This document shows positions 1 through 64,000 of a stretch of DNA of 64,000 nt, in pieces. The DNA is from an uncultured delta proteobacterium. GTDB lineage: Bacteria > Desulfobacterota > Binatia > UBA9968. A program made the position numbers and the translations under genes. Under the pieces are notes generated by a model. It was not told where the DNA came from, made no database searches, and was given only the letters and a program-made list of their open reading frames with translations. The stretch is taken from positions 32,359-96,358 of the forward strand of contig CAVYTU010000010.1 of NCBI GenBank assembly GCA_963771465.1. The letters are read 5' to 3'. Position 1 is the first letter of the stretch; the number at the start of each line of letters is the position of its first letter.

Positions 1-1234
1 GATCGCCGACCGGCGTTTCGTCGCCGCTGTCGAGGCAATTTTTTAGCCGCAGATCGACGGGTTCGATGCCGAGCTTCGCGGCGATGATGTCCATCTGTGA
101 TTCGCCGGCCCAGACGGCTTCAGGAATACCCAAGCCGCGAAACGGACAGCCGCGCAACTTATTCGTATAAACCAGCGTGGAGACGACGCGAATGTTCGGG
201 ATGCGATAGGGCCCGACGCCGTCTTTAAGCGCGCGATTGCTGCCGGGCAATCCTTCCGCGTAGGCGCCGGTGTCCCAGGTGAAATCCATGGCGCGCGCGG
301 TGATCGTGCCATCGCGCTTCACCCCGGTGCGCACGCGCACGGTGGCCGGCACGGAGCCGGCGGCCGCGGCGAATTCTTCGGCGCGGCTGTTGACGAGCCG
401 CACCGGTTTTTTCGTCTTCAACGCCAGCGCCGCGGCATACGGTTCGAGCCGCATGGCGTTTTTGCCGCCGAAGCCGGCGCCGATTTTCGTGCCGATGACG
501 CGAATCTTATCTTCAGCGAGATCGAAGAGCTCGGCTAAACCCGAGCGCACGAGAAAAACTTTTTGCGTGCTGGTCCATACCGTGAGTTGCTCGCCATTCC
601 ATTGGGCGACGACGGCGTGGGGCTCGAGCGAGCAATGCTGCACTTGCTGAGCGCGAAACGTATCGTCGAAGATTTCATCAGCTGCGGCGAAGCCTTCATC
701 GATGTCGCCTTTGGTGAAGAGCGCCTGATGCGCGATGTTGGTGCCGGGGAGCGGATGCCAGTCGCGCGCCAAGACGCTGTTCATTCGATAGGATTGGAGC
801 TGATCGTGGACCAATGGCGCATTCTCGCCAAGCGCTTCGTCGGTCGTCAGCGCCGCCGGTAATTCGTGGAAATCACAATCGATCAAAGCCACCGCTTGTT
901 CGGCGAGTTCCTCGTCATCGGCGGCCACCGCGGCGATGACATCGCCGATGTAACGCACTTTGTCTGTGGCAAAGATCTGCTCGTCTTGGAGCGAAAAGCC
1001 GAAACGCTTGGCGGGCACGTCGTCGGCGGTGAGCACGGCAGCGACTCCCGCCAGAGCCCGAGCGCGACTGGTGTCGACGCGACGAATTCTTGCGTGCGGC
1101 AGCGGGCTGCGCAGCAGCTTGACGCGCAGTGTCCCGGGCAAGACCACGTCGACGCTGTATTGGGCGCCGCCCGAGACGGTGTCGAGACCGTCGAGGCGCG
1201 GCGCCGGCTTGCCGATGATTTTAAAACTTCTCAC
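1..1234 (-). CDS. Xanthine dehydrogenase/CO dehydrogenase-family molybdopterin-binding subunit (N-terminal part; runs off window start)
   Basis: Read manually on the minus strand from a GTG overlapping the VOC stop: VRSFKIIGKPAPRLDG...LRSPLPHARI...IGAGFGGK...GPYRIPN...FRGLGIPE. These are typical XdhB/CoxL motifs. Absent from the ORF track because it has no stop in the window. Confidence 0.9.
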   Translation of the reverse strand, partial: MRSFKIIGKPAPRLDGLDTVSGGAQYSVDVVLPGTLRVKLLRSPLPHARIRRVDTSRARALAGVAAVLTADDVPAKRFGFSLQDEQIFATDKVRYIGDVIAAVAADDEELAEQAVALIDCDFHELPAALTTDEALGENAPLVHDQLQSYRMNSVLARDWHPLPGTNIAHQALFTKGDIDEGFAAADEIFDDTFRAQQVQHCSLEPHAVVAQWNGEQLTVWTSTQKVFLVRSGLAELFDLAEDKIRVIGTKIGAGFGGKNAMRLEPYAAALALKTKKPVRLVNSRAEEFAAAAGSVPATVRVRTGVKRDGTITARAMDFTWDTGAYAEGLPGSNRALKDGVGPYRIPNIRVVSTLVYTNKLRGCPFRGLGIPEAVWAGESQMDIIAAKLGIEPVDLRLKNCLDSGDETPVGD

Positions 1235-1644
1235 GAGGCTGGTGGCTGTTTCGGTGGCGCGTAGAGTTGCAGCAGATTGCCATCGGGATCAAAAAAGTAG
1301 AAACCTCGTCCGGTCGGGCGATCGACGGTGGGGATGTCGTAGACTTTCACACCCCAATCTTTCATTTTTTTCGCCGCGAGCTCGAAGTCTTCCGGTGAGA
1401 CGGTAAAAGCCTGGTGTGTGGCGCCGTCCTCTTTCAGCGCGTCTTTTGCCATCGATTTCGGACGCTGAAAAAGCACGACCATGGAGTCGCCGGAGCGCAG
1501 ATCGGCACGGTTCAAATGATCACCCATGTCGTCCTTGTTGAGCTTGGCGATCGTCATGCCCAAAATCTCGGTGTAGAACTTGACCGGGCGCTCGACATCG
1601 TTGACCGGGATACCGATATGATAAACGCCTTTCGTCGTAATCAT
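1231..1644 (-). CDS. VOC/glyoxalase family protein
   Basis: HIGIPVND...FY..ILG and HQAF...FYFFDPDGNLLQL motifs; GGAGG RBS. Confidence 0.9.
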   Translation of the reverse strand: MITTKGVYHIGIPVNDVERPVKFYTEILGMTIAKLNKDDMGDHLNRADLRSGDSMVVLFQRPKSMAKDALKEDGATHQAFTVSPEDFELAAKKMKDWGVKVYDIPTVDRPTGRGFYFFDPDGNLLQLYAPPKQPPAS

Positions 1645-1705
1645 AAAACCTCCGTAAGATTATCCATGGCCATTACCACCTGCGGATTCTGTCCGTCAAC
1701 CGGTC

Positions 1706-1745
1706 GGAATTGGAATGATGGCCTGTTTGAGTAATGGAGTGATGG
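1706..1745. repeat. 8-mer tandem repeat (TGGAGTAA/TGGAGTGA family)
   Basis: TGGAATGA TGG..TTGAGTAA TGGAGTGA TGG; same family as 39113-39173 and 58052-58121. Confidence 0.55.
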
Positions 1746-1841
1746 CTACGAGAACGCGCACCGTCCGTCGGGTTTCACCTTGACAGGCTGTGGGGTTTCA
1801 ACTAGTGGTCAGCCGAAGAATTTACCTTAGCTGAGGATTCA

Positions 1842-2960
1842 ATGAAAAAGCCATTGATTGTCATTTTCGCCGCCATCGCGCTGACGGTTTTAAGTGACGC
1901 GCAAGCTCTAGCCGCCGAAGCCAAGCGGCCGGCGGAGTGGGATAAAGCTGTCGAGGAAGCGAAGAAGGAAGGTAAGATTGTTTTGGCAATTCCTCCGGCG
2001 ACGGAATTGCGAACCGCGTTGGAGCCGCTGTTGAAACAGAAATTCGGTCTTGATGCCGAGCTGGTTTCGGCGCCCGGACCGAAAAACGCGAGCCGAATCG
2101 CCGCGGAGAAGAAAGCCGGCGTAAATTATTTTGACGCAATCATTTGCGGCACGGGGACGGCGGCGGGACTGACCCATGACGGCATGCTCGAACCGATGGA
2201 ATCGTTTTGGATTCTTCCGGAGGTGAAGGATGCCAAGCAATGGTGGGGCGGCCATATCTGGGAAGACAATCTGAGCACGCACAAATTTCTCTATTCCTTT
2301 CTCGCCGACGTGAGCACCCATAGCACTTGGTACAATACGTCGCTGGCCAAGCCGCAGGAGCTGCGCGCCTTCGACGATTATTTAAACCCCAAATGGAAGG
2401 GTCGCATCGGCTTCAGCGATCCTCGCGTGCCGAGCTCGGGGCAGTCGATCTGGTCGTTTATGTGGGAGCATCGCGGCGAGGAGTTTTTGAAAAAGCTGGT
2501 CCAGCAAGAGCTGTTCTTGACCCGCGATCTGCGCCAACTCGCCGACGCGGTAGCGAAAGGAAAAGTGGTTCTCGCTTTCGGTTTGGGCCGAAGCCAAACC
2601 GAGCCGTTTATCAAAGCCGGCCTGCCGCTCAAACCGGCGCCGGTGACCAAGGAAGGTTTGCCGGCAAGCAACGGGTTTGGCGTGCTCGGTGTCATCAAAG
2701 ACTCGCCCCATCCCAGTGCGACAAAAGTGTTCATTAACTGGTTTCTGAGCCGCGAGGGGCAGGAGTGGTATTCCAAAGTGATGTTGAACGGCACGCGCCG
2801 GCTCGATGTGAATACCAAGTGGCTCAAAGATTCCGGCATCGCCGCGGCCAAAGACGCGCTGACCGTGCAAGAGTATCACCGCGTGCGCAATCACCTCGAA
2901 GACAAATACACCAAAGTGCGAGTGCCGGCGGGCAAGTTTGCCGAGACGGTATTGCAGTAG
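1842..2960 (+). CDS. ABC transporter substrate-binding protein, Fe3+/thiamine (AfuA/SBP_bac_6) family
   Basis: Signal peptide; AKKEGK, LNPKWKGRI, PHPSATKVFINWFLSREGQ motifs; TTGACA about 60 nt upstream. Confidence 0.9.
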   Translation: MKKPLIVIFAAIALTVLSDAQALAAEAKRPAEWDKAVEEAKKEGKIVLAIPPATELRTALEPLLKQKFGLDAELVSAPGPKNASRIAAEKKAGVNYFDAIICGTGTAAGLTHDGMLEPMESFWILPEVKDAKQWWGGHIWEDNLSTHKFLYSFLADVSTHSTWYNTSLAKPQELRAFDDYLNPKWKGRIGFSDPRVPSSGQSIWSFMWEHRGEEFLKKLVQQELFLTRDLRQLADAVAKGKVVLAFGLGRSQTEPFIKAGLPLKPAPVTKEGLPASNGFGVLGVIKDSPHPSATKVFINWFLSREGQEWYSKVMLNGTRRLDVNTKWLKDSGIAAAKDALTVQEYHRVRNHLEDKYTKVRVPAGKFAETVLQ

Positions 2961-2976
2961 GAATTTCGGAGTTTCT

Positions 2977-3003
2977 CGCGCAAAGAACGCAAAGGGCGTA
3001 AAG
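2977..3003. repeat. 9-mer tandem repeat (CGCAAAGnn)
   Basis: CGCAAAGAA CGCAAAGGG CGTAAAG; second copy at 18489-18513. Confidence 0.6.
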
Positions 3004-3029
3004 GTAGGAATAATCTTGGAGGTGCGACG

Positions 3030-4112
3030 ATGAAATTTCGAAAAATTCTTTTCACCGCCGTTGGTGCGGTAATGATCGTCGCTTGGTTCGTGTCGTTAGC
3101 GTCAACCGCTTCGGTGGAAGAGATCACGCTTTACAACAAACCGGATCGGCAAAAGATTCTCGTCGACGGCGCGCGCAAGGAAGGCAAGATCACCTGGTAT
3201 ACGTCGTTGATCGTCGATCAGGTCGTGCGCCCGCTGAAGGAAGCGTTCGAGAAAAAATATCCGTTCATCCAGATCGAACATTTTCGCGGTAACTCGGAGC
3301 GCTTGGTGCAGAAAATGTTCGCCGAGTATCAAGGCAAACGTTATGAAGTCGACATCGTCGACGGCACGGTGACCGCGCCGATGGTCAAAAAAGGCGGCTA
3401 CCTGCAGCGCTTTTACTCACCCCACCTGGCGGAATATCCCGCGGAGCTTAAAGATCCGCAGGGTTATTGGGGCGTGAGCAACGTCTATTATTTTGCCGTC
3501 GGCTACAATACGCGCATGGTCAAGCCCAACGAAGTGCCGAAGAGCTATGAAGATTTGCTCCATCCGCGTTGGAAGGGGCAGATGATATGGTCGACCAGCC
3601 GCGGCTCGGGGGCGCCCATGATGATCGGCAATATCTTGCAGTCCATGGGACAGGAAGCGGGGAAAGTTTACTTACAGAAACTCAAAGCGCAAAACGTCGC
3701 CAAGTCCACGGCGAGCAACCGGCAGTTACTCGACTTAGTCATCGCCGGCGAATATCCACTGGCGCTGCATATTTTTCACCATCACGCGCATATCAGCCGG
3801 AGCGCCGGCGCTCCAGTGGATTGGGCGCCGATCGAACCGGCGACGGCGACGATCAACACGATCTCGCCGGTGACGCGATCGCCGCACCCGCACGCGGCGA
3901 TGCTCTTGCTCGATTTCGTCTTGTCCGAAGAAGGGCAGAAAGTAATTCAAGCGGTCAATTATCTGCCGTCCCATCCCAAGATTCCCGCCAAGCAGGTCGA
4001 TCTCAAACCGGGCGGCGGCAAGTTCAAGCGCGCGCTTTACTTTACTCCAGACGCGCACGTGAATGACGGCGACGCCTGGGTCGATTACTTCGAGAAGAAC
4101 TTTTTAAAGTGA
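3030..4112 (+). CDS. ABC transporter substrate-binding protein, AfuA/SBP_bac_6 family
   Basis: Signal peptide, GARKEGK, YNTRMV..PKSYEDLL.PRWKG, PHPHAAMLLLDF; GGAGG RBS. Confidence 0.9.
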   Translation: MKFRKILFTAVGAVMIVAWFVSLASTASVEEITLYNKPDRQKILVDGARKEGKITWYTSLIVDQVVRPLKEAFEKKYPFIQIEHFRGNSERLVQKMFAEYQGKRYEVDIVDGTVTAPMVKKGGYLQRFYSPHLAEYPAELKDPQGYWGVSNVYYFAVGYNTRMVKPNEVPKSYEDLLHPRWKGQMIWSTSRGSGAPMMIGNILQSMGQEAGKVYLQKLKAQNVAKSTASNRQLLDLVIAGEYPLALHIFHHHAHISRSAGAPVDWAPIEPATATINTISPVTRSPHPHAAMLLLDFVLSEEGQKVIQAVNYLPSHPKIPAKQVDLKPGGGKFKRALYFTPDAHVNDGDAWVDYFEKNFLK

Positions 4113-4303
4113 GCGCAGGCCCAGTCCAATAATCGAGTAGTATTTCAGCTCAGGCCGAGCGGCTGTGGGCCGACGACTATTGCGACTGGTTAGTTTTTGG
4201 CATCGCGCGTTTTTTACGTGACTGAAGTTTGTTCCGTTACCTTGACAAGGCGAGCCGAGTCAGACTAGCGTCGCGAGCAGTGCGGCTGGAAGGAGAACGT
4301 CGA

Positions 4304-5395
4304 ATGATGCAGCTGTTTTCAAGGCGACAGCGCCAGCGGACGTCGCTGATTGTTTTGCTCGCCTCGATGATACTCATTCGCTCGACATCAGCGGCAACGG
4401 TCGAAGAAATCGCTCTGATGAGCCGGCCCGACCGGCAAAAGATTCTGGTCGAAGGCGCCAAGAAAGAAGCCAAGGTGACTTGGTATACTACCTTAATCGT
4501 CGATCAGGTGGTGCGGCCGGTCAAAGAGGCTTTTGAGAAAGAGTATCCGTTCATCCAAATGGAATACTTTCGCGGCAATTCGGAGCGCATCGTGCAAAAG
4601 ATGCTGGCCGAATACCAAGCGAAAAGATACGACGTCGATATCATCGACGGCACGGTGTCGCCGACCATGGTGCGGCGCGCGAATTTGTTGCAACGATTTC
4701 ATTCGCCGATGCTGGCCGAGTACCCGGCAGACTTAAAGGACGCGCAAGGTTTCTGGGGCACGACCAATCTTTATTTCTTCGCCACCGGTTACAATACGCG
4801 GATGGTCAAGCCCAAGGAGGTGCCGAAAACTTACGAAGACCTGCTCAATCCGCGCTGGAAGGGACAGATGATGTGGTCGACCAGCCGCGGCTCCGGCGCA
4901 CCCATTTTTGTCGGCACGATTCTTAACTCCATGGGCCTGGAAGCAGGCAAAGCGTACTTGCAAAAATTAAAGGCGCAGAACATCGCCAAGAGTACGGCGA
5001 GCAATCGGCAGGTTTTGGACTTGACGATCGCCGGCGAGTATCCGCTGGCGCTGCAGATGTTCAACCATCATGCCTTTATCAGCAAGTCGGCGGGCGCGCC
5101 GGTCGATTGGCAGCCTCATGAACCAGCGACCGCGACCATTCACACCATCGCGTTGGCGAAAAACTCGCCGCACCCGCATGCGTCCATGCTCTTGCTCGAT
5201 TTCGTCATGTCGGAACGGGGACAGAAAGTTTATCAGCAAGCTAACTATCTGCCGTCGCATCCAAAAGTTCCGGCCAAGCAAGCGGACCTCAAACCGGGCG
5301 CGCGCTTCAAGCGCGCCTATTACATCAATCCCGATGCCCAGTACGATAAAGGCAACGAGTGGGTGGATTACTTCAACAGCGTGTTTCTTAAGTAG
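4304..5395 (+). CDS. ABC transporter substrate-binding protein, close paralog of 3030-4112
   Basis: Long identical stretches with the preceding SBP (WSTSRGSGAP, YLQKLKAQN.AKSTASNRQ). Start placed at the ATG after AGGAG. Confidence 0.88.
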   Translation: MMQLFSRRQRQRTSLIVLLASMILIRSTSAATVEEIALMSRPDRQKILVEGAKKEAKVTWYTTLIVDQVVRPVKEAFEKEYPFIQMEYFRGNSERIVQKMLAEYQAKRYDVDIIDGTVSPTMVRRANLLQRFHSPMLAEYPADLKDAQGFWGTTNLYFFATGYNTRMVKPKEVPKTYEDLLNPRWKGQMMWSTSRGSGAPIFVGTILNSMGLEAGKAYLQKLKAQNIAKSTASNRQVLDLTIAGEYPLALQMFNHHAFISKSAGAPVDWQPHEPATATIHTIALAKNSPHPHASMLLLDFVMSERGQKVYQQANYLPSHPKVPAKQADLKPGARFKRAYYINPDAQYDKGNEWVDYFNSVFLK

Positions 5396-5409
5396 CGGCG
5401 GCTAAGAAC

Positions 5410-7182
5410 GTGGCGAAGCAACAGTCAACCGAATCATTCGATCTGCCGCTCAAACGCGCTGCGGCGCGCGCAAGTTTTTCTTTAAGCGTCGGTTCGCGCT
5501 TGGACGTGGCCAGCGTCGTCATGATCTGCGTTTCCGTTGTCACCGCTTATCTCGTTCTCCCGCCGCTGTACTCGGTCATTCAAACCAGCCTGTTCACCAC
5601 CAAGCTCACCGGCGAGATCGACCAGTTTACCCTGCGCTACTACGAAGATCTGCTGCGCGAGCTGCAGATCATCGGACCGTTTCTCAATACTTTTTATTTT
5701 TCCATCGGCAGTGCTTTGTTTGCAACTTTACTCGGCGGGTCGATTGCGTGGATTGTCGTGAGGACGGACAGCCCGCTGCGCGGATTGGGCTATTTCACCG
5801 CGTTCGCTTCCTTCGGCACGCCATTTATTCTCTACACCATCGGTTGGCTGCTGCTGCTCGGCAAAGCCGGTCCGATCAATTACTGGCTGAAGACTTTGCT
5901 TGATCAAACCGGCCCCGTCATCAACGTTTATTCCATGTTCGGCATGATTTTGATCGAGTCGCTTTTGTGGTCGCCGTTTGTTTTTCTCATGCTCGCCGCG
6001 GCGTTTCGCTCCATGGACCCGTCCCTCGAGGAAGCCTCGGCGGCGTGCGGCGCGCGGGTTTGGCAGACCATGCGGCGGATTTCCTTACGCCTCATGTTGC
6101 CGGCGTTCTTTTCCGTCATGCTTTTGATCTTTATCCGCACCTTCGAATCCTTTGAGATTCCAGCTTTGGTCGGACTGCCGGGCGACATCCGTGTGCTGAC
6201 GACGTCGATCTATCTCGACGCGCAGAAACTGCCGCCAAGGTATGGCAGCGCCGGCGCGTTTTCCGTGTTTCTGATGGTAGTGGTGGCGGTGACGCTCTAT
6301 TTCTACTTTCGTATGACTCGCGAAGGCGACCGCTATCACACCGTGACGGGTAAAGGCTACCGGCCCGCGCTGATCAATCTCGGCCGCTGGCGCTATCTCG
6401 CCGGTTCGGCGCTGGTGACTTATTCAATCGTTCTGCTGGTGCTGCCGTTCTTGATCATCCTCTGGGCGTCGCTGCTACCGTTCTACATGCAACCGTCGCT
6501 TGAGGGTCTGGCAAAATTCACAATCAAGAATTACATGACGGCGATACACTACCCCAAGCTCACCGATGCAATCAAAAACAGCGTCCTGCTCGGTCTCGGC
6601 AGCGCCAGCTTAGTTATGGCCCTGACGTTACTCGCCTCCTGGTTGCTCGTCCGCACCAAGATTCGCGGCCGCTGGTTGCTCGATCTGATGACGACCTTGC
6701 CGTTGCTGTTTCCCGGTATCGTTATGGGATTGGCCATTTTACGCTTTTATCTGTTCGTGCCGATCCCGGTGTACGGCACTCTGTGGATTCTCCTGATCGC
6801 TTTCGTCACGCGCTATATCCCATACGGTATCCGCTACACGCACTCCGGCTTGCTCCAGTTGCATAAGGAATTAGAAGAGGCGTCCTACGTTTCGGGCGCG
6901 TCGTGGTTTAGTTCCATGCGCCGCATCATCCTGCCGCTGATTACGCCGTCGTTTCTCGGCGGCTGGATTTTTATTTTCTTGCTGTCCGCCAAAGAGCTGT
7001 CCATGTCAGTGCTGCTCGTCAGCCCGCAAACCCCGGTGGTGTCGGTGGCTATCTTCGAACTTTGGGAAAACGCTCAAGTTGGCGAGCTCGCCGCCTTCGG
7101 TGTGATCTGGACGGTGATACTGGTCACGGTGGCAATCGTCTATTACGCCTTCGCGCGCCGTTACGGCATTCAGCAAAGCTGA
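5410..7182 (+). CDS. Fe3+-type ABC transporter permease (fused double TMD, FbpB/ThiP-like)
   Basis: Two EAA loops (MDPSLEEASAACGA; LEEASYVSGAS) and about 12 TM segments. Confidence 0.92.
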   Translation: MAKQQSTESFDLPLKRAAARASFSLSVGSRLDVASVVMICVSVVTAYLVLPPLYSVIQTSLFTTKLTGEIDQFTLRYYEDLLRELQIIGPFLNTFYFSIGSALFATLLGGSIAWIVVRTDSPLRGLGYFTAFASFGTPFILYTIGWLLLLGKAGPINYWLKTLLDQTGPVINVYSMFGMILIESLLWSPFVFLMLAAAFRSMDPSLEEASAACGARVWQTMRRISLRLMLPAFFSVMLLIFIRTFESFEIPALVGLPGDIRVLTTSIYLDAQKLPPRYGSAGAFSVFLMVVVAVTLYFYFRMTREGDRYHTVTGKGYRPALINLGRWRYLAGSALVTYSIVLLVLPFLIILWASLLPFYMQPSLEGLAKFTIKNYMTAIHYPKLTDAIKNSVLLGLGSASLVMALTLLASWLLVRTKIRGRWLLDLMTTLPLLFPGIVMGLAILRFYLFVPIPVYGTLWILLIAFVTRYIPYGIRYTHSGLLQLHKELEEASYVSGASWFSSMRRIILPLITPSFLGGWIFIFLLSAKELSMSVLLVSPQTPVVSVAIFELWENAQVGELAAFGVIWTVILVTVAIVYYAFARRYGIQQS

Positions 7183-7487
7183 CGCGAGCACCGTTTACGA
7201 TATTTTCTTCTTCCTGCCGGTTTCAGTCGTTACAATTCATTTGGGTTGGCTCAATAGCGTCAACTTTTCGCGCTAAGTTAATTGTGCAGGATGACAGTCA
7301 TTTGCCACTTGGCGTATAATCCACGCAATTGGGGTGTGCGCAAACTTTGCTCGGACAATTGCTCTGGCCGTTCAAAAATTACTCGGTTATTTCAGTGTAG
7401 AACCGTAATCAGTGGTTTCACACTGAAATCAGCGTGGTTAAAAACTACTATGGTAAGCGCCCGTCGAGGGGATTCTGAGGAGGCGTG

Positions 7488-8483
7488 ATGAAACGTATCA
7501 ATCGCAACTCTGTCTTGATGCTCTTTTCGTGTCTCGCCACGTTACTTTCTTGGCGCGTGGCTTTCGCACAACAGCACACGCTTGCCTTTAGCTCCGTCGA
7601 TTCGCCCAATGCCAATTGGTATATCGCCAAAGAGCGGCAGCTCTACAAAAAATATGGGCTCGATGTCGAATTGATTTTTATTCCTTCTTCGACGACTACG
7701 ATTTCCGCGGTGGTCGCCGGGTCGGTTGCCGTCGGCAATATTTCCGGCGGGGCGACCGCGAATGCTGCCGTCGGTGGCGCGGGCGTGGTGGCCGTGGGCT
7801 GCTTTATCAACACCTTGCCCTACGACCTTGTCGTCCATGAATCCATACGATCGGCGCAGCAGCTCAAGGGTAAGAGCATCGGCATCAGCCGCGTGGGGAG
7901 CTCCTCCGATGTGGCGGCGCGGGTGTTTCTCAAAGAGTTGAAGCTCGAGCCGGACAAAGACGTGGCGATTCTCCAAGTCGGCGGGTCGACCGAAAGAGCG
8001 GCCGCCTTTCGCACCGGACGCATCGTCGCGTTTCCCGCGCCGCCGGGTGTGATCCATCTCACGCACGGCATGCCACACCGAATTCTCGCCAGTACGGCTG
8101 ATTTCCCCAAAGGGTTTCCTTTCCCCTATGTCTGTCCGACGGCGTCCAAGAGCTTTGTGAAAAGCAATCGTGACACGATGAAGCGACTCTTGATGGCGCT
8201 GATCGACGCGACGCATTTCTTCAAAACGCGCAAAGAGGAAAGCAAAAAGATCATGGCGAAATATACGCGCCACAACAATGAAGCATTTTTAGAAAGCGCT
8301 TATCAGAGCAGCAACAAGCTCTTCGAGCAAATGCCGCTGGTAAATCGCGAGGGTATGGACGTGCAAGTAAAGGACGCGGTGTCGCGCAAACCCGGCAGCA
8401 CGTTTAAAGTCGACGATGTCGTGGACGACACTTTAGTGTTGGAGCTGGAAAAGGAAGGCTTCATCAGCCGTATTTACAAATAA
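7488..8483 (+). CDS. ABC transporter substrate-binding protein, NMT1/TauA/SsuA family
   Basis: Signal peptide; KYGLDVELIFI, LKGKSIGISRVGSSSD motifs. Confidence 0.88.
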   Translation: MKRINRNSVLMLFSCLATLLSWRVAFAQQHTLAFSSVDSPNANWYIAKERQLYKKYGLDVELIFIPSSTTTISAVVAGSVAVGNISGGATANAAVGGAGVVAVGCFINTLPYDLVVHESIRSAQQLKGKSIGISRVGSSSDVAARVFLKELKLEPDKDVAILQVGGSTERAAAFRTGRIVAFPAPPGVIHLTHGMPHRILASTADFPKGFPFPYVCPTASKSFVKSNRDTMKRLLMALIDATHFFKTRKEESKKIMAKYTRHNNEAFLESAYQSSNKLFEQMPLVNREGMDVQVKDAVSRKPGSTFKVDDVVDDTLVLELEKEGFISRIYK

Positions 8484-8556
8484 CGTCGCTTGCCTGCCCT
8501 TGCCAGCTGATTGCTGTCGTAGGAAAATATCCGCTATCGACTTAGGCATCGAACAC

Positions 8557-8952
8557 ATGGAGCAAAAGTATTTTTTCGGTTTGCTAGTTATCCTCGGGGC
8601 CGTCGCCTTCCGCATCGTCATGCACTTCGTCGACAAGGGCCGTATCAAAGAAGAAGTCGAGACGCGGCTCGGCCGGGTTGTGTCGATTACGTGGAATCCG
8701 TTCGGGCGTGGTTGGTTTTTCGAAAAAAGCGAGCGCCATTACGACGTGACGTATATCGACCGTTCCGGCGAGACGATCTCGACTAGCTGCAAGACGAGTT
8801 TTTTTACCGGAGTGTATTGGGCGGAAGGGCCGGGCGTGACTGAAACTCCGCCACGTTTCATCTCGCGCCATCTGTGTGGCAAGTGTGGTTACGCCCTCAA
8901 GACGGATTGGCGCGCCTGTCCAAACTGCGGCAAGACCACTGAGTTCGCATGA
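8557..8952 (+). CDS. Membrane-anchored hypothetical protein with C-terminal zinc ribbon
   Basis: N-terminal TM helix; CGKCG-x9-CPNCG at the C-terminus; stop overlaps the next start (ATGA). Confidence 0.75.
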   Translation: MEQKYFFGLLVILGAVAFRIVMHFVDKGRIKEEVETRLGRVVSITWNPFGRGWFFEKSERHYDVTYIDRSGETISTSCKTSFFTGVYWAEGPGVTETPPRFISRHLCGKCGYALKTDWRACPNCGKTTEFA

Positions 8953-9566
8953 TAATCAAGCACGACAAAGTTCTTGTCATTCGAATAGTCTGTGCGGTTT
9001 TTCTCATCGTTCAGCTCGTCGGCTGCGCCGGGAGCCCGCAAACGGGCGGAATCGAGAAACTTAGCTCGGCGCGGCTGGTGTTTTTGGCGCGCCACACCGA
9101 GCGTGAGTGGGAAGGCGAAGATCCGCCGCTGACTCGCATTGGCGAGGCGCGCGCGCAGGCGCTCGCTGCCGCGCTGCGCGACGCGGGCGTCACGGCGATT
9201 ATCACGACGCAGTGGCAACGCACGCGTGACACGGCCAAACCGCTGGCGACTATTCTAAGAATAACTCCCGAAGTCGTGCCGGTGTATGAGGGGAAGGCGG
9301 GGGAGAATTCGCTAGCGGTCGCTAATGCGGTGCGCCGCCACAGGGATGAAGTTGTCTTAGTGGTCGGCCACATCACGGTGACCGGTGTTATCGCCGCACT
9401 CGGCGGGCCACGCTTGCCGACGATCTGCGATAATGTTTTTTCCGATCTGTTTATGTTTGATCCATCGGCCGGCGACGGCGGACTGTTGCATTTGCACTAC
9501 GGCGCCGTCGAAGATATCTCACCGCAGTGCCGATTGACTGCGCCGCTTCGTGAAAACCGTGACTAG
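8949..9566 (+). CDS. Histidine phosphatase (SixA/phosphoglycerate mutase-like) family protein, probable lipoprotein
   Basis: LARHTE, DPPLT..GEARA, RTRDTA, VLVVGH motifs; LVGC lipobox-like. Confidence 0.8.
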   Translation: MIIKHDKVLVIRIVCAVFLIVQLVGCAGSPQTGGIEKLSSARLVFLARHTEREWEGEDPPLTRIGEARAQALAAALRDAGVTAIITTQWQRTRDTAKPLATILRITPEVVPVYEGKAGENSLAVANAVRRHRDEVVLVVGHITVTGVIAALGGPRLPTICDNVFSDLFMFDPSAGDGGLLHLHYGAVEDISPQCRLTAPLRENRD

Positions 9567-9576
9567 ATTTCATTTC

Positions 9577-9819
9577 AACTCGGATTCCGTAGTTGAAATT
9601 GAAGCAGCGAGCGAGGCGCGATCCTTCCGTAGTGAAGACAATGGGCCTGTGCCCCTGAGCAGGCAAGCGCCATCGTTGCCCAGCGAGCAATCCGTAGCCA
9701 TTGGCACGGCATGCCAACCCGGCAAATTGACTTTGCAACCGTAGCGTTGGGTGTCTTCACTACTCCAGGCTCGCACCTCGCTCGGCGCACGCAATTACTT
9801 CGACTGCGGAATCCGGGTT
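9577..9819. repeat. ~243-bp nested-palindromic dispersed repeat (MITE/REPIN-like), intact empty copy
   Basis: Terminal IR AACTCGGATTCCGTAGTTGAAATTG / CAATTACTTCGACTGCGGAATCCGGGTT. Inner IRs GAGCGAGGCGCGATCC / GGCTCGCACCTCGCTC and GTAGTGAAGACA / TGTCTTCACTAC. Homologous to 46498-46578 plus 47892-48051. Confidence 0.9.
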
Positions 9820-9874
9820 CAACACGGCGAAGAGAACATTCATTATGATTCGCTCGTTGTCGTGAGGAGAACGT

Positions 9875-11212
9875 TCAGGTCGGCATCATTTCAACATCAA
9901 TCGCCGCGCCGATTCCTGACTGCCAGCGGTAGACGACTAGGCCCAGCGCAATTCCAGTCAGGCTGAGGTAGCGAGTCGCGTCATTAGACAGTGCGATGCT
10001 GATTAGACAGAGCGCTACCGGCGGCAGGCTGATCGCGATTACGCCTGCCATACCCAACGGGATGCGATAGGGGCGCGCCATTTCAGGGCGCTTGATCCGG
10101 AGCCACACCAGGGCGGCAAATTCGAGTATCAGCGCGGCAGCGTAGAGAAACATGTCGACCTCAATCAAATCCTGGAAAGAAAATGGAATGAGCGCGGCGA
10201 CACCGATGCTATTCACCAAGATCGCTTTCCAGGGCGTGGCAAACTGAGGATGACGAACCGCGAGCGCGCGCGGCAGCATGGCGCGCTCGGCCATGGCGAA
10301 GGGCACGCGCGCGGAAGTGCACAAGAGCGCGTTCAACAATCCCGCGGCGCTGACCAAACCCGCCAAAGTTAACGCGCTGCCTAACCAGGGGCCGCCGATC
10401 AGCGCGGCGACTTTCGGGAAATCGCCTTCTTTCCACAATGATGAATTCGGATCGATGCCGACGCCGACGGCCACCGGTAGCAAGTAAGACGCCGTCACGA
10501 GCAGCACGGTGTAAATCATCGCGCGCGGATAAACGCGACTCGGGGTTGCCACCTCGCCGGCGCAACAACCTGCGTTGTCCCAGCCCGACGTGTTCCAAAG
10601 CAACGCGCTCAGCAGCAACGGCCAGCTGATATCTTTGCTGTGCTTCAACCACAGCGTCGGCTCGACTTGCGGCGCGCCGAGAACGACCATCGCGGCGAAG
10701 GGCGCGAGCACGAGTACGGTGAAGACGACCGAGCTTAAGCCGACGAGACGGGTGCCGCGAATGTTGAGCCAAGTGATGGCGCCGATGAGCGCGGCACCTA
10801 TGAGCCAGCGTTCGAGTGGCGCCATGTCGCCGCGCAGATAGGCGAGATAGTCGACAAACATCACGGGATAAAGCGCATTGTCGGCGAAGCTACAGAGCCA
10901 GCTCAACCAGCCTTCTTGAAAACCCCAGAATCGGCCGAACGCTTTCTCGACCCAGACGACGTAGCCGCCGTCCTCGGGCATCGCCGTTGATAGCTCGGCG
11001 GTCATCAGTGCCGTCGGTAAACTCCAGAGCCACGGCAGGATCAAAATTCCCAACAAGACGATTAGCGGGCCGCCGGCGCCGACCGCATCTTCCAGGCCGT
11101 ACGCGCCGCCGGCGACGCAGAAAAACGTTAGGCCGACCAATGCGCGCAGATTGAGAGTGCGCGGCAGCGGCCGGGCTGACAATTCTCTGTTGTGCAATGT
11201 CGCAGTTGTCAC
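9875..11212 (-). CDS. APC family amino acid/polyamine permease
   Basis: FFCVAGGAYGLED, AELSTAMPEDGGYVVWV, GWDNAG..AGEV..P; about 12 TMs. Confidence 0.92.
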   Translation of the reverse strand: MTTATLHNRELSARPLPRTLNLRALVGLTFFCVAGGAYGLEDAVGAGGPLIVLLGILILPWLWSLPTALMTAELSTAMPEDGGYVVWVEKAFGRFWGFQEGWLSWLCSFADNALYPVMFVDYLAYLRGDMAPLERWLIGAALIGAITWLNIRGTRLVGLSSVVFTVLVLAPFAAMVVLGAPQVEPTLWLKHSKDISWPLLLSALLWNTSGWDNAGCCAGEVATPSRVYPRAMIYTVLLVTASYLLPVAVGVGIDPNSSLWKEGDFPKVAALIGGPWLGSALTLAGLVSAAGLLNALLCTSARVPFAMAERAMLPRALAVRHPQFATPWKAILVNSIGVAALIPFSFQDLIEVDMFLYAAALILEFAALVWLRIKRPEMARPYRIPLGMAGVIAISLPPVALCLISIALSNDATRYLSLTGIALGLVVYRWQSGIGAAIDVEMMPT

Positions 11213-11388
11213 GTGATCGTTGCGTCGCTCTCGATGGCGACTTCGGCGGAGAATAGCGATCGGATGTCGACGTTGTCAATCGATTCGATGGAGCAGCTTG
11301 ATTGCGCGCGAATTGCTTTGTCGGCGCGGCGCAAAGCTGATAAGGTTTTCCATCGATTCCGAATCGACCAACTCGACAGCAAACTGCT

Positions 11389-12756
11389 ATGAGCCCATCG
11401 GCCCCATCGCGAAAACCAACGATTCAACAGATGCGCAACCGTGTTTTCGAACGGGTGTTGGATCAGGAGCTATCCGAACTCACGCACTGGAGACGGTTAA
11501 TCCATTCGTCGCTCAAAATCGCCGTGATGGTCGGGCGCGATTTCATCCAAAATTTGGTCAAACTTCAGGCGATGGCGTTGGCGTTCAAGACACTGCTCTC
11601 ATTGGCGCCGCTATTAGCCGTTATTTTCTCGCTGCTCAAAGCCTTCGGTGTGCATAATCGAATGGAGCCGGCGCTCGCGGAAGCGTTGGCGCCGCTCGGC
11701 GACAAGGGCAGAGAGATCACCGTCTATTTAATCGGCTTCGTTGACAAGATGAGCGCCGGCGCGCTCGGCAGCGTCGGTCTCGTCACGCTGTTCATCACCG
11801 TACTGTCGCTGATGGGCAGCATCGAGGAAGCGTTCAACTATATCTGGCGGGTCAAGTCGCCGCGCAAATTGGCGCGCCGATTCAGCGATTATCTGAGCGC
11901 GATCCTGGTCGGTCCGGTGTTGGTGTTCGCCGCAGTGACGATCACCGCGACATTGCAAAACAGTGCCTTCGTCAAGTCGCTGCTCGCGCTGCAAGCGCTC
12001 GGCGTGGTGCTGCTCTTTTTACTGCGCCTGGTGCCCTATCTCACGCTTTGGGGCGCTTTCACATTCGTCTATATATTTATCCCCAACACGCGGGTCAGAG
12101 TGCGCTCGGCGTTGATCGGCGGCTTGATCGCGGCGATTCTTTGGCAGACGGTCGGGTGGGGCTTCGCCAGATTCGTCGCGTCTTCGACCCAGTACTATGC
12201 GATCTATTCGAGTTTCGCGATTCTCCTGCTCTTCCTACTTTGGCTCCACATCGGTTGGCTGATCGTCTTGCTCGGCGCCCAAGTGACTTACGCGCATCAG
12301 CATATTCACTTCTTCCGAGGCGACCGCCAGCTGCTGGCGCAGAGCGCGGCGGGCCGGGAGCGGTTGGCGCTGCACATGATGCTCTTAGTCGGGCGCAACT
12401 TTTATCATGGCTTCGATCCGATGACGGTGACCGACATGGCGGCGCACCTGCAGATACCCGCGGGTGTGGTCAAGGAGTTTATGGATATGTTCGCCGAGAC
12501 CCGGCTGGTATTGCCGGTGGTCGACGGCGAGACCTACGTGCTCGCACGTGATCCCGAGACCATCGGCATCAAAGAAATCCTCGATTGCGTGCGAAACTCC
12601 GGCAGGAAAACGCGCGTGCGCACCGATCTCAGCGAAGAGGAAAGTGAGATCAACGCGTTGCTGACCGGCGTCGAAGATGCCACGGCGAAAACATTGGCTG
12701 GCAAAAGTTTACAAGCGATGATTCTACGGCTGACGCCGCCCGAGGCGCGGGAGTAG
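11389..12756 (+). CDS. YihY/virulence factor BrkB family membrane protein with C-terminal Rrf2-like winged helix
   Basis: LAFKTLLSLAPLL, IEEAFNYIW, YAIYSSFA..LLFLLW motifs; C-terminal YVLARDPETI motif. Confidence 0.85.
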   Translation: MSPSAPSRKPTIQQMRNRVFERVLDQELSELTHWRRLIHSSLKIAVMVGRDFIQNLVKLQAMALAFKTLLSLAPLLAVIFSLLKAFGVHNRMEPALAEALAPLGDKGREITVYLIGFVDKMSAGALGSVGLVTLFITVLSLMGSIEEAFNYIWRVKSPRKLARRFSDYLSAILVGPVLVFAAVTITATLQNSAFVKSLLALQALGVVLLFLLRLVPYLTLWGAFTFVYIFIPNTRVRVRSALIGGLIAAILWQTVGWGFARFVASSTQYYAIYSSFAILLLFLLWLHIGWLIVLLGAQVTYAHQHIHFFRGDRQLLAQSAAGRERLALHMMLLVGRNFYHGFDPMTVTDMAAHLQIPAGVVKEFMDMFAETRLVLPVVDGETYVLARDPETIGIKEILDCVRNSGRKTRVRTDLSEEESEINALLTGVEDATAKTLAGKSLQAMILRLTPPEARE

Positions 12757-12790
12757 CGCGGCAACTGGCAGGGGATGTGTGAAAGACGGT

Positions 12791-14365
12791 TTACCGCCCG
12801 CGAAACAGATTTTTGAAAAACGAGCTGAAGTTTTTTTCGACCGCTTTTGGCAGGGCGGATTCGGCGAGCTTTTCGCTGTTGAGATTTACCGCGGGGTTTT
12901 CCACTGGGCCGGTGACTCGGAGCGGTACGACGACTCTTCCTTGATTATCTTTCAAAAACGCCGCCGCGCGAGCACGGCCAGTGCGTGCTGAGGCTTGCGA
13001 TGAAAGCGCGGTTTGTAGTGCGATATTGAGCGTCGGCTGGTCGATGCTCATGGTGCCTTTGCCGTTCACTACCATCTGCGGATTGATCAAATAGAGCCGA
13101 GAGAAGTCCACGTAGCCGCCGCCGATGGTGAATTCCGCCTCCATGGTTTGAAAAGTCGTGGCCTGGCGTCGCTCGTCCTTCGACAGGCCAATCATACCGG
13201 TGACGCGCTGAATTTTATTGATCAGGTCGACGTTGGTGAGTTCGCCGTCGCGGGCGACGAGTTTGCCGTTGCCTTGCAAACGGCGCGAAACCGCGCCGCC
13301 GCCGAGCGGCAATCTGAGGTTGACCTCGCCGTTAAGCGTTCCTTTGATGGCGCGCTTACCGTGCACTTTGACGTCGCGGAACAGACCGCGTACCTGGGTG
13401 ACCAGCGCGTTGGACGGGCCGTTGACGGTCATGATCAAACTCATCGGACCGCTGATCTCGGTGTCGCGCGGCGCGAGGCCGAAGACCGAAAAGATTTGAA
13501 AAATCGGTTTGGCATCGACCTTGTCCGCGGCAAGATTGAGATTGACCCGAGGTGTGGTCGAGAGATTGCTCACGCTACCTTGCACGGGAAAAGTCAGATC
13601 TTGAATCTTCAAACGATTGTTTTTGAGCTCGAGCAACGCCTTTTCTTCCTGGTAGTTGAGCTGGCCTTCCAACACGACCGTTTTTAAGCCGGGATAGGTG
13701 AATGCAATGCGAAAGGGGAACGGTGCCGTTTCGCTAAATTCTTGGAACGAAAGATCGATGCCTTTGATATTGACCGGCATCAATCCTTTAGTAATGAGAT
13801 TGAGCTGGCCTTCATTGACGCGCACTCGGTTTGGCAGAGCGAGAGGCGGCGGCGCTTCCAGCGATTTTACCCCGTCGGTTTTTTTCCGCGGGTCGCGTCG
13901 GTTGTTGGCCGGAGTCTTCCCCCTGTTGCCTATGTCGGAATAATTAAATGAACCATCGGCTTGCTTGAGCAAATTGAAAATCGGTTTTTCCAGCACCAGT
14001 TCGGTGACCTCGAAACGACCGCGCAGCAACGGCAAGAACCTCAGCTTTAGCTGGACTTGCTCTGCCGTGAAGAAAGTATTGTCGGCGAAAGCGACACTAT
14101 CGGAGACTTTGAGCTTGGACATGCGGATCGATGGTGTCGGTAATAGGCTTAGATGAACCTCGCCGACATCGATACGGCGGTTAAGGGCGTCTTCGAGCAG
14201 CGGTAAATAGGTGCGTTTGAACAAACCGAGATCGATGAATTGCGGCACGATGAGAATCAGCGCCAGCAAGCAGCCGAACACGCCCAGACCGATCCAAGCC
14301 GCTTTCTTGATTTTGAAGCGCCGCGATGGGGCGGCTAACACCGGCGATGATACTGCTTCAGACAT
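12791..14365 (-). CDS. AsmA family protein
   Basis: N-terminal TM, LPLLRGRFEVTELVL.KP...L.K..DGSFNYSD, C-terminal VPLRVTGPVENP. Confidence 0.8.
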   Translation of the reverse strand: MSEAVSSPVLAAPSRRFKIKKAAWIGLGVFGCLLALILIVPQFIDLGLFKRTYLPLLEDALNRRIDVGEVHLSLLPTPSIRMSKLKVSDSVAFADNTFFTAEQVQLKLRFLPLLRGRFEVTELVLEKPIFNLLKQADGSFNYSDIGNRGKTPANNRRDPRKKTDGVKSLEAPPPLALPNRVRVNEGQLNLITKGLMPVNIKGIDLSFQEFSETAPFPFRIAFTYPGLKTVVLEGQLNYQEEKALLELKNNRLKIQDLTFPVQGSVSNLSTTPRVNLNLAADKVDAKPIFQIFSVFGLAPRDTEISGPMSLIMTVNGPSNALVTQVRGLFRDVKVHGKRAIKGTLNGEVNLRLPLGGGAVSRRLQGNGKLVARDGELTNVDLINKIQRVTGMIGLSKDERRQATTFQTMEAEFTIGGGYVDFSRLYLINPQMVVNGKGTMSIDQPTLNIALQTALSSQASARTGRARAAAFLKDNQGRVVVPLRVTGPVENPAVNLNSEKLAESALPKAVEKNFSSFFKNLFRGR

Positions 14366-14548
14366 TGTGCCAACCTGGTATCTTGATATTATACGGCATC
14401 GTCCGGGGTTTCCATATAACGAAGGGCGCCGAATGTCGACTCGAAAAAGGTCGGCGACTGCCTCCCGCCCAAAGCGTTTCCAGAGAGCTATTAGTAGCCA
14501 CGGCATGAACTTTTTGTTAGCATGCCGTCCCTGAAGGGCTTCACCGGC

Positions 14549-15517
14549 TTGGATATCGCACTGGAAATTCTCCCGCAGGTTTTGCTTGACGGCATCGTTC
14601 TCGGCTTCATGTATGCTCTGATCGCTTTAGGCTACACGATGGTCTACGGCGTTTTGGAGTTTATTAACTTCGCCCATAGCGAGATTTTTGTTCTTGGCGC
14701 GTTCGTCGGCGTTGAGGTTTTGTTGCTGCTTGAGAGCGCCGGCCAGCTCGCGACGCTGCATCCGGCAGCGATTCTCTTATTGGTGATCGTCACCGGTATG
14801 GTCATCAGCGGCTTGGCGGCCATGGCGCTCGAACGCATCGCTTACCGGCCGCTGATGGGCGGGCCGAGATTGGTCGCGCTGATCTCGGCGATCGGCGCGT
14901 CGTTTTTTCTCCAAGACGGTTTGCGCCTGTTCGAAAGTTTGTGGCGCAACACGTTCTATCTCAACTATCCGAGCCTGGAGTTTCTCGACAAAAATATCCC
15001 GATCACGGCCGCGCTCGTGATTCCGGTCAAATCGCTGCTGGTGATCATCACCGCACTGCTCACCTTGATCGGGCTCCACATCTTCGTCAACAAAACCAAA
15101 ATGGGTACGGCGATTCGCGCCGTGGCGCAGGACCCCGACACCGCGTCGCTGATGGGTGTGCCGGTCAATCGCGTCATCGCTTTGACTTTTTTCGTCGGCG
15201 GCGCGCTGGGCGGCTTGGCCGGCGTGCTTTTCGGCATTCACTACAGCCTGGTCAATCCCTACAGCGGCTTTGTCCCCGGCATAAAAGCGTTCACCGCCGC
15301 GGTGCTCGGCGGCATCGGCAACATCCCCGGCGCCATGGTGGGCGGTATGCTGCTCGGTCTGCTCGAAGCGTTCGCGGCGTCTTATCTTTCACTGATGACC
15401 GACGGCGCCTTTGGCGCCGAGTACAAAGATGTCGTCGCATTCTTGGTGCTGATTCTGATTCTGATCTTTCGCCCCAAGGGGCTGCTCGGCGAGACGGTTC
15501 GGGAGAGCAAGGCATGA
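14549..15517 (+). CDS. livH: Branched-chain amino acid ABC transporter permease
   Basis: YALIALGYTMVYGVLEFINFAHSE, GTAIRAVAQD, KAFTAAVLGGIG. Confidence 0.92.
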   Translation: MDIALEILPQVLLDGIVLGFMYALIALGYTMVYGVLEFINFAHSEIFVLGAFVGVEVLLLLESAGQLATLHPAAILLLVIVTGMVISGLAAMALERIAYRPLMGGPRLVALISAIGASFFLQDGLRLFESLWRNTFYLNYPSLEFLDKNIPITAALVIPVKSLLVIITALLTLIGLHIFVNKTKMGTAIRAVAQDPDTASLMGVPVNRVIALTFFVGGALGGLAGVLFGIHYSLVNPYSGFVPGIKAFTAAVLGGIGNIPGAMVGGMLLGLLEAFAASYLSLMTDGAFGAEYKDVVAFLVLILILIFRPKGLLGETVRESKA

Positions 15518-16761
15518 GCCAACCGTTGGTGATCATCGGTTTTTGCGTTTATGTCGCCGGGAGTTGTCTGCTCGCCTATTTCTTCCCGCAATCGGTATTG
15601 GCCTTTTTGTTGGTGGAAGGATCGCTGCTGCTGCTCTATTACGCGCCGGCGAGCGACATGGCGAAAACCATTCTCGGTTCGTTGGTGTTGCTGGTGCTGT
15701 TGCCGCTGCTCGGCTCGGTGAACGCCTATTATCTAGAGATCGCCGTTCAGATCGGCATCTTCATCGCCTTGGCACTGGGCCTCAACATCGTCGTCGGCTT
15801 CGTCGGTCTTCTGAATCTCGGCTTCGTTGCCTTCTTCGCCATTGGCGCCTATCTTTGGGCGGTCTTCGGCTCGCCCCATGCGAATCAATTCATCCCCGGC
15901 GGTTTCTTCCCGCTCTCGCCCAATTGGTTTTTTGTCTTTTTGATTCTCAGCATCGTTGTCGGCGCGTTAACCGGCGCTTTGTTGGGTTTGCCGGTGTTAC
16001 GTCTGCGCGGCGATTATCTCGCCATCGTCACCCTCGGTTTTGCCGAAGTAGTGCGCGCGCTGGTGAACAATCTCGATAAGCCGATTAATTTAACCAACGG
16101 GCCGCGCGGCATCGCACCGATCGGTAAGCCGCCGTTGTTCTTCAAGCCATGGTTGGAATTCTTCGGCCTCGAAATCGCCGACGCGAAGCTTTACTCGCTC
16201 TATTTTTATTTTCTCGTGCTGTTGATTGTCTTTGTGATCATTGTAGTGACGCGGCGCCTGGAGAACTCACGCATCGGCCGGGCCTGGAAAGCGATACGCG
16301 AAGACGAGATCGCCGCCGTCGCCATGGGCGTGCCGGTGGTACGAATGAAACTATTGGGCTTTGCCGTCGGGGCGTCGTTCGCTTGCGCCGTCGGCGTTTT
16401 GTTTGCCGCCAAGCAGGTGTTCATCAATCCCGAGAGTTTTACTTTCATGGAATCCATCGGCGTGCTCGCCATGGTCATCCTCGGTGGCATGGGCTCGATC
16501 CCCGGCGCCATCCTGGGCGCCACCGGCGTGACGATTCTGAACCTACAACTGCTCAAAGGTTTGTCTTTGTGGCTGAACGGACTGCGCCAATCCGGCGCCG
16601 TGCTATCGCTGCCGTTGCTGGGCGATCTCTCGCTCGCCAACCTGCCGGCACAGTTCGAACCGGCGAAGTACGAGCGCATGGTGTTCGGCTTAATTCTTAT
16701 TCTCATGATGATCTTTCGCCCGCAGGGAGTTTTGCCGTCGAAGCAGGAGCGGCAGAAATAG
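15514..16761 (+). CDS. livM: Branched-chain amino acid ABC transporter permease
   Basis: GLNIVVG..GLLNLG, LRLRGDYLAIVTLGF, GRAWKAIREDEIAA; ATG overlaps the livH stop. Confidence 0.92.
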   Translation: MSQPLVIIGFCVYVAGSCLLAYFFPQSVLAFLLVEGSLLLLYYAPASDMAKTILGSLVLLVLLPLLGSVNAYYLEIAVQIGIFIALALGLNIVVGFVGLLNLGFVAFFAIGAYLWAVFGSPHANQFIPGGFFPLSPNWFFVFLILSIVVGALTGALLGLPVLRLRGDYLAIVTLGFAEVVRALVNNLDKPINLTNGPRGIAPIGKPPLFFKPWLEFFGLEIADAKLYSLYFYFLVLLIVFVIIVVTRRLENSRIGRAWKAIREDEIAAVAMGVPVVRMKLLGFAVGASFACAVGVLFAAKQVFINPESFTFMESIGVLAMVILGGMGSIPGAILGATGVTILNLQLLKGLSLWLNGLRQSGAVLSLPLLGDLSLANLPAQFEPAKYERMVFGLILILMMIFRPQGVLPSKQERQK

Positions 16762-16764
16762 AAA

Positions 16765-16925
16765 ATGAAAACTCGAAATTCGAAGCACTAAATCCGAAAC
16801 AAATTCAAATGACCAAAATACACAATGTTACCAACATTCGCACTACCATTTTGGAATTGCTCGGGTTTTGTCTTATTTGGCGGCGGTTTGTTTCGAATTT
16901 CGATATTCGAATTTCGGATTTAGTT
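16765..16925. repeat. AT-rich palindromic element with 7-mer tandem arms (AAATTCG / CGAATTT)
   Basis: Left arm AAACTCGAAATTCGAAGCACTAAATCCGAAACAAA; right arm TTTGTTTCGAATTTCGATATTCGAATTTCGGATTT is its reverse complement; lies between livM and livG. Confidence 0.8.
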
Positions 16926-16995
16926 TTAGTACGTCTTGGCGCGATAAATGTTCTTGGAGTCATGCGGTTCAATCTTGCAAAAGTAGGTAGCTAAA

Positions 16996-17781
16996 ATGGC
17001 ATTGCTTGAACTCCGCGATATCTCGAAACGCTTCGGCGGGCTGCAGGCGCTGGCGCGCGTGAGCATGGAACTCGAAGAAGGCATGATCGCGTCGCTGATC
17101 GGTCCCAACGGCGCCGGTAAGACGACGCTGTTCAATACTTTGACCGGACTCTACCAACCAGATGGCGGCGAGATACGTTTTCAAGAGCGGTCGCTTATCG
17201 GTATGAAGCCGGACCGGATTACCAGCGCCGGCATCAGCCGGACGTTTCAAAACATTCGCTTGTTCTCCCACATGACCGTGCTCGACAACGTGCTGGTCGG
17301 CATGCACTCGCGTTTGCACAGCGGGTTGTCCGATATTTTGCTGGCGTCAAAGGGATTCCACAGCAGCGAAAAGGACGCCCAGCGTAAGGCGATGGCGTTG
17401 ATCGAGTTGACCGGCCTTGCCGGCCGCGAGCACGAGTGGGCGCAGCAGCTGTCCTACGGCGAGCAGCGCCGGCTGGAGATCGCCCGCGCGCTGGCGGCGC
17501 AGCCGACCCTGTTGCTGCTCGATGAGCCGACGGCGGGTATGAGCACGAGCGAAGCGCAGTCGTTGATGACGCTCTTTAAAGCACTGCTCGGTAAATACGT
17601 CAAAGCGATTCTCTTGATCGAGCATAACATGCGCGTCGTGATGGGGATTTCCGATCGTGTTCACGTGCTCGACTACGGCGTGAAAATCGCCGAGGGCTGT
17701 CCGGACGAAGTGCGCCAGGATGCGCGCGTCATCGAGGCGTATCTGGGCCCAGGATCGTGGCTCGAAAATGCTAAAAGTTAG
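16996..17781 (+). CDS. livG: Branched-chain amino acid ABC transporter ATP-binding protein
   Basis: GPNGAGKTT, LSYGEQRRLEIARALA, LLLDEP. Confidence 0.93.
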   Translation: MALLELRDISKRFGGLQALARVSMELEEGMIASLIGPNGAGKTTLFNTLTGLYQPDGGEIRFQERSLIGMKPDRITSAGISRTFQNIRLFSHMTVLDNVLVGMHSRLHSGLSDILLASKGFHSSEKDAQRKAMALIELTGLAGREHEWAQQLSYGEQRRLEIARALAAQPTLLLLDEPTAGMSTSEAQSLMTLFKALLGKYVKAILLIEHNMRVVMGISDRVHVLDYGVKIAEGCPDEVRQDARVIEAYLGPGSWLENAKS

Positions 17782-18469
17782 CGCCATCCACGTTTACTAC
17801 GGCGCCATCCACGCGCTCAAAGGAGTGTCTTTCAACGTCGAGCGCGGCGAATTGGTGACGCTCCTCGGCGGCAACGGCGCGGGGAAAACGACCACGCTGA
17901 AAACTCTGTCCGGTTTACTGCGGCCACGATTGGGCTCGGTGCAGCTGGACGGCGCGGCGTTAGAAAAAGTCGCACCCCATGAAATCGTTCGGCGCGGCGT
18001 CGCGCACGTGCCTGAAGGCCGAAAAGTTTTTCCGCGTTTCACGGTACTGGAAAACTTGCAGATCGGCGGTTACGCGCGTTCGAAGCGCGCGCTTGCGCCG
18101 GAGCTGGAGTTTGTCTTGCAAATGTTTCCACGTCTCAAAGAGCGGCAAAAGCAGTACGCCGGCACGCTCTCCGGCGGCGAGCAGCAGATGCTCGCCATCG
18201 GCCGGGCGCTGATGGCAAAACCCAAACTGCTCTTGCTCGACGAACCATCCATGGGATTGGCGCCCAAGATCGTCGAGCAGATTCTCGAAAATATTCGCGC
18301 CATCAACAAGGCCGGCGTGACAGTCTTGCTGGTCGAGCAAAACGCCGCCATGGCGCTGGCGATTTCGCATCGAGGCTATGTCTTGGAAACCGGCGCGGTG
18401 ATTCTTGAAGGCAAGGCCAGTGACTTGGCGGGGAATGATTTAGTGCGACAGGCTTACTTGGGCGGGTGA
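17768..18469 (+). CDS. livF: Branched-chain amino acid ABC transporter ATP-binding protein
   Basis: GGNGAGKTT, HVPEGR.VF, LSGGEQQMLAIGRALM. Confidence 0.93.
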   Translation: MLKVSAIHVYYGAIHALKGVSFNVERGELVTLLGGNGAGKTTTLKTLSGLLRPRLGSVQLDGAALEKVAPHEIVRRGVAHVPEGRKVFPRFTVLENLQIGGYARSKRALAPELEFVLQMFPRLKERQKQYAGTLSGGEQQMLAIGRALMAKPKLLLLDEPSMGLAPKIVEQILENIRAINKAGVTVLLVEQNAAMALAISHRGYVLETGAVILEGKASDLAGNDLVRQAYLGG

Positions 18470-18488
18470 TGGATGGGGAAGAATTGGT

Positions 18489-18513
18489 CGCAAAGAACGT
18501 AAAGAGTGCAAAG
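18489..18513. repeat. 9-mer tandem repeat (CGCAAAGnn)
   Basis: CGCAAAGAA CGTAAAGAG TGCAAAG. Confidence 0.55.
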
Positions 18514-18619
18514 TAGAAATTTTGGAATGATTGCTACTCGTTCCCTACCATCCGTAGATGAAGGCGGATTATCTTCGTGATCTTTAAACGGTCGCGAATA
18601 ACGGTTACACTCCAACATC

Positions 18620-19339
18620 GTGCAATACCAAACTCGACAGATGATCTTCGGCGGCGGTGCGGTGACTCCGGCGGTCAAGTTTTTGCTGATCGTCAACGTC
18701 GGGGTGTTTATCCTTCAGACGGTGATTGGCAACTCGTTAGAACAGCAGCTCACCTTTTACTTCGGCCTGGTGCCGCCGCTGGTTTTGCAGAATCTCTATC
18801 TCTGGCAGCTTTTTACTTACCAGTTTCTGCACGGCGGATTGTTTCATTTGCTCTTCAACATGCTCGCGGTGTGGATGTTTGGCTGCGATCTGGAACGGCG
18901 TTGGGGCAGCAATTTTTTTCTGCGCTATTATTTTATTTCCGCCATCGGCGGCGGTTTTCTGAACACGGTTTTCTTGCCGAGTCAGATGGGGCCGAGCATC
19001 GGTGCGTCAGCCGGCGTGTATGGATTGCTGCTCGCTTACGGACTGATCTATCCAACCCGGATCGTTTATTTTTATTTTCTCTTTCCGATCAAGATGAAAC
19101 ATTTCGTATGGATCATCGGCGCCATCGCGTTTTACAATTCGATCACGTCAGGCCAAAGCGGCATCGCCCATTTGGCTCACCTGGGCGGCATGGTGTTCGG
19201 GTATCTCTATCTGCGCACCGGCAATCCGCTGGATAAATTCAAAGACTATCTCGACCGCCGCCGGCTCGATCGCTTAAAGAAACGATTTCAAGTGCTTCCA
19301 GGCGGCAAGGACGATGAAGGCGGACCGACGGTGCATTAG
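18620..19339 (+). CDS. Rhomboid family intramembrane serine protease
   Basis: TYQFLHGG..HLLFNM, GASAG catalytic Ser, AHLAHLGG catalytic His. Confidence 0.93.
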   Translation: MQYQTRQMIFGGGAVTPAVKFLLIVNVGVFILQTVIGNSLEQQLTFYFGLVPPLVLQNLYLWQLFTYQFLHGGLFHLLFNMLAVWMFGCDLERRWGSNFFLRYYFISAIGGGFLNTVFLPSQMGPSIGASAGVYGLLLAYGLIYPTRIVYFYFLFPIKMKHFVWIIGAIAFYNSITSGQSGIAHLAHLGGMVFGYLYLRTGNPLDKFKDYLDRRRLDRLKKRFQVLPGGKDDEGGPTVH

Positions 19340-19369
19340 AGTGCATCTGCCACTGTTGATCCATTTCCC

Positions 19370-20236
19370 TCAAAGTTTCTCCCAAGAGATCAAAAACACA
19401 CCCAGGATCACCAGCAGCGTGGCGGCGATTTTTCGCGGGGTGATTTTCTCCACGTCTTTGAGCAGCAACGCGGACAGCGGCAGGATGAAGAGCGACGAGC
19501 CGTTGATCAGCGGCGAGACCAGCGAGACACGTTCCATGCTGAGAGCGGTGTAGGCAAAGGCGTAGGACAGAAAATTCATAAAGCCGGCGGCGGCGAAGAG
19601 TGTAATGCCGGTTGACGCTGAATCCTTCAACGGTTTTTTCTCCTCAAACAAAAGATAGAGCACTGACATGGTGATTAACGACGTGGTCGCGGCGATGCTC
19701 GCGCCGGTCAGCGGCGAGTGGATTTTCAGCAAGCCGAAGCGGACCATGTTGTCGCGCGCGGCGAATAGGATGGCGGCAGTAAGAGGAAACAACAGATCGC
19801 GGGTGCGCCAAGTTTTCGTCGCGCCCTTCCAAGTGAGCGCGACGATGCCGCTGACAATCGAGAACGTGCCGAGAATATTCGTCAGGCTTGGCCGTTCGTC
19901 CAGGAACGAGACGGCGAAGATGGTGGCAAAGAGCGGTGTGCTGTTGGTCAGACACGAAGTAATCGACGCGCCGATGCGTTCCATGCCTTTGAAAATAAAA
20001 AAGCGGGCGACGCCGGGTACGAAGACGCCGACCAGGACAAATATCAAATTGGCGGGGCTCCAGAGATCCATACGTTCGGAAAACGCCAGGACGTAGAGCC
20101 AAAGAAACAGCGCGTTGACGCCGAGGTTGGTTAAAAGCCCGCGAAAGTAGTCGATCGCCCAAACGCCTCGATTGATCAGGACCATGGAAACGGCGAAGCA
20201 CAAGGAGCCAAAAAGGCCGAGTAGAATGGCAAGCAT
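19370..20236 (-). CDS. DMT/EamA family transporter
   Basis: 288 aa, about 10 TMs, two EamA-like halves. Confidence 0.85.
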   Translation of the reverse strand: MLAILLGLFGSLCFAVSMVLINRGVWAIDYFRGLLTNLGVNALFLWLYVLAFSERMDLWSPANLIFVLVGVFVPGVARFFIFKGMERIGASITSCLTNSTPLFATIFAVSFLDERPSLTNILGTFSIVSGIVALTWKGATKTWRTRDLLFPLTAAILFAARDNMVRFGLLKIHSPLTGASIAATTSLITMSVLYLLFEEKKPLKDSASTGITLFAAAGFMNFLSYAFAYTALSMERVSLVSPLINGSSLFILPLSALLLKDVEKITPRKIAATLLVILGVFLISWEKL

Positions 20237-20417
20237 GAGGGGTTGCCGCCGAACTTATCCCGAGGCGGCTGCAGGTTCAATTCGCTGAGCTAAAAAGCTT
20301 ACGCTCCGGCGTCTCGCTCCGGTCTCCTCGCAGCGATCGCGTTAAGAATTTGCGCTCTCGAACGTCTAACTTAGGTCCAGTGGGCCAATGCTCTGGTGCT
20401 CGAATGACGAGGGCAAA

Positions 20418-20858
20418 ATGAGACAAATTTTATCCGCTGCAGTCATTCTCGCCATTGTGGCGTTTATTGCCGGCGAGCTCCGCGCTGATGGTCGGCAATT
20501 CAATTCGCGAACACAAACCAGTCTTGGGCCGGCGCTGGTCGGCGGACCTGGTGCCATCAGGGCCGGGGAGCGGCGTAATTTTCGTGCCGTTAAGCCAAGC
20601 CGTTTTCACTACTACGTTCCGGGTAATTATTATCAGCCGTACTACCCGCAGGTGATCGTGATTTCGCCGTACGCTCCTACTTACGTGCCGGCGCCGACGG
20701 TGGTGGTTACTTCGCCTTTTTTCTGCGTGCTCCACAATGAAGGCTGGGTGAGCCGAATCGGCTTGCTTGACCATCTATCTGGGATGCACAAAATTCCCCT
20801 CGACGCTGCGGCCAATCTGTGTCCCGACGGCACCAGCTGCATTTTTCCGTCCTATTAG
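20418..20858 (+). CDS. Secreted hypothetical protein, Pro/Tyr-rich with Cys/His C-terminal motif
   Basis: Signal peptide, YYQPYYPQ..PYAPTYVPAP, FCVLH-x12-HLSGMH. Confidence 0.6.
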   Translation: MRQILSAAVILAIVAFIAGELRADGRQFNSRTQTSLGPALVGGPGAIRAGERRNFRAVKPSRFHYYVPGNYYQPYYPQVIVISPYAPTYVPAPTVVVTSPFFCVLHNEGWVSRIGLLDHLSGMHKIPLDAAANLCPDGTSCIFPSY

Positions 20859-20969
20859 ACTCATACGTCGCCGCTTGCCGTCGCTTGGAGTTTCCAGCGC
20901 AGCGGTGCTTTCTAGTTCGTCGCCGTTCCGATATATTTCTGAGGGTAGCGCTTCAGCGGCGCCGTTTTT

Positions 20970-22367
20970 ATGAATGACCTTGCTCAAAAGCTCGCTGCCG
21001 TTATCGACCCCGCACGCATTTCCGTCGATGCGGCAGGGCTCGACGATTTGTCGTGGGATGCGCTGAGCGAGGGGCGGATTCATCCGCGGCACCGGCCGCC
21101 ATTAGCCGCGCCGCTCTGCGCGGTGACGCCGGTTTCTACCGATGAAGTACAGCGAGTGGTGCGCTTTGCCAATGCTGAACGGGTGCCGATCGTGCCCTTT
21201 GGCGGCGGCTCGGGTCTGATGGGTGGCGCGTTGTCGATCCAGCCGAGTATCGTGGTCGATCTGCGCAGCATGAATCGCCTGCTAGAAATTGATACGACCT
21301 CGCGCTCGGCGCGCGCGCAGGCCGGCCTGGTTTTAGAATCGCTGGACAAGGAGCTAAACCAAGCGGGCTACATTTTGGGCCATGATCCCTGGACCGTGCC
21401 GGTGGCGACCGTCGGCGGCGCGATCTCGACCAACAGCGTCGGCTACCGCGCGGGAATTTACGGTTCCATGGGCGAACAGGTTTTGGCATTGACCGCCGTA
21501 TTGCCCAATGGCGAGATTCTCAGTACGCGCGCGGTATCGAAACATTCCGCCGGGATTCATCTCAATTCTCTTCTGATCGGCGGCGAAGGATGTTTCGGTA
21601 TTATCACCGAAGCGACGCTGAGGATTTTCTCCCAGCCGGAGACACGCTTGATTGGCGGCTATGGCTTCCCTTCGTTCGAGGTCGGATACGCGGCGATCCA
21701 AAAAATATTTCAGCAGCGGCTCCGTCCGGCCATGCTCGACTTCGGCGACGATCAAGAAAAACATGAAGCTGGCGCGATTCTCTATCTCGTTTTTGAAGGA
21801 AATGCCGCGCTGGTCACCGTCGAAGAAAAGTTGGCGGCGGCAATCTGCCTGGAACATGGCGGCACAAATTTGCCCAGCGCAGACGCTGAAGGATTCTGGC
21901 ATGATCGTCACGAAATCGCTCGGCGCTTTGCCCAGAACCGCCGCCAGCGGCGCGAGCGTGGACGGGATGGGATTTATCGCGATTGGATTCACGTCGCCTT
22001 ACCGATCTCCCAGGTGTTACCTTTCCGCAAAGCCGCACAGGCCGTGATCAAACGTCACGGCGTGCGTTTGCAGGAGAGCGGCTTGTGGGTGCAGCCGGAA
22101 CTTTTCTCCATGCGTCTGGGCAGCGAGGACGACGGGACAGCCAATGCCCAGCTCGCTTTGGAAGAAGCGATCGAAGAATTGTTACGTTTGGTGCAGCAGA
22201 TGGGCGGCTCGATGGAATATACCCACGGCGTCGGCGTGAAATTGGCGCCGCTGATGGCCAATGAGCATGGCTATGGTTTGGAAGTCATGCGCCAAATCAA
22301 GCGAACGCTGGATCCCAACAATATTATGAACCCAGGGAAAATGGGACTTGGATTCAACTCAGCTTGA
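20970..22367 (+). CDS. FAD-binding oxidoreductase (GlcD / alkyl-DHAP synthase-like, VAO family)
   Basis: PFGGGSGLMGG, GHDP...ATVGG, GGEGCFGIITE, HGVG...LDPNNIMNPGK. Confidence 0.9.
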   Translation: MNDLAQKLAAVIDPARISVDAAGLDDLSWDALSEGRIHPRHRPPLAAPLCAVTPVSTDEVQRVVRFANAERVPIVPFGGGSGLMGGALSIQPSIVVDLRSMNRLLEIDTTSRSARAQAGLVLESLDKELNQAGYILGHDPWTVPVATVGGAISTNSVGYRAGIYGSMGEQVLALTAVLPNGEILSTRAVSKHSAGIHLNSLLIGGEGCFGIITEATLRIFSQPETRLIGGYGFPSFEVGYAAIQKIFQQRLRPAMLDFGDDQEKHEAGAILYLVFEGNAALVTVEEKLAAAICLEHGGTNLPSADAEGFWHDRHEIARRFAQNRRQRRERGRDGIYRDWIHVALPISQVLPFRKAAQAVIKRHGVRLQESGLWVQPELFSMRLGSEDDGTANAQLALEEAIEELLRLVQQMGGSMEYTHGVGVKLAPLMANEHGYGLEVMRQIKRTLDPNNIMNPGKMGLGFNSA

Positions 22368-22471
22368 GATCGCCTTCGTTGAATTCGGTGCATTGCTTAG
22401 CGAACTTTTGAACGTTAGAATTTTTGTATCGCTGGCTAATCCTGCTTGCCGCTATCGGTCGCTCGGTGCCT

Positions 22472-23674
22472 ATGAAAAATATTATCTGGCAATTTCTCAT
22501 TATAGGGTTAATCGCTGGCTGCTCCTCCGCCCCCTACACGGGACGGAGCCAATTAATCGTCGTCTCTGAAGGGCAGGAAGCGGCGCTGGGCGACGACGCC
22601 TATCGCCACGTGTTGCGTGACAGCGTCGTTACCCGAGCGTCGGATGCCGAGCGGATCGTGCGCAAAGTCGGCGAGCGCATCGCTGCCGCGGCCAATAAGC
22701 CGGAATACAAATGGGAATTCACAGTTATCAACGATCCGGAAACCGTTAACGCATTCGCTGTGCCTGGTGGCAAGGTTGCCGTTTATACCGGTATCTTCGG
22801 CCCGGCGCGGGATGAAGCCGGCTTGGCTGTGGTATTGGGTCATGAAGTCGCTCACGCGCTGGCGCGCCATCCGGCGGAGCGAATGAGCCAGGGGTTGCTG
22901 CTGCAACTTGGCGGTGTCGGCCTCGGCGTCGCTCTCGGGCGAAATCCCGCGGTGGCCAATCAAATTTTACAAGTTTACGGCATTGGCGCGGGGGTTGGCG
23001 TGGCTTTGCCGTTTGGCCGGGCGCAAGAAACCGAAGCGGATCGGATCGGCCTGATATTGATGGCAAAAGCGGGCTACGACCCACGTGTGGCGCTCGATCT
23101 GTGGGAACGCATGGAAAAAAAAGAAGGCAGCAAAGGCGCGCCGCCGGAGTTTCTCTCAACTCATCCGGGCTATGAAACGCGCATTTCCCAATTGCGATCT
23201 TTTCTGCCGGAAGCGCTGAATTATTTTCAAGCGAGCGCGGCTCGGGTCGAATCGCTTCCAACAGCGGAGTCGCTCGATACGCCGGCGGCGAAATCGGAGC
23301 GCGAGCTATTGAAACGAGTGGAGGCGATCAACCGCTTTGTCGCCGAACAGAGCGGCGAGCGTTCCGTGGTCGAAGCGCTGTCCCATGAACTGCGTCTTAA
23401 TCCGCAGGTGATCGTGCAAGAGCGGCAAAAACTTCAAGTCGGATATGGTCAATACGCAGCCATGCGCGGTCTTGCCTATCTCGGGCGCGGCTCGATCAAT
23501 CGCATCGTCGATGACTACCAACGCGGCCGAGCGTGGTCGGAGATCACGAGCGCCAACGGTGGTCGAGTCAACGAGTTGATAGTATGGATTGGCGACGTCA
23601 TTCGAACGACCAACAGCCTGGCCCGCCAGCAACGGAATCAACTGCAAAATCCATATCAGCGCCTCCGTCCGTAA
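22472..23674 (+). CDS. M48 family metallopeptidase lipoprotein with C-terminal extension
   Basis: LIAGC lipobox, NAFAVPGG, HEVAH, ETEAD, FLSTHP. Confidence 0.9.
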   Translation: MKNIIWQFLIIGLIAGCSSAPYTGRSQLIVVSEGQEAALGDDAYRHVLRDSVVTRASDAERIVRKVGERIAAAANKPEYKWEFTVINDPETVNAFAVPGGKVAVYTGIFGPARDEAGLAVVLGHEVAHALARHPAERMSQGLLLQLGGVGLGVALGRNPAVANQILQVYGIGAGVGVALPFGRAQETEADRIGLILMAKAGYDPRVALDLWERMEKKEGSKGAPPEFLSTHPGYETRISQLRSFLPEALNYFQASAARVESLPTAESLDTPAAKSERELLKRVEAINRFVAEQSGERSVVEALSHELRLNPQVIVQERQKLQVGYGQYAAMRGLAYLGRGSINRIVDDYQRGRAWSEITSANGGRVNELIVWIGDVIRTTNSLARQQRNQLQNPYQRLRP

Positions 23675-23870
23675 ATCGTTTCGGTATGGGGAATCGCTTT
23701 CTCCCCCTCTTTTTTCGGCGCCGAAAGTGCGAGAAATTGGGGCGCAAATTGGGTCGCAAAATGCTTTGACATCGCGTCAGAATACATATAAGTATCTACA
23801 CAGAGGGTTTTAGTCCGGGTGAGTAAAAAACCAATCACACAATCCATTGCGATCCGCATTCTTGCTTTAG

Positions 23871-23903
23871 AAATGCACCCAACTGGGTGCATTTTTTTGT
23901 TTT
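23871..23903 (+). terminator. Intrinsic terminator-like hairpin in the leader of the Zn-ribbon gene
   Basis: AAATGCACCC-aact-GGGTGCATTT followed by a T tract. Confidence 0.7.
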
Positions 23904-23920
23904 AACGGGGGGATTCGAAG

Positions 23921-24634
23921 TTGCACGCACAAATCGAGATTTTAGCGTCGCTGCAAACCGTCGATCGAGAGATCAAAGAACAGACCGGTCTCAAACAGGG
24001 CTTACTCACTGAACTCCAGGCGAAAGAAAAGGAAATTCAGACGAAGAAACGCGAGATCGGTCTATTGACCGCCGCCTGCGCCGAGAAAGAAAAACTGCGG
24101 CTGGAAAAAGATCGGGTGCTTCAAGATGAAGGGCGCAAGGCGACGGATAAACGGATGCGCATGAACCGCATCAAAAATATCAAGGAGCTGCAAGCCTTGC
24201 AGCGTGAGATTGAGCAGATGCGCGAGAGTAACGGCGATCTCGAAGAAGAGCTGATCAAGGTCATGCAAGATATTGACGCGTTGAAAGCACAGATGCAGAC
24301 CAAGGAAAGCGAAATGGCCGCCATGCGCGAAGAATGGGGAAACAAACAGCGCGAGCTTGAGACGCAAATCAGCGGTATTGATCAATCGGTCTCGGCAGCC
24401 GCAAGCCGGCGTCAGACCATCGCCTCGCAGGTGACCGGCGACTTGATTTCGCGCTACGAATTGATTTTTTCGCGCCGCGGCGGCATGGCCGTGGTGGAAG
24501 TCGCCGCCGGCATTTGCCAAGGCTGCTATATGAACATACCGCCGCAATTGAGCAACGAGATCAGCCGAAGCGACAAGGTTCATCTCTGTCCCAGCTGCCA
24601 ACGCATTCTCTACATCAAGCCAGCTACGCAGTAA
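23921..24634 (+). CDS. Coiled-coil C4 zinc-ribbon protein (CT398/DUF164 family)
   Basis: Long coiled coil plus CQGC..IPPQ...CPSCQRILY; conventional position before rnhA-rnpB. Confidence 0.9.
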   Translation: MHAQIEILASLQTVDREIKEQTGLKQGLLTELQAKEKEIQTKKREIGLLTAACAEKEKLRLEKDRVLQDEGRKATDKRMRMNRIKNIKELQALQREIEQMRESNGDLEEELIKVMQDIDALKAQMQTKESEMAAMREEWGNKQRELETQISGIDQSVSAAASRRQTIASQVTGDLISRYELIFSRRGGMAVVEVAAGICQGCYMNIPPQLSNEISRSDKVHLCPSCQRILYIKPATQ

Positions 24635-24749
24635 GCGAATCCGCGGCTGGTAAGCGAGGCGTTTCACGACCTATCCGTGCGCGTAAAGTCACTGCAAGTA
24701 TATCCACTCGGCGGGCGACGACGGCGCTGAAAATTCCTAAAGAATAATT

Positions 24750-25148
24750 TCCCCGTTGATCGACGTGACGCCGTGGGTCAAGCAAGATTTGGCGCAGGAC
24801 CAAGAAGAATGGCTGCTGATGGGCAATGGCGCCGCGCGCGGCAATCCCGGTGATGCTGCTTGCGGCGCAGCGATCCGCGATGAAACCGACGCGCTGGTCA
24901 AGGGCCAGCCACTCGGCCGCAAAAGTATTCGCGGGTAAGGCGACTTTCAGCTTCTCGTGCGGCACTTGAACGGCAAATACCCCGTCAAAGATCAAAAGCT
25001 CAGGATACTTTATCTGCGCGCGCAGACTTTGTTGCGCCGGTTCGACTCCTATCGTATGGTTCATGTCTATCGCGAGATGAACGAAGTTGCCGATCGATTG
25101 GTCAATCACGGCATTGACGACGCGATGGGGAGAAACAGCACGGGCTAA
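24750..25148 (+). pseudogene. rnhA: Degenerate ribonuclease HI
   Basis: WLLMGNGAARGNPG (DG..RGNPG with the Asp lost) in one frame; LNGKYPVK..L...HVYREMNEVADRL in another. The TNN.AEY segment is missing. Confidence 0.75.
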
Positions 25149-25510
25149 AGTGGATTAAGCGATCGCGCTCGCGTTTCGGCGCGGGGGAGGAAAGTCCGGA
25201 CTCCACAGGACAGGGTGGCCGTTAACGGCGGCCCCGAGGAATCGGGGGAAAGTACCACAGAAAACATACCGCCTGCCGCTTCGGCGGCCGGTAAGGTTGA
25301 AAAGGCGAGGTAAGAGCTCACCGGTTCACCAGTGATGGTGGACGCATGGCAAACCCCACCCGGAGCAAGGCCAAATAGGAGGGTTGGGTGGTCCGCCCAT
25401 AGCCCTCGGGTATGGTCGCTCGACTCCTCGAGCAATCGAGGAGCAAGATGAATGATCGCTGTGATTCTGAACTACGAGTCACGACAGAATCCGGCTTACC
25501 GATCCACTTT
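25147..25510 (+). ncRNA. rnpB: RNase P RNA (type A)
   Basis: GAGGAAAGTCCGGACTCC, GGTAAGAGC, GGCAAACCCC..GGAGCAAG, ACAGAATCCGGCTTA; P1 AAAGTGGAT / ATCCACTTT. Confidence 0.97.
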
Positions 25511-25671
25511 AGCCCGAACGTTTCTCCGCGATTTGCGATCTTATCTGTGCGCAATCTTGCCGCGTCGATGCGATGGGCTCCTGAAGTCAGTTCATTGAGA
25601 TTTAAATCTCAATTAACTGCCGTTCAAGAAGGCATTGTCATCGCTATCCGGCGGAACATTCGCCTTTCATC

Positions 25672-25779
25672 CGCACGACTCAGGCAAGCTGACTTCGCAT
25701 CCGTAGAGTACGGTGTCTTAACTCCAGGCTGGTGCGTTGCACAGTCTGTAAAGTTACTCCAATCGCGGAATCCCGGGTT
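25672..25779. repeat. Decayed right half of the ~243-bp palindromic repeat
   Basis: GGCAAGCTGACTTCGCATCCGTAG..GGTGTCTT.ACTCCAGGCT...TTACTCCAATCGCGGAATCCCGGGTT aligns by eye with 9716-9819. Confidence 0.65.
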
Positions 25780-25965
25780 TAATGCCGAAATCCAACGATT
25801 TTTGATTTGCGGCAACATTTCTCTCTTGTCCTTCACGTTCTCGTTGAGAGTGCATTCAGGATGAATCCATCGAATGGACTCATGCACAGAAATTTGCAGT
25901 TTCGCCTATCGCTTACGCCTCACGCCCAAATTGTGAAAAAACCTTGGGAAATTGAATCATTTATA

Positions 25966-26018
25966 TTGACAGGTGGTAGAGAGGAAGCTATAAGTGGCGA
26001 CTAGTGGGAAAAAATGGG
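25966..26018 (+). promoter_or_regulatory. dcw promoter (sigma70) with MraZ-box-like repeats
   Basis: TTGACA(25966)-17-TATAAG(25989), then GTGGC/GTGGG/ATGGG at 10-bp period (25994, 26004, 26014). Confidence 0.85.
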
Positions 26019-26058
26019 ATAGAGCGTTCTAAAATTGGCTATCCTAGCAACGGAATCC

Positions 26059-26511
26059 ATGTTTCGTGGCAGCTTTGAACATACTCTCGATAGCAAGGGA
26101 CGGCTTAGCGTTCCGGCGAGGTTTCGTGATGTGCTGATCGGCAAGGGTGACGATCGCATCGTCATGACCAATTTCGTCATCGATGGGCAGCGCTGTCTCG
26201 ATGTTTATCCGATCGATGCTTGGCTCAGATTCGAAGACGAGGTTCGCAAAAAACCAAAGTTCGATCCGCGTATGATGAGCTTTCAAAATTATTATCTCAG
26301 TTCAGCTTGCGAATGCAGCCTCGATACGCACGGGCGGATTCTGATTCCGCCGGTGCTGAGGAAATACGCCGATCTCAAACGCGACATCATTTTGGTTTCG
26401 GCACTGGAAAAGTTTCGCGTCTGGGATCAAGAGGCGTGGAAGAAGATTTTCGTCGAAGCGGAAGACAAGGTGATGCAGGATCCGGATTTCCTTGGGGACT
26501 TGGGATTGTAA
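26059..26511 (+). CDS. mraZ: Transcriptional regulator MraZ
   Basis: MFRGSFEHTLDSKGRLSVPARFR and LDTHGRILIP motifs. Confidence 0.96.
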   Translation: MFRGSFEHTLDSKGRLSVPARFRDVLIGKGDDRIVMTNFVIDGQRCLDVYPIDAWLRFEDEVRKKPKFDPRMMSFQNYYLSSACECSLDTHGRILIPPVLRKYADLKRDIILVSALEKFRVWDQEAWKKIFVEAEDKVMQDPDFLGDLGL

Positions 26512-26553
26512 CAGAGCCGTAGGCGGTGGTCGGCTGCGAGAGGGGGAATAAAT

Positions 26554-26916
26554 ATGTTAGCGCGCAAAGCGATTCAAGATATCTCCGTGATCGATCTCAA
26601 CGGCGATATTGATTTTCGGGAGATGATCCGCATCAAAGATGCGATCGGTTCGTTGATCGAAAAGGAACGGATCAAGGTGGTGATCAATCTCAAGTCGGTG
26701 GATCATATCAACTACTTGAGCATTGGCGTTCTCTTGGAGCGGTTGAAGCTGCTCAGAAATTTAAATGGCGATCTCAAGCTTGCGGGCATGAGTCCTTTCT
26801 TGCGTGATATTTTTAAGGTCGTCGGCATGGACCGCTTCTTCGAAGATTACACCTCTCTGGAGGACGCCATCGAAAGCTTTGACGACGATTGGGAGGGTGA
26901 CGGCACCAGTCACTGA
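26554..26916 (+). CDS. STAS domain (anti-sigma factor antagonist-like) protein
   Basis: VIDLNGDID..VVINLKSVDHINYLSIGVL...GDLKLAGMSP..RDIFKVVG. Confidence 0.85.
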   Translation: MLARKAIQDISVIDLNGDIDFREMIRIKDAIGSLIEKERIKVVINLKSVDHINYLSIGVLLERLKLLRNLNGDLKLAGMSPFLRDIFKVVGMDRFFEDYTSLEDAIESFDDDWEGDGTSH

Positions 26917-26918
26917 GT

Positions 26919-27854
26919 GTGTTTGCCCATGTCTCTGTAATGTTGCGGGAGGTCGTCGACTATCTCAACCCTAAACCAGGCAAGCGATATCTCGATGGCA
27001 CATTGGGTGGAGGAGGGCATAGCGAACAGATCCTGATCGAGAGTGAGCCGGATGGTTTGGTTCTGGGACTGGACCGGGACGACGAGGCGCTTAGTGCGGC
27101 ACGCCAGCGCTTGCAAAGGTTTGGCGCTCGTTTGAGCGGGCGTCAGGCGAGTTTCGCCGAAGCGGACGGAATTCTTGCGACAATCGGCTGGCCGACGGTC
27201 GATGGAGTGATCTTGGACTTAGGCATCTCATCCCATCAGATAGATTCTCCCGAACGAGGCTTTAGCTTTCGCGGCGATGGCCGGCTCGACATGCGCATGG
27301 ACCGGCGCCAAGAGCTCGATGCTGAGCGCGTTGTGAATACGTATAGCGAGGCTGAGCTGGAGAGAATTTTTCGCGACTACGGCGAAGAGCCGCAGGCGCG
27401 ACGGATCGCGCGTGTCCTGGCTGCCGAGCGCAAGCATAAACCGATCGAAACGACTGCCGAACTCACTCAGCTGGTCGCGCGCGCCAAGCCTAGCAGCGGT
27501 GGCCGGAGGCGCGATCATCATCCGGCAACGCAAGTTTTCCAAGCGCTTCGTATCGCGGTCAATCAAGAGCTTGTCGAGATTGAGCGATTCTTGGACAAGG
27601 GTTATGAACTGCTCAGCCCGCAAGGCCGAATGGTGATCATATCATTTCAGTCCTTGGAAGATCGCCTGGTGAAACAGGCGTTTCGCAAATGGAGCCGTGC
27701 CTGTCTCTGTCCGCCGCGCGTGCTCAGCTGTCGGTGCGGCTGGAATCAGAAGGTGAAACCGCTCACGAAAAAGCCGGTGCTGCCATCGGCGCGAGAGATC
27801 GAAACCAATCCGCGCGCACGCGCCGCCAAATTGCGCGCGGTCGAGAAAATTTAG
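26919..27854 (+). CDS. rsmH: 16S rRNA m4C1402 methyltransferase
   Basis: DGTLGGGGHS, DLGISSHQ, RGFSF..DG.LDMRMD, NPRAR.AKLR. Confidence 0.97.
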   Translation: MFAHVSVMLREVVDYLNPKPGKRYLDGTLGGGGHSEQILIESEPDGLVLGLDRDDEALSAARQRLQRFGARLSGRQASFAEADGILATIGWPTVDGVILDLGISSHQIDSPERGFSFRGDGRLDMRMDRRQELDAERVVNTYSEAELERIFRDYGEEPQARRIARVLAAERKHKPIETTAELTQLVARAKPSSGGRRRDHHPATQVFQALRIAVNQELVEIERFLDKGYELLSPQGRMVIISFQSLEDRLVKQAFRKWSRACLCPPRVLSCRCGWNQKVKPLTKKPVLPSAREIETNPRARAAKLRAVEKI

Positions 27855-27859
27855 CGGCC

Positions 27860-28201
27860 ATGGCAACTGCTGTCAGCACGCAACCGCGTAGAATTATCGG
27901 CGCGAAGCGAGAACGTGCGGCACCGGCCCGCGGTAAACGCCGCCGCTTTGTAATTGCCGCCTTGCTGGTTCTCGGCTTGATCGGCGCGGTGTTGGTCCAT
28001 GTGTGGTTGCGCTTACAAGTTGTGCGCATGGGCTATGTGCTTTCGACTACGAGCAAGCTACAAGCCCGGCTCGAACAGGAAAATCGCGAATTGAAAGTCG
28101 AATTAGCGACGATGACATCGCCCGACCGGCTCGAAGCCCTGGCACGCCAGCGCTTAGGGCTGGTTCAGCCTGAGAAAGGTCAGGTCGTGGTTTTACCATG
28201 A
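27860..28201 (+). CDS. ftsL: Cell division protein FtsL
   Basis: TM, coiled coil and R.E..A...LGL..P motif; lies between rsmH and ftsI. Confidence 0.88.
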   Translation: MATAVSTQPRRIIGAKRERAAPARGKRRRFVIAALLVLGLIGAVLVHVWLRLQVVRMGYVLSTTSKLQARLEQENRELKVELATMTSPDRLEALARQRLGLVQPEKGQVVVLP

Positions 28202-30150
28202 GGCGTACTTTCAAGTGCAATCAGCGGCGCCTATTAATCGCCAAGGTTTTGTTCCTTGTGGTTTTCTTGGCGGTGGGCGGTCGCGCGTTCCAGCTGCAAG
28301 TCCTGCAAGGCGATAAACTCATGCGCCTGGGCCAACGCCAGCACTTAAAGGAATGGATCGTTTTGCCAAAGCGCGGTGCGTTGATTGACCGCGCCGGTGA
28401 ACCGTTGGCGTTGAGCATGGAGTCGCAGTCGGTCTACGTTCGACCCCATCGAATTCAAGACGCCGACAGAGTGAGTCAAAATTTGGCGCAGATCCTTAAT
28501 CTCCGCGCCGCTGAAGTTAAACAAAAAGTCAGCTCGGAAAAACCCTTCGTTTGGGTCAAGCGGCAAATCTCATCGCCGGAGGCGGAAAAAATTCAGGCGC
28601 TGAACCTGGACGGCATCGGCATGTTTTTCGAACCCAATCGCCACTATCCGCAAGGGCAGCTGGCGGGCCAGCTGATCGGCTTCGTCGGCCGGGATTCCGA
28701 AGGGCTGGAAGGCTTGGAGCTGAAGTACAACGACTTCATCCGCGGGGAAACCGGTTCGTCAGTAACCGAGCGCGACGCGCTCGGACGGCGTGTGCTCGTT
28801 CAGGGTATGGAGGGATTGCAGATTCCGCCGGGCAGCGACGTTCATTTGACACTCGACACGGCGATTCAAAACATGGCGGAAAAAGAATTAGAAGCATCGA
28901 TCGTAAAATATCGCGCCAAAGCGGGAGTGGCGATCGTGGTGGAGCCGCACACCGGTGAAGTTCTGGCATTGGCCAACTATCCCTCCTTCGATCCCAATAA
29001 TTACGCCAAGCAAACCGCCGAGCAGAGACGTAACCGCGCCGTCACGGACAGTTTCGAACCGGGCTCGACATTTAAAACCATTCTCGCCGCCGCCGCTTTA
29101 GAAGAAGGGATCGTCGGCAAAGACGATCTCTTCTATTGTGAAATGGGCAAGTATCCGTTTGCCGGACGAGTGATCCATGACACTCATCCGCAGGGTTGGC
29201 TGTCTTTCGCTAAGATTCTCCAGGTGTCGAGCAACATCGGCTTCACCAAAGTGGCCGAGAAGGTCAAGCGGGAGCGCTACTTCAAGTACATTGAAAAATT
29301 TGGTTTCGGCAAAGTCACAGGCTTGGATGTGCCCGGCGAGGTGCCTGGATTGCTGCGCCGCGCCGAAAGTTGGGCGAGTATCGATCTGGCCACCCATGCT
29401 TTCGGCCAAGGCATCTCGACCACGCCGATGCAGCTGGTAATGGCGTATGCGGCGATCGCCAACGGCGGCTTTCTCATGCGTCCGTTTGTGACTCGCCGGG
29501 TGATTAGCCCGGGCGGCGAAGTCTTGGTCGAGAACCAGCCCCACGTGGTGCGCCGGGTGATTTCGGAAAAAACTGCCAAGCTGCTGGCATCGATACTGAA
29601 GGATGTGACCAACGAGGGCGGCACCGGCACCATGGCGAATATCGAAGGCTTCGAAGTCGCGGGAAAAACCGGCACGGCGCAGAAGGCCGATCCGGCCCAC
29701 GGCGGATATTCAAAGAAGCGCGTCGCCTCCTTTGTCGGATTTGTGCCTGCCGATAATCCACGTTTGGTGGCGTTAGTGCTGATCGACGAGCCCGAGTCGC
29801 AAGTTTACGGCGGCGTGGTCGCGGCGCCGGTGTTTCGTAACCTGGTTCAAGGCGCGCTGCGCCGGTTGGCCGTGGCACCGCAGACGACTCAGCCGCTTCC
29901 GACGGAGCCCAACCGCGCCGCATTGACGATTCGCCATGGCGCCAAGCGCGCCACTCAAACCGCGCTTCCCGCCGGTGCCGATGGGGTGCCCGATTTCGTC
30001 GGCCTAAGTCTGCGCGAGGCGTTGACGAAAGCTCAATCGATGAAAGTTAAGGTGCGGCTGCAAGGCAATGGCTACGTAATTCGTCAGGCGCCGCAGGCGG
30101 GCGGCCGCTGGAACGAAGAAGAAATTTTAGTGCTCAATTTGCAAGGCTGA
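28198..30150 (+). CDS. ftsI: Penicillin-binding protein 3 with C-terminal PASTA domain
   Basis: RG.I.DR, EPGSTFK, SSN, KTGTAQ; VPDFVGLSLREA. Confidence 0.96.
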   Translation: MRRTFKCNQRRLLIAKVLFLVVFLAVGGRAFQLQVLQGDKLMRLGQRQHLKEWIVLPKRGALIDRAGEPLALSMESQSVYVRPHRIQDADRVSQNLAQILNLRAAEVKQKVSSEKPFVWVKRQISSPEAEKIQALNLDGIGMFFEPNRHYPQGQLAGQLIGFVGRDSEGLEGLELKYNDFIRGETGSSVTERDALGRRVLVQGMEGLQIPPGSDVHLTLDTAIQNMAEKELEASIVKYRAKAGVAIVVEPHTGEVLALANYPSFDPNNYAKQTAEQRRNRAVTDSFEPGSTFKTILAAAALEEGIVGKDDLFYCEMGKYPFAGRVIHDTHPQGWLSFAKILQVSSNIGFTKVAEKVKRERYFKYIEKFGFGKVTGLDVPGEVPGLLRRAESWASIDLATHAFGQGISTTPMQLVMAYAAIANGGFLMRPFVTRRVISPGGEVLVENQPHVVRRVISEKTAKLLASILKDVTNEGGTGTMANIEGFEVAGKTGTAQKADPAHGGYSKKRVASFVGFVPADNPRLVALVLIDEPESQVYGGVVAAPVFRNLVQGALRRLAVAPQTTQPLPTEPNRAALTIRHGAKRATQTALPAGADGVPDFVGLSLREALTKAQSMKVKVRLQGNGYVIRQAPQAGGRWNEEEILVLNLQG

Positions 30151-30155
30151 CGGAG

Positions 30156-31700
30156 ATGCAACTCAAGGAGCTTGTGACGCTGGAGGAGGTGGCAGAGGCT
30201 GCGGGAAATCTGGATCAAGAAGTGAGCGGGTTGACTTACGATTCGCGCACGGCGAGCGCAGGGCAGGTTTTTTTCGCGATTCCAGGTGAGAAGGCCGACG
30301 GCCACGATTTCATCGGCGCGGCGATCAAGCGCGGCGCGTCCACAGTGGTTTATTCGCGCCCAGGCGACCGGCCGCAAATCGCAGCGTCGGTGCGGGTGAA
30401 AGATGTCCGGCGCGCGCTGGGGATATGGGCGGCACATTTTTATCATCGACCGAGCCAAAGCCTAAAACTTGTCGGCGTGACCGGGACCAACGGCAAAACG
30501 ACTCTGACCTACTTAGTCGAGTCGATATTCAAGGCCGCAGGTTTGGCATCCGGCGTGATCGGTACCATCAATTATCGTTACGTCGGCCGGGAAATACCGT
30601 CTCATCACACCACGCCGGAGTCGCTCGATTTGCAGCAAATATTGGCCGCCATGGTCGGCGCGGGCGTGAAGTCGGCCGCCATTGAAGTTTCCTCCCACGC
30701 CTTAGCACAGGAGCGAGTACGTGGATTGGATTTTGACGTCGGTGTTTTTACCAATCTGTCGCGCGATCATCTCGACTACCATGGCGACATGGACGATTAC
30801 TTTTCGGCCAAGAGCCGGCTGTTTACCGATTATTTAGATGCCAGTTCAAAGACGGACAAGGCGGCGGTAATTTATGGCGAAGATGCGCGCGGTGGCACAC
30901 TGGCCGCCATGGCGCGCGCGCACGGTTTGGACGTTTGGTTATACGGCGAAGGGTCGACCTGGGATGTGCATCCGTTAACCGTTGAAATGGACGTTTTCGG
31001 TTGCCGGGGCAAGATCGCTGCCAAGGGACGGACGGTGGCATTTGAATCGGCGCTGATCGGCAGCGCTAACTTGCAAAATATTCTCGGCGCGGTGGGCGTC
31101 AGTTGCGCGCTCGGGCTTGAACCTGACGCCATTGGGGCGGGAATTCGCCAACTCAAAACCGTTCCCGGACGCGTCGAGAAGGTTGAAAACCAGTTCGGCA
31201 TTACTATTCTCGTCGACTACGCGCATACGCCGGACGCGCTGGAGAAAGTTCTCGGCACGGTGCGGCCGTTGACCCGCGGTAAGGTGATCACTGTGTTCGG
31301 TTGCGGCGGCGATCGCGATCGCGGCAAAAGGCCGCTGATGGGTGAAATTGCCGCGCGGCTGAGCGATCTCGTGGTCGTGACTTCGGATAATCCGCGGACT
31401 GAGGAGGCGTCGGCGATTCTCGGCGAGATTGAAGCTGGCGTTCAGCAGACTGGCTTGAAGAAGTTTGGGGTTTCGGATGCCGCGTCTCGGTCTGGGGAAT
31501 TCGATTCCGAGCGCGGTTATTTCATGGAAGCTGATCGGCGAATGGCGATTCGCGCCGCGCTCCATTGGGCCGCGCCGGGCGATGTGGTTTTGATCGCCGG
31601 CAAGGGGCACGAGGACTATCAAATCCTCGGCACCGAAAAGATTCATTTCGACGATCGGGAGGTGGCTCGCGAGGAATTAGCCGCGCGAGCCGATGCCTAA
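30156..31700 (+). CDS. murE: UDP-MurNAc-tripeptide synthetase (mDAP-adding)
   Basis: GVTGTNGKTT, EVSSH, DYAHTPD, DNPR, GKGHE. Confidence 0.97.
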   Translation: MQLKELVTLEEVAEAAGNLDQEVSGLTYDSRTASAGQVFFAIPGEKADGHDFIGAAIKRGASTVVYSRPGDRPQIAASVRVKDVRRALGIWAAHFYHRPSQSLKLVGVTGTNGKTTLTYLVESIFKAAGLASGVIGTINYRYVGREIPSHHTTPESLDLQQILAAMVGAGVKSAAIEVSSHALAQERVRGLDFDVGVFTNLSRDHLDYHGDMDDYFSAKSRLFTDYLDASSKTDKAAVIYGEDARGGTLAAMARAHGLDVWLYGEGSTWDVHPLTVEMDVFGCRGKIAAKGRTVAFESALIGSANLQNILGAVGVSCALGLEPDAIGAGIRQLKTVPGRVEKVENQFGITILVDYAHTPDALEKVLGTVRPLTRGKVITVFGCGGDRDRGKRPLMGEIAARLSDLVVVTSDNPRTEEASAILGEIEAGVQQTGLKKFGVSDAASRSGEFDSERGYFMEADRRMAIRAALHWAAPGDVVLIAGKGHEDYQILGTEKIHFDDREVAREELAARADA

Positions 31701-33114
31701 ACCACGGAGCATGTCATGGAGTCGCAGCGAAATACTGGCGGCAACCGGCGGCGCATTAGCGCGCGCGGGAAACCGACTGCGCTTTGGCGCGGTGGTCACT
31801 GATTCCAGCAAGGTTAAACCGGGAACGGTTTTTGTCGCCCTCAAAGGTGAACGCTTCGATGGCCATCGCTTTGTCGCTGACGCTGTCCGACGCGGTGCGG
31901 CGTGCGTGATCGTGCATCGGAGGTTAGCTCGGGAAAAGCTCGGTAACGCAACGGTGATCAGAGTCGACGACACGCTTGGCGCGTTGGGAGATTTGGCGAA
32001 TTTTCGCCGCCGGCAGTTTGGCCCCAGGGTGTTGGCGATCACCGGTTCAAACGGCAAGACGACGACCAAGGAAATGGTCGCGGCGATTCTCGAAGAAGCT
32101 TCCCTCGAGGGTCGATCGCTACGCGGCAAGATATTGAAGACCGAAGGCAATTTTAACAATCTGGTAGGCTTACCCTTGACGCTTTTGCGCTTGCGTAAAA
32201 AGGACAAGGTCGCGGTGGTCGAACTCGGCACCAATTATCCCGGCGAGATCGAGCGTTTGGCTCGGATCGCGGAGCCGGATTTGGCCATTATTACTTCAGT
32301 TGCCGCCGCCCATCTCGAAGGATTGAACAGTCTCGCCGGCGTGGCGCGGGAAAAGGGCGCGCTCTACCAAAACGTCCGCCGCGGCGGCGCCATCGCGGTG
32401 AATCTCGACGATCCCTGGGTGAAGCGTCTGGGCGCGAAGTTCAAAGGCAAGAAATTTACCTATGGCAGACGCGGCCAGGTGCGCGCGCAAGCGCTCGATC
32501 TACACGATGCCAAGGGGGTCGGCTTTGAGCTCCGCGCGGGCGCCCAGCGATGTAAAATTCACCTGCGCTATCTCGGTCAACACAATGTCGCTAACGCGCT
32601 CGGCGCGGCGGCATTGACTCTCGGCGCCGGCGTTAGCCTAACGGCGGTGCGCCGCGGACTCGTCAAAGCCAAACCCTATGCGATGCGCATGCAGATTCAG
32701 CAGTGGCGTGGTGTCGGCGTTATCAACGACGCCTACAACGCCAATCCCGCTTCGATGCAGGCGGCGCTGACGACGCTGGCGGATATTCCCTGCCGCGGCC
32801 AACGCATCGCGGTTCTCGGCGATATGTTCGAGCTCGGCCGGCAGAGCAGCAAGGAACATCGAGCCTTGGGTCGGGCCACGGCGCGGGCGAAAATCGACCG
32901 GCTCTATTTGCTGGGCGCCCAAGCCGGCAAGGTTCGCGCCAGCGCGCTCGGCGCCGGCATGAAGGCGCAGCAAATTTGCATTGGCGCCGATCACAGCGAG
33001 TTGGCGCGCCGCATCGGCGCCACGGTGAAGCGCGGCGACTGGCTCCTGTTTAAAGGCTCACGCGGCATGAAAATGGAAAATGTTCTGAATCAGCTCACAG
33101 GCGGAAAGGCGTAG
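31693..33114 (+). CDS. murF: UDP-MurNAc-pentapeptide synthetase
   Basis: [39 protein letters not shown]. Confidence 0.96.
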
Positions 33115-33124
33115 GCGCGCGGCA

Positions 33125-34201
33125 TTGCTTTACTATTTATCTTTCTTGCTGGCGAGCAGTTATTCCGGCTTTAACGTTTTTCGCTATATCACCTTTCGCG
33201 CGGCGATGGCGGCATTATTGGCGTTGATGATCTCGTTCTTACTGGGACCCTGGTTGATTCGCGTATTGACCGAAAAACAGATCGGCCAGCAGATTCGCGA
33301 CGACGGCCCGGCTTCTCATGCGACGAAGGCAGGGACGCCGACCATGGGTGGCGCATTGATTCTGTTGGCATTGCTGATCTCGACCTTGATGCTGGCTGAC
33401 ATCGGCAATCGTTATGTCCTGCTCGCGCTCATCGCCACGGTGGGGAGCGGCGTCGTCGGCTTCACCGACGATTACTTGAAACTAACTCGTAAGAACAGCA
33501 AAGGACTTTCGCCCCGAGCAAAACTACTCGGACAGTTACTGGTGGCGTTCATCGTCGCTGTGGCGCTTTATAATTTACCGAAATTTAGCACCGAGATCGC
33601 GTTTCCGTTCATCAAGACGCTGCGCGTGAATCTCGATATTTTCTACATCCCGTTCGCCATGCTGGTGATCATCGGTTCGTCCAACGCGGTTAATTTGACC
33701 GATGGTCTCGACGGTCTCGCCATCGGCCCGGTGATGGTGGCGGCGGCCGCATACGCGATTATCGCGTATGCCACCGGCCACTTGAAATTCGCCGAATATT
33801 TGCAGATTCCCTACGTTGCCGGGGTCGGCGAATTAAGCGTCTTTTGCGCCGCGGTGATGGCCGCCGGTTTGGGATTTCTCTGGTACAACGCCTATCCCGC
33901 GCAGATGTTCATGGGCGACGTCGGTTCGCTTTCCTTGGGCGCGGCGCTCGGCGTGGTCGCAGTGATGACCAAGAACGAGATTCTCTTAATCATTGTCGGC
34001 GGCGTCTTTGTCATCGAAGCGCTGTCGGTGATCTTTCAGGTGGCGTCGTACAAGCTTCGCCGTAAACGGGTTTTTTTGATGGCGCCGATTCATCATCACT
34101 ATGAGCTTAAGGGTTGGAAGGAGCCGCAGATCATCGTGCGTTTTTGGATCCTGTCGATCATTTTCGCGGTGATCGGCTTGAGTACGTTGAAACTCAGATG
34201 A
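33125..34201 (+). CDS. mraY: Phospho-MurNAc-pentapeptide transferase
   Basis: [36 protein letters not shown]. Confidence 0.97.
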
Positions 34202-34216
34202 TCATGGCGCCAAGCG

Positions 34217-35551
34217 ATGGAACTGAGCGGCAAAAAGGTTTTGGTGATTGGCCTGGCGCGCACCGGCAGAGAATGCGCCAGATTTCTCGCCCGCCAAGGA
34301 GCTCGAGTGTCGGTTAGTGATTTGCGCGCCGCCGATGCATTGAAGCCGGAGATGGACGCGCTCGCCGGGCTACCGATCAGTTTCCGTTTGGGCGGCGAAG
34401 AGACGAGTTGGCTCGACGACATGGATTATGTGGTGCCGAGTCCCGGCGTGCCGATGGACAACTTGATGCTGCGAGAAGCCGTGGCGCGACACCTTCCCGT
34501 GTTGAGCGAGATCGAGTTGGCGCAGCGATTTTTTCGCGCGCCGCTGATCGCGATCACCGGCACCAACGGCAAGAGCACGACGACGACCTTGATTGGCGCA
34601 ATGCTCAAAGCGGACGGCAGGAAAACGTTTCTCGGCGGCAACCTCGGCGCACCGTTCATCGGCGCGATTGAGGATCAGTGGGATTGGGGCGTTGTCGAGA
34701 TCAGCAGTTTTCAATTGGAGTGGGTGGAAATATTTAAACCGCACATTGCCGTCCATCTCAATGTCACTGAGGACCATTTGGATCGTTACCCAGCCTTCGC
34801 CGATTACCGCCGTGCCAAAGAGCGCATCTTCGCGGCACAGACCGGCGCGGACTGGGCGATTCTCAATCGCGAAGATGAGCGGGTGTGGGCGCTGCGCGAC
34901 CGGCTCAAAGCGCGGGTGGTTTCCTTCGGATTCTCTTCGATCGCGCAAGGCGTGTTTGCCACCGACGATGAAATCGTTTGGCGCGCCAATGGCAGCGAAG
35001 AACGCTTTTCACTCAAATACGTGAAAATCCAAGGGGTGCATAATATCGAGAACATGATGGCCGCCGTCGCGGCCGCCAAGTGTGCTGGTGTTTCGCGCCG
35101 AGCGATCGAGAAAACGCTCGAAGAATTCCCCGGCCTAGAACACCGTCTTGAGTTCGTGCGCGAAAAAGACGGCGTTCGCTACTACAATGATTCCAAAGGC
35201 ACCAACGTCGGCGCGGTGGTGAAATCGCTGGCGAGTTTTTCCACCCCGGTGATTTTGCTCGCCGGCGGCGTCGATAAGGGCGGCGAGTATACGCCGCTGG
35301 TCGATGGCGTCGCGAAAAAAGTGCGCCGTTTGATTCTGTTCGGCGCGGCGAAGCAAACCATCGCCGCGGCGCTGGGCCATCTGACGACGACGGTGATGGT
35401 CGAAGACCTCGGTGCCGCGGTGCGCGATGCCGCGGCGCATGGCCAGGCCGGCGATGTCGTCTTGTTATCGCCGGCTTGCTCGAGTTTCGATCAGTTTTCG
35501 AACTACGCTGAACGCGGCAAAGTTTTCAAAGCGCGAGTGCAAGAGTTATGA
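34217..35551 (+). CDS. murD: UDP-MurNAc-L-Ala-D-Glu ligase
   Basis: SPG, TGTNGKSTTT, EISSFQL, NDSKGTN, LSPACSSFDQF. Confidence 0.97.
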   Translation: MELSGKKVLVIGLARTGRECARFLARQGARVSVSDLRAADALKPEMDALAGLPISFRLGGEETSWLDDMDYVVPSPGVPMDNLMLREAVARHLPVLSEIELAQRFFRAPLIAITGTNGKSTTTTLIGAMLKADGRKTFLGGNLGAPFIGAIEDQWDWGVVEISSFQLEWVEIFKPHIAVHLNVTEDHLDRYPAFADYRRAKERIFAAQTGADWAILNREDERVWALRDRLKARVVSFGFSSIAQGVFATDDEIVWRANGSEERFSLKYVKIQGVHNIENMMAAVAAAKCAGVSRRAIEKTLEEFPGLEHRLEFVREKDGVRYYNDSKGTNVGAVVKSLASFSTPVILLAGGVDKGGEYTPLVDGVAKKVRRLILFGAAKQTIAAALGHLTTTVMVEDLGAAVRDAAAHGQAGDVVLLSPACSSFDQFSNYAERGKVFKARVQEL

Positions 35552-36642
35552 GAGACGGTTGGGCCATCGATAAATGGATGCTGATCGCGGTCGCCGCGCT
35601 CTTGGCGCTGGGGATGACCATGGTCTTGAGCACCAGCTATCTCTATTCCCAGGAGCGCTTTGCCGATGGCACCTATTTTTTCCGCAAACAGATGATCGCC
35701 ATGGGTGCCGGATTGGTCCTGCTGATCGCCTGCTCGCTGCTGCCGTCGGCGCTCTACCGCCACTTCGCCTACCCGTTACTCATCGCGACGTTCGTCGTGC
35801 TGATTCTAGTGCTCATTCCCGGCATCGGCGCCAGCCGCGGCGGCGCGCGGCGCTGGATTTCGCTGGCGGGTTTTGCCTTTCAACCGTCGGAATTGGCCAA
35901 ACTCGCGATGGTTATTTATCTGGCGCACTCGATGGCAAAAAAAGAAGCGATGATCCGCACTTTCTCTGTCGGCGTGTTGCCCCATTTAATCGTCGCCGGC
36001 GCCTTCGCCGGCGTGCTTTTGCTCGAACCCGACTTTGGCAGCGTGTTGATCCTCACCATGGTGCTTTATTCGATGTTGTTCATCGGCGGCGTGCGCGTGC
36101 ATCATCTGCTCGCCACCGCGCTGATGGCGCTGCCTTTGTTAGTCTACGTGATGATGCGCGCCGAGTATCGTTTGCGCCGGCTGATGTCGTTCTTGGATCC
36201 CTGGAGCGATTCCGCCGGCAGCGGTTTTCACGTCGTGCAGTCGCTGATCGCTTTTGGTTCGGGACAGCTATGGGGGCGCGGCTTGGGCGAGAGTCGGCAG
36301 AAGCTTTTTTATTTGCCCGAAGCGCACACCGACTTTGTTTACTCGGTGATCGGCGAAGAGCTCGGCTTATTGGGCGCGCTGGTCGTGTTGGTCCTGTTCG
36401 GCGTGATCATTTTGCGCGGTTTTCGGCTCACCGGGAGAATCGAGGAGCCCTTCGATCAATATTTAGCTTTTGGACTGACGGTGCTGCTTGGGCTTCAGGC
36501 GTTGATTCACATGGGCGTCGTCATGGGACTGATGCCGACCAAAGGACTGGTCCTGCCGTTTATCAGCTACGGCGGCTCGGCGATGGTGATCAACTTGATG
36601 GAGGCGGGAATTTTGCTGGGTCTCTCGCGCCGGAGACTGTAG
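35548..36642 (+). CDS. ftsW: Peptidoglycan glycosyltransferase FtsW
   Basis: GARRWI, FQPSELAK, LPEAHTDF, LPFISYGGS. Confidence 0.97.
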   Translation: MRDGWAIDKWMLIAVAALLALGMTMVLSTSYLYSQERFADGTYFFRKQMIAMGAGLVLLIACSLLPSALYRHFAYPLLIATFVVLILVLIPGIGASRGGARRWISLAGFAFQPSELAKLAMVIYLAHSMAKKEAMIRTFSVGVLPHLIVAGAFAGVLLLEPDFGSVLILTMVLYSMLFIGGVRVHHLLATALMALPLLVYVMMRAEYRLRRLMSFLDPWSDSAGSGFHVVQSLIAFGSGQLWGRGLGESRQKLFYLPEAHTDFVYSVIGEELGLLGALVVLVLFGVIILRGFRLTGRIEEPFDQYLAFGLTVLLGLQALIHMGVVMGLMPTKGLVLPFISYGGSAMVINLMEAGILLGLSRRRL

Positions 36643-36644
36643 CG

Positions 36645-37712
36645 ATGCGGGTGATTTTCGCCGGCGGGGGAACCGGTGGCCATCTGTTCCCCGGACTGGC
36701 GGTGGCGCGGGAGTTTCAACGGCGCGACGAGGGAGTGGAAATACTTTTTGTCGGCACAGAACAGGGGATCGAGTTTCGCGTGTTGCCTAACCAAGGATTC
36801 AAACTGGAAACGCTGAGTGTCAAAGGGATCAAAGGACGCGGTCTGCGCGGTGTGCTCGACGCAGTCTATGGCGTGCCGGCGAGCGTACTGCGCTCGTTCA
36901 AGATCATCGGCGAGTTTCGCCCCGACTGCATCATCGGTTTGGGCGGCTATGCGTCCGGACCGTTGCTGCTGGCGGGTAAATTGAAAGGCGTTCGCGCAGC
37001 GATCATGGAGCAAAATTTGCAGCCTGGCTTTACTAACAAAATTCTCGCGCGGCTGGTCGATCGGGTTTTTACCGCGTATGCCGACAGCGGAAAATATTTT
37101 TCCGGTGCGCGCGTGATTGAGACCGGCAATCCGGTGCGCTGGCGTGAATTACCTAAAGTTCCGCGCGGCGAAAAATTCTCCCTATTTATTTTCGGCGGTA
37201 GCGGCGGCGCGCGGCGGATCAATTATGCGGTGGTCGATGCCTTGAAGCTGCTCGGCGATCTTGAGCCCGACATCGTGATCATGCATCAAACCGGACCCTT
37301 GGATTATGCGGCGATCAAACAGGCTTATGCTGCGTTACCGTTCAGCGCGGAAGTGACGCCCTTTATCGATAATATGGCCGGAGCCTACGCGCGCGCCGAT
37401 CTGATCATTTGCCGCGCCGGCGCGACCACGGTGGCGGAGCTTACGGCCTTTGGCAAAGCGGCGATTCTCGTCCCTTATCCTTACGCGATCTACGATCATC
37501 AACGCGGCAATGCCGAGGCGCTGCAAGCGCGCGGCGCCGCCGAGATGATTTTGGATCAAGACTTGACGGGAGCGCTATTGGCCGGACGGATTCGGAGTTA
37601 CTTCGCGGATCGGCCGCGCATTGAAAAAATGGCCGCGGCGGCGCGCGCCTTGGGACGGCCGGATGCGGCGGCGAAAATCGTCGATGAGTGCTATGCGCTA
37701 GCGCATGCGTAG
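36645..37712 (+). CDS. murG: GlcNAc transferase MurG
   Basis: GGGTGGHLFP, GGYAS, EQN, GNPVR, RAGATT. Confidence 0.97.
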   Translation: MRVIFAGGGTGGHLFPGLAVAREFQRRDEGVEILFVGTEQGIEFRVLPNQGFKLETLSVKGIKGRGLRGVLDAVYGVPASVLRSFKIIGEFRPDCIIGLGGYASGPLLLAGKLKGVRAAIMEQNLQPGFTNKILARLVDRVFTAYADSGKYFSGARVIETGNPVRWRELPKVPRGEKFSLFIFGGSGGARRINYAVVDALKLLGDLEPDIVIMHQTGPLDYAAIKQAYAALPFSAEVTPFIDNMAGAYARADLIICRAGATTVAELTAFGKAAILVPYPYAIYDHQRGNAEALQARGAAEMILDQDLTGALLAGRIRSYFADRPRIEKMAAAARALGRPDAAAKIVDECYALAHA

Positions 37713-37736
37713 AGTTTGCACGGCAGCCGAAGTTTC

Positions 37737-39107
37737 ATGTTGCACAAGAAGCACAAAATTCATTTCGTCGGCATCGGCGGCATCGGCATGAGCGGCATCG
37801 CCGAGGTATTGGTGAACTTAGGTTACACAGTCAGCGGTTCAGATTTGCAAGCAAGCGACGCGACGCGGCGGTTGGCAGCGCTCGGCGCGGCCATTTTCAT
37901 CGGCCACCAAGAAGAAAATCTCTCCAGTGATCCTTCGGTGGTGGTGATTTCGACGGCGGTAAAGTACTCCAACCCCGAGGTGCTCGAAGCGCGCCGGCGC
38001 CATATCCCGGTGATCCCGCGCGCGGAAATGCTCGCCGAGCTGATGCGCATGAAATATGGCGTCGCCGTTGCCGGTAGTCACGGCAAGACGACGACAACCT
38101 CGATGATCGCCGCGGTGTTGAGCACGGCGGGACTCGACCCGACGATGGTGATCGGCGGACGTGTGCATATGTTCGGCACCAACGCCAAAATAGGCCAAGG
38201 TGAAATTTTGGTCGCCGAGGCGGACGAAAGCGACGGTAGCTTTCTTTTGCTCGCCCCCGTGATCGCCGTGGTCACCAACATCGATAAAGAGCATATGGAT
38301 TTTTACCAATCCATGGAGCGCTTAAACGAAAGTTTTCTTACTTTCATCAACAAGATTCCGTTCTACGGTCTGGCAGTGTTGTGCGTCGACGACGCCAACG
38401 TGCACGGACTTTTGCCCAAGGTGCGCAAGCGATTCTCGACTTATGGGCTATCCGCCGAAGCGGAGTTCTCGGCACGGCGCTTGAAGATGAGCCCGGAGGG
38501 CGTCGAATTCACCGTGCTGCGCCACGACAACGCGCTCGGTAAGTTGCACCTGCGCTCGCCGGGAAAACATAGCGCGACCAATGCGCTGGCCGCGGTGGCG
38601 GTGGCTTGCGAGTTAGAAATTCCGTTCGATCAGGTTGCGGCGGCGCTCGCCACTTTTACCGGCATTCATCGGCGCTTCGAAATCAAAGGCGAGCCTAACG
38701 GCATTCTCATCATCGACGACTACGGCCATCATCCGACGGAGATCCGCGCCACCATCGGCGCCATCCGGGACAGTTGGAAGCGACCGCTGACGGTCATTTT
38801 TCAGCCGCACCGCTACACCCGGACGCGCGATCTTTTCGAGGAATTTTTGACCGCCTTCGAAGGCGCCGATCGCTTGGTACTGACGGAAATTTATCCAGCC
38901 GGCGAAGATCCCATCGAAGGCGCCACTGGCGCAGCGCTTTATCAAGCGATCAAGCGCAAGGGACATTTGGACGTCGAGTTCGTCGCCGACAAGAATCAGA
39001 TCGTTCCGCATGTGACGGCGATGTTGAACTCCGGCGACGTGGCGCTGACGCTTGGCGCCGGTGATATTTATAAGATCGGCGACCGGTTGGTTGGAGCGCT
39101 GGGATGA
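37737..39107 (+). CDS. murC: UDP-MurNAc-L-Ala ligase
   Basis: GIGGIGMSG, GSHGKTTTT, EADESD, DDYGHHP.E, FQPHRY.R. Confidence 0.97.
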   Translation: MLHKKHKIHFVGIGGIGMSGIAEVLVNLGYTVSGSDLQASDATRRLAALGAAIFIGHQEENLSSDPSVVVISTAVKYSNPEVLEARRRHIPVIPRAEMLAELMRMKYGVAVAGSHGKTTTTSMIAAVLSTAGLDPTMVIGGRVHMFGTNAKIGQGEILVAEADESDGSFLLLAPVIAVVTNIDKEHMDFYQSMERLNESFLTFINKIPFYGLAVLCVDDANVHGLLPKVRKRFSTYGLSAEAEFSARRLKMSPEGVEFTVLRHDNALGKLHLRSPGKHSATNALAAVAVACELEIPFDQVAAALATFTGIHRRFEIKGEPNGILIIDDYGHHPTEIRATIGAIRDSWKRPLTVIFQPHRYTRTRDLFEEFLTAFEGADRLVLTEIYPAGEDPIEGATGAALYQAIKRKGHLDVEFVADKNQIVPHVTAMLNSGDVALTLGAGDIYKIGDRLVGALG

Positions 39108-39112
39108 AGAAT

Positions 39113-39173
39113 TGGAGTGATGGAGTATTGGGAGGTGCGGCGCGGTCCAGCACTCCAACGCTCACGCACTCCA
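39113..39173. repeat. 8-mer tandem repeat with inverted arm (TGGAGTGA / CACTCCA)
   Basis: TGGAGTGA TGGAGTAT TGG ... CCAGCACTCCAACGCTCACGCACTCCA between murC and murB. Confidence 0.65.
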
Positions 39174-39193
39174 AATCGATGGTGATGTTTGCG

Positions 39194-40132
39194 ATGGCTA
39201 TTGCAACCGATGATGCGCCACTGGTGCGCGAGCTCAAATCGCTGGCCGGCTTGAAGCTGAAGCTCGCCGAGCCCTTGGCGCGCTATACGTCGATGAAGAT
39301 CGGCGGTCCGGCGGATTATTTCATCGAAGTGGAAAATATCGCCGTGTTGGCTGCTACGTTGGAGTTGCTCCATCGTTGTAACATCGCGGTGGCGCTGTTG
39401 GGGAACGGCAGCAACGTGTTGGTGAGCGACCGCGGCGTGCGCGGCGCGGTGATTCGGCTCGCCGGCGAATTTAAGAAAATTACTTGGCAAGACGAAGGCG
39501 ATTTTATCCGAGTCCAGGTCGGTGCAGCGTATGCTGTGACCTTGTTCGTCCGCCAAGCGGCGCGCAAGGGTTATGCCGGTTTGGAATTCGCTGAAGGGAT
39601 TCCCGGCAGTGTGGGCGGCGCCTTGGTGATGAACGCCGGCGCCTATGGTTCGGAATTCGAAAGAGTTGTCGAACAGGTTGAAGCCGTGAGCCCAACCGGC
39701 GCGCCGATTGTGTTCACCCGCGCTCAGATGAGGTTCAGCTATCGAGATTCGCATTTGCCGGCGGGCACGGTGGTGACTCGGGTCAGCTTGCGTTTGCGCA
39801 AAGCTGACGCGGACGAGGTCAGTTCCAAGCTGCGCACTTTGGTCGGCAAACGAAAAAGCAGTCAGCCGTCGGGCTTTCCCAATTCCGGTTCGATGTTTCG
39901 CAATCCGCCGGGAGACTTCGCCGGCCGGTTGATCGAAGCTGCGGGACTCAAGGGCCGGCGCGTTGGCCAAGCGCAAATTTCCGAGCGCCACGCCAATTTC
40001 ATCGTCAATCTTGGCGGCGCCCAGGCTAAACATGTACGCCAGCTGATGGACTTGGCCCGCGCCGAAGTGAAGCGCCAATTCGCGGTCGAGCTGATCGCCG
40101 AAGTGAAGCTCATGGGCGAGTGGCAGGAGTGA
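39194..40132 (+). CDS. murB: UDP-N-acetylenolpyruvoylglucosamine reductase
   Basis: IGGPAD, GNGSN, GIPGSVGG..MNAGA, SGSMFRNP, HANFIVN. Confidence 0.96.
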   Translation: MAIATDDAPLVRELKSLAGLKLKLAEPLARYTSMKIGGPADYFIEVENIAVLAATLELLHRCNIAVALLGNGSNVLVSDRGVRGAVIRLAGEFKKITWQDEGDFIRVQVGAAYAVTLFVRQAARKGYAGLEFAEGIPGSVGGALVMNAGAYGSEFERVVEQVEAVSPTGAPIVFTRAQMRFSYRDSHLPAGTVVTRVSLRLRKADADEVSSKLRTLVGKRKSSQPSGFPNSGSMFRNPPGDFAGRLIEAAGLKGRRVGQAQISERHANFIVNLGGAQAKHVRQLMDLARAEVKRQFAVELIAEVKLMGEWQE

Positions 40133-40193
40133 GAGATAACCACCTGGGATATCGCGCGGATGTCAATATTTGCACGGACGGTGATACGGCACA

Positions 40194-41009
40194 ATGCAGC
40201 TAAAAGTTTATCGCAAAGACAATCGTAAGAAGGATATCGGCCGGTGGCGCCGATATCTGATCCGTGTGGGCGTCGCTGCCGGCGCGGTTGTTCTGTGCGT
40301 CGTGCTCTATCGGTTGAGCGGGCCGATAGCGATCGCCGCGGCATCGCTGCGCGACTTCATTGTCGAGAACGCTTACTTCTCGGTGCGCGAAATTCAGGTG
40401 CGCGTTGGCGAGCGGGTCAGCGGCAATGAGATTATCGCCATCGCCGGGCTGCGCCAGGGGATGAATATCTGGAAGGTTGATCCCGCAGCCATTGAAAAGA
40501 AGATCGCCAAACATCCATGGGTGCGCCGAGTACTGGTGCATCGAGAGTTTCCGCGCCGGATTACGATCGACGTCGACGAGCGTACGCCCAAGGCGATCGT
40601 CGCGGTCAGAAAACTCTACTACGTCGATGCCGATGGAGTCTTATTTAAAGAAGTGATCGCCGGCGACAACATGGGCTTCCCGATGCTCACGGGGCTGAGC
40701 GCCGAGGAGCTGATGGCGCCGGATCCATCCATGCGCAAGCGCCTTCAGGAAGCGGTCCGTCTCGGCGAGCTGATGGGGCGGCAGGCGCATTCGTTATCGG
40801 AAATTCATTTCGACGCGCCGGACAAACTGGTCGTCTATACCACCGGCAAGCCGGTGGCATTGCGCATGGGCTGGGGCGATTGGGAAGCGAAGATCGCGCG
40901 GCTCGAGCAACTGTTGACGCTGTGGAAAGGCAACGAGGAACGGCTGGCGTCATTGGACATGAGTTATCGTGATCAAATCGTGGCTCGGCTGCGCCGAGCG
41001 GCAAACTAA
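40194..41009 (+). CDS. ftsQ: Cell division protein FtsQ/DivIB
   Basis: TM plus POTRA (HPWV..V.V.R.FP..I.I.V.ER); lies before ftsA. Confidence 0.9.
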   Translation: MQLKVYRKDNRKKDIGRWRRYLIRVGVAAGAVVLCVVLYRLSGPIAIAAASLRDFIVENAYFSVREIQVRVGERVSGNEIIAIAGLRQGMNIWKVDPAAIEKKIAKHPWVRRVLVHREFPRRITIDVDERTPKAIVAVRKLYYVDADGVLFKEVIAGDNMGFPMLTGLSAEELMAPDPSMRKRLQEAVRLGELMGRQAHSLSEIHFDAPDKLVVYTTGKPVALRMGWGDWEAKIARLEQLLTLWKGNEERLASLDMSYRDQIVARLRRAAN

Positions 41010-41044
41010 CGGCGGAGGAAGCGGTGAGTCGGCGGTAGAAGGTT

Positions 41045-42271
41045 ATGGCGAAGAAAAACAGCATTGTTGTCGGCTTGGATATCGGAACTTCGAAAGTCTG
41101 CGCCATCGTCGGTGAGATGACTGAGCATGGCGTCGAGATTATCGGTATCGGTTCGCACGCGTCGCAGGGACTGCGCAAGGGTGTGGTGATCAACATCGAA
41201 GCGACGGTGAACTCGGTCAAAAAAGCGGTGGAAGACGCCGCGCTCATGGCGGGCTGTGAAATTCATACCGTCTTTACCAGCATAACGGGCGGTCATATCA
41301 AGGCTTTCAACAGCCACGGCATCGTCGCGGTGAAAAACAAAGAGGTCGCGCAGCGTGACTTGGAGCGCGTCATCGACGCCGCCAAGGCCGTCGCGATCCC
41401 CATGGATCGCGACGTGCTGCATGTCTTGCCGCAGGATTACATCATCGATGAACAGGACGGCATCAAAGAACCGCTCGGCATGTCCGGCGTGCGCCTGGAA
41501 GCCAAGGTATACATCGTCACCGGCGCGGTGACTTCGGTGCAAAATATCGTCAAGTGCTGTAACCGCACGGGGCTCAACGTCGCCGAGATCGTCTTGGCGC
41601 CGTTGGCGGCGGCGGAAGCGGTGTTGGGCGAAGAGGAGCGGGAGTTAGGTGTCGTGCTGGTCGACATGGGCGGCGGCACGACCGATATCGCGATTTACCA
41701 CGACGGTACCGTGAAACACACGGCGGTGATTAGCATTGGCGGCAACCATGTAACCAACGATATCGCCGCGGGATTGCGCACGCCGTTCAATGACGCCGAA
41801 CGGATCAAGCAGCGCTTCGGTTACGCCAAAGCGACCATGGTGACGGCAAACGAGCGAGTTGAAGTCCCCAGTGTCGCGGGCAAAGGCTCGGGCACGGTGT
41901 CGCGCCAGATCCTATGTGCCATCATCGAGCCGCGCCTCGATGAAATCTTCGAACTGATACAACGCGAAATTGCCAAGTCGGGTTACGAAGGTTCGTTGGC
42001 GTCCGGTGTCGTCATCACAGGCGGCGCGATGCTCCTGCCCGGCGCGATTGAGATGGCCGAACGATCCTTCGGAATGCCCGTGCGGCTTGGCGTGCCGACC
42101 CATGTCGGTGGGATTGTCGACGTCATCAATAGCCCGGCGTACGCAACGGCGGTCGGATTAGTTTTGCACGGCATGAGGCGGCAGGAACGCAATGTCTATC
42201 GGCCGCGCGACGATAAGATTCTATCCAAGGTGAAACATCGCATGTCGGATTGGCTCAGTGAGTTTTTCTAA
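41045..42271 (+). CDS. ftsA: Cell division protein FtsA
   Basis: GLDIGTSK, DMGGGTTD, YATAVGL. Confidence 0.97.
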   Translation: MAKKNSIVVGLDIGTSKVCAIVGEMTEHGVEIIGIGSHASQGLRKGVVINIEATVNSVKKAVEDAALMAGCEIHTVFTSITGGHIKAFNSHGIVAVKNKEVAQRDLERVIDAAKAVAIPMDRDVLHVLPQDYIIDEQDGIKEPLGMSGVRLEAKVYIVTGAVTSVQNIVKCCNRTGLNVAEIVLAPLAAAEAVLGEEERELGVVLVDMGGGTTDIAIYHDGTVKHTAVISIGGNHVTNDIAAGLRTPFNDAERIKQRFGYAKATMVTANERVEVPSVAGKGSGTVSRQILCAIIEPRLDEIFELIQREIAKSGYEGSLASGVVITGGAMLLPGAIEMAERSFGMPVRLGVPTHVGGIVDVINSPAYATAVGLVLHGMRRQERNVYRPRDDKILSKVKHRMSDWLSEFF

Positions 42272-42311
42272 ACGGAAAATCAAACCAAACGTTTTGGGAG
42301 GAGGAGAATTT

Positions 42312-43550
42312 ATGTTTGAGATAGTGGAACAAGTCAACAGTTTGAGCGCGCGCATCAAGGTCATCGGCATCGGTGGCGGTGGCGGCAACGCGGTCAACAC
42401 CATGATCGGCGGGAAACTTTCGGGGGTCGATTTTATGGTGGCGAACACCGACGCGCAGTCGCTCGAGGCCAGTCAGGCTCCGGTGCGCATTCAACTCGGC
42501 GGCCTGGTGACCAAAGGACTGGGTGCTGGCGCCAATCCGGAAATCGGCCGGCGCGCGGCGTTGGAAGATCAGGAAAGGATCCGCGAGTATCTCGAAGGAT
42601 CCGACATGATCTTTATCACCGCGGGCATGGGCGGCGGCACTGGCACGGGCGGCGCACCGGTCATAGCCAGATTGGCGCGCGAAGTCGGCGCGCTGACGGT
42701 CGGCGTGGTGACCAAGCCGTTTATCTTCGAAGGCAAGAAGCGCATGCGTCAAGCCGATGACGGTATCGAAGAGCTAAAACAGTGCGTCGATACGCTGATC
42801 GTGATTCCGAACCAGCGTCTGCTCAGCATCGCGGCAAAAACCACGACGATGCTCGAAGCGTTTCACAAAGCCGACGACGTGCTACTGCAAGCGGTACGCG
42901 GCATTTCCGATTTGATCATCACCCCCGGGTTGATCAATCTCGACTTTGCCGACGTACGCACGGTGATGGCGGAAATGGGCTTGGCGCTGATGGGCGCAGC
43001 GTCCGCGTCCGGCGAGAACCGCGCCATCGAAGCGGCGCAAAAGGCGATCTCCAGCCCGCTGCTCGAGGATATTTCGATCCAAGGCGCGCGCGGCGTATTG
43101 ATCAACATTACCGGCGGTCCGGACCTGTGCTTGCACGAAGTGAACGAAGCGGCGTCGATGATTCAGGAAGAGGCGCACGAAGACGCCAACATTATCTTTG
43201 GCGCGGTGATCGACGAGACCATCACCGACGAGATCCGCATCACCGTCATCGCCACAGGTTTTGGTGAGGTGAAAGAAGAGAAAAAGCCGATTCCCGTGCA
43301 GGCGGCTTCGAGCGTTAGCCATATGGTCAATGCCGCCACCGTTGCGTCGACCATGCCGAAGAACAAAAAGGTCGTGCACTTGGGCACCATTGTCGACGAT
43401 CTCGACGCGCCGACCTGGCAGCGCAAGAAGAGCGGCAGCGACGATGTTGAGACCGTGACGCTCCGCAAGAACAATTTTCAACTCAACGCCGGCCAGGAAG
43501 ACGATGACAAATACGATATCCCGACTTTCTTGCGGCGCCAGATGGATTAA
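42312..43550 (+). CDS. ftsZ: Cell division protein FtsZ
   Basis: GGGGGNAVN, GGGTGTG, NLDFAD, C-terminal DIPTFLR. Confidence 0.98.
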   Translation: MFEIVEQVNSLSARIKVIGIGGGGGNAVNTMIGGKLSGVDFMVANTDAQSLEASQAPVRIQLGGLVTKGLGAGANPEIGRRAALEDQERIREYLEGSDMIFITAGMGGGTGTGGAPVIARLAREVGALTVGVVTKPFIFEGKKRMRQADDGIEELKQCVDTLIVIPNQRLLSIAAKTTTMLEAFHKADDVLLQAVRGISDLIITPGLINLDFADVRTVMAEMGLALMGAASASGENRAIEAAQKAISSPLLEDISIQGARGVLINITGGPDLCLHEVNEAASMIQEEAHEDANIIFGAVIDETITDEIRITVIATGFGEVKEEKKPIPVQAASSVSHMVNAATVASTMPKNKKVVHLGTIVDDLDAPTWQRKKSGSDDVETVTLRKNNFQLNAGQEDDDKYDIPTFLRRQMD

Positions 43551-43673
43551 CTGGCTCCGTGTCCGTGCTTCGAGATCGTCCGAACACGCCAATCGGGCAC
43601 GAGTCACGAACCACGGCGGCACTTCGGCGTGAGTGTCGATTTGAGTTAGACGGCGGTCGCCGCGCACTTTGCC

Positions 43674-43925
43674 TTAACGCAGCCGCGTGCCGTGATTGAT
43701 CGACGGGGCGATCTCTTCAGCGGCGAGTTCGGCGGGAAATAGCGCGCCGGAAATGCGCGCGTCGTTAAGGCTGGCGCCGGCGAGCGTGGCTTTGAAAAGT
43801 CGATGCCGTTCAGATCGGCGGCGCGAAAATAGCGGTTGTTAAAATCAATGCCGAATCCAGTCCGCGCACGTCGAGATGGCCAAAATCAGTGGATCTTCGT
43901 AGGTGGTCAGTGGTTTGAGTGCCAT
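43674..43925 (-). pseudogene. Short pentapeptide-repeat protein remnant
   Basis: Fragments in shifting frames: MALKPLTTYEDPL, ..YFRAADLNGIDF.., LAGASLNDARISGALFPAELAAEEI..SINHGTRLR*. Confidence 0.6.
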
Positions 43926-43972
43926 GGTCGCTGTTTGGGCGGTTGAGCCCAACAGCCCAAACACCATCGGCG

Positions 43973-45067
43973 CTATTGGGAAGTTCTTAAACGCTTTTCT
44001 GAGCGGTGTCTGGCGATGGCCAGCTGGATCAGCCGGTCGATCAGTTGGGTATAGGAAATTCCCGTCGCTTCCCACATCTTCGGGTACATGCTGATTTGCG
44101 TGAAGCCGGGAATCGTGTTGATTTCGTTAACCAACACCCGGCCGTCGGCTTCGATAAAAAAGTCGACTCTGCCCATGCCTTCACAGCAGAGCGCTCGGTA
44201 AGCTCGCAGCGCCGTGTCGCGCACTTTCTTGATTATCGCTTTGGGCAGTTTTGCGGGAATTTCCAGCCGCGAGCTCTGGTCGTCGAGATACTTCGCAGCG
44301 TAGGAGTAGAAGTCGCGATTGACAATGATCTCGCCGGGCAGTGAAGCGATGGGATTGTCGTTGCCGAGCACCGAGCACTCGATCTCGCGGCCGCGAATAA
44401 ATTCTTCGATGACGATTTTATTGTCGTAGCGAAAAGCTTCCTTAATGGCGGCGGCGAACTGTGCCGGTTTGACCACCTTGCTAATGCCCACCGATGAGCC
44501 GAGGTTTGCCGGCTTGATGAACAACGGCATGCCGAGAGCTTTTCTCACCTGGGCGAAGCTGATTTTGTCCCAATGATTGAAAGCCAGGAATTTACCAATG
44601 GGAATATTTGCGTCGCGCAGCAGGCGTTTCATCACATCTTTGTCCATGCCGACCGCGGAACCTAGCACACCGGCGCCGACGAATGGCAGGTTGGCCAATT
44701 TCAATAAACCTTGCACTGTACCGTCTTCGCCGAACGGGCCGTGGAGAATCGGGAAGACGACGTCAATGGCACCGAGTGCGCCAAATCCAGTGCGGCTCGG
44801 ACGCACCATCGGCGTCGCAGTATCGCCCGGCATGACTGCGGCGGCTTTAGTTTTATCGCGGAATTCGACTTTCGACTGTTCTATGCCGCGTAGCAGCAGG
44901 GCGCGGTCATCTAGGTGCCAGCGGCCTTGCTTGTCGATGCCGATGGCAACGACTTCATACTTCTTTTTGTCCATCGCCGCGACGATGTTGCGCGCGGAGA
45001 TAAGCGAGATTTCGTGTTCGGCGGATTTGCCGCCGAAGAGCAGGGCGACTTTGAGTTTTTTCTTCAT
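43973..45067 (-). CDS. ddl: D-alanine--D-alanine ligase (DdlA type)
   Basis: GGKSAEHEIS, LHGPFGEDG, KPANLGSSVG, FYSY..KY, NEINTIPG. Confidence 0.96.
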   Translation of the reverse strand: MKKKLKVALLFGGKSAEHEISLISARNIVAAMDKKKYEVVAIGIDKQGRWHLDDRALLLRGIEQSKVEFRDKTKAAAVMPGDTATPMVRPSRTGFGALGAIDVVFPILHGPFGEDGTVQGLLKLANLPFVGAGVLGSAVGMDKDVMKRLLRDANIPIGKFLAFNHWDKISFAQVRKALGMPLFIKPANLGSSVGISKVVKPAQFAAAIKEAFRYDNKIVIEEFIRGREIECSVLGNDNPIASLPGEIIVNRDFYSYAAKYLDDQSSRLEIPAKLPKAIIKKVRDTALRAYRALCCEGMGRVDFFIEADGRVLVNEINTIPGFTQISMYPKMWEATGISYTQLIDRLIQLAIARHRSEKRLRTSQ

Positions 45068-45085
45068 TAGACGAGCTACGAATGG

Positions 45086-45162
45086 AGTCGAGGATTGAAG
45101 TTAGAAGATCGAGGATCGCGGGGACGAGAATCGATCTTCGATTCTCCAGCCTCGATCCTCGG
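45086..45162. repeat. 7-mer tandem repeat with inverted arm (ATCGAGG / CCTCGAT)
   Basis: GTCGAGG ATTGAAG TTAGAAG ATCGAGG ATCGCGG ... CGATCTTCGATTCTCCAGCCTCGATCCTCG. Confidence 0.65.
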
Positions 45163-45191
45163 CTTCAACAGGATTAGGCAGTTAAATTGGA

Positions 45192-46379
45192 TTACGATTT
45201 TTTCGCGGCGGGCGCGGCCGGCGCTTGCTGTTCGATGACTTTCACTACTTTGCCGGGATAGGCCTGCTTTTCGAATTGTAGCACGAAATATTTCGCCTTC
45301 ACCGGGTCGCCTTTGTTGTCGAATTCGATGGGCCCGGTTACGCCTTTGAACCCTTTTATTTTACGCACAGCAGTGGAAACTTCGGTGCGCGTCGGTTTCT
45401 TGCCGGGATGCGCTTTCAGCCATCCCTCTAGGGCTTTGATGCCGACCAGCGTGGCGTCGTAGCCGTACAAGCCAAACGCTTCGACATCCTTGCCGAAACG
45501 TTGCTTGAATTTTTTCGCGAACGCGGCGGTTTCAGGATACGCATCCGGCGGACCGGCGACGCTGGTGTAGTAACTGCCCACCACCGAGCTGCCGGCGATC
45601 TTGGCCATTTCAGCCGAGTCCAAACCATCGGGTCCCATGAATTTGGCGGTGACACCTTTCTCACGCAATTGTTTTAGCAGCAAGCCGCCTTGATGATAGA
45701 TGCCGCCGAAATAAACCAGCGCCGGATTTTTCGCTTTTAGCGGATTGATCATCGGCGAGAAGTTGGCGCGCTCTTCGGTGCCTTCGTAGCCCAGAACGTT
45801 GATGCCGAGCTTTTTCGCTTCGTTACGGAAGTTGTCGGCGACGCCTTGACCGTAGAGCGTTTTGTCGTGGATGATGTAAACCGATTTGGCTTTCAACTCC
45901 TGCGCCGCGAAGCGCGCGCCCACCGGACCTTGGACATCGTCACGGCCGCACACGCGGTTCACATTCGGATAACCGCGGTCGGTGATTTCGGTCGCGGTAT
46001 TGGCCGGCGAGATCATCGCCAGCATGGCGTCTTTGTAAACTTCCGAGGCCGGCAGAGCGACGCCGGAATTGAAATGACCGACGATCACCAAGACTTCGGG
46101 ATCGGCGACCATGTTGCGCGCGTTGGCGACGCCGACTTCAGGTTTCGCTTGATCGTCTTGCGGCACGAGCACTAAATCGTAGCCCAGCGCCTTAAATGAT
46201 TTGACCGCCTCTTCGACGGCGAGCTGCGCGCCGAGCTTGATATGCTCACCGAGCGCGGCCTGCTCGCCGGAGAGCGGCGCCTGCACGGCGATCTTGATTT
46301 TACCCTGTTGCGCCCACGAGGTGGCAGGCACTAAAGCGACCCATGCCAAGAGGAACGCTAATGACAGTCGTTGTAGCAC
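45192..46379 (-). CDS. Branched-chain amino acid ABC transporter substrate-binding protein (LivK/LivJ-like)
   Basis: PLSG.QA, DDQ, VGHFNSG, RVCGRDD.QG, HDKT.YGQG; GTG start after AGGAG. The ORF-track N-terminal extension runs into the repeat and IS. Confidence 0.92.
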   Translation of the reverse strand: MLQRLSLAFLLAWVALVPATSWAQQGKIKIAVQAPLSGEQAALGEHIKLGAQLAVEEAVKSFKALGYDLVLVPQDDQAKPEVGVANARNMVADPEVLVIVGHFNSGVALPASEVYKDAMLAMISPANTATEITDRGYPNVNRVCGRDDVQGPVGARFAAQELKAKSVYIIHDKTLYGQGVADNFRNEAKKLGINVLGYEGTEERANFSPMINPLKAKNPALVYFGGIYHQGGLLLKQLREKGVTAKFMGPDGLDSAEMAKIAGSSVVGSYYTSVAGPPDAYPETAAFAKKFKQRFGKDVEAFGLYGYDATLVGIKALEGWLKAHPGKKPTRTEVSTAVRKIKGFKGVTGPIEFDNKGDPVKAKYFVLQFEKQAYPGKVVKVIEQQAPAAPAAKKS

Positions 46380-46645
46380 GGCAATTGTTCTCCTTTGCTT
46401 GGAATGCTCTGACGATAACAAATCGACGGCGAGGGCGCCATAGATTCTTACGCTATGTGCGAAGGACGTGCGCCGCACAAGGAATATCCATCGGATTAAC
46501 CCGGATTCCGCCGTTGAAATTGAAACACGAGCGAGGCGCGATCCTTCCGTGGTGAAGACAATGGGTCTGTGCCTCTGATTAATATGAAAGCGATGAAATC
46601 CGCAGCGTCGGTAGATAGACTGACGGCTGGAGGAGGAAATCGCAA

Positions 46646-47742
46646 ATGGAATATATCGCATTGGATGTTCACAAACATTACACCTGGGCACGAGTGGAAA
46701 ACGACCAAGGCCACAAGGTCTAGGAATGTAAATTGGCGCACCGTCGTGGAACGATTAAAAACTTTGCCAAGCAGTGGAGTCCCGGCACCCCGGTGGCAGT
46801 GGAGACAGTGGGCAACTGGTACTGGGTGGTCGATGAGATCGAGGCCGGCAAAGGATCGCCGCAATTGGTCAACGCACGACTGGCCAAGCTGATGATCGGC
46901 AGCGTGAACAAGAGCGACAAGCTCGATGCCAAGGGAATGAATCGTCTGCAGAGGGTAGGCACCCTGCCGACGGTGTGGATAGCGCCGTCTGCGGTTCGCG
47001 ATGCCCGCGAGTTGCCGCGCACCCGCATGGTGCTCAGCAAGCAAGAACCCAATTCAAGAACCGCATTCACGCCACCCTGGAGAAGTACGGGCTTAAGGTC
47101 GAAGGAGTCAGCAACGCGTTTGGTAAGGCAGGGCGACGGATCATCGAAGAGCTTTCCTCCAAGCTGCCGCCGCACACCGAGCAAGCCCTGCGCTTGATGC
47201 TCGACGAACTCGACCCTGTGCAAGCCAATCTCAAAACCATCAAAGGCCAAATGCCACAAGCCTTTGCTCCCCGTGCTGAGACGACTTATTTGCACAGCGA
47301 GCCGGGGGTGGGTGAGATGTTGGCGGTGGTGATCTGGACCGAGATTGGCACCATCGAGCGCTTTGGCCGAGCCGAACAGCTGGCAAGTTACGCAGGGCTG
47401 GTGCCACGGGAGCACTCCAGTGGCGGCAAGGTGCGCTATGGGCGGGTGAGAAAGGACGTGAATCTTTATCTCAAGTGGGCCTTTACCGAGGCGGCCAACA
47501 GCGCCGTGCTCAACCGCGAGCGCTGTGAGTACCGACACGTTGCCCGGCTGTATGAAAACGTCAAAGCCAGACGGGGTCACGGCAAGGCGATTATCGCGGT
47601 AGCGTGCCACCTGGCCGAGGCCGCTTTTTGGATGTTGAAAAAAGGAGAAAACTATCGCGAACCGATGTTGTCCACACAACGCTCAGCGCGGCCTGCTCAT
47701 GGGTCCACTGAGACCCGCCCTCTGATTGCGACAGCGCTGTGA
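46646..47742 (+). pseudogene. IS110 DEDD recombinase/transposase, disrupted
   Basis: GGAGG RBS; MEYIALDVHK, VAVET, KSDKLDA, ASYAGLVP..HSSGG, KAIIAVA..L. In-frame TAG at 46721 and a frameshift near 47045. Confidence 0.9.
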
Positions 47743-47870
47743 AATAATTCTCTGCCGCACAAGACCGAATAGATGAGTCCGATAACATCGGGTTAGAATG
47801 ACGGACGACGGGAATAGGTTTTACTCAGAAACATTCGAGGAGTGCTCGATTCGGGAATTAACAGCCACCT
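47680..47870 (+). ncRNA. Putative bridge/seek RNA of the IS1111-type element
   Basis: Stem CAGCGC/GCGCTG enclosing GCCTGCTCA (reverse complement of right target), a GGGTC/GACCC hairpin and CCTCTGA (left target). ATAGATGA (47769-76) matches the IS right end plus core. Boundaries are approximate. Confidence 0.75.
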
Positions 47871-48284
47871 TGACAAAGCTTTCATAGATGAGCAGGCAAC
47901 CGACATAGCTGCCTAGGAGCAATCCTTGGCAGCTATTAGAGCGGCTTGCCAATCCGGCAAAATGACATTACAACCGCAGCGTTGGGTGTCTTCACGACTC
48001 CAGGATCGCGCCTCACTCGGCGCATGCAATTACTCTAACTGTATCCGGGGTGAGCGGCGTCTTTCGGATCGGGCAATTTTCTCGGCTATCCGCCGCGTAC
48101 GCCGTTAGCGCGGCACGCGCACCTCGCCGAGGCTATCCTTTTCGATACGAACAGATTCGTTCTTCATTAGACTTGCTCCTCTCTCAATTTTGCCTGTGCG
48201 GTTCAGGAATTGAAATATCGGTGGAGAGATCGCTACGTAGACGGCAACTTCTAAGCCGCGTCGAACTCGCGAAAAGATCGGAGA

Positions 48285-49328
48285 TCAGATCGGCGCCTCT
48301 TGAGCAAGCACACTTAAAGTCATTTTCTGCGACTGGCGCAGCAATTGGATATTGCACTTTGCGCCGATGCGCGCGCCGGTGAGCAGGCGGTGCAGATCGT
48401 CGACGCTGCGCACCGGGTTGTCATCCAGCGTGAAGATAACGTCGCCTTCGCGCAGCTCAGCGCGCTCGGCTGGACTGCCGTTTTCTAGCGAAATCACCAG
48501 CACGCCAGTTTCGACTTTGAGTTGCTGCGCGCGGACGATGGCGCGCGGAATCTCGACGGTCTGGCCGCCGAGACCGAGATAAGCGCGGCGAATTCGGCCG
48601 TTCTGAATCAATTGGCCGGCGACGAACTTCGCGGTGTTGATCGCAACCGCGAAACAAATTCCCTGTGCCGGCAGGATGACCGCGGTATTGACGCCGATCA
48701 CTTCACCATTGGAATTGACCAGCGGCCCGCCGGAGTTTCCCGGATTGAGCGCCGCATCGGTTTGAATCACGTTATCGATCAGGCGGCCCGACGAAGAGCG
48801 CAATGAGCGTCCCAGTGCGCTGACCACACCGGCGGTCACGCTGTATTGAAAGCCGTATGGATTGCCGATGGCGATGGCGAGCTGGCCGACGCGAATTGTT
48901 TCGGAATCACCGAAGCGGGCGGCGATCAAACCAGGCGCGGATATGCGAATCACGGCGAGGTCGGTGCTGGGGTCGTCGCCGACGATGCTCGCGCTCAATC
49001 GCCGTCCGTCGCTGAGGGCGACATTTAACTTGTTGGCGTCGTGGACGACGTGGCTGTTGGTCAGGATCAGTCCGTCCGGTGTGAAGATGAATCCCGAACC
49101 GCTGGCGCGCATTTCTCCGGGACCGCTGCTGCGCCGATTCCAACTCGGGTTGGCGATTTTACTGACTTCGATAAATACCACGGACGGGCTAACCGTTTCG
49201 GCGGACTGCACCACGGCCTGCGAGTAGGCGTCGAGAAGCTTGAAATCTCGGTCGGCGATAGTTGGACCTGCCGAGTGTGCGCTGCTGGTCGTATTATTTT
49301 CAACGAGTTTGAGAGCTGGGTAGGACAT
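48285..49328 (-). CDS. HtrA/DegP-like S1C serine protease with single PDZ domain
   Basis: GSGF, TNSHVV, DLAV, QTDAALNPGNSGGPL, PDZ SPAERAELREGD. Confidence 0.93.
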   Translation of the reverse strand: MSYPALKLVENNTTSSAHSAGPTIADRDFKLLDAYSQAVVQSAETVSPSVVFIEVSKIANPSWNRRSSGPGEMRASGSGFIFTPDGLILTNSHVVHDANKLNVALSDGRRLSASIVGDDPSTDLAVIRISAPGLIAARFGDSETIRVGQLAIAIGNPYGFQYSVTAGVVSALGRSLRSSSGRLIDNVIQTDAALNPGNSGGPLVNSNGEVIGVNTAVILPAQGICFAVAINTAKFVAGQLIQNGRIRRAYLGLGGQTVEIPRAIVRAQQLKVETGVLVISLENGSPAERAELREGDVIFTLDDNPVRSVDDLHRLLTGARIGAKCNIQLLRQSQKMTLSVLAQEAPI

Positions 49329-49428
49329 GGCTATTCCTTTCTCGCGCAAAGCTAATCACGGTTGGCGATCTTGTTAAGTACGCACCCGGCGGTGCTATAG
49401 TATCTAGCGGGTAACCTAGGAGATCGGA

Positions 49429-49743
49429 ATGAAAGCGAACAATAACAAATGTCCGGCCGAATTTACCTTGGCGATGATCGGCGGGCGCTGGAAGATTCCA
49501 ATTATTTTTCACCTGTTAGCGGGACGGAAACGGTTCACCGAATTGGCGCGCGCGCTCAACGGCGTGACCCAAAAAATGCTGACGCAGCAGCTCCGCGAAA
49601 TGGAGCGTAATGGCTTAGTGGCGAGAAAAGTTTTTGCTCAGATACCGCCCAGGGTTGAGTATTCGTTAACGGAATTAGGAATGAGTCTTCGCCCGGTGGT
49701 CGACGCCATGTGTCGATGGGGTGATGAGCATGGCCTGAAATAA
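49429..49743 (+). CDS. HxlR family transcriptional regulator
   Basis: CP....IGGRWK, RF.EL, TQKMLTQQLRE.E, PPRVEYSLT. Confidence 0.93.
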   Translation: MKANNNKCPAEFTLAMIGGRWKIPIIFHLLAGRKRFTELARALNGVTQKMLTQQLREMERNGLVARKVFAQIPPRVEYSLTELGMSLRPVVDAMCRWGDEHGLK

Positions 49744-49793
49744 TTGCCGAGCGTGAAAGTCGAACCTCAGCGAGCAATAACCCGCGGCTCCTC

Positions 49794-49900
49794 TCACCAA
49801 ATCACCCTATCCGCCTTCACCAACGCATTCGGGGGCGTCGCTGGGCCGATTCGTTTTGTCGCTCTCAAGCCGATGCCCGCGTCCGAACTTGTGTTGGTGA
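49794..49900 (-). pseudogene. 3' remnant of an ABC substrate-binding protein (ABC_sub_bind/DUF534 type)
   Basis: Minus strand reads ..IGLRATKRIGPATPPNALVKADRVIW*, resembling the family C-terminus INLKTAK.IG..IPP..L.RAD.VI. Confidence 0.5.
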
Positions 49901-49925
49901 GAACGGCTGATGTAGAATCTGTTAC

Positions 49926-50171
49926 ATGAACCCCAGCCACAAAAAGGTTTTACAAGAAGCGCTACGTCTTCCTGCCGAAGCGCGTGCTGCGCTGGCCGGT
50001 CGTTTGCTGGAAAGCTTAGATGGACCGGTGGACGAGGATGCGGAGGCAGCGTGGAGCAAGGAGATCGCGCGCCGCATCGACGATCTGGACAAGGGGAAAG
50101 TGAAAACTGTTGCGTGGTCCGTCGCGCGTCGTCAGATTGTCGGGTGGTCCCGTGGCTCGTCCAAGCGTTGA
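49926..50171 (+). CDS. Addiction module antitoxin (TIGR02574-like)
   Basis: ALRLP...RA.LA..LLESLD...AW..EI.RR.......G. Confidence 0.85.
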   Translation: MNPSHKKVLQEALRLPAEARAALAGRLLESLDGPVDEDAEAAWSKEIARRIDDLDKGKVKTVAWSVARRQIVGWSRGSSKR

Positions 50172-50439
50172 CGTTCACCCCGACGCGACCGCGGAAGCTA
50201 GAGCCGCCTTCCTCTGGTACTCCGAACGCAATCCGTTGGCAGCTTCTGCTTTCATCTCTGAACTCGATCATGCCGTGCGTGAAATCCGCACCCCCGAACG
50301 CTGGCCTCGGTATCTGCACGGCACGAGAAAATTTCTTTTTCGGCGTTTTCACTCCGTGATCTACCGCGTCACCGACGCGGCCATTCAAGTCATCGCGGTG
50401 GCCAATCAACGGCGCCGGCCGAAAACCAGACAACTCTAG
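50152..50439 (+). CDS. RelE/ParE family toxin (possibly degenerate)
   Basis: HPDA..E..AA..WY, P.RWP......R...RRF..VIYR, VIAVA.QRRRP; overlaps the antitoxin. Confidence 0.78.
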   Translation: MARPSVDVHPDATAEARAAFLWYSERNPLAASAFISELDHAVREIRTPERWPRYLHGTRKFLFRRFHSVIYRVTDAAIQVIAVANQRRRPKTRQL

Positions 50440-50554
50440 AGCCACCTTGGTCCAGATCAGTTGTTTGCGGAGCTGAATCGATCCTCATTTAAGAATCCAG
50501 AATTCTCCGCTATTGCCACGCATCTCGTACTTCTCCTCCGACCATTTTGCCTTT

Positions 50555-50632
50555 TTATTTTGGGACCGTCGCCGCCGGATCTAAGACGACCAGCAGCGTT
50601 ATGAACTGGGCTATGGCTTCCTGAAACGACGT
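50555..50632 (-). pseudogene. MarC-like N-terminal remnant
   Basis: AAGGAG RBS, ACG in place of ATG, then SFQEAIAQFITLLVVLDPAATVPK*. Confidence 0.4.
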
Positions 50633-50777
50633 GGTCTCTCCTTGGAAGGGACGGACAGGTTCGTGCTGCTATGGCGGCAATTTTTGCGGATAAGGTCGAG
50701 AGGATAGTAGATAGAGGATCGCAGCTCGGAGGCGAGCCATCTCCGTCCGAGACTTCGACCAGCTCGCTTGATCCGAT

Positions 50778-51989
50778 TTATGATTTCTTGGCCACCGCGG
50801 CCGGCTCTTGCTGCTCGACGACCTTGACGACTTTGCCGGGATAGGATTGCTTGTCGAACTGTAAGACGAAATATTTCGCATTAACCGGATCGCCTTTGTC
50901 GTTGAATTCGATCGAGCCGGTGATTCCTTTGAAGCCTTTCAACTTGCGCACGGCGGTGGATACGTCCGCGCGCGTCGGTTTCTTTCCTGGGTTCGCCTTC
51001 AGCCATCCTTCCATTGCTTTGATGCCGACCCTAGTGGCGTCGTAGCCGTACATGCCGAAGGATTCGATGTCTTTACCGAAGCGCTGCTTAAACTTTTTCG
51101 CGAAGGCGGCGGTTTCCGGATAAGCATCCGGCGGGCCGGCGACGCTGGTGTAATAGCTGCCCACTACCGAGCGGCCGGCGATCTTGACCATCTCCGCCGA
51201 GTCCAAACTGTCCGGTCCCATGAATTTGGCGTTCGCTCCTTTTTCTCGCAACTGTCTCAGTAGCAAACCGCCCTGGTGATAGGGGCCGGCAAAGTAAATC
51301 AACCCGGGGTTCTTGGCTTTGAGCGGTGTGATCATAGCTGAAAAATTAGCGCGCTCTTCGGTGCCTTCATAGCCCAATACGTTGAGGCCGAGCTTTTTAG
51401 CTTCGTCTCGAAAGATGGCGGCGGCGCCTTGGCCGGCCAGAGTCTTATCATGAATGATGTAGACCGACTTGAGGTTCAAGTCCTGGGCCGCGAAGCGGGC
51501 ACCCACGGGAGCTTGGACGTCGTCACGGCCGCACACGCGGTTGACATTAGGATAACGGCGGTCGGTGATTTCGGTCGCGGTGTTGGCCGGCGAGATCATC
51601 GCCAGCATGCTCTCTTTGTAAACTTCCGAGGCCGGCAGCGCGACGCCGGAATTGTAATGGCCGATCAAAACTAGGACATCCGGATCGGCGACTAGATGGC
51701 GCGCGTTGGCGACGCCAACCTCCGGCTTCGCCTGGTCGTCGTAGGGCACCAATACCAAATCGTAGCCCAGCGCTTTGAAAGCCTTGACCGCCTCTTCCAC
51801 CGCGAGTTGCGCGCCGAGCTTGATGTGTTCGCCAAATGCCGACTGCTCGCCGGAGAGCGGCCCCTGCACGGCGATTTTGATCTTGCCTTTCTGGGCCCAC
51901 GAAGAAGCAGGTACAGCGGAAATCGCCGCAAACAAGAAAATCAATGACAATCGTTTTAGCGCAGCGAAGGGGCTTCTTCGGTTTAACAT
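50778..51989 (-). CDS. Branched-chain amino acid ABC transporter substrate-binding protein, paralog of 45192-46379
   Basis: Long identical blocks with the other copy (LAMISPANTATEITDR.YPNVNRVCGRDDVQ; YYTSVAGPPDAYPETAAFAKKFKQRFGKD). Confidence 0.92.
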   Translation of the reverse strand: MLNRRSPFAALKRLSLIFLFAAISAVPASSWAQKGKIKIAVQGPLSGEQSAFGEHIKLGAQLAVEEAVKAFKALGYDLVLVPYDDQAKPEVGVANARHLVADPDVLVLIGHYNSGVALPASEVYKESMLAMISPANTATEITDRRYPNVNRVCGRDDVQAPVGARFAAQDLNLKSVYIIHDKTLAGQGAAAIFRDEAKKLGLNVLGYEGTEERANFSAMITPLKAKNPGLIYFAGPYHQGGLLLRQLREKGANAKFMGPDSLDSAEMVKIAGRSVVGSYYTSVAGPPDAYPETAAFAKKFKQRFGKDIESFGMYGYDATRVGIKAMEGWLKANPGKKPTRADVSTAVRKLKGFKGITGSIEFNDKGDPVNAKYFVLQFDKQSYPGKVVKVVEQQEPAAVAKKS

Positions 51990-52162
51990 GGCGTCAAGAT
52001 AACAAATAGTCGGCGAGTGCGCCATTAGATTCCATTAGCACGACGACTAACAACGAGACATCGGGTTTTTTCAAAGCTTGTGTGGTCAGGCATCATTGCG
52101 TGGGTGCGCCTATGACGAAACGTCCGTTGACAGCCTCTCAAGCTAAACGATACTTTGGGATC

Positions 52163-52555
52163 ATGATCATCAGCACGGGCGTCGATTTGGCCGAAGTCGA
52201 ACGCATCCAAGCGGCGCTTGAAGATCCGCGCATCGGCCGGCGTTTTCGCGACCGCGTGTTCACCGAGAAAGAAATCGCCTACTGCGAGAAAAAAAAACTC
52301 CGCGGCAAGTACGAGAGCTACGCTGGACGGTTCGCGGCTAAGGAAGCTGTCATGAAAGCGCTCGGGCGCGGCTGGGGCGCGAAGGTGCGCTGGCTCGATA
52401 TCGAAGTGGCGCGGGCGCGCAGCGGCAAACCGGATATTGTTTTACATGACAAGACCGCGAAGCTTGCCGAGGAGCTGGGCATTCGCCGCTGGGCGCTGTC
52501 GATTACGCACACCAAGCATCATGGGTTGGCATTTGTGATCGCGCAGGATGAATAA
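52163..52555 (+). CDS. acpS: Holo-ACP synthase
   Basis: GVDLAEVERI, AGRFAAKEAVMKALG, SGKP, SITH; TTGACA upstream. Confidence 0.95.
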   Translation: MIISTGVDLAEVERIQAALEDPRIGRRFRDRVFTEKEIAYCEKKKLRGKYESYAGRFAAKEAVMKALGRGWGAKVRWLDIEVARARSGKPDIVLHDKTAKLAEELGIRRWALSITHTKHHGLAFVIAQDE

Positions 52556-52624
52556 TGAAAATAGCGGCGCGATTCAGCGCCGCCTCGGACGAAACTCACG
52601 ATGCGGCGACTGCAAAAAACCGTG

Positions 52625-52861
52625 TCATTGGTCTTTTCGCACCGGCAGTACAAACAAAGCTCCGAGGGCCCAGATGCCGCCGATCAGGCCGCCGATGGTC
52701 CAACCGATTACACTGCGCCGGCTGTGATTGGCGATGACGCCACAGAGGATGGCGTCGAGCAGATGCACGAGCGCGGCGGTCGGCAACAATGATGTCGACG
52801 CCATGTCGGGTTTGATGATCAGCAGTCCAGTGAAGTATCCAACCAGGTGATTGAAATCCAT
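52625..52861 (-). CDS. Small membrane protein
   Basis: 78 aa, hydrophobic; HLLDAILC..IA...RS...WT..GLI.GIWAL. Confidence 0.6.
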   Translation of the reverse strand: MDFNHLVGYFTGLLIIKPDMASTSLLPTAALVHLLDAILCGVIANHSRRSVIGWTIGGLIGGIWALGALFVLPVRKDQ

Positions 52862-52927
52862 GAGCGGCCCTTGACGCTTTGTTCGGTGAGCTAATATACT
52901 CGGTCTCCGCAAAATTGAAACAATCCT

Positions 52928-53959
52928 ATGGTAGTTAAAACGATCCAATGGAAAAACGATCGGGTGGTCATGCTCGACCAGCGTTTGCTGCCACATAAAG
53001 AGGTGTACCGGGTCTGTCGCGATTACAACGAAGTTGCCGAAGCGATCCGCAATATGGTCATCCGCGGCGCGCCGGCGATCGGTGTGGCGGCGGCCATGGG
53101 CGTCGCACTGGGCATGCTCGCAACGCCGGAGAAGTCGTTCGATCGTGAGTTCGACCGTGTCGTGCTCACTTTGGGCAAGACGCGGCCCACGGCGGTGAAT
53201 TTGTTCTGGGCGTTGCAGCGCATGCGCGATGTTTATTCCAGTACCCGCAGCCACGGTGTTGCCGCGGTGCAACGGGCGCTCAAAGATGAGGCGCAGAAGA
53301 TTTATCGGGACGACATCGCCGCCAACAAACAAATTGGCAAATACGGCGCCAGTCTGATGCGCAATGCCAAGCGGATCATGACCCATTGCAACGCCGGTGC
53401 GCTGGCCACGGCGGGCTACGGCACGGCGCTTGGCGTGCTTCGAGCGCTCAAAGATCGGGGCTGCAAATTTGAAGTTTTCGTAAACGAGACGCGGCCATTT
53501 CTCCAAGGTGCTAGGCTGACGGCATGGGAGCTTAAGAAGGAGAAAATTGCCGCGACGTTAATCACCGACAACATGGCCGGTTATTTGATGCAGAAAGGCA
53601 AAGTCGACGCGGTCGTGGTCGGCTGCGATCGCATTGCGGCCAATGGCGATGTGGCGAACAAGATCGGCACTTACATGATTGCTGTTTTGGCCAAGCGGCA
53701 CGGCATTCCGTTCTATGTCGCCGGACCGACTTCATCCATCGATATGGACTGTGCCTCCGGCAATGAAATTCCCATCGAGCAGCGCGATCCCAAAGAGGTG
53801 TCGCATATGTTCGGCAAGCCGCTGGCGCCCAAGGGGATGAAAGTATTCAATCCAGCCTTCGACGTGACGGCGCAAGACTTGATCTCGGCTATCATTACCG
53901 AGAAGGGAGTGATAAATCCTCCCTATCAACAGAATATTCGAAGCTATGTCAGTCATTGA
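52928..53959 (+). CDS. mtnA: Methylthioribose-1-phosphate isomerase
   Basis: RGAPAIG, RPTAVNL, THCNAGALAT, ETRP.LQGARLT, ANKIGT. Confidence 0.96.
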   Translation: MVVKTIQWKNDRVVMLDQRLLPHKEVYRVCRDYNEVAEAIRNMVIRGAPAIGVAAAMGVALGMLATPEKSFDREFDRVVLTLGKTRPTAVNLFWALQRMRDVYSSTRSHGVAAVQRALKDEAQKIYRDDIAANKQIGKYGASLMRNAKRIMTHCNAGALATAGYGTALGVLRALKDRGCKFEVFVNETRPFLQGARLTAWELKKEKIAATLITDNMAGYLMQKGKVDAVVVGCDRIAANGDVANKIGTYMIAVLAKRHGIPFYVAGPTSSIDMDCASGNEIPIEQRDPKEVSHMFGKPLAPKGMKVFNPAFDVTAQDLISAIITEKGVINPPYQQNIRSYVSH

Positions 53960-55289
53960 GAAACACGACGAGCTCGAAGCCTATTTTCACGAGGCGGGCA
54001 AGCCACGCGAGCGCTGGCGGGTCGGCACCGAGTACGAAAAAGTCGGTATCGACCGCAACACCGGCCAGGCGATTCCTTATTTCGGCGCGCGCGGCGTTGA
54101 ATCCATTCTCCGCGAATTGATCGAGCGCTTTGGTTGGGAGCCGGAAGAACAAGACGGCCACATCATCGCGCTCAGCCGCGACCGGGCGCAGATTACGCTG
54201 GAACCCGGCGGGCAGATCGAGCTAAGCGGCGAGCCGTGCGAAAGCATTCACTGCACCTACGCCGAATTCAATCAGCATATCCACGAACTGATCGAAGTGT
54301 GCGAGCCTCTGGGAATTATCTTTCTCGGCCTCGGCATGCAGCCGGTCAGCACACTCGATGAAATCCAATGGGTGCCGAAACAGCGCTATCGCATCATGGG
54401 GCCGTATATGCCGACCGTCGGTACGCTCGGCCAACGCATGATGAAGCAGACCGCGACGGTGCAAGCGAACATCGATTTTCTCGACCAAAAAGATGCGATG
54501 ATGAAGTTTCGCACCGGCATGGGTTTGGCGCCGATCTTGATCGCCATGTTCGCCAACTCACCGATCTGTGACGGGAAGCTGAACGGCTACCGAAGTTTTC
54601 GCGAACATATCTGGACCGACACCGATAAAAACCGCCAGGGCTTGCTGAAATTCGCCTTCGCCCCGGAAGCTTCATTCGCTCACTACGTCGACTATGCCCT
54701 CGACGTGCCGATGTATTTCATCATCCGGCACCACAAATATCACGACATGACCAGCATGACCTTTCGCCAGTATCTCCAATACGGCCATCATGGCGAGCGG
54801 GCGACCATCGAAGATTGGGGCGATCATTTAACCACGCTGTTTCCTGAAACGCGCATCAAACGCTATATCGAGATTCGTTCCGTCGACAGCCAACCCCCCG
54901 AGCTGATGCCGGCGCTGTCGGCGCTCACCAAAGGCGCGTTCTATGACAATGATTGTCTGCTGGCAACCTGGGATCTGGTCAAAGGCTGGACCTGGGACGA
55001 GCGCATGGAGGTTTATCTAGATTCCCATGTGAATGCTCTGGCGACGCGCTTCCGGCGTCATACGCTGCTCGATTTGGCGCGGGAGTTTTTTGAAATCGCG
55101 TGGGAAGGACTGCGCCGGCAGAACGTCGTTAACGAGCTTGGCGACGATGAGACGATTTATCTAAAACCGCTAAAGGATTTGCTGGACCAGGGGAAATGTC
55201 CCGCCGACATCGTGCTGGAAAAATGGCAAGGTGAGTTGCACAAAGATATCAAGAAATTAATCGCCTACAGCGCCTATAAGCTGCCGTGA
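53946..55289 (+). CDS. gshA: Glutamate--cysteine ligase (GCS2, plant/alphaproteobacterial type)
   Basis: GTEYEK, LEPGGQIELSG, MMKQTATVQAN.D, HLTTLFPE.R.K.Y.E.R. Confidence 0.88.
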   Translation: MSVIEKHDELEAYFHEAGKPRERWRVGTEYEKVGIDRNTGQAIPYFGARGVESILRELIERFGWEPEEQDGHIIALSRDRAQITLEPGGQIELSGEPCESIHCTYAEFNQHIHELIEVCEPLGIIFLGLGMQPVSTLDEIQWVPKQRYRIMGPYMPTVGTLGQRMMKQTATVQANIDFLDQKDAMMKFRTGMGLAPILIAMFANSPICDGKLNGYRSFREHIWTDTDKNRQGLLKFAFAPEASFAHYVDYALDVPMYFIIRHHKYHDMTSMTFRQYLQYGHHGERATIEDWGDHLTTLFPETRIKRYIEIRSVDSQPPELMPALSALTKGAFYDNDCLLATWDLVKGWTWDERMEVYLDSHVNALATRFRRHTLLDLAREFFEIAWEGLRRQNVVNELGDDETIYLKPLKDLLDQGKCPADIVLEKWQGELHKDIKKLIAYSAYKLP

Positions 55290-55344
55290 GCTTCGCCGGC
55301 CTGTGTTGGCATGACGGATTCCTCACTTTCCCGCGTTAGCGATT

Positions 55345-56424
55345 CTATCCACTCGCGAAATTGACATGGACCCATCGTCGGTGGTCCAGGTCCACTATTC
55401 GCGCTGCGATTTCGTTTTCCTCCACACCGGTAAATTTTTTCAAGTAGCGTCGCTTGAGTTCGGTTATTCTACGAACGCTGTCTTCGACCCGCGCGCGCAC
55501 AACGGGGTCGCGTTCCGCTTCATCACAGAGAAATTCGAAGGCTTGAATCGCCTTGGCCGATTCATGGCAGAAGAGCAGTACGTCTACACCGGCGCGAACC
55601 GCACGCGCTGTGGCCTCTTCAACTTGGAAGTTGTCGGTGATCGCTTTCATCTCCATATCGTCGCTGAAAACCACCCCGTCGTAACCGAGCTGATGGCGCA
55701 AGAGACCGGTGACGATGGGCTCGGATAAGGTCGCGGGCAACTCGGCGTCGAGAGCGGGGTAGAGAACATGCGCGGTCATCAGCGATTCGATTCCATTACG
55801 GGTCGCGTCAGCGAATGGCGCCAGTTCGACGGCGCGCAGTTCATCCAGCAATTTTCTTACCGTTGGCAGTTCCAGATGGGAGTCTTTCTCGGTGTCGCCG
55901 TGGCCGGGAAAATGTTTGCCGCAAGGGATGATGCCACCGTCTCGTAACCCCTGCGCCCATGCCGAGGCGATCTCGACGACTTGCTTAGGATCGGCGGCGA
56001 AAGCGCGGTCGCCGATGATCGGATTGGCTGAATTGGAATTGACATCGAGCACCGGCGCGAAGTTAAGATTGACTCCGACTAAATTGAGCTCGTCTGCCAT
56101 AGCTTGGCCGAGCCGGCGCGCGAGGTCGGCATTTTTACCCTCGCCAATCCGTGCCGCGGCGGGAAAGTGCGTGAACGGTTGTGGTAGTCGATGTACTTGT
56201 CCGCCTTCCTGGTCGATGGCAATGAACGGCGGCGGTTCGTCTGCCGATTCCCATAGACTGCGGCACAGCGAAAGAATTTGAGCCGGTTCGGCGCAGTTCC
56301 GTTTAGATAGGATAACGCCGCCGAATTGATATTCGGCAAAGATCAGTTGCTCATCGCGCGTTAGGCTGTCGCCTCGGCAGCCGACGAGAAACATTTGGCC
56401 GATTTTCTCGCGTAGGGCGTTCAT
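55345..56424 (-). CDS. nagZ: Beta-N-acetylhexosaminidase (GH3)
   Basis: DQEGG.V, APVLD, KHFPGHG...DSH, SDDMEM. Confidence 0.93.
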   Translation of the reverse strand: MNALREKIGQMFLVGCRGDSLTRDEQLIFAEYQFGGVILSKRNCAEPAQILSLCRSLWESADEPPPFIAIDQEGGQVHRLPQPFTHFPAAARIGEGKNADLARRLGQAMADELNLVGVNLNFAPVLDVNSNSANPIIGDRAFAADPKQVVEIASAWAQGLRDGGIIPCGKHFPGHGDTEKDSHLELPTVRKLLDELRAVELAPFADATRNGIESLMTAHVLYPALDAELPATLSEPIVTGLLRHQLGYDGVVFSDDMEMKAITDNFQVEEATARAVRAGVDVLLFCHESAKAIQAFEFLCDEAERDPVVRARVEDSVRRITELKRRYLKKFTGVEENEIAARIVDLDHRRWVHVNFASG

Positions 56425-56485
56425 CGAACGCCAATATAACACAACCTAGACAACCTTTCGGTCTCCGTGTAAATTCATGCGATAA

Positions 56486-57127
56486 ATGCCCAAGGCGAAG
56501 TACATAGTGGTCGAAGGCCCCATCGGTGTGGGCAAAACCAGCCTGGCGAAGATCTTGGCCAACGAGTTTCAGGCGCGGACGATTTTTGAGCGCATCGAGG
56601 ACAATCCATTTCTGCCCAAGTTTTACCAATCCCGGGAGACCTACGCGTTCCAAAATCAGACCTTCTTTCTGCTCAACCGCTATCAGCAGCAAATGGAGTT
56701 GGCGCAGCACGACCTTTTCAACCAGAACGCGATCGCCGACTATCTCTTCGCCAAGGACCAAATTTTCGCGACATTGACTTTGAGCGCCGAGGAGTTGAAT
56801 CTGTATCAGCAGATTTATGCGCTGTTGAATACTCGGGTGCCCAAACCGGATATGGTCGTCTACCTCCAGGCTCGGCCTGAGGTGCTTTACAAAAGGGTTA
56901 AAAAACGGGATAAGAAATACGAGCGAAGCGTGACCTTCGACTACCTTACCGAAGTCGCTCAGGCGTACAATCAGTTCTTCTTTCACTATGATGAGACGCC
57001 TTTGCTGGTGGTAAACACTTCGGAGATTGATTTCGTGGCGAGCAGCAAGGATCTGGCTGACTTGATCAAGGAGATCAATAATATGGGGTCGGGCACGCAG
57101 CACTTTATACCGCTTGGATCCAGGTAG
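56486..57127 (+). CDS. Deoxynucleoside kinase
   Basis: EGPIGVGKTSL, NPFL..FY, PDMVVYLQA. Confidence 0.92.
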   Translation: MPKAKYIVVEGPIGVGKTSLAKILANEFQARTIFERIEDNPFLPKFYQSRETYAFQNQTFFLLNRYQQQMELAQHDLFNQNAIADYLFAKDQIFATLTLSAEELNLYQQIYALLNTRVPKPDMVVYLQARPEVLYKRVKKRDKKYERSVTFDYLTEVAQAYNQFFFHYDETPLLVVNTSEIDFVASSKDLADLIKEINNMGSGTQHFIPLGSR

Positions 57128-57232
57128 TCGGACCGAGACGGATGCCCAAAGGCGTTTTTGGGGGAGAGTCAGCGGCTCTCCTGCTGCCCGCGTTGGCCTT
57201 CCGGTTTCGTCCGGAGGGCTTTTGTATTTTTG
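57128..57232 (+). promoter_or_regulatory. Candidate pan RNA motif / attenuator upstream of panB
   Basis: GACCGAGACGG can pair with CCTTCCGGTT (bulged A), in competition with terminator GCCTTCCGG/CCGGAGGGC plus T tract. Confidence 0.55.
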
Positions 57233-57244
57233 GAGGGTAGCATC

Positions 57245-58048
57245 ATGGGCGACAAGATCACCGTACCGCATATTCAGAAAATGAAGCAGCGCGGCGAGAA
57301 GATGACCTGTTTGACCGCTTACGATTATTCCTTCGCGCGGATTCTCGACGAGGCGGGCGTGGAAATGCTTTTGGTCGGCGATTCTCTGGGCTGCGTCATT
57401 CAGGGCGGCCAGAATACCTTGTCGGTAACCATGGACGAGATGATCTACCACACCCGCGCGGTGGTGCGCGGCCGTAAACGCGCCCTGGTGATTGGCGATA
57501 TGCCGTTCATGTCCTATCAAGTGAGCAAAGAGCAGGCGCTGCAAAATGCCGGGCGATTTTTCCAGGAGGCGGGCGCCGAGGCGATCAAACTCGAAGGCGG
57601 CGTCGCCGTACGCGATTCGATCCAGGCGATCGTCCAGGCCGGTATGCCGGTGATGGCTCATATCGGTCTCACGCCGCAGTCGGTGCATCAGTTTGGCGGC
57701 TACAAGGTTCAAGGCCGCGAGAAGAACCGGCGCGAAATGGTTTTGCGCGATGCCGCCGCTGTCGAAGAAGCGGGCGCCTTCTCCGTTGTCTTGGAGGGTA
57801 TGCCGCTCGACCTGGCGCAGGAAATCACCGAGCGGCTGACGATCCCGACCATCGGTATCGGCGCGGGCGCGCACTGCGATGGGCAGGTTTTGGTTATCCA
57901 TGACATGCTCGGTCTGTTCGACGATTTCACGCCCAAATTCGTCAAACGATATGGCGACGTTAAAAGCATCATGACCGGGGCGGTTAAGGAATTCATCGGC
58001 GAAGTGAAGGAACAGAAATTTCCGGCGGAGGAACACTCGTTTAAGTAG
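57245..58048 (+). CDS. panB: 3-methyl-2-oxobutanoate hydroxymethyltransferase
   Basis: LTAYD, LVGDS, DMPF, KLEGG, HIGLTPQ, GIGAG..CDGQVLV. Confidence 0.97.
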
Positions 58049-58051
58049 GAT

Positions 58052-58121
58052 CGGGGTAATGCCCTTTTGCTGTACTGGAGCGTTGGGCCATTACTCCATG
58101 ACTGCAATACTCGAGCATTCC
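58052..58121. repeat. 8-mer tandem repeat with inverted arm
   Basis: ..TACTGGAGCGTTGG gCCATTACTCCA TGACTGCA ATACTCGA GCATTCC between panB and panC. Confidence 0.55.
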
Positions 58122-58141
58122 GACTGATTGGGTTTACAGCT

Positions 58142-58987
58142 ATGCAGATCATTGAACCCGTCTCTGACATGCGCGATTGGAGCGAATCGCAGCGGCGCGC
58201 CGGGCGGCGCATCGTGCTGGTTCCGACCATGGGGTTTCTCCATGAGGGACATCTTTGTCTGGTGCGCGACGCGCGCTCGCGCGGCGATCTCGTGGTGGTT
58301 TCGATTTTCGTCAATCCGACGCAGTTCGGACCGAGTGAAGACTTCGGCGCCTATCCGCGCGACTTCGAGCGCGATCGCCAACTGCTTGAGGCAGAGCATG
58401 TTGACATTTTGTTTGCTCCGTCAGCGGCGCAAATTTATCCGCCCGGAGAGCAAACCTTTGTCGAAGTCGCGCAGTTAAGCTTGCCGCTGTGCGGCTCGGT
58501 TAGGCCTGGCCATTTTCGTGGTGTCGCCACCGTGGTCGCTAAATTATTCAACATCGTGCAACCCCATGCGGCGATCTTTGGCCAAAAGGATTACCAGCAG
58601 TTTCAGGTGATTCGCCGCATGGCGCGTGATTTAATGATGGACGTGGAAATCATCGGTCATCCGATCGTGCGCGAGGCCGACGGCTTGGCGATGAGTTCGC
58701 GCAATGCTTATCTTTCAACCGAGGAACGGCAGGCCGCGGTTTGTTTGTCGCGCGCCTTGTGCAAGGCCGAGCGACTGTTCAGACGTGGCGAACGCGCGGC
58801 AGCGCCGCTGCTTGCCCTCGTCACGGCGGAACTTCAGCGCGAGCCACTTGCCAGAGTCGAGTACGTGAAACTATGCGATGCAGAGACATTGGCTGACATT
58901 GACGCGATCGATGTGCCGGCGCTGCTGGCGATTGCCGTGCGCTTCGGCAAAGCGCGCCTAATCGACAATCGCGTGCTCAAGCACTAA
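58142..58987 (+). CDS. panC: Pantoate--beta-alanine ligase
   Basis: PTMGFLHEGH, SIFVNPTQF, RPGHF.GV, GQKDYQQ, GLAMSSRN, RLIDN. Confidence 0.97.
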   Translation: MQIIEPVSDMRDWSESQRRAGRRIVLVPTMGFLHEGHLCLVRDARSRGDLVVVSIFVNPTQFGPSEDFGAYPRDFERDRQLLEAEHVDILFAPSAAQIYPPGEQTFVEVAQLSLPLCGSVRPGHFRGVATVVAKLFNIVQPHAAIFGQKDYQQFQVIRRMARDLMMDVEIIGHPIVREADGLAMSSRNAYLSTEERQAAVCLSRALCKAERLFRRGERAAAPLLALVTAELQREPLARVEYVKLCDAETLADIDAIDVPALLAIAVRFGKARLIDNRVLKH

Positions 58988-59000
58988 GGAGACTGGCGCG

Positions 59001-59654
59001 GTGGCGGAAGAGGGACTGGTTCGCACGACGACGCGCTGGCGCGATCGAATACAGCGCTATTTCCTCGCCGGTTTGCTGGTCTTTTTACCGCTGGCGATTA
59101 CGCTCTGGTTCATCGGCTGGGTGATCGACCTGTTGGACAGCGTCCTTGCGGTGCTGCCCGATTCGTTTCATCCCAACGCTTATTTGCCCTTTCCTATTCC
59201 TAAGCTCGGCGCCGTCGTTACGCTGTTTCTGATTCTTTTTCTCGGCGTACTTACTAGCGGCGTCGCGACACGGCGCTTTCTCGCCGCCTGGGAAAAAGTC
59301 TTCGTCCAGATCCCGGTCTTTCGCGGGGTCTACACGGCCGTGCAAAAATTGGTGCAAACTTTTCTTGGCCCGTCGAGCGCGCAACGGCAGGTCGTGATGA
59401 TCGAATACCCTCGAGTCGGAGTCTACACGGTCGCTTTCGCCATGGGGCGCGCGTGGTCGCACCTAGAGGATAAGAAGAATACTCAACTGGTCAATGTGTT
59501 CGTGCCGACGACGCCCAATCCGACATCGGGATTCTATCTCCTCATGCCATGCGACCAGGTGACGCCACTCAATATGACGATGGAAGAAGCGCTGAAACTG
59601 ATCACTTCAAGCGGTTTGATCGCGCCCGAGGACAAGAGCAAATATGGCAAATAA
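59001..59654 (+). CDS. DUF502 family membrane protein
   Basis: F.AGLLV..P..IT; FVPTTPNPTSGF. Confidence 0.92.
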   Translation: MAEEGLVRTTTRWRDRIQRYFLAGLLVFLPLAITLWFIGWVIDLLDSVLAVLPDSFHPNAYLPFPIPKLGAVVTLFLILFLGVLTSGVATRRFLAAWEKVFVQIPVFRGVYTAVQKLVQTFLGPSSAQRQVVMIEYPRVGVYTVAFAMGRAWSHLEDKKNTQLVNVFVPTTPNPTSGFYLLMPCDQVTPLNMTMEEALKLITSSGLIAPEDKSKYGK

Positions 59655-60120
59655 AAAGTCTGCCACGCCGGGCGAACAAATCGTCTGTGTCAACCGCCAA
59701 GCACGCCATAACTATTTCATCGACGAGACTTACGAAGCGGGTTTGGTGCTGGTCGGCAGCGAGGTGAAGTCGTTGCGCGATGGCAAAGCCAATCTCAGCG
59801 ACAGCTACGCGCGCATTCAGAAAGGCGAGGCGTTCTTAATCAATTTCCACATCAGCCCTTATCCCGGCGCCAACCAGTTCAATCACGAGCCGACGCGCAC
59901 GCGTAAACTGTTACTGCACGGGCGCGAGATCGACCGGCTCACCGGCAAGACTAAGGAACGCGGCTTGACCCTGATCGCGCTCAAACTCTACTTCAAGAAC
60001 GGCCGGGCCAAAGTCGAGATCGGTCTCGGACGCGGTAAAAAGCTTTACGACAAGCGCGAAACGCTCAAGCGCAAAAACGCCGAGCGCGAAGTTGCCCGGT
60101 CTATGTCGGCCAGACGCTAG
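59644..60120 (+). CDS. smpB: SsrA-binding protein
   Basis: NRQARHNY, EAGLVL.GSEVKSLR, R.RKLLLH, GKKLYDKR. Confidence 0.97.
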   Translation: MANKKSATPGEQIVCVNRQARHNYFIDETYEAGLVLVGSEVKSLRDGKANLSDSYARIQKGEAFLINFHISPYPGANQFNHEPTRTRKLLLHGREIDRLTGKTKERGLTLIALKLYFKNGRAKVEIGLGRGKKLYDKRETLKRKNAEREVARSMSARR

Positions 60121-60210
60121 TCTCGAGCCGAGTGTTTGGTGTTGGGGCACCTAATGGGATCAGGAAGGCGGCTAGAAACTCCAGACTCAAAACGTTAGAC
60201 TGTCTCGTAA

Positions 60211-60562
60211 GGGGGCGATATGGGTTCGACGAGGGCGGGAAGACAAGGTGGCATGCCGGGGTTCTGTTATCCCGTTAAACAAACAGACTGCAATTTAAAC
60301 GCAGATAATTTTGAATACCAACTAGCTGCTTAATCGCCGCTAGCGTCCTACCGGTTTTCTCCCGCGGGATCGGATAGGATGTCATTCAGTGGGATGGGCC
60401 GATTTTCCTGCCGGAGGGGATGAGGCTGAGATCTAAACCGGATAGATTCGCGAGACCCAGCCGTTGGGGGCTTGCGGAGCGAGATCAAAACAACGGCTAA
60501 GCATGTAGTCATACTTGACGGAAAACCTTCGGACGGGGGTTCGATTCCCCCCGCCTCCACCA
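60211..60562 (+). ncRNA. ssrA: tmRNA; tag peptide (A)ADNFEYQLAA at 60301-60333
   Basis: 5' GGGGGCG..GGTTCGAC; 3' GGGGGTTCGATTCCCCCCGCCTCCACCA with G3-U pair; follows smpB. Confidence 0.97.
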
Positions 60563-61809
60563 GTCACTTGACGGGCTAACGGCTTGATTAGATGGTTCTT
60601 TTGGCCCAATCACCGATAGTCCGCGACCACTCCTAACAAGGAAAACGTTCCTGATTTGTGCCAAGTTCGGCGGCGCTGCGGGACCTTTTTCCGTTTCCGC
60701 AGTGTGCTCTGATTCCTTCTCCTTGGGTTTGGTGATCTCTTCCAATACTTCCCCTAATCTCTCCACCGCCTTGGCCTTGTGCGCCGGTGCGAGATGCGAG
60801 TATCGCAGCGTCATTTCGATTTCCCTATGGCCCAGGATTTCTTTTACCGTGGCGAGATCGGCCCCGCTCATAACAAGATAGCTCGCAGCCGTGTGTCGGA
60901 GATCGTGGAAACGGAACTTCTCAATTTCTGCTGCGCGGCAGGCCGTCTTGAATGCGTCATACACGGTTGTCCGGCCTACCTGCTCTCCCCACGGCCACAT
61001 GAACACGGATTCACCATAGCGATGACTGAGAAGCCAACCCACAGTCTCGCGGACGGCCCGGTTCATGGGAACAGTCTTTAACTTCTTGTTCTTGGTTCTC
61101 CCGAAGTAGATCAACCCCCGCTCAAGGTCTAAATCGTCGTAGCTCAATTGAAGCAGTTCGCCTTGCCTCGCCCCCGTATTCAGCGCCAAAACGACCAACG
61201 GATAGAGCCAGGGAGAAGTCACCTGTTTTTCACACGTGGTGAGCAATGCGGGAATTTCATTTTCCGAAGGTAGCGAAAGCGGGTTTCCTGCACTGGAAAT
61301 GGAGCCACGCCAGCGGCAGGGTTCGTTTCATCAATTCCCACTTCACGCCCATCTTGAACATGTGTTTCAAAACCGTTAGCTCGCGATTCACTGTCGATCT
61401 TTGACTTGTTTTTCCCGCTCTCGTTTCCATTTCTCCACCGCCCAAGCCGTAATGTCCGAAAGATAGCGCCCGGCGAAGTATTTCTTGAATCGCTCAAGCG
61501 CGTAACGCTCGCGGCTGTACGATGCTTTGTAGCTTTCCGCGTGCTTGTGATAACGCTGCAACAGTTCACCGATAGAGTGGGGCTTCTTGACCTTCTCCAG
61601 ATTGAACCGGCCTTGCGCGATCTCGCCTTCTCTTGCTTTGAGGGCTTCTCGCGCCATCTCCCGTGTAATCCCCGCGATTTTCGCCCAACCTTTTCTTTTA
61701 GGTCTTTGATAATTTCGTTACCGTTCAACGCGGTGGTCTTGAACTGGTAGCGAATGTAGTAGGTAACGTCGCCGTTCTTGCCTTTGCGCTCGTAAATACC
61801 CTTGGCCAT
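60509..61809 (-). mobile_element. Tyrosine integrase of a tmRNA-integrated element (frameshifted as assembled)
   Basis: TGARQGEL, K, FHDLRHT, LGH....MTLRY catalytic set. N-terminal and core-binding parts are split over 3-4 frames. C-terminus reads into the ssrA 3' end (WWRRGESNPRP). Confidence 0.88.
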
Positions 61810-61899
61810 AGTTTGTGTGCTCCTCTTTCTCCTCGGCGTTATTGACTAAGGCTAAACGTCGGTGCAACCAATTCGGGCAATCGAAGATTTCAAGCCGAA

Positions 61900-62090
61900 T
61901 ATAGCTCCACCACTTTAGGGGGCCAGCCGCGAGAAATCTTTCTAAGCTCCGCTCGGGCTCACGATGACTCTGCGGCCCACCTTCTGGCGTTTCAATTGAC
62001 CCTTGCGGATATAAAGTCGAATCGTAGATGGTCCGACCCTCGCGAGATCGGCGGCTTCGATGACGGAAAGATACGGCTTGTTGGCGGCGC
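61900..62090 (-). CDS. Excisionase-like HTH_17 DNA-binding protein (5' truncated, frameshifted)
   Basis: YLSVIEAADLARVGPSTIRLYIRKGQLK..KVGRRVIVS...LERFL; adjacent to the integrase. Confidence 0.7.
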
Positions 62091-62104
62091 CCGCGCCCGG
62101 TACC

Positions 62105-62298
62105 GAGCCCGCGGCTGATAGCCGCCGGCGACGCCACGGACCGCGTCGACGTCGTACCCGAGGTCGCGGAGCCGGTCGACGTCGCGCCGCAACGTGCGAG
62201 GGCTCACCTCGAGCCGCTCGGACAGCTCCCCCTCCCGACCAGAACCGATGGGTCTGCAGGAGGGACAACAGCCGCAGCATCCGCGTGCTCGTACTCAT
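62105..62298 (-). pseudogene. YafY/WYL-family regulator, N-terminal HTH fragment only
   Basis: MSTSTRMLRLLSLLQTHRFWSG..(frameshift)..VSPRTLRRDVDRLRDLGYDVDAVRGVAGGYQ, then cut off. Confidence 0.8.
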
Positions 62299-62316
62299 GT
62301 CCCCACCTTGGTTTCT

Positions 62317-62341
62317 ATTGCGGTCAGTAACTGACCGCAAT
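62317..62341. promoter_or_regulatory. Perfect palindrome, likely YafY/WYL operator
   Basis: ATTGCGGTCAG-taa-CTGACCGCAAT between the divergent WYL and ABC genes. Confidence 0.7.
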
Positions 62342-62360
62342 GGTCCCTAGCGTAGTGGTC

Positions 62361-63431
62361 ATGACCTACCACCACGAGAACCAATCGGTGATCCGCACCC
62401 GCGGGCTCACCCGCACCTACCGCGCAACAAGCAGACCGATCGAGGCCGTGCACGGGCTGGACCTGCGAGATCGAGCCCCGGCGAGCTGGTCGCCTTCCTC
62501 GGCCCGAACAGCGCCGGGCAAGACCACCACGCTTACGGATGCTGGACCACGCTGCTCGCGCCGACCTCGGGCACGGCCGAGGTCGCCGGTTACGACGTCG
62601 ACCGCGACCAGCGGGGGTCCGCCGCTCGATCGGGTACGTCGGGCAGGGCAACGCCGCCGGGCACCAGCAGCGCGGCCGCGACGAGCTGTCAGCCAGGCCC
62701 GCGCGCACGGCCTGTCCCGGGCGCGACGCGCGGGACCGGGCCGACGAGCTGCTCGAGGCCTTCGACCTGGACCGGGCACGCCGAGCGGCCGGTGTCCACG
62801 CTCTCGGGCGGCCAGCGCCGCCGCCTCGACGTCGCGATCGGCCTGGTCCACGGGCGCCGGAGATCCTGTTCCTGGACGAGCCGTCGACCGGGCTCGACCC
62901 GCAGAACCGCGTCAACCTCCAGGAGCAGGTGCGGCGCCTCAACGGGACCTCGGCACCACGATCGTGCTCACCACCCACTACCTCGAGGAGGCCGACGCCT
63001 CGCCGACGGGTGATGGTGATCGACCACGGCCGGGTGATCGCCGACGAAGCGCCGCGCGCCTCAAGGCCGTCGGCCGGCGACCTGTGGTCCCTCGGGTTCG
63101 CCGAGCCGCCGACGCGTCGCCGCCGCGCCGCCGGTGCGGACCGGATCACGGGCGCCCACGTCGCGGTGGCCGGCCCGGACGTCAGGGTGCGTGCGCCTAC
63201 GGTCGCGACCGGCTGCCGGGACTGGTCACCGAGCTGGCGGCCGCGGAGACCCCCGTACGCCGGATGGAGGTCGTCGGGCCGACCCTCGACGACGTCTTCC
63301 TCAACCTGACCGGACGCAGCCTGCGTGAGAGCAACGAGACGACCGGCCACATCGACGCAGCCGTCAACGCTGACGAGGCGACGAGCACGAAGGAGAAGCC
63401 GCATGAGCGTCGAGATCACCCAGATCCGTGA
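62361..63431 (+). pseudogene. DrrA-like ABC exporter ATP-binding protein, many frameshifts (probably sequencing indels)
   Basis: Pieces IRTRGLTRTY, G.N.AGKTT, STLSGGQRRRLDVAIGLVH, LFLDEPSTGLDPQNR, LTTHYLEEAD, PTLDDVFLNLTGR in different frames. Confidence 0.8.
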
Positions 63432-64000
63432 GACCGCGGCCTCGGCGACCAAGGTGCGCACGTACCCCGGTCGACCCGCCGGCCGGGATCCTCGCCGACA
63501 TCCGCAACGTGTTGATCCGCGAGCTGAAGCCGATGCTCCGCAAGCCGGCGTCGCGTGCTGTTCGCGATGGTCCAGCCGCTGGTCTTCCTCGCGCTGTTCG
63601 CCCCGCTGCTCCCCGACGCCGGGACCGGCTCGGCGTTGCAGTGGTTCGTGCCGGGGATCATCTCCATGACCGCGCTGATGGGCGCCTCGATCACCGGCTC
63701 GAACCTCACCTGGAGATCAACAGCGGCTCCTTCGAGCGGCTGCTCGTCTCCCCGTTGAGCCGCTCGGCGCTGATCGTCGGCGAGTCCCTCAAGGAGATCG
63801 TGCCGCTCATGCTGGCCAGGCCCTGGTGATCGTCGTCGCCGTGGCGCCGTTCAGCTTCGAGCGTCCACGTCGTCGGCATCCTGCGGCGGGATCGCGGGTC
63901 CTGTTGCCCTTCAGCGTCGGCGTCGGCCGTTGACCCTCGCGCTGGCCATCGCCCGAACGGCCAGGACGTGGGTGTTCTGGACGGTGCAGCAGACGGCGAT
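63403..64000 (+). pseudogene. DrrB-like ABC-2 permease, frameshifted, runs off window end
   Basis: LFAMVQPLVFLALFAPLL, QWFVPG, GSFERLLVSPLSRSALIVG in different frames. Confidence 0.75.

Follow-up and report, generated by a model that had tools for sequence, protein, structure and literature searches.

A nested palindrome of about 243 bp lies between two genes in the window, by which we mean the whole stretch of 64,000 nucleotides analysed here from an uncultured delta proteobacterium, and copies of it recur elsewhere in the same DNA, one of them split by an insertion sequence (IS). The question that this locus raises is what kind of element it is, by what means it spread, and what drew the IS into it. 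An earlier note, made from the sequence alone, had named a lineage-specific MITE, a REPIN-like repeat and a structured non-coding RNA as candidates. The reading that we prefer, with a probability of roughly 0.88, is that the repeat is a MITE of 239-242 bp which was moved in trans by an IS1380-family transposase, and whose loop is targeted by an RNA-guided IS of the IS110/IS1111 type.

Copy 1, the best-preserved MITE copy of the source genome, occupies positions 9579 to 9817 of the plus strand (239 bp; nhmmer 271.8 bits), with its ends set by the terminal repeat motif. The profile search itself extended over 9577-9821, and the bounds first proposed, 9577 and 9819, are replaced by the true ends at 9579 and 9817. 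The element begins with the 15-nt terminal inverted repeat CTCGGATTCCGTAGT (9579-9593, plus strand) and ends with its counterpart ACTGCGGAATCCGGG (9803-9817, minus strand). The family consensus of this repeat, CCCGGATTCCGCAGT, stands at both ends in inverted order (CCCGG...CCGGG), and the same 15-mer ends an IS1380-family IS in sister genomes. Directly outside lie the two copies of a target duplication, TTCAA at 9574-9578 and TTCAA at 9818-9822, which on direct reading are identical at 5/5 positions. The AAC...GTT ends, which had suggested a likeness to attC sites, belong in part to this duplicated target, the real ends being CCCGG and CCGGG. A first reading of the flanks, as a 3-bp TNA duplication with an IS5-type partner, was dropped, since the IS ends place the start of the element at CCCGG and the duplication is therefore 5 bp long.

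The nested inverted repeats and the rod-like fold described previously are indeed present. The terminal arms of copy 1 measure 24 nt (9574-9597/9799-9822, 83%) and the inner arms 33 nt (9608-9640/9752-9784, 85%), and the predicted shape is a long rod. Folded as single-stranded DNA, the plus strand of the 239-nt element reaches -64.5 kcal/mol against -40.9+/-3.8 for shuffled sequences (z -6.26), and the minus strand folded as RNA reaches -126.1 against -87.2+/-5.3 (z -7.34); 0/200 shuffles were as good in either case. The centre carries a hairpin at 9645-9664 (plus strand), read directly as GCCTG (9645-9649) and CAGGC (9660-9664) around a 10-nt loop. This hairpin had been said to hold the IS target, which agrees with its being the insertion site of an IS110/IS1111-type IS in other MITE copies, the IS of copy 2 standing after ...CCTCTGA; copy 1 reads CCCCTGA against CCTCTGA in the IS guide. 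Copy 1 is intergenic, as had been claimed: a histidine-phosphatase-like gene stops on one side of it (at 9566) and an opposite-strand amino-acid permease gene on the other (at 9875), the two forming a convergent pair at 8949-11212. The companion claim, that there is no convincing ORF, needs the qualification that ORFs of 45-95 aa overlap the copy in several frames. These ORFs are probably chance ones, and the MITE, the copies of which are set apart by indels, is predicted to be non-coding.

The three copies reported for the window were recovered, although the family proved to be far larger than three. Copy 2 consists of a left part at 46500-46578 (plus strand; nhmmer model positions 2-84), which runs up to the IS insertion point ...CCTCTGA, and a right part at 47892-48049 (plus strand; model positions 81-246); the corresponding profile-search extents are 46498-46579 and 47889-48050, and the outer flanks form no duplication (ATTAA vs GTGAG). 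The tetraloop-capped stem noted for this copy was confirmed by direct reading as ATAGCTGCC-T-AGGA-GCAA-TCCT-T-GGCAGCTAT. Copy 3 is a decayed right-hand part at 25628-25777 (plus strand; model positions 84-247; nhmmer 50.4 bits; profile-search extent 25628-25778), previously placed at 25672-25779; the RNase P RNA gene (25147-25514) ends some 115 bp upstream of it. Across the 6.9-Mb source genome we counted 60 non-overlapping MITE loci, and in 22 of these 200 or more of the 250 model positions are covered. The copies stand in both orientations with no evident bias, and by a crude ORF method 11 of the 22 well-kept ones have convergent ORFs on either side, 9 have tandem ORFs and 2 divergent ones. 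The distance between termini is 239-242 bp in 30/37 measurable copies from relatives and 223-238 bp in the other 7. The median pairwise identity of the copies is 68.7% in the source genome, whereas it reaches 92.9% in sister genome G017.

On the basis of its terminal inverted repeats, its 5-bp target duplication, its many dispersed copies, an orthologous site that is empty in sisters and termini that recur on a partner IS, the repeat is a lineage-restricted MITE, and the suggestion of a lineage-specific MITE in the earlier note holds. A check of target duplications and of copy number in the genome and its relatives, which that note had advised, bears directly on this. Both ends were found in 37 of 40 MITE copies fetched from relatives, and identical 5-bp flanks border 26 of these 37, where 10,000 re-pairings of the flanks gave 3.06 on average and never more than 10. 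In the source genome, identical flanks were found at 4/15 copies, copy 1 among them, where re-pairing gave a mean of 0.48 and a maximum of 4. All 30 exact duplications have T at position 2 and A at position 4 (30/30 each), which gives the consensus NTNAN. Signs of recent multiplication come from sister genome G006, where 80-nt internal probes match 7 places each, at least 6/7 of them at 96-100% identity (one right-hand match has 77%), and where contigs end inside near-identical MITE copies. The spacer that holds copy 1 has its flanking genes adjacent and no MITE by profile (E<=1e-3) in 11/11 sister loci, so that only the source genome has the MITE at this site; even the closest of these spacers, in G024 (genes 79-81% identical), is too diverged for base-by-base alignment, and MITE absence is all that can be stated for it.

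The range of the MITE is narrow. Searches with two different queries found it in 11/24 and 14/30 other genomes of the genus, whereas 0/16 genomes representing two further families of the same order had it. When 185,579 species genomes were scanned for an exact 20-mer, 10 loci came up, 8 of which were confirmed by profile; the exact matches in Novispirillum and in a euryarchaeote MAG do not otherwise resemble the MITE and are put down to chance. Records of the MITE-bearing genus are labelled variously as Syntrophobacter, Syntrophobacteraceae, Deltaproteobacteria and Chloroflexota. MITEs are known from other bacteria, examples being the Correia elements of Neisseria and the ERIC-type repeats. 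The present repeat resembles such elements in being small, non-coding and dispersed, with terminal inverted repeats, a duplication of fixed length, a long hairpin, a place after genes and subfamilies of differing age. It differs from the Correia and ERIC-type repeats in forming its own sequence family, in belonging to one uncultured genus and in having an IS1380-family IS as partner.

The same observations weigh on the proposal that the element is a host-encoded, multicopy gene for a structured non-coding RNA and not mobile DNA. The strong fold (z -6.26 and -7.34), complementarity that is kept across subfamilies and the presence of its sequences in metatranscriptome libraries would suit such a gene. 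However, a gene of this kind would not be expected to carry 5-bp duplications at 26/37 copies of relatives, to be missing from the orthologous site in 11/11 sister genomes, to occur in near-identical copies that break the G006 assembly, or to have termini in common with transposase-bearing IS. Furthermore, we found no promoter-like site and no evident orientation bias, copies lying in both orientations, and Rfam gave no match over the element, neither at gathering score nor at E<=1. We therefore regard an RNA gene, as raised in the earlier note, as very improbable.

A scan of five genomes with the terminal 17-mer showed that most of the opposed pairs examined lie about 222-225 bp apart, and one wide pair was noted, at G006:C151:1853-3398. 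It encloses a 483-aa ORF that matches NF033539, the IS1380 family transposase model, with 234.1 bits (cut-off 180), and PF13701 with 1.4e-39. This IS of 1546 bp (1.55 kb) has a single ORF, 15-nt terminal repeats and the flanks TTAAG/TTAAG. Among the 31 genus genomes, four others (G041, G044, G011 and G045) have homologues 79-84% identical to it, and in all five IS copies the 15-nt MITE termini stand about 1546 bp apart (<=3 mismatches allowed); one of the five is flanked by TTGAA/TTGAA. Of the four copies in which duplications could be judged, two have exact ones, one matches at 4/5 positions and one has none. Members of the IS1380 family are about 1.5-2 kb long, with one ORF, short terminal repeats and a 4-5-bp duplication. 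The partner IS of the sister genomes is like them in its length of 1546 bp, its one DDE ORF (NF033539), its repeats of about 15 nt starting with CCC and its 5-bp duplication, whereas the MITE of the window has no transposase and has the termini alone in common with the family. For comparison, one family member, IS1247, is entered in Table 2 of PMC3281130 with 1672 bp, IR 16/13 and a DR of 5 bp.

The earlier note had recommended looking for an autonomous IS that ends in ACCCGGATTCCG. Such an element thus exists in sister genomes, as the IS1380-family element just described, but the source genome, which is 99.4% complete, has no IS1380-type homologue by tblastn or by the NF033539 profile. In the absence of such a transposase, the MITE copies there are old orphans, with a median identity of 69%. 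Distant IS1380-like matches (23-35% identity) in G009, G015, G018, G014 and G008 are without MITE termini and were set aside as partners.

We infer that the IS1380-type transposase is the mobiliser of the MITE. The case for some other transposase, with the shared 15-nt termini as a relic or a coincidence, draws on the observation that the MITE and the IS have at most 20 nt in common, at the termini, with nothing internal, and on an uneven distribution. Of the five genomes with a close IS, G006 is the only one with the MITE: G011 gave no MITE match with either query, and G041, G044 and G045 gave none with the G006 query, the sole query used there. Conversely, the MITE-rich G009 and G017 have no close IS homologue in assemblies that are 93% and 91% complete and lie in 670 and 710 contigs. 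Against this, the same 15-mer ends the MITE and all five IS copies (<=3 mismatches), and both kinds of element make 5-bp duplications at similar sites (TTAAG and TTGAA for the IS, NTNAN for the MITE). In addition, G006, the one genome with a recent burst of the MITE, holds an intact IS. A control pattern gave 0-1 matches per strand per genome, and an inverted 15-mer at both ends of both kinds of element would not be expected by chance. Taken together, these points make mobilisation by another transposase improbable.

A probable course of events for the IS1380-driven MITE can accordingly be outlined in conditional terms. The DDE transposase, the source of which would be a 1.55-kb IS whose 15-nt termini (CCCGGATTCCGCAGT) are those of the MITE, would bind both MITE ends and insert the element at NTNAN, mostly TTNAA, duplicating 5 bp. 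The source genome would later have lost the transposase, leaving its approximately 60 copies immobile and decaying, with younger subfamilies persisting in sister genomes and the surviving copies found mainly directly after gene ends. An IS110/IS1111-type IS, dead in the window, would be led into the central hairpin loop by an RNA that its 3' non-coding region encodes; two short segments of this RNA may each pair with one strand of CCTCTGA^GCAGGC.

Repeats that are palindromic, extragenic and targets of IS110-family IS are also found among REP sequences and attC sites, and the element shares all three properties with them. A REPIN-type repeat spread by a RAYT (a Y1 transposase), or an attC-like recombination site, was accordingly considered. 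The source genome has two Y1_Tnp genes (PF01797, 48.4 bits each), but neither locus has the element (nhmmer, E<=1) or its termini nearby, and the 5-bp duplications and DDE-type terminal repeats fit neither kind. An attC site is a short imperfect palindrome with conserved core sites, found at cassette boundaries beside an integrase, and is shorter than 239 bp; the present element is too long, ends in CCCGG/CCGGG and stands singly between unrelated genes. Its target duplications, its DDE-type termini, its greater length and the lack of a linked Y1 transposase hence separate it from REPIN/RAYT systems and attC sites alike, and we give these two possibilities hardly any credence, contrary to the likenesses drawn at first.

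The IS in copy 2 occupies 46579-47891 on the plus strand (1313 bp, with the core TGA counted once) and carries ATGAAAGC / GCTTTCAT as subterminal inverted repeats. A stop codon and a frameshift disrupt its transposase gene, in which PF02371 alone is seen, on the C-terminal piece. Full-length relatives that are 80-88% identical have an intact 346-aa gene; one intact relative scores 233.6 bits with NF033542 (cut-off 140), matches both PF01548 and PF02371, contains the motif GLVPREHSSG and has its ORF ending 209 nt before the IS end. In the source genome, 2/2 copies of the IS stand at model position 83/84 of a MITE, and the guide segments match the loop there, which bears out the view of the MITE as a landing pad for the IS. 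A putative target-binding part of a seekRNA lies at 47690-47725 (plus strand) and consists of GGCCTGCTCA, a hairpin GGGTC..GACCC and then CCTCTGA. For the target CCTCTGA^GCAGGCC, GGCCTGCTCA is complementary to the top strand (core and right flank), and CCTCTGA is identical to the left flank and core. This arrangement recurs in relatives. In 7/7 copies from three genomes, a 7-mer some 175 nt ahead of the right end is identical to the left flank and core of that same IS copy, and in eight copies the adjacent upstream segment is the reverse complement of core and right flank over unbroken runs of 9, 8, 8, 7, 5, 5, 3 and 9 nt. In IS variants from G018 and G006 both guide segments covary with the target, and relatives 87%, 80% and 72% identical have guide segments rewritten for different hairpin targets. 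We infer from these sequence relationships that the guide probably works as RNA, as in published seekRNA systems. A candidate donor-end guide, ATAGATGA (47769-47776, plus strand), is identical to the final 8 nt of the right end of the IS. Its parts ATAG and ATGA are present in all six aligned copies, with a 1-nt insertion between them in L116 (MAFFT), and the first letter of the 8-mer is variable, being G for A in L100.

PMC11187229 describes IS1111-family elements with seekRNA (ISEc11, ISPa11 and ISKpn4), a transposase of 330-350 aa with the motif GL-P----SG, subterminal inverted repeats and, following tnp, a long stretch of non-coding sequence, as well as a seekRNA order in which the top-strand match lies 5' of the bottom-strand match, the two overlapping in the target. 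The window IS and its relatives conform in their 346-aa DEDD transposase, the GLVPREHSSG motif, the subterminal repeats, the 209-nt downstream region and the order of the guides. They differ in having as target a MITE hairpin loop (in G018, another small hairpin repeat), in that the window copy is dead, and in being known from sequence alone. PMC12288879 gives ISPpu9 of Pseudomonas putida as an IS110-family element that inserts into REP sequences; the present IS is likewise site-specific for a repeated extragenic palindrome, but one that is a transposon with target duplications and not a REP.

These assignments have consequences beyond the locus. The repeat, which accounts for dozens of loci in genomes of an uncultured genus from soil and breaks their assemblies, now has a name and a proposed mechanism. 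The pairing of a MITE with an IS1380-family transposase is documented, and among the papers listed for IS1380 with MITE we found no such MITE or pairing in a title or abstract. The series of IS1111-type elements with rewritten guides also backs the published seekRNA model from sequence alone. At the same time, the MITE and its guided IS are unremarkable representatives of mobile DNA of known kinds, and the general understanding of such elements is unchanged.

The MITE arms are kept and complementary for about 70 bp past the shared termini, and transposase binding does not obviously explain this conservation. The host might in addition have exapted the MITE, whose hairpin, in RNA or in DNA, would serve at gene ends as a two-way transcription stop or as a protector of mRNA 3' ends, with selection keeping arms and loops. 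RNAalifold on the MAFFT alignment of 49 copies found almost no consensus structure (-2.1), and the arm pairs were taken from single-sequence folds. Over 46 such pairs in the 49 copies, 87.7% of pairings are standard, against 31.7-40.0% when the partner is slid by 1-3 columns, a control that favours structure by construction because the pair set came from the same sequences' own folds; 300 column shuffles gave a mean of 82.6% and a maximum of 83.4%. Several pairs switch on both sides between subfamilies (e.g., A-U 21 / C-G 11 / U-A 10), but pairs changed on both sides number 20/46, barely above the slid versions (11-19), and the independent events are few because the subfamilies derive from few master copies. 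Also kept across subfamilies are the loop ..CCTCT(G/A)AGC.. and several blocks, GACTTTGAAAC among them.

The placement of 11/22 well-kept copies between convergent ORFs, by the crude ORF method, would also accord with a role at gene ends; however, an AT-rich NTNAN site preference together with purging from promoters would yield the same placement. The search for terminator-like T runs found 0, and the copies lie in both orientations. Contigs from RNA libraries reach from both neighbouring genes into the arms (9436-9602 and 9740-9888), but they reveal neither transcription nor its level or ends, and they stop inside the arms, as contigs broken by a repeat would. Among the contigs from four read runs, none spans copy 1 and no joint removes exactly the MITE; the skip of 9657-9763 in X10 is another MITE copy with a shorter centre. 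On this evidence we consider host use of the MITE unlikely. Equally doubtful is a nesting in three layers, in which a host gene end would hold a selected MITE hairpin as a safe harbour, on which a seekRNA-guided IS would have specialised in turn; if it were true, changes in the MITE loop would be followed over time by changes in the IS guide. A comparison of the strands gave 52 G·U against 113 A·C cells on the plus strand; three columns common to the two G009 subfamilies account for most of the excess, and with so few independent events the counts are no strand test.

The profile that we built from the genome copies of this palindromic repeat, here called the MITE, recovers all three copies that the earlier note had placed in the window: copy 1 at 9577-9821, copy 2 in two halves at 46498-46579 and 47889-48050, and copy 3, a right-hand fragment, at 25628-25778. 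The nested palindrome described there is a real and non-trivial structure. Inverted repeats are nested within 9574-9822, with 24-nt terminal arms (83%) and 33-nt inner arms (85%), and copy 1, whose true ends are 9579 and 9817 (239 nt), folds into one long rod with a branched centre. Its free energy as single-stranded DNA (+ strand) is -64.5 kcal/mol, against -40.9 ± 3.8 in 200 shuffles (z -6.26), and as RNA (- strand) -126.1 against -87.2 ± 5.3 (z -7.34), with no shuffle equal in either case. Direct reading also confirmed the GCCTG/CAGGC hairpin, the insertion sequence (IS) inside its loop in copy 2, and the 9+4-bp stem with a GCAA cap in that copy. The Rfam check proposed in the note was negative, as no family matched the MITE even at E ≤ 1; across the whole window, the only matches were RNase P RNA (25147-25514) and tmRNA (60211-60562). 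A gap of about 115 bp separates the decayed half MITE (25628-25777) from the RNase P RNA gene upstream of it.

The limits of the MITE were set by flank alignment combined with the ends of a partner IS from sister genomes: it starts with CCCGG, finishes with CCGGG, and has 5-bp direct repeats on either side. The letters AAC...GTT, once compared to attC sites, are the edge of this 5-bp duplication, and that likeness falls away. Among 40 copies from the congeneric genomes G003, G006, G009, G012, G017, G020, and G023, a 15-nt motif placed both ends in 37 (the other 3, with no end found, were dropped), and 26 of these 37 have identical 5-bp flanks, compared with a mean of 3.06 and a maximum of 10 when left flanks were matched with right flanks at random 10,000 times. 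In the source genome, 19 loci reach both model ends; after setting aside 4 without a detectable end, the two flanks are identical in 4 of the 15 scored, against a mean of 0.48 and a maximum of 4 on random re-pairing, and copy 1, with TTCAA/TTCAA, is among these 4. The consensus of the 30 exact duplications is NTNAN: all 30 have T in second and A in fourth place, and TTCAA and TTGAA are the most frequent (6 each).

In the 6.9-Mb source assembly (19 contigs), copy 1 gave 72 blastn hits and nhmmer 71 at E ≤ 1e-3. Once the reverse-strand self-matches of the palindrome were removed, 60 loci remained. At least 200 of the 250 model positions are covered in 22 of them, 18 of these 22 with a score of 100 bits or more. 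The copies of this genome are old, with a median identity of 68.7% in pairwise comparison of 13 full ones. The median is 92.9% in G017. In G006, 80-nt internal probes each found 7 places, at least 6 of 7 at 96-100% identity and one right-hand match at 77%, and several contigs stop inside a MITE copy, as expected for a recent burst. Queried with the window copy, relatives were found in 11 of 24 other genomes of the genus and in none of 16 genomes from two other families of the order; the G006 copy detected the MITE in 14 of 30 genus genomes. The unpublished genome G005 is part of the genus tallies only (MITE searches, termini scan, and IS homologues), and no claim is built on it. Across 185,579 species, with one genome per species, an exact right-arm 20-mer occurs at 10 loci, 8 of which the profile confirms, in MAGs labelled Syntrophobacter sp., Syntrophobacteraceae, Deltaproteobacteria, and Chloroflexota. 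Loci in a euryarchaeote MAG and in Novispirillum were dropped, as they bear no further likeness to the MITE.

On one side of copy 1, a histidine-phosphatase-like gene ends at 9566; on the other, an amino-acid permease gene of the opposite strand ends at 9875. The two genes are also adjacent in 11 sister genomes, and in 11/11 the profile detects no MITE in the spacer, which is too short to hold one. These sister spacers have diverged too far for an empty site to be aligned base by base, so that the absence of the MITE alone stands. The MITE is a transposon and has moved. Its duplications, termini, spread, and absence at the orthologous spacer bear out the guess of a MITE in the earlier note, and the checks of copy number and duplications suggested there gave the 60 loci and the 5-bp repeats. 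The MITE adds a new family to a well-known kind of mobile DNA.

The terminal 17-mer (≤2 mismatches), scanned in five sister genomes, gave 3 to 65 hits per genome, compared with 0-1 per strand for a control pattern. Most of the opposed pairs noted lie about 222-225 bp apart; the one wide pair noted, G006:C151:1853-3398, spans about 1546 bp, is flanked by TTAAG/TTAAG, and has a single 483-aa ORF that matches NCBIfam NF033539 'IS1380 family transposase' at 234.1 bits (cut-off 180) and Pfam PF13701 at 1.4e-39. Homologues 79-84% identical to this transposase were found in G041, G044, G011, and G045 (31 genus genomes searched), that of G045 with one TAG. All five IS copies carry the MITE 15-mer (≤3 mismatches) at both ends, about 1546 bp apart; the duplication is exact in G006 (TTAAG) and G041 (TTGAA), 4/5 in G011, none in G044, and cut by the contig start in G045. 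IS1247, an IS1380-family element, is given with IR 16/13 and a 5-bp DR (PMC3281130), the same repeat and duplication pattern as in our IS. On these shared ends, where MITE and IS have at most 20 nt in common, the partner of the MITE is probably an IS1380-family transposase since lost from the source genome. Neither tblastn nor the IS1380 family profile found a relative of the 483-aa protein in that genome (99.4% complete), and its MITEs are therefore orphans. Thus, the autonomous IS sought in the earlier note exists in sister genomes and is missing from the genome in which the MITE was noticed. Some observations speak against a simple pairing of MITE and IS. Of the five IS-bearing genomes, the MITE was seen only in G006: G011 has no match to the window or G006 query, and G041, G044, and G045 have none to the G006 query, the single one used there. 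Conversely, the MITE-rich G009 and G017 lack a close IS, in fragmentary assemblies 93% and 91% complete, and the distant IS1380-like hits lack MITE termini. Elsewhere in the source genome, Y1 transposase (PF01797) genes at C3:16356-16682 and C17:922970-923296 (L130, L131), with identical scores and open frames of 290 and 287 aa, are unrelated to the MITE; they may belong to the IS200/IS605 or RAYT type and have repeats of their own.

The IS of copy 2 is of the IS110/IS1111 type and spans 46579-47891, or 1313 bp with one TGA counted in. A stop codon and a frameshift interrupt the reading frame of its transposase, of which the C-terminal part matches PF02371. The source genome has a single further copy of this IS, at C15:1048739-1049402, which is internally rearranged and lies inside another MITE; both occupy MITE model position 83/84, and the description of the MITE as an IS landing pad was correct. 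This second locus (C15:1048583-1049474) is internally deleted and partly inverted, with query pieces 1-236, 851-1166, and 1216-1330. Full-length relatives were found at 80-88% identity over 1313 bp in G018, where seven loci were examined, and at 72% in G006. One G018 copy has an intact 346-aa gene, ending 209 nt before the IS end, that matches NF033542 'IS110 family RNA-guided transposase' at 233.6 bits (cut-off 140) as well as PF01548 and PF02371. None of these full-length relatives is in a MITE; those of G018 lie in the loop of another small hairpin repeat, ..TGTCAT(T/G)CTGA^GC....GCGAAG(A/C)ATCT.. (^, insertion point), which looks like a second REP-like family. At its loci (L099, L107, L112, L114, L115, L116, L117) the flanks form the hairpin ..CAT(T/G)CT GA^GC....GCGA AG(A/C)ATC.., whose stem varies in step, ATTCT/AGAAT or ATGCT/AGCAT, between the targets of two IS subgroups. 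Near copy 2, a 20-aa ORF (MKNESVRIEKDSLGEVRVPR; 48105-48167, - strand) is preceded by GGAG, similar to a ribosome-binding site, and stops some 55 bp short of the right MITE end; it seems to resemble the N-terminus of class II fumarase/aspartase and may be a gene stump. This possible stump and the mismatched outer flanks of copy 2 (ATTAA and GTGAG) suggest a deletion, or recombination between two MITE copies.

In 7/7 IS copies examined, a 7-mer about 175 nt before the right end equals the copy's own left flank plus core (CCTCTGA, ATTCTGA, ATGCTGA, and AACCTGA were seen). Close upstream of it, on the far side of a small hairpin that is also conserved, lies a second segment, reverse-complementary to the core and the right flank together: GGCCTGCTCA in the source genome (target TGA^GCAGGC, 9 nt), GCGCGGCTCA in a first G018 group of four copies (target TGA^GCCGC..; 8, 8, 7, and 5 nt), GTTTCGCTCA in a second group of two with a weaker match (5 and 3 contiguous nt), and CGGCATCCA in G006 (its own junction, 9 nt). 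The right end of the IS itself recurs farther along as the 8-mer ATAGATGA; six aligned copies all read ATAG and ATGA there, with a 1-nt insertion placed between them by the alignment at locus L116 and a variable first letter at L100. The seekRNAs of the IS1111 family are described as lying in a non-coding region downstream of tnp, in elements with subterminal inverted repeats, and as having two overlapping target matches, the top-strand match first (Siddiquee et al., PMC11187229). The window IS and its relatives have the same layout, and targeting of the MITE would follow this published RNA-guided mechanism. The exact 13-mer target occurs 3 times in the source genome, and one RNA-library and two DNA metagenome contigs run from the MITE left arm into the IS left end at the same position.

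The region 8900-10400 is present in soil, rhizosphere, and groundwater metagenomes (20 rows from 16 studies, 10 rows with at least half of the sampled words). In one DNA run the summed contig depth over the MITE is up to about 100x that of its flanks, a sign of nothing more than the abundance of the family in that run. RNA-library contigs extend from each gene flanking copy 1 into the MITE arms; being contigs, they are uninformative on transcription and ends.

The long covarying rod with its conserved loops is the sole unexplained feature of the MITE. We aligned 49 full copies and retained pairs found in at least 40% of single-sequence folds, which gave 46 arm pairs and 2254 cells: 1898 Watson-Crick, 52 G·U, 113 A·C, 160 other, and 31 gapped. 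Standard pairs make up 87.7% of ungapped cells, compared with 31.7-40.0% when the partner is slid by 1-3 columns and a mean of 82.6% (maximum 83.4%) in 300 within-column shuffles; the comparison is biased towards the structure, which was derived from the same 49 sequences. Pairs changed on both sides between subfamilies number 20 of 46, a count that discriminates poorly because slid versions reach 11-19. The A·C excess on the + strand, which would read as G·U on the - strand, is due mostly to three columns that G009 subfamilies have inherited, and it settles nothing; at alignment columns 47/209, 49/207, and 50/206, about 15-19 copies have three close arm-helix A·C mismatches that would be G·U wobbles on the opposite strand. 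Given these pairing figures, arm complementarity is kept across subfamily divergence, far past the 15 nt common with the partner IS, and may reflect transposition needs, arm-to-arm correction, or host use. A host or RNA function is unlikely. A search for promoter-like or terminator-like sites in the MITE found none, and both orientations are seen among the copies. When ORFs are called crudely from stop to stop, the neighbours of the 22 well-kept loci (2 of them IS-split halves with the IS as neighbour) are convergent in 11, tandem in 9, and divergent in 2. Shorter variants (G024:C597:7022-7192, G017:C378:2008-2212, and G000:C5:96784-96984) lack much of the variable centre and keep both arms, and the arms alone seem enough for the MITE to persist.

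Follow-up and report, generated by a model that had tools for sequence, protein, structure and literature searches.

A decayed IS1111-group insertion sequence with a predicted guide RNA matching a host repeat in an uncultured delta proteobacterium

Results

Description of the locus

The window, that is the whole 64,000-nt stretch of DNA analysed here, carries an insertion sequence within one copy of a host repeat as well as a second copy of the same repeat that is unoccupied (Table 1). The element contains a transposase pseudogene and has non-coding ends of very different lengths, with 68 nt preceding the start codon on the left and 203 nt following the natural stop position on the right. The left and right terminal extensions are 7 bp (TG included) and 2 bp, respectively. 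Full-length copies, 85-88% identical and with ends at the same bases, are found in a related genome (G018).

Table 1 Features of the insertion sequence, its predicted RNA and its target in the window
Feature	Position	Strand	Description and basis
Unoccupied host-repeat copy	9577-9799	+	blastn against the genome; DNA fold z = -6.1
Unoccupied target GCCCC-TG-AGCAGGC	9651-9664	+	in another host-repeat copy
Occupied host repeat, left half	46498-46575	+	90% identity to 9577-9658
Left TG core copy (crossover dinucleotide)	46576-46577	+	only TG is common to both junctions in relatives with target G, C or T next
Insertion sequence body	46578-47888	+	left end ATTAATATG..., right end ...TTTCATAGA; filled versus empty site
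-10 half of junction promoter, TAATAT	46580-46585	+	17-nt spacer with one TG core between the ends
Left subterminal inverted repeat TATGAAAGC	46583-46591	+	reverse complement of 47878-47886; kept in relatives
Transposase pseudogene (DEDD/RuvC-like and Transposase_20 domains)	46646-47685	+	Pfam; intact 346-aa orthologues in G018 and G006
Lesion 1, in-frame TAG stop	46721-46723	+	also in the second genomic copy
Lesion 2, 1-nt deletion, frameshift	between 47043 and 47044	+	aligned with three intact relatives
Bridge/seek RNA (predicted)	47662-47791	+	closed by long-range helix P1, 47662-47672 with 47781-47791
Target-arm outer stem, 5' strand	47675-47683	+	within the last transposase codons; found unprompted by RNAalifold
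Lesion 3, stop codon lost	47683-47685	+	TCA versus TAA in relatives; alignment
5' target guide GCCTGCTCA	47691-47699	+	reverse complement of TGAGCAGGC (core and right flank, top strand)
Inner hairpin between target guides	47700-47717	+	U-G closing pair; GGGTC 47701-47705 / GACCC 47712-47716
3' target guide CCCTCTGA	47718-47725	+	CCTCTG = left flank and core; final A = first base of the element
Target-arm outer stem, 3' strand	47733-47741	+	RNAalifold and pair counts
Putative 5' donor guide	47742-47752	+	includes AATAATT 47743-47749; fits the reverse-complemented left end in part, by eye
Donor-loop inner hairpin	47753-47767	+	helix 5, 96.2% paired in relatives; broken in the window copy (GG deletion)
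3' donor guide AATAGATGAG	47768-47777	+	right end, core and next base
-35 half of junction promoter, TTGACA	47870-47875	+	promoter forms only in the circle
Right subterminal inverted repeat GCTTTCATA	47878-47886	+	reverse complement of 46583-46591; kept in relatives
Right TG core copy	47889-47890	+	junction sequence, window and relatives
Occupied host repeat, right half	47891-48034	+	83% identity to 9656-9799

The C-terminal domain PF02371 (Transposase_20) is recognized with 77.1 bits on the window's own frame, and the translation contains GLVPREHSSG, which fits the GL-P----S(t)G motif. The N-terminal DEDD domain PF01548, scored with an X at the stop, just misses its cut-off of 29 with 26.8 bits; intact orthologues pass it in G018 (49.6 bits) and in a second genome, G006 (39.7 bits). 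The intact G018 orthologue, 88% identical, reaches 233.6 bits with the NCBIfam equivalog NF033542, “IS110 family RNA-guided transposase” (cut-off 140). The family is large: of 7,999 scored candidates, at least 6,246 proteins reach E <= 1e-20. The only PDB matches are IS621 and ISCro4, and the match to the IS621 protein is confined to the C-terminal domain (residues 192-337, E = 3.6e-12). These domains, the subterminal repeats and the long downstream non-coding end bear out the original prediction of an IS1111-type element.

The best explanation of region 46576-47890, to which we assign a probability of about 0.9 from its sequence and that of its relatives, is a decayed IS110-family element of the IS1111 group, with a guide RNA set to a host repeat.

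The target is a palindromic host repeat

The filled site reads GTGCCTC-TGA (to 46578) and TGA-GCAGGC (from 47889), and the empty site at 9649-9664 reads GTGCCCCTGAGCAGGC. An empty target within the same window had been predicted, and is indeed present. Comparison of the two sites shows a site-specific insertion with no duplication past the shared core. On both sides, the element flanks are 83-90% identical to the empty repeat copy. All the motifs listed in the prediction were found at their positions, including CCTCTGA at 47719-47725 and ATAGATGA at 47769-47776.

The repeat is about 220 nt long and palindromic, and a blastn search of the repeat against the genome found its copies scattered across it. 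It matches no Rfam family, the scan giving only sub-threshold microRNA and lncRNA matches on the repeat hairpin. Three exact target sites occur in the genome, for 0.09 expected, together with 13 sites having one mismatch. All three exact sites fall within repeat copies, in agreement with the proposal that a host repeat family is the target. In the window, TGAGCAGGC is present four times, at the empty site, in the guide (minus strand), at the right junction and as a stray occurrence at 48380; shuffled windows contain 0.57 on average and none out of 100 reached four. On our reading, the guides of this lineage are set to GCCTC-TG-AGCAGGC, the middle of the repeat. The empty copy differs by a C/T change, for which tolerance as a U-G wobble had been suggested. 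The wobble itself is chemically correct because the guide U faces a bottom-strand G, and it may be tolerated.

The window copy is decayed

Two lesions had been noted in the original prediction. Alignment with relatives raises this number to four, one of which breaks the RNA itself. Besides the three lesions of the gene, two nucleotides (GG) are deleted after 47765, in the donor-loop hairpin. Metagenome contigs at least 90% alike show the intact state at all three lesions that they cover and at the stem mismatch. The extra G at lesion 2 is present in one contig, the A at 47684 (lesion 3) in contigs from four runs, and contigs from two runs retain the GG of lesion 4. Of the 24 listed sequencing runs, 13 contain at least half of the sampled words. 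In run X3, a loose end at 46578 continuing into the right flank was considered as an empty allele; it spans 11-15 nt, fits two loci and was discounted.

Given its four lesions, the window copy is judged to be dead and unable to move alone. The genome has just one further copy, which is inserted at the equivalent position of another repeat copy and is rearranged (internally inverted and deleted). The breakpoints of its inversion lie off the TG core with a 1-nt overlap only (by eye), so that we do not read this inversion as an RNA-guided event.

A copy that is not fully dead would be a non-autonomous passenger, moved in trans by the transposase, and perhaps the RNA, of an intact relative. Both genomic copies carry the same in-frame TAG in different repeat copies whose flanks are 87-88% alike, which would mean that a stop-carrying copy reached the second site; moreover, the window copy retains an intact target loop and two intact ends. 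However, no other related transposase gene is found in this 99% complete genome, the donor-loop hairpin is broken in the window copy and the second copy carries an internal inversion and deletion. The TAG could also have spread by gene conversion between copies. We therefore consider a passenger quite unlikely, and keep the reading of a dead copy.

The predicted RNA folds as a helix-closed junction

Folding of the 3' end alone, suggested as a check in the original prediction, was run on 47670-47891. It gave no unusual stability (z = +1.45), and the minimum-energy fold recovers the inner hairpin only. The lone fold being unremarkable, the structure is shown by the alignment of relatives and not by the single sequence. 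In this alignment, the full structure of 35 pairs has 89.8% of its cells paired, versus 34-43% in slid controls, and 23 of the 35 pairs show changes on both sides. Its covariation is 0.418 versus about 0.09, a value reached by none of 500 shuffles. The RNA is accordingly predicted to form a helix-closed junction.

Helix by helix, changes on both sides are seen in 8 of 11 pairs of P1, in all nine pairs of the target-arm outer stem (91.6% paired) and in four of the six pairs of the inner hairpin (95.3% paired). RNAalifold, run on the MAFFT alignment, predicted neither P1 nor the donor-loop hairpin; both were named by hand and then pair-counted. A stem between CAGCGC (47684-47689) and GCGCTG (47734-47739) had been proposed to enclose the target guides. 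It does pair in the window copy, but the relatives conserve the outer stem of Table 1 instead, together with P1. CCGATAACATCGG was considered as a local hairpin, with TCGTCC/GGACGA as a more distant closing stem. This candidate was replaced by pairing with the upstream CCGATGTTGTC, to which a duplex search pointed (mean z of -1.4 versus shuffles, weak alone); pair counts, made on this long-range helix, favour it.

A covariance model of 137 positions built in this analysis, R1, scores 114.9 bits at 47660-47794 of the window. Within the same genome, R1 matches only the two element copies, with no orphan RNA copies. Over the genomes of 61 relatives, it finds element-linked copies and two weak fragments (G025 and G032). 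Rfam 15 gives no relevant match over 46300-48200 at E up to 10, which tells only that no curated model fits the RNA. Contigs from two RNA libraries cover 47630-47846, with possible DNA carry-over and with contigs having neither ends nor strand; parts that are not covered carry no meaning.

Target guides follow the flanks in relatives

The two target guides share one loop with a hairpin between them. The guide complementary to the top strand comes first, and the two overlap at the core. In the window copy, the 5' target guide matches the right junction at 9 of 9 positions and the 3' target guide matches the left flank at 6 of 7, as predicted for guides that read the insertion site. Relatives inserted elsewhere carry other guides. 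In G018, copies 88% identical have GCGGCTCA and ATTCTGA as guides and are inserted in GTCATTC-TG-AGCCGC. The element of G006 has GGCATCCA and AACCTGA and is inserted in GAACC-TG-GATGCC. The window and G018 RNAs differ at 6 of 11 positions within the guides versus 14 of 124 elsewhere (Fisher p = 0.0015).

The guide parser took in 42 of 52 loci; the ten others (L033, L034, L054, L058, L061, L062, L063, L066, L067 and L069), in which the gene or the 3' end is cut off, were omitted. Match scoring further excludes L038, L046 and L047, on which the regular expression failed, as well as L039, L040, L044 and L056, in which ends were missing or the parse was wrong. L038, L040, L046, L047 and L056 are included in the structure alignment. 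Over the 32 loci with both flanks, guides match their own flanks at 5.9 of 7 and 6.4 of 9 positions on average, versus 4.1 and 4.4 for the flanks of other loci. For the 3' target guide, 25 of the 32 loci score 6/7, the fifth base being usually mismatched. Some insertions have poor 5' guide matches (5/9 at L019 and L028, 4/9 at L055). Because the relatives are kin, independent events are fewer than the locus counts suggest. The permutation was done with one representative for each of 24 distinct guide pairs, and the observed sums were reached in 0 of 10,000 permutations. The covariation between guides and targets that the original prediction proposed to look for among homologous copies is thus found. 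Together with the covariation of the fold, it supports a bridge/seek RNA encoded in the 3' end of the element.

That the 3' end matches the flanks by chance, or as a by-product of copied flanking repeat sequence, has next to no probability in our view. The single-sequence fold is unremarkable and copies of the host repeat are frequent in the genome, as such an origin would have it, but relatives in other flanks carry other, matching guides, at a level that no permutation reached. The excess of TGAGCAGGC in the window is due only to the explained sites. Past the 9- and 7-nt guides, similarity between element and repeat is nil, and alignments of relatives end 2 nt outside the element.

Guide-like strings could also be DNA sites, an internal split copy of the target resembling an attachment site and read by the recombinase as double-stranded DNA. 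The strings are known here as DNA alone, which fits this possibility. However, the two halves are oppositely oriented and separated by a hairpin with co-varying pairs, and they are enclosed by two helices whose many compensatory changes are the product of selection on a folded single strand. In addition, the family of the protein has experimentally shown RNA guidance (NF033542; Siddiquee 2024, PMC11187229, in its available text). We consider DNA sites very improbable and retain a guide RNA as the preferred reading.

The exchanged core is probably TG

The original prediction gave a 3-nt TGA core. In relatives where the target base after TG is not A, the junctions share TG only. In all 13 informative relatives, the base that ends the 3' target guide tracks the start of the element instead of the target. 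These junctions indicate that the exchanged core would be the dinucleotide TG, the following A being the first base of the element; the 3-nt core is abandoned.

Donor guides and junction promoter

The correspondence proposed between ATAGATGA and the right end plus core is found in all 26 relatives. There, the 3' donor guide follows the last four right-end bases and the core through five right-end variants, including a clade with a CG core. The position proposed for the second, putative donor guide, AATAATT, is right, but its match to the left end is weak, and close relatives that differ by ATTAAT versus ATTATT show no corresponding change in it (both by eye). Joining of the two ends creates a promoter-like sequence: at least 9 of 12 promoter bases spanning the junction are present in 23 of 26 relatives. 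The promoter scan found no promoter-like site in the linear copy.

Discussion

Proposed mechanism

An intact element would excise as a circle, as known from the family literature. The right end, TG and the left end, once joined, form the sequence TTGACA-17-TAATAT, which may act as a sigma-70 promoter and drive both the transposase gene and a same-strand RNA of about 130 nt. This RNA would begin within the last codons of the transposase and fill the 3' non-coding end. Its target arm would be a large internal loop with the two target guides, the 5' guide pairing with the top strand (TG and right flank) and the 3' guide with the bottom strand (left flank and TG). The remaining junction would hold the two donor guides on either side of a second small hairpin, the 3' one reading the right end and TG, the 5' one reading the left end loosely. 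The RNA-bound DEDD recombinase would then unite the circle junction and the target and exchange strands at TG, as known for IS621 and ISEc11. Concerning the base after TG, the 3' guide of the target loop matches the element and the 3' guide of the donor loop mostly matches the target. Such matches correspond to a “handshake” arrangement, which favours insertion in IS621.

Comparison with known systems

The available text on the IS1111 seekRNA elements ISEc11, ISPa11, ISKpn4 and ISPst6 (PMC11187229) describes many of the same traits: a 330-350-aa transposase of the DEDD type bearing the GL-P----S(t)G motif, subterminal inverted repeats, a long non-coding region downstream of the gene, a guide complementary to the top strand placed 5' of the one complementary to the bottom strand with overlap in the target, no added duplication and insertion into repeated host sequence. 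The window subfamily is only a distant sequence relative of these four elements, and is known here from soil and sediment metagenome bins only. Its inverted repeat is 9 bp perfect (11/13), at the lower limit of the 11-13 bp stated there, and its terminal extensions are 7 and 2 bp versus 7 and 3, or 6 and 3, in the literature consulted in part. Unlike in the IS1111 seekRNA elements, two outer RNA helices begin inside the coding sequence. The predicted RNA of about 130 nt falls in size between the short (82-96 nt) and long (148-172 nt) seekRNA species in the available text of PMC13604230.

IS621 (PMC11208160, PMC11208158, PDB 8wt6), as far as the accessible parts of these reports go, is alike in having two guide pairs, for the target and for the joined ends. 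It also shares a 2-nt core, core-adjacent bases fitting the opposite partner (“handshake guides”), a promoter rebuilt at the circle junction and insertion into repetitive palindromic host sequences. On the other hand, its RNA occupies the left end and precedes the gene, its guide order is reversed and its core is CT. From the same partial sources, IS621 has two stem-loops in a row, whereas the target arm here is nested in a helix that would also close the donor loop, and the window element has a far weaker 5' donor guide.

In the portion available of Durrant et al. 2024 (PMC11208160), bridge RNAs are predicted in the right ends of 93.0% of ISfinder IS1111 elements. Location and logic are the same here, and the window element is what that survey would predict. 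Nothing is new in principle: RNA-guided IS110/IS1111 recombinases and the right-end position of the IS1111 RNA have been in print since 2024.

Significance

The value of the locus is that of a clean natural example from uncultured soil bacteria, in which filled site, empty site and guide are readable in one window. Anyone designing guides from this element needs the corrected core (TG), the handshake-like base and the stems that relatives conserve. The series of relatives and the 137-position model could aid the annotation of such RNAs, the latter because Rfam 15 holds no matching family. The series could also guide the choice of compact orthologues for recombination assays.

Among close relatives (72-88% identical), the guide pairs differ and are directed at distinct host repeat families. 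We tentatively raise a further reading of this soil IS1111 subfamily, which we regard as unlikely. The guide RNA would be a single helix-closed junction, with about the last eight transposase codons providing the 5' strands of two helices and the stop codon lying in the target loop. Finishing translation and folding the RNA would then be mutually exclusive, making a switch between protein and guide, and the close relatives would form a natural retargeting series with handshake-type bases outside the IS110 group. If true, this series would show how guide RNAs get retargeted even though excision requires guides that match the current flanks.

An IS1111-type element in a dispersed host repeat

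The element is 1,311 bases long between its junctions. Its non-coding ends measure only 68 nt on the 5′ side and 203 nt on the 3′ side. Its transposase gene, from ATG 46646, is broken. For the C-terminal frame, Pfam gives a Transposase_20 match of 77.1 bits; the N-terminal part, with X at the stop, scores 26.8 bits against DEDD_Tnp_IS110, slightly below the cut-off of 29. Genome G018, from the same genus, contains six full-length copies, 85-88% identical to the element. Where examined, these encode an intact 346-aa protein with both transposase domains, which scores 233.6 bits, above the cut-off of 140, with NCBIfam NF033542 "IS110 family RNA-guided transposase". Its only PDB relatives are the IS621 and ISCro4 transposases. 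The family is very large: of the 7,999 candidate proteins scored, at least 6,246 have E <= 1e-20.

The original prediction of an IS1111 element with RNA guides matching its insertion site is real and correct in its main lines. All its sequence strings are found in place (see table), and the proposed empty site, 9649-9664, reads GTGCCCCTGAGCAGGC. The window contains four copies of TGAGCAGGC where 0.57 would be expected; none of 100 shuffles reached four. Three of them are the empty site, the guide and the right junction. The fourth, at 48380-48388, lies inside a trypsin-like/PDZ protease gene (48288-49349, minus strand); it is probably due to chance, because the sequence on its left, GCCGG-TG, does not fit the 3′ guide.

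As predicted, the target is a host repeat: the element flanks belong to a dispersed ~220-nt sequence that gives 63 blastn matches across the 6.9-Mb genome, about 20 copies aligning over at least 150 nt. The copies in the window are intergenic. Folded as DNA, the repeat forms a long imperfect palindrome (z = -6.1), and an Rfam search gave no match. A REP-like element, a miniature transposon and a structured RNA are candidates for its nature. The 14-nt target GCCTC-TG-AGCAGGC has three further exact copies in the genome (0.09 exact matches expected), all unoccupied and within repeat copies; 13 sites are found at one mismatch or fewer. At the window's empty copy (GCCCC), the guide U would lie opposite G of the bottom strand, so the proposed wobble would be chemically sound.

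Features of the element, its RNA and its target in the window
Feature	Position	Sequence or remark
Host repeat, unoccupied	9577-9799	
Host repeat, occupied	46498-46575 and 47891-48034	
Filled site, left junction	46569-46578	GTGCCTC-TGA
Filled site, right junction	47889-47897	TGA-GCAGGC
Left subterminal inverted repeat	46583-91	TATGAAAGC
Right subterminal inverted repeat	47878-86	GCTTTCATA
5′ target guide	47691-99	GCCTGCTCA, exact reverse complement of TGAGCAGGC
3′ target guide	47719-25	CCTCTGA, left flank plus TGA
GGGTC/GACCC		between the two target guides
3′ donor guide	47769-76	ATAGATGA, right end plus TGA
Outer stem	47675-83 with 47733-41	RNAalifold, unprompted
CGCG/UGCG helix	47687-90 with 47727-30	short, invariant; RNAalifold, unprompted
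Inner hairpin	47700-05 with 47712-17	RNAalifold, unprompted
Long-range helix	47662-72 with 47781-91	suggested by duplex search
Lesion 1	46721-23	in-frame TAG
Lesion 2	after 47043	1-nt deletion
Lesion 3	47683-85	TCA replacing TAA stop
Lesion 4	after 47765	GG deletion; two donor-loop hairpin pairs lost

Guides follow targets among relatives

The G018 copies occupy sites of the GTCATTC-TG-AGCCGC type and have the guides GCGGCTCA and ATTCTGA. A copy in genome G006 (72% identical) occupies GAACC-TG-GATGCC, with guides GGCATCCA and AACCTGA. The stems and hairpin flanking the guides are unchanged between these three. Comparison of the window and G018 RNAs shows differences at 6 of 11 guide positions versus 14 of 124 others (p = 0.0015).

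Scanning one genome per species gave 52 loci, in bins labelled delta proteobacterium, Binatia, Nitrospirota, Chloroflexota, Aminicenantes, Armatimonadota, Spirochaetia and others. None of the conclusions depends on G005 or G035, two genomes marked unpublished. The guide parser was given 42 of the 52 and the window copy; 36 were parsed, 32 with both flanks. In these 32 loci, the 3′ guide agrees with its own left flank at a mean of 5.9 of 7 positions, and with the flanks of other loci at 4.1. For the 5′ guide and the right flank, the corresponding means are 6.4 of 9 and 4.4. With one representative per guide pair (24 distinct pairs), 0 of 10,000 flank permutations reached the observed match sums. 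Guide/target covariation among homologues, proposed as a check, is borne out, different guides matching different flanks. The window copy itself matches at 9/9 and 6/7 positions. Because the relatives are kin, locus counts overstate independent events; at least 10 clearly different targets are represented.

G018 contains two sub-lineages of the element with 88% identical proteins and different guide pairs and targets: GTCATGC-TG-AGCAA.GCGAAGCATC (L023, L024, L035, L042) and GTCATTC-TG-AGCCGCAGGCGAAGAATC (L018-L022, L025). Both targets resemble members of short palindromic host repeat families. The left flanks of loci L052 and L053 are one base apart (AAATTG / AAGTTG) and their guides differ correspondingly.

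Structure of the predicted RNA

The window sequence folded alone was uninformative (z = +1.45). With an alignment of 32 relatives, RNAalifold predicted three helices (see table), which leave the two target guides facing each other across a large internal loop. In the donor part, a second small hairpin was named by us, outside that prediction. Over the whole 35-pair structure, 89.8% of cells are paired, versus 34-43% after sliding the 3′ partners by 1-3 columns; 23 pairs show changes on both sides. Covariation scores 0.418 versus about 0.09, and none of 500 shuffles reaches these values. The CAGCGC/GCGCTG stem first proposed can pair in the window copy only because the TAA stop is mutated to TCA; it is not conserved in relatives. 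The last transposase codons contain the starts of both outer helices, and the stop codon falls in the target loop.

An isolated ~55-nt fragment (L009 / L074, G025:C46:223-279) adjoining an unrelated gene matches the target-loop arm only (32.3 bits, E = 1.1e-4 with R1, the covariance model built for this RNA). It is probably all that remains of a lost element.

Core, putative handshake bases and donor side

The core had been read as TGA. Judged from junction sequences, the crossover core is 2 nt, because relatives with G, C or T after TG in the target have only TG in common between their junctions. Such loci include the G006 clade, a GTCAT-TG-CGAGG clade and others. In one clade, CG rather than TG is common to both junctions. 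The window core looked like TGA because the element, target and guide bases next to TG are all A there. At locus L049 the left junction is TA, whereas the right junction and guide are TG, pointing either to later mutation or to insertion tolerating a core mismatch.

At 13 loci the element's first base is unlike the base that follows the core in the target. In all 13, the 3′ target guide ends in the element's base. The 3′ donor guide, at its position following the core, has the target's base in nine and the element's in four. The handshake guides of IS621 show the same arrangement; excerpts of PMC11208158 and PMC13626964 report that strand exchange is promoted, and insertion favoured, when these guides pair with the non-cognate partner. 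The handshake arrangement in the present relatives is a lead rather than proof, since the 13 loci form about five clades. In L052, L053 and L060 (bins labelled Aminicenantes), the left end begins with G, not A, and the 3′ target guide also ends in G.

The 3′ donor guide equals the right end's last four bases plus the core in 26/26 loci, covering five right-end variants (TAGATG, GATATG, GAGATG, GAGACG, TACATG). AATAATT, previously read as a weaker match to the left end, does occupy the position of the putative 5′ donor guide, directly before the second hairpin. By eye, this guide matches the left-end reverse complement only in part, has a conserved mismatch and does not track the ATTAAT/ATTATT difference among close relatives.

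Joining the right end, one TG and the left end places TTGACA (47870-75) 17 nt from TAATAT (46580-85). A junction-spanning promoter at 9/12 or better is found in 23/26 loci; a scan of the linear window copy gave no promoter-like site. Junction promoters are known for the IS110 family, according to excerpts of PMC13626964 and PMC13604230, and the Pjunc promoter of ISEc11 is the subject of a paper cited in the former.

Decay and distribution

The lesions were identified by comparison with three intact relatives. The outer stem of the window copy also has one A-C mismatch. In metagenome contigs at least 90% alike, G follows 47043 and GG follows 47765, position 47684 is A and position 47737 is T. 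Because these contigs carry the intact state, the defects at these four places are peculiar to the window copy and do not characterise its lineage.

The genome's only other copy (contig C15:1048748-1049397, minus strand; L002-L004) occupies the same position in another repeat copy. It consists of element positions 1-231, then 846-1161 inverted, then 1211-1316, and has the same in-frame TAG. This common TAG in different repeat copies suggests movement of a defective copy in trans, or gene conversion. The inversion joint recurs in a contig of sequencing run X15. Beyond these two copies, the genome showed no further related transposase genes.

Contigs at least 90% alike to 46400-48100 come from soil, rhizosphere and sediment metagenomes. 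At least half of the sampled words of this region are present in 13 of the 24 runs listed, and the holding runs span 16 studies; an RNA library among them has 0.49 of the words.

Comparison with known systems

Siddiquee et al. 2024 (PMC11187229, in part) describe IS1111-type elements with exactly the same layout: a non-coding region downstream of the gene, whose RNA has the top-strand match 5′ of the bottom-strand match, the two overlapping in the target. According to Durrant et al. 2024 (PMC11208160, in part), 93.0% of ISfinder IS1111 elements have a predicted bridge RNA in the right end. Because both report this layout or location, the element is of a kind already described in 2024. A full-text literature search, with supplements and ISfinder outside its scope, returned passages without a description of handshake bases in IS1111 elements. 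New for the IS1111 group may be the nested helix-closed RNA overlapping the coding end, the putative handshake-type bases, and a natural series of close relatives with retargeted guides.
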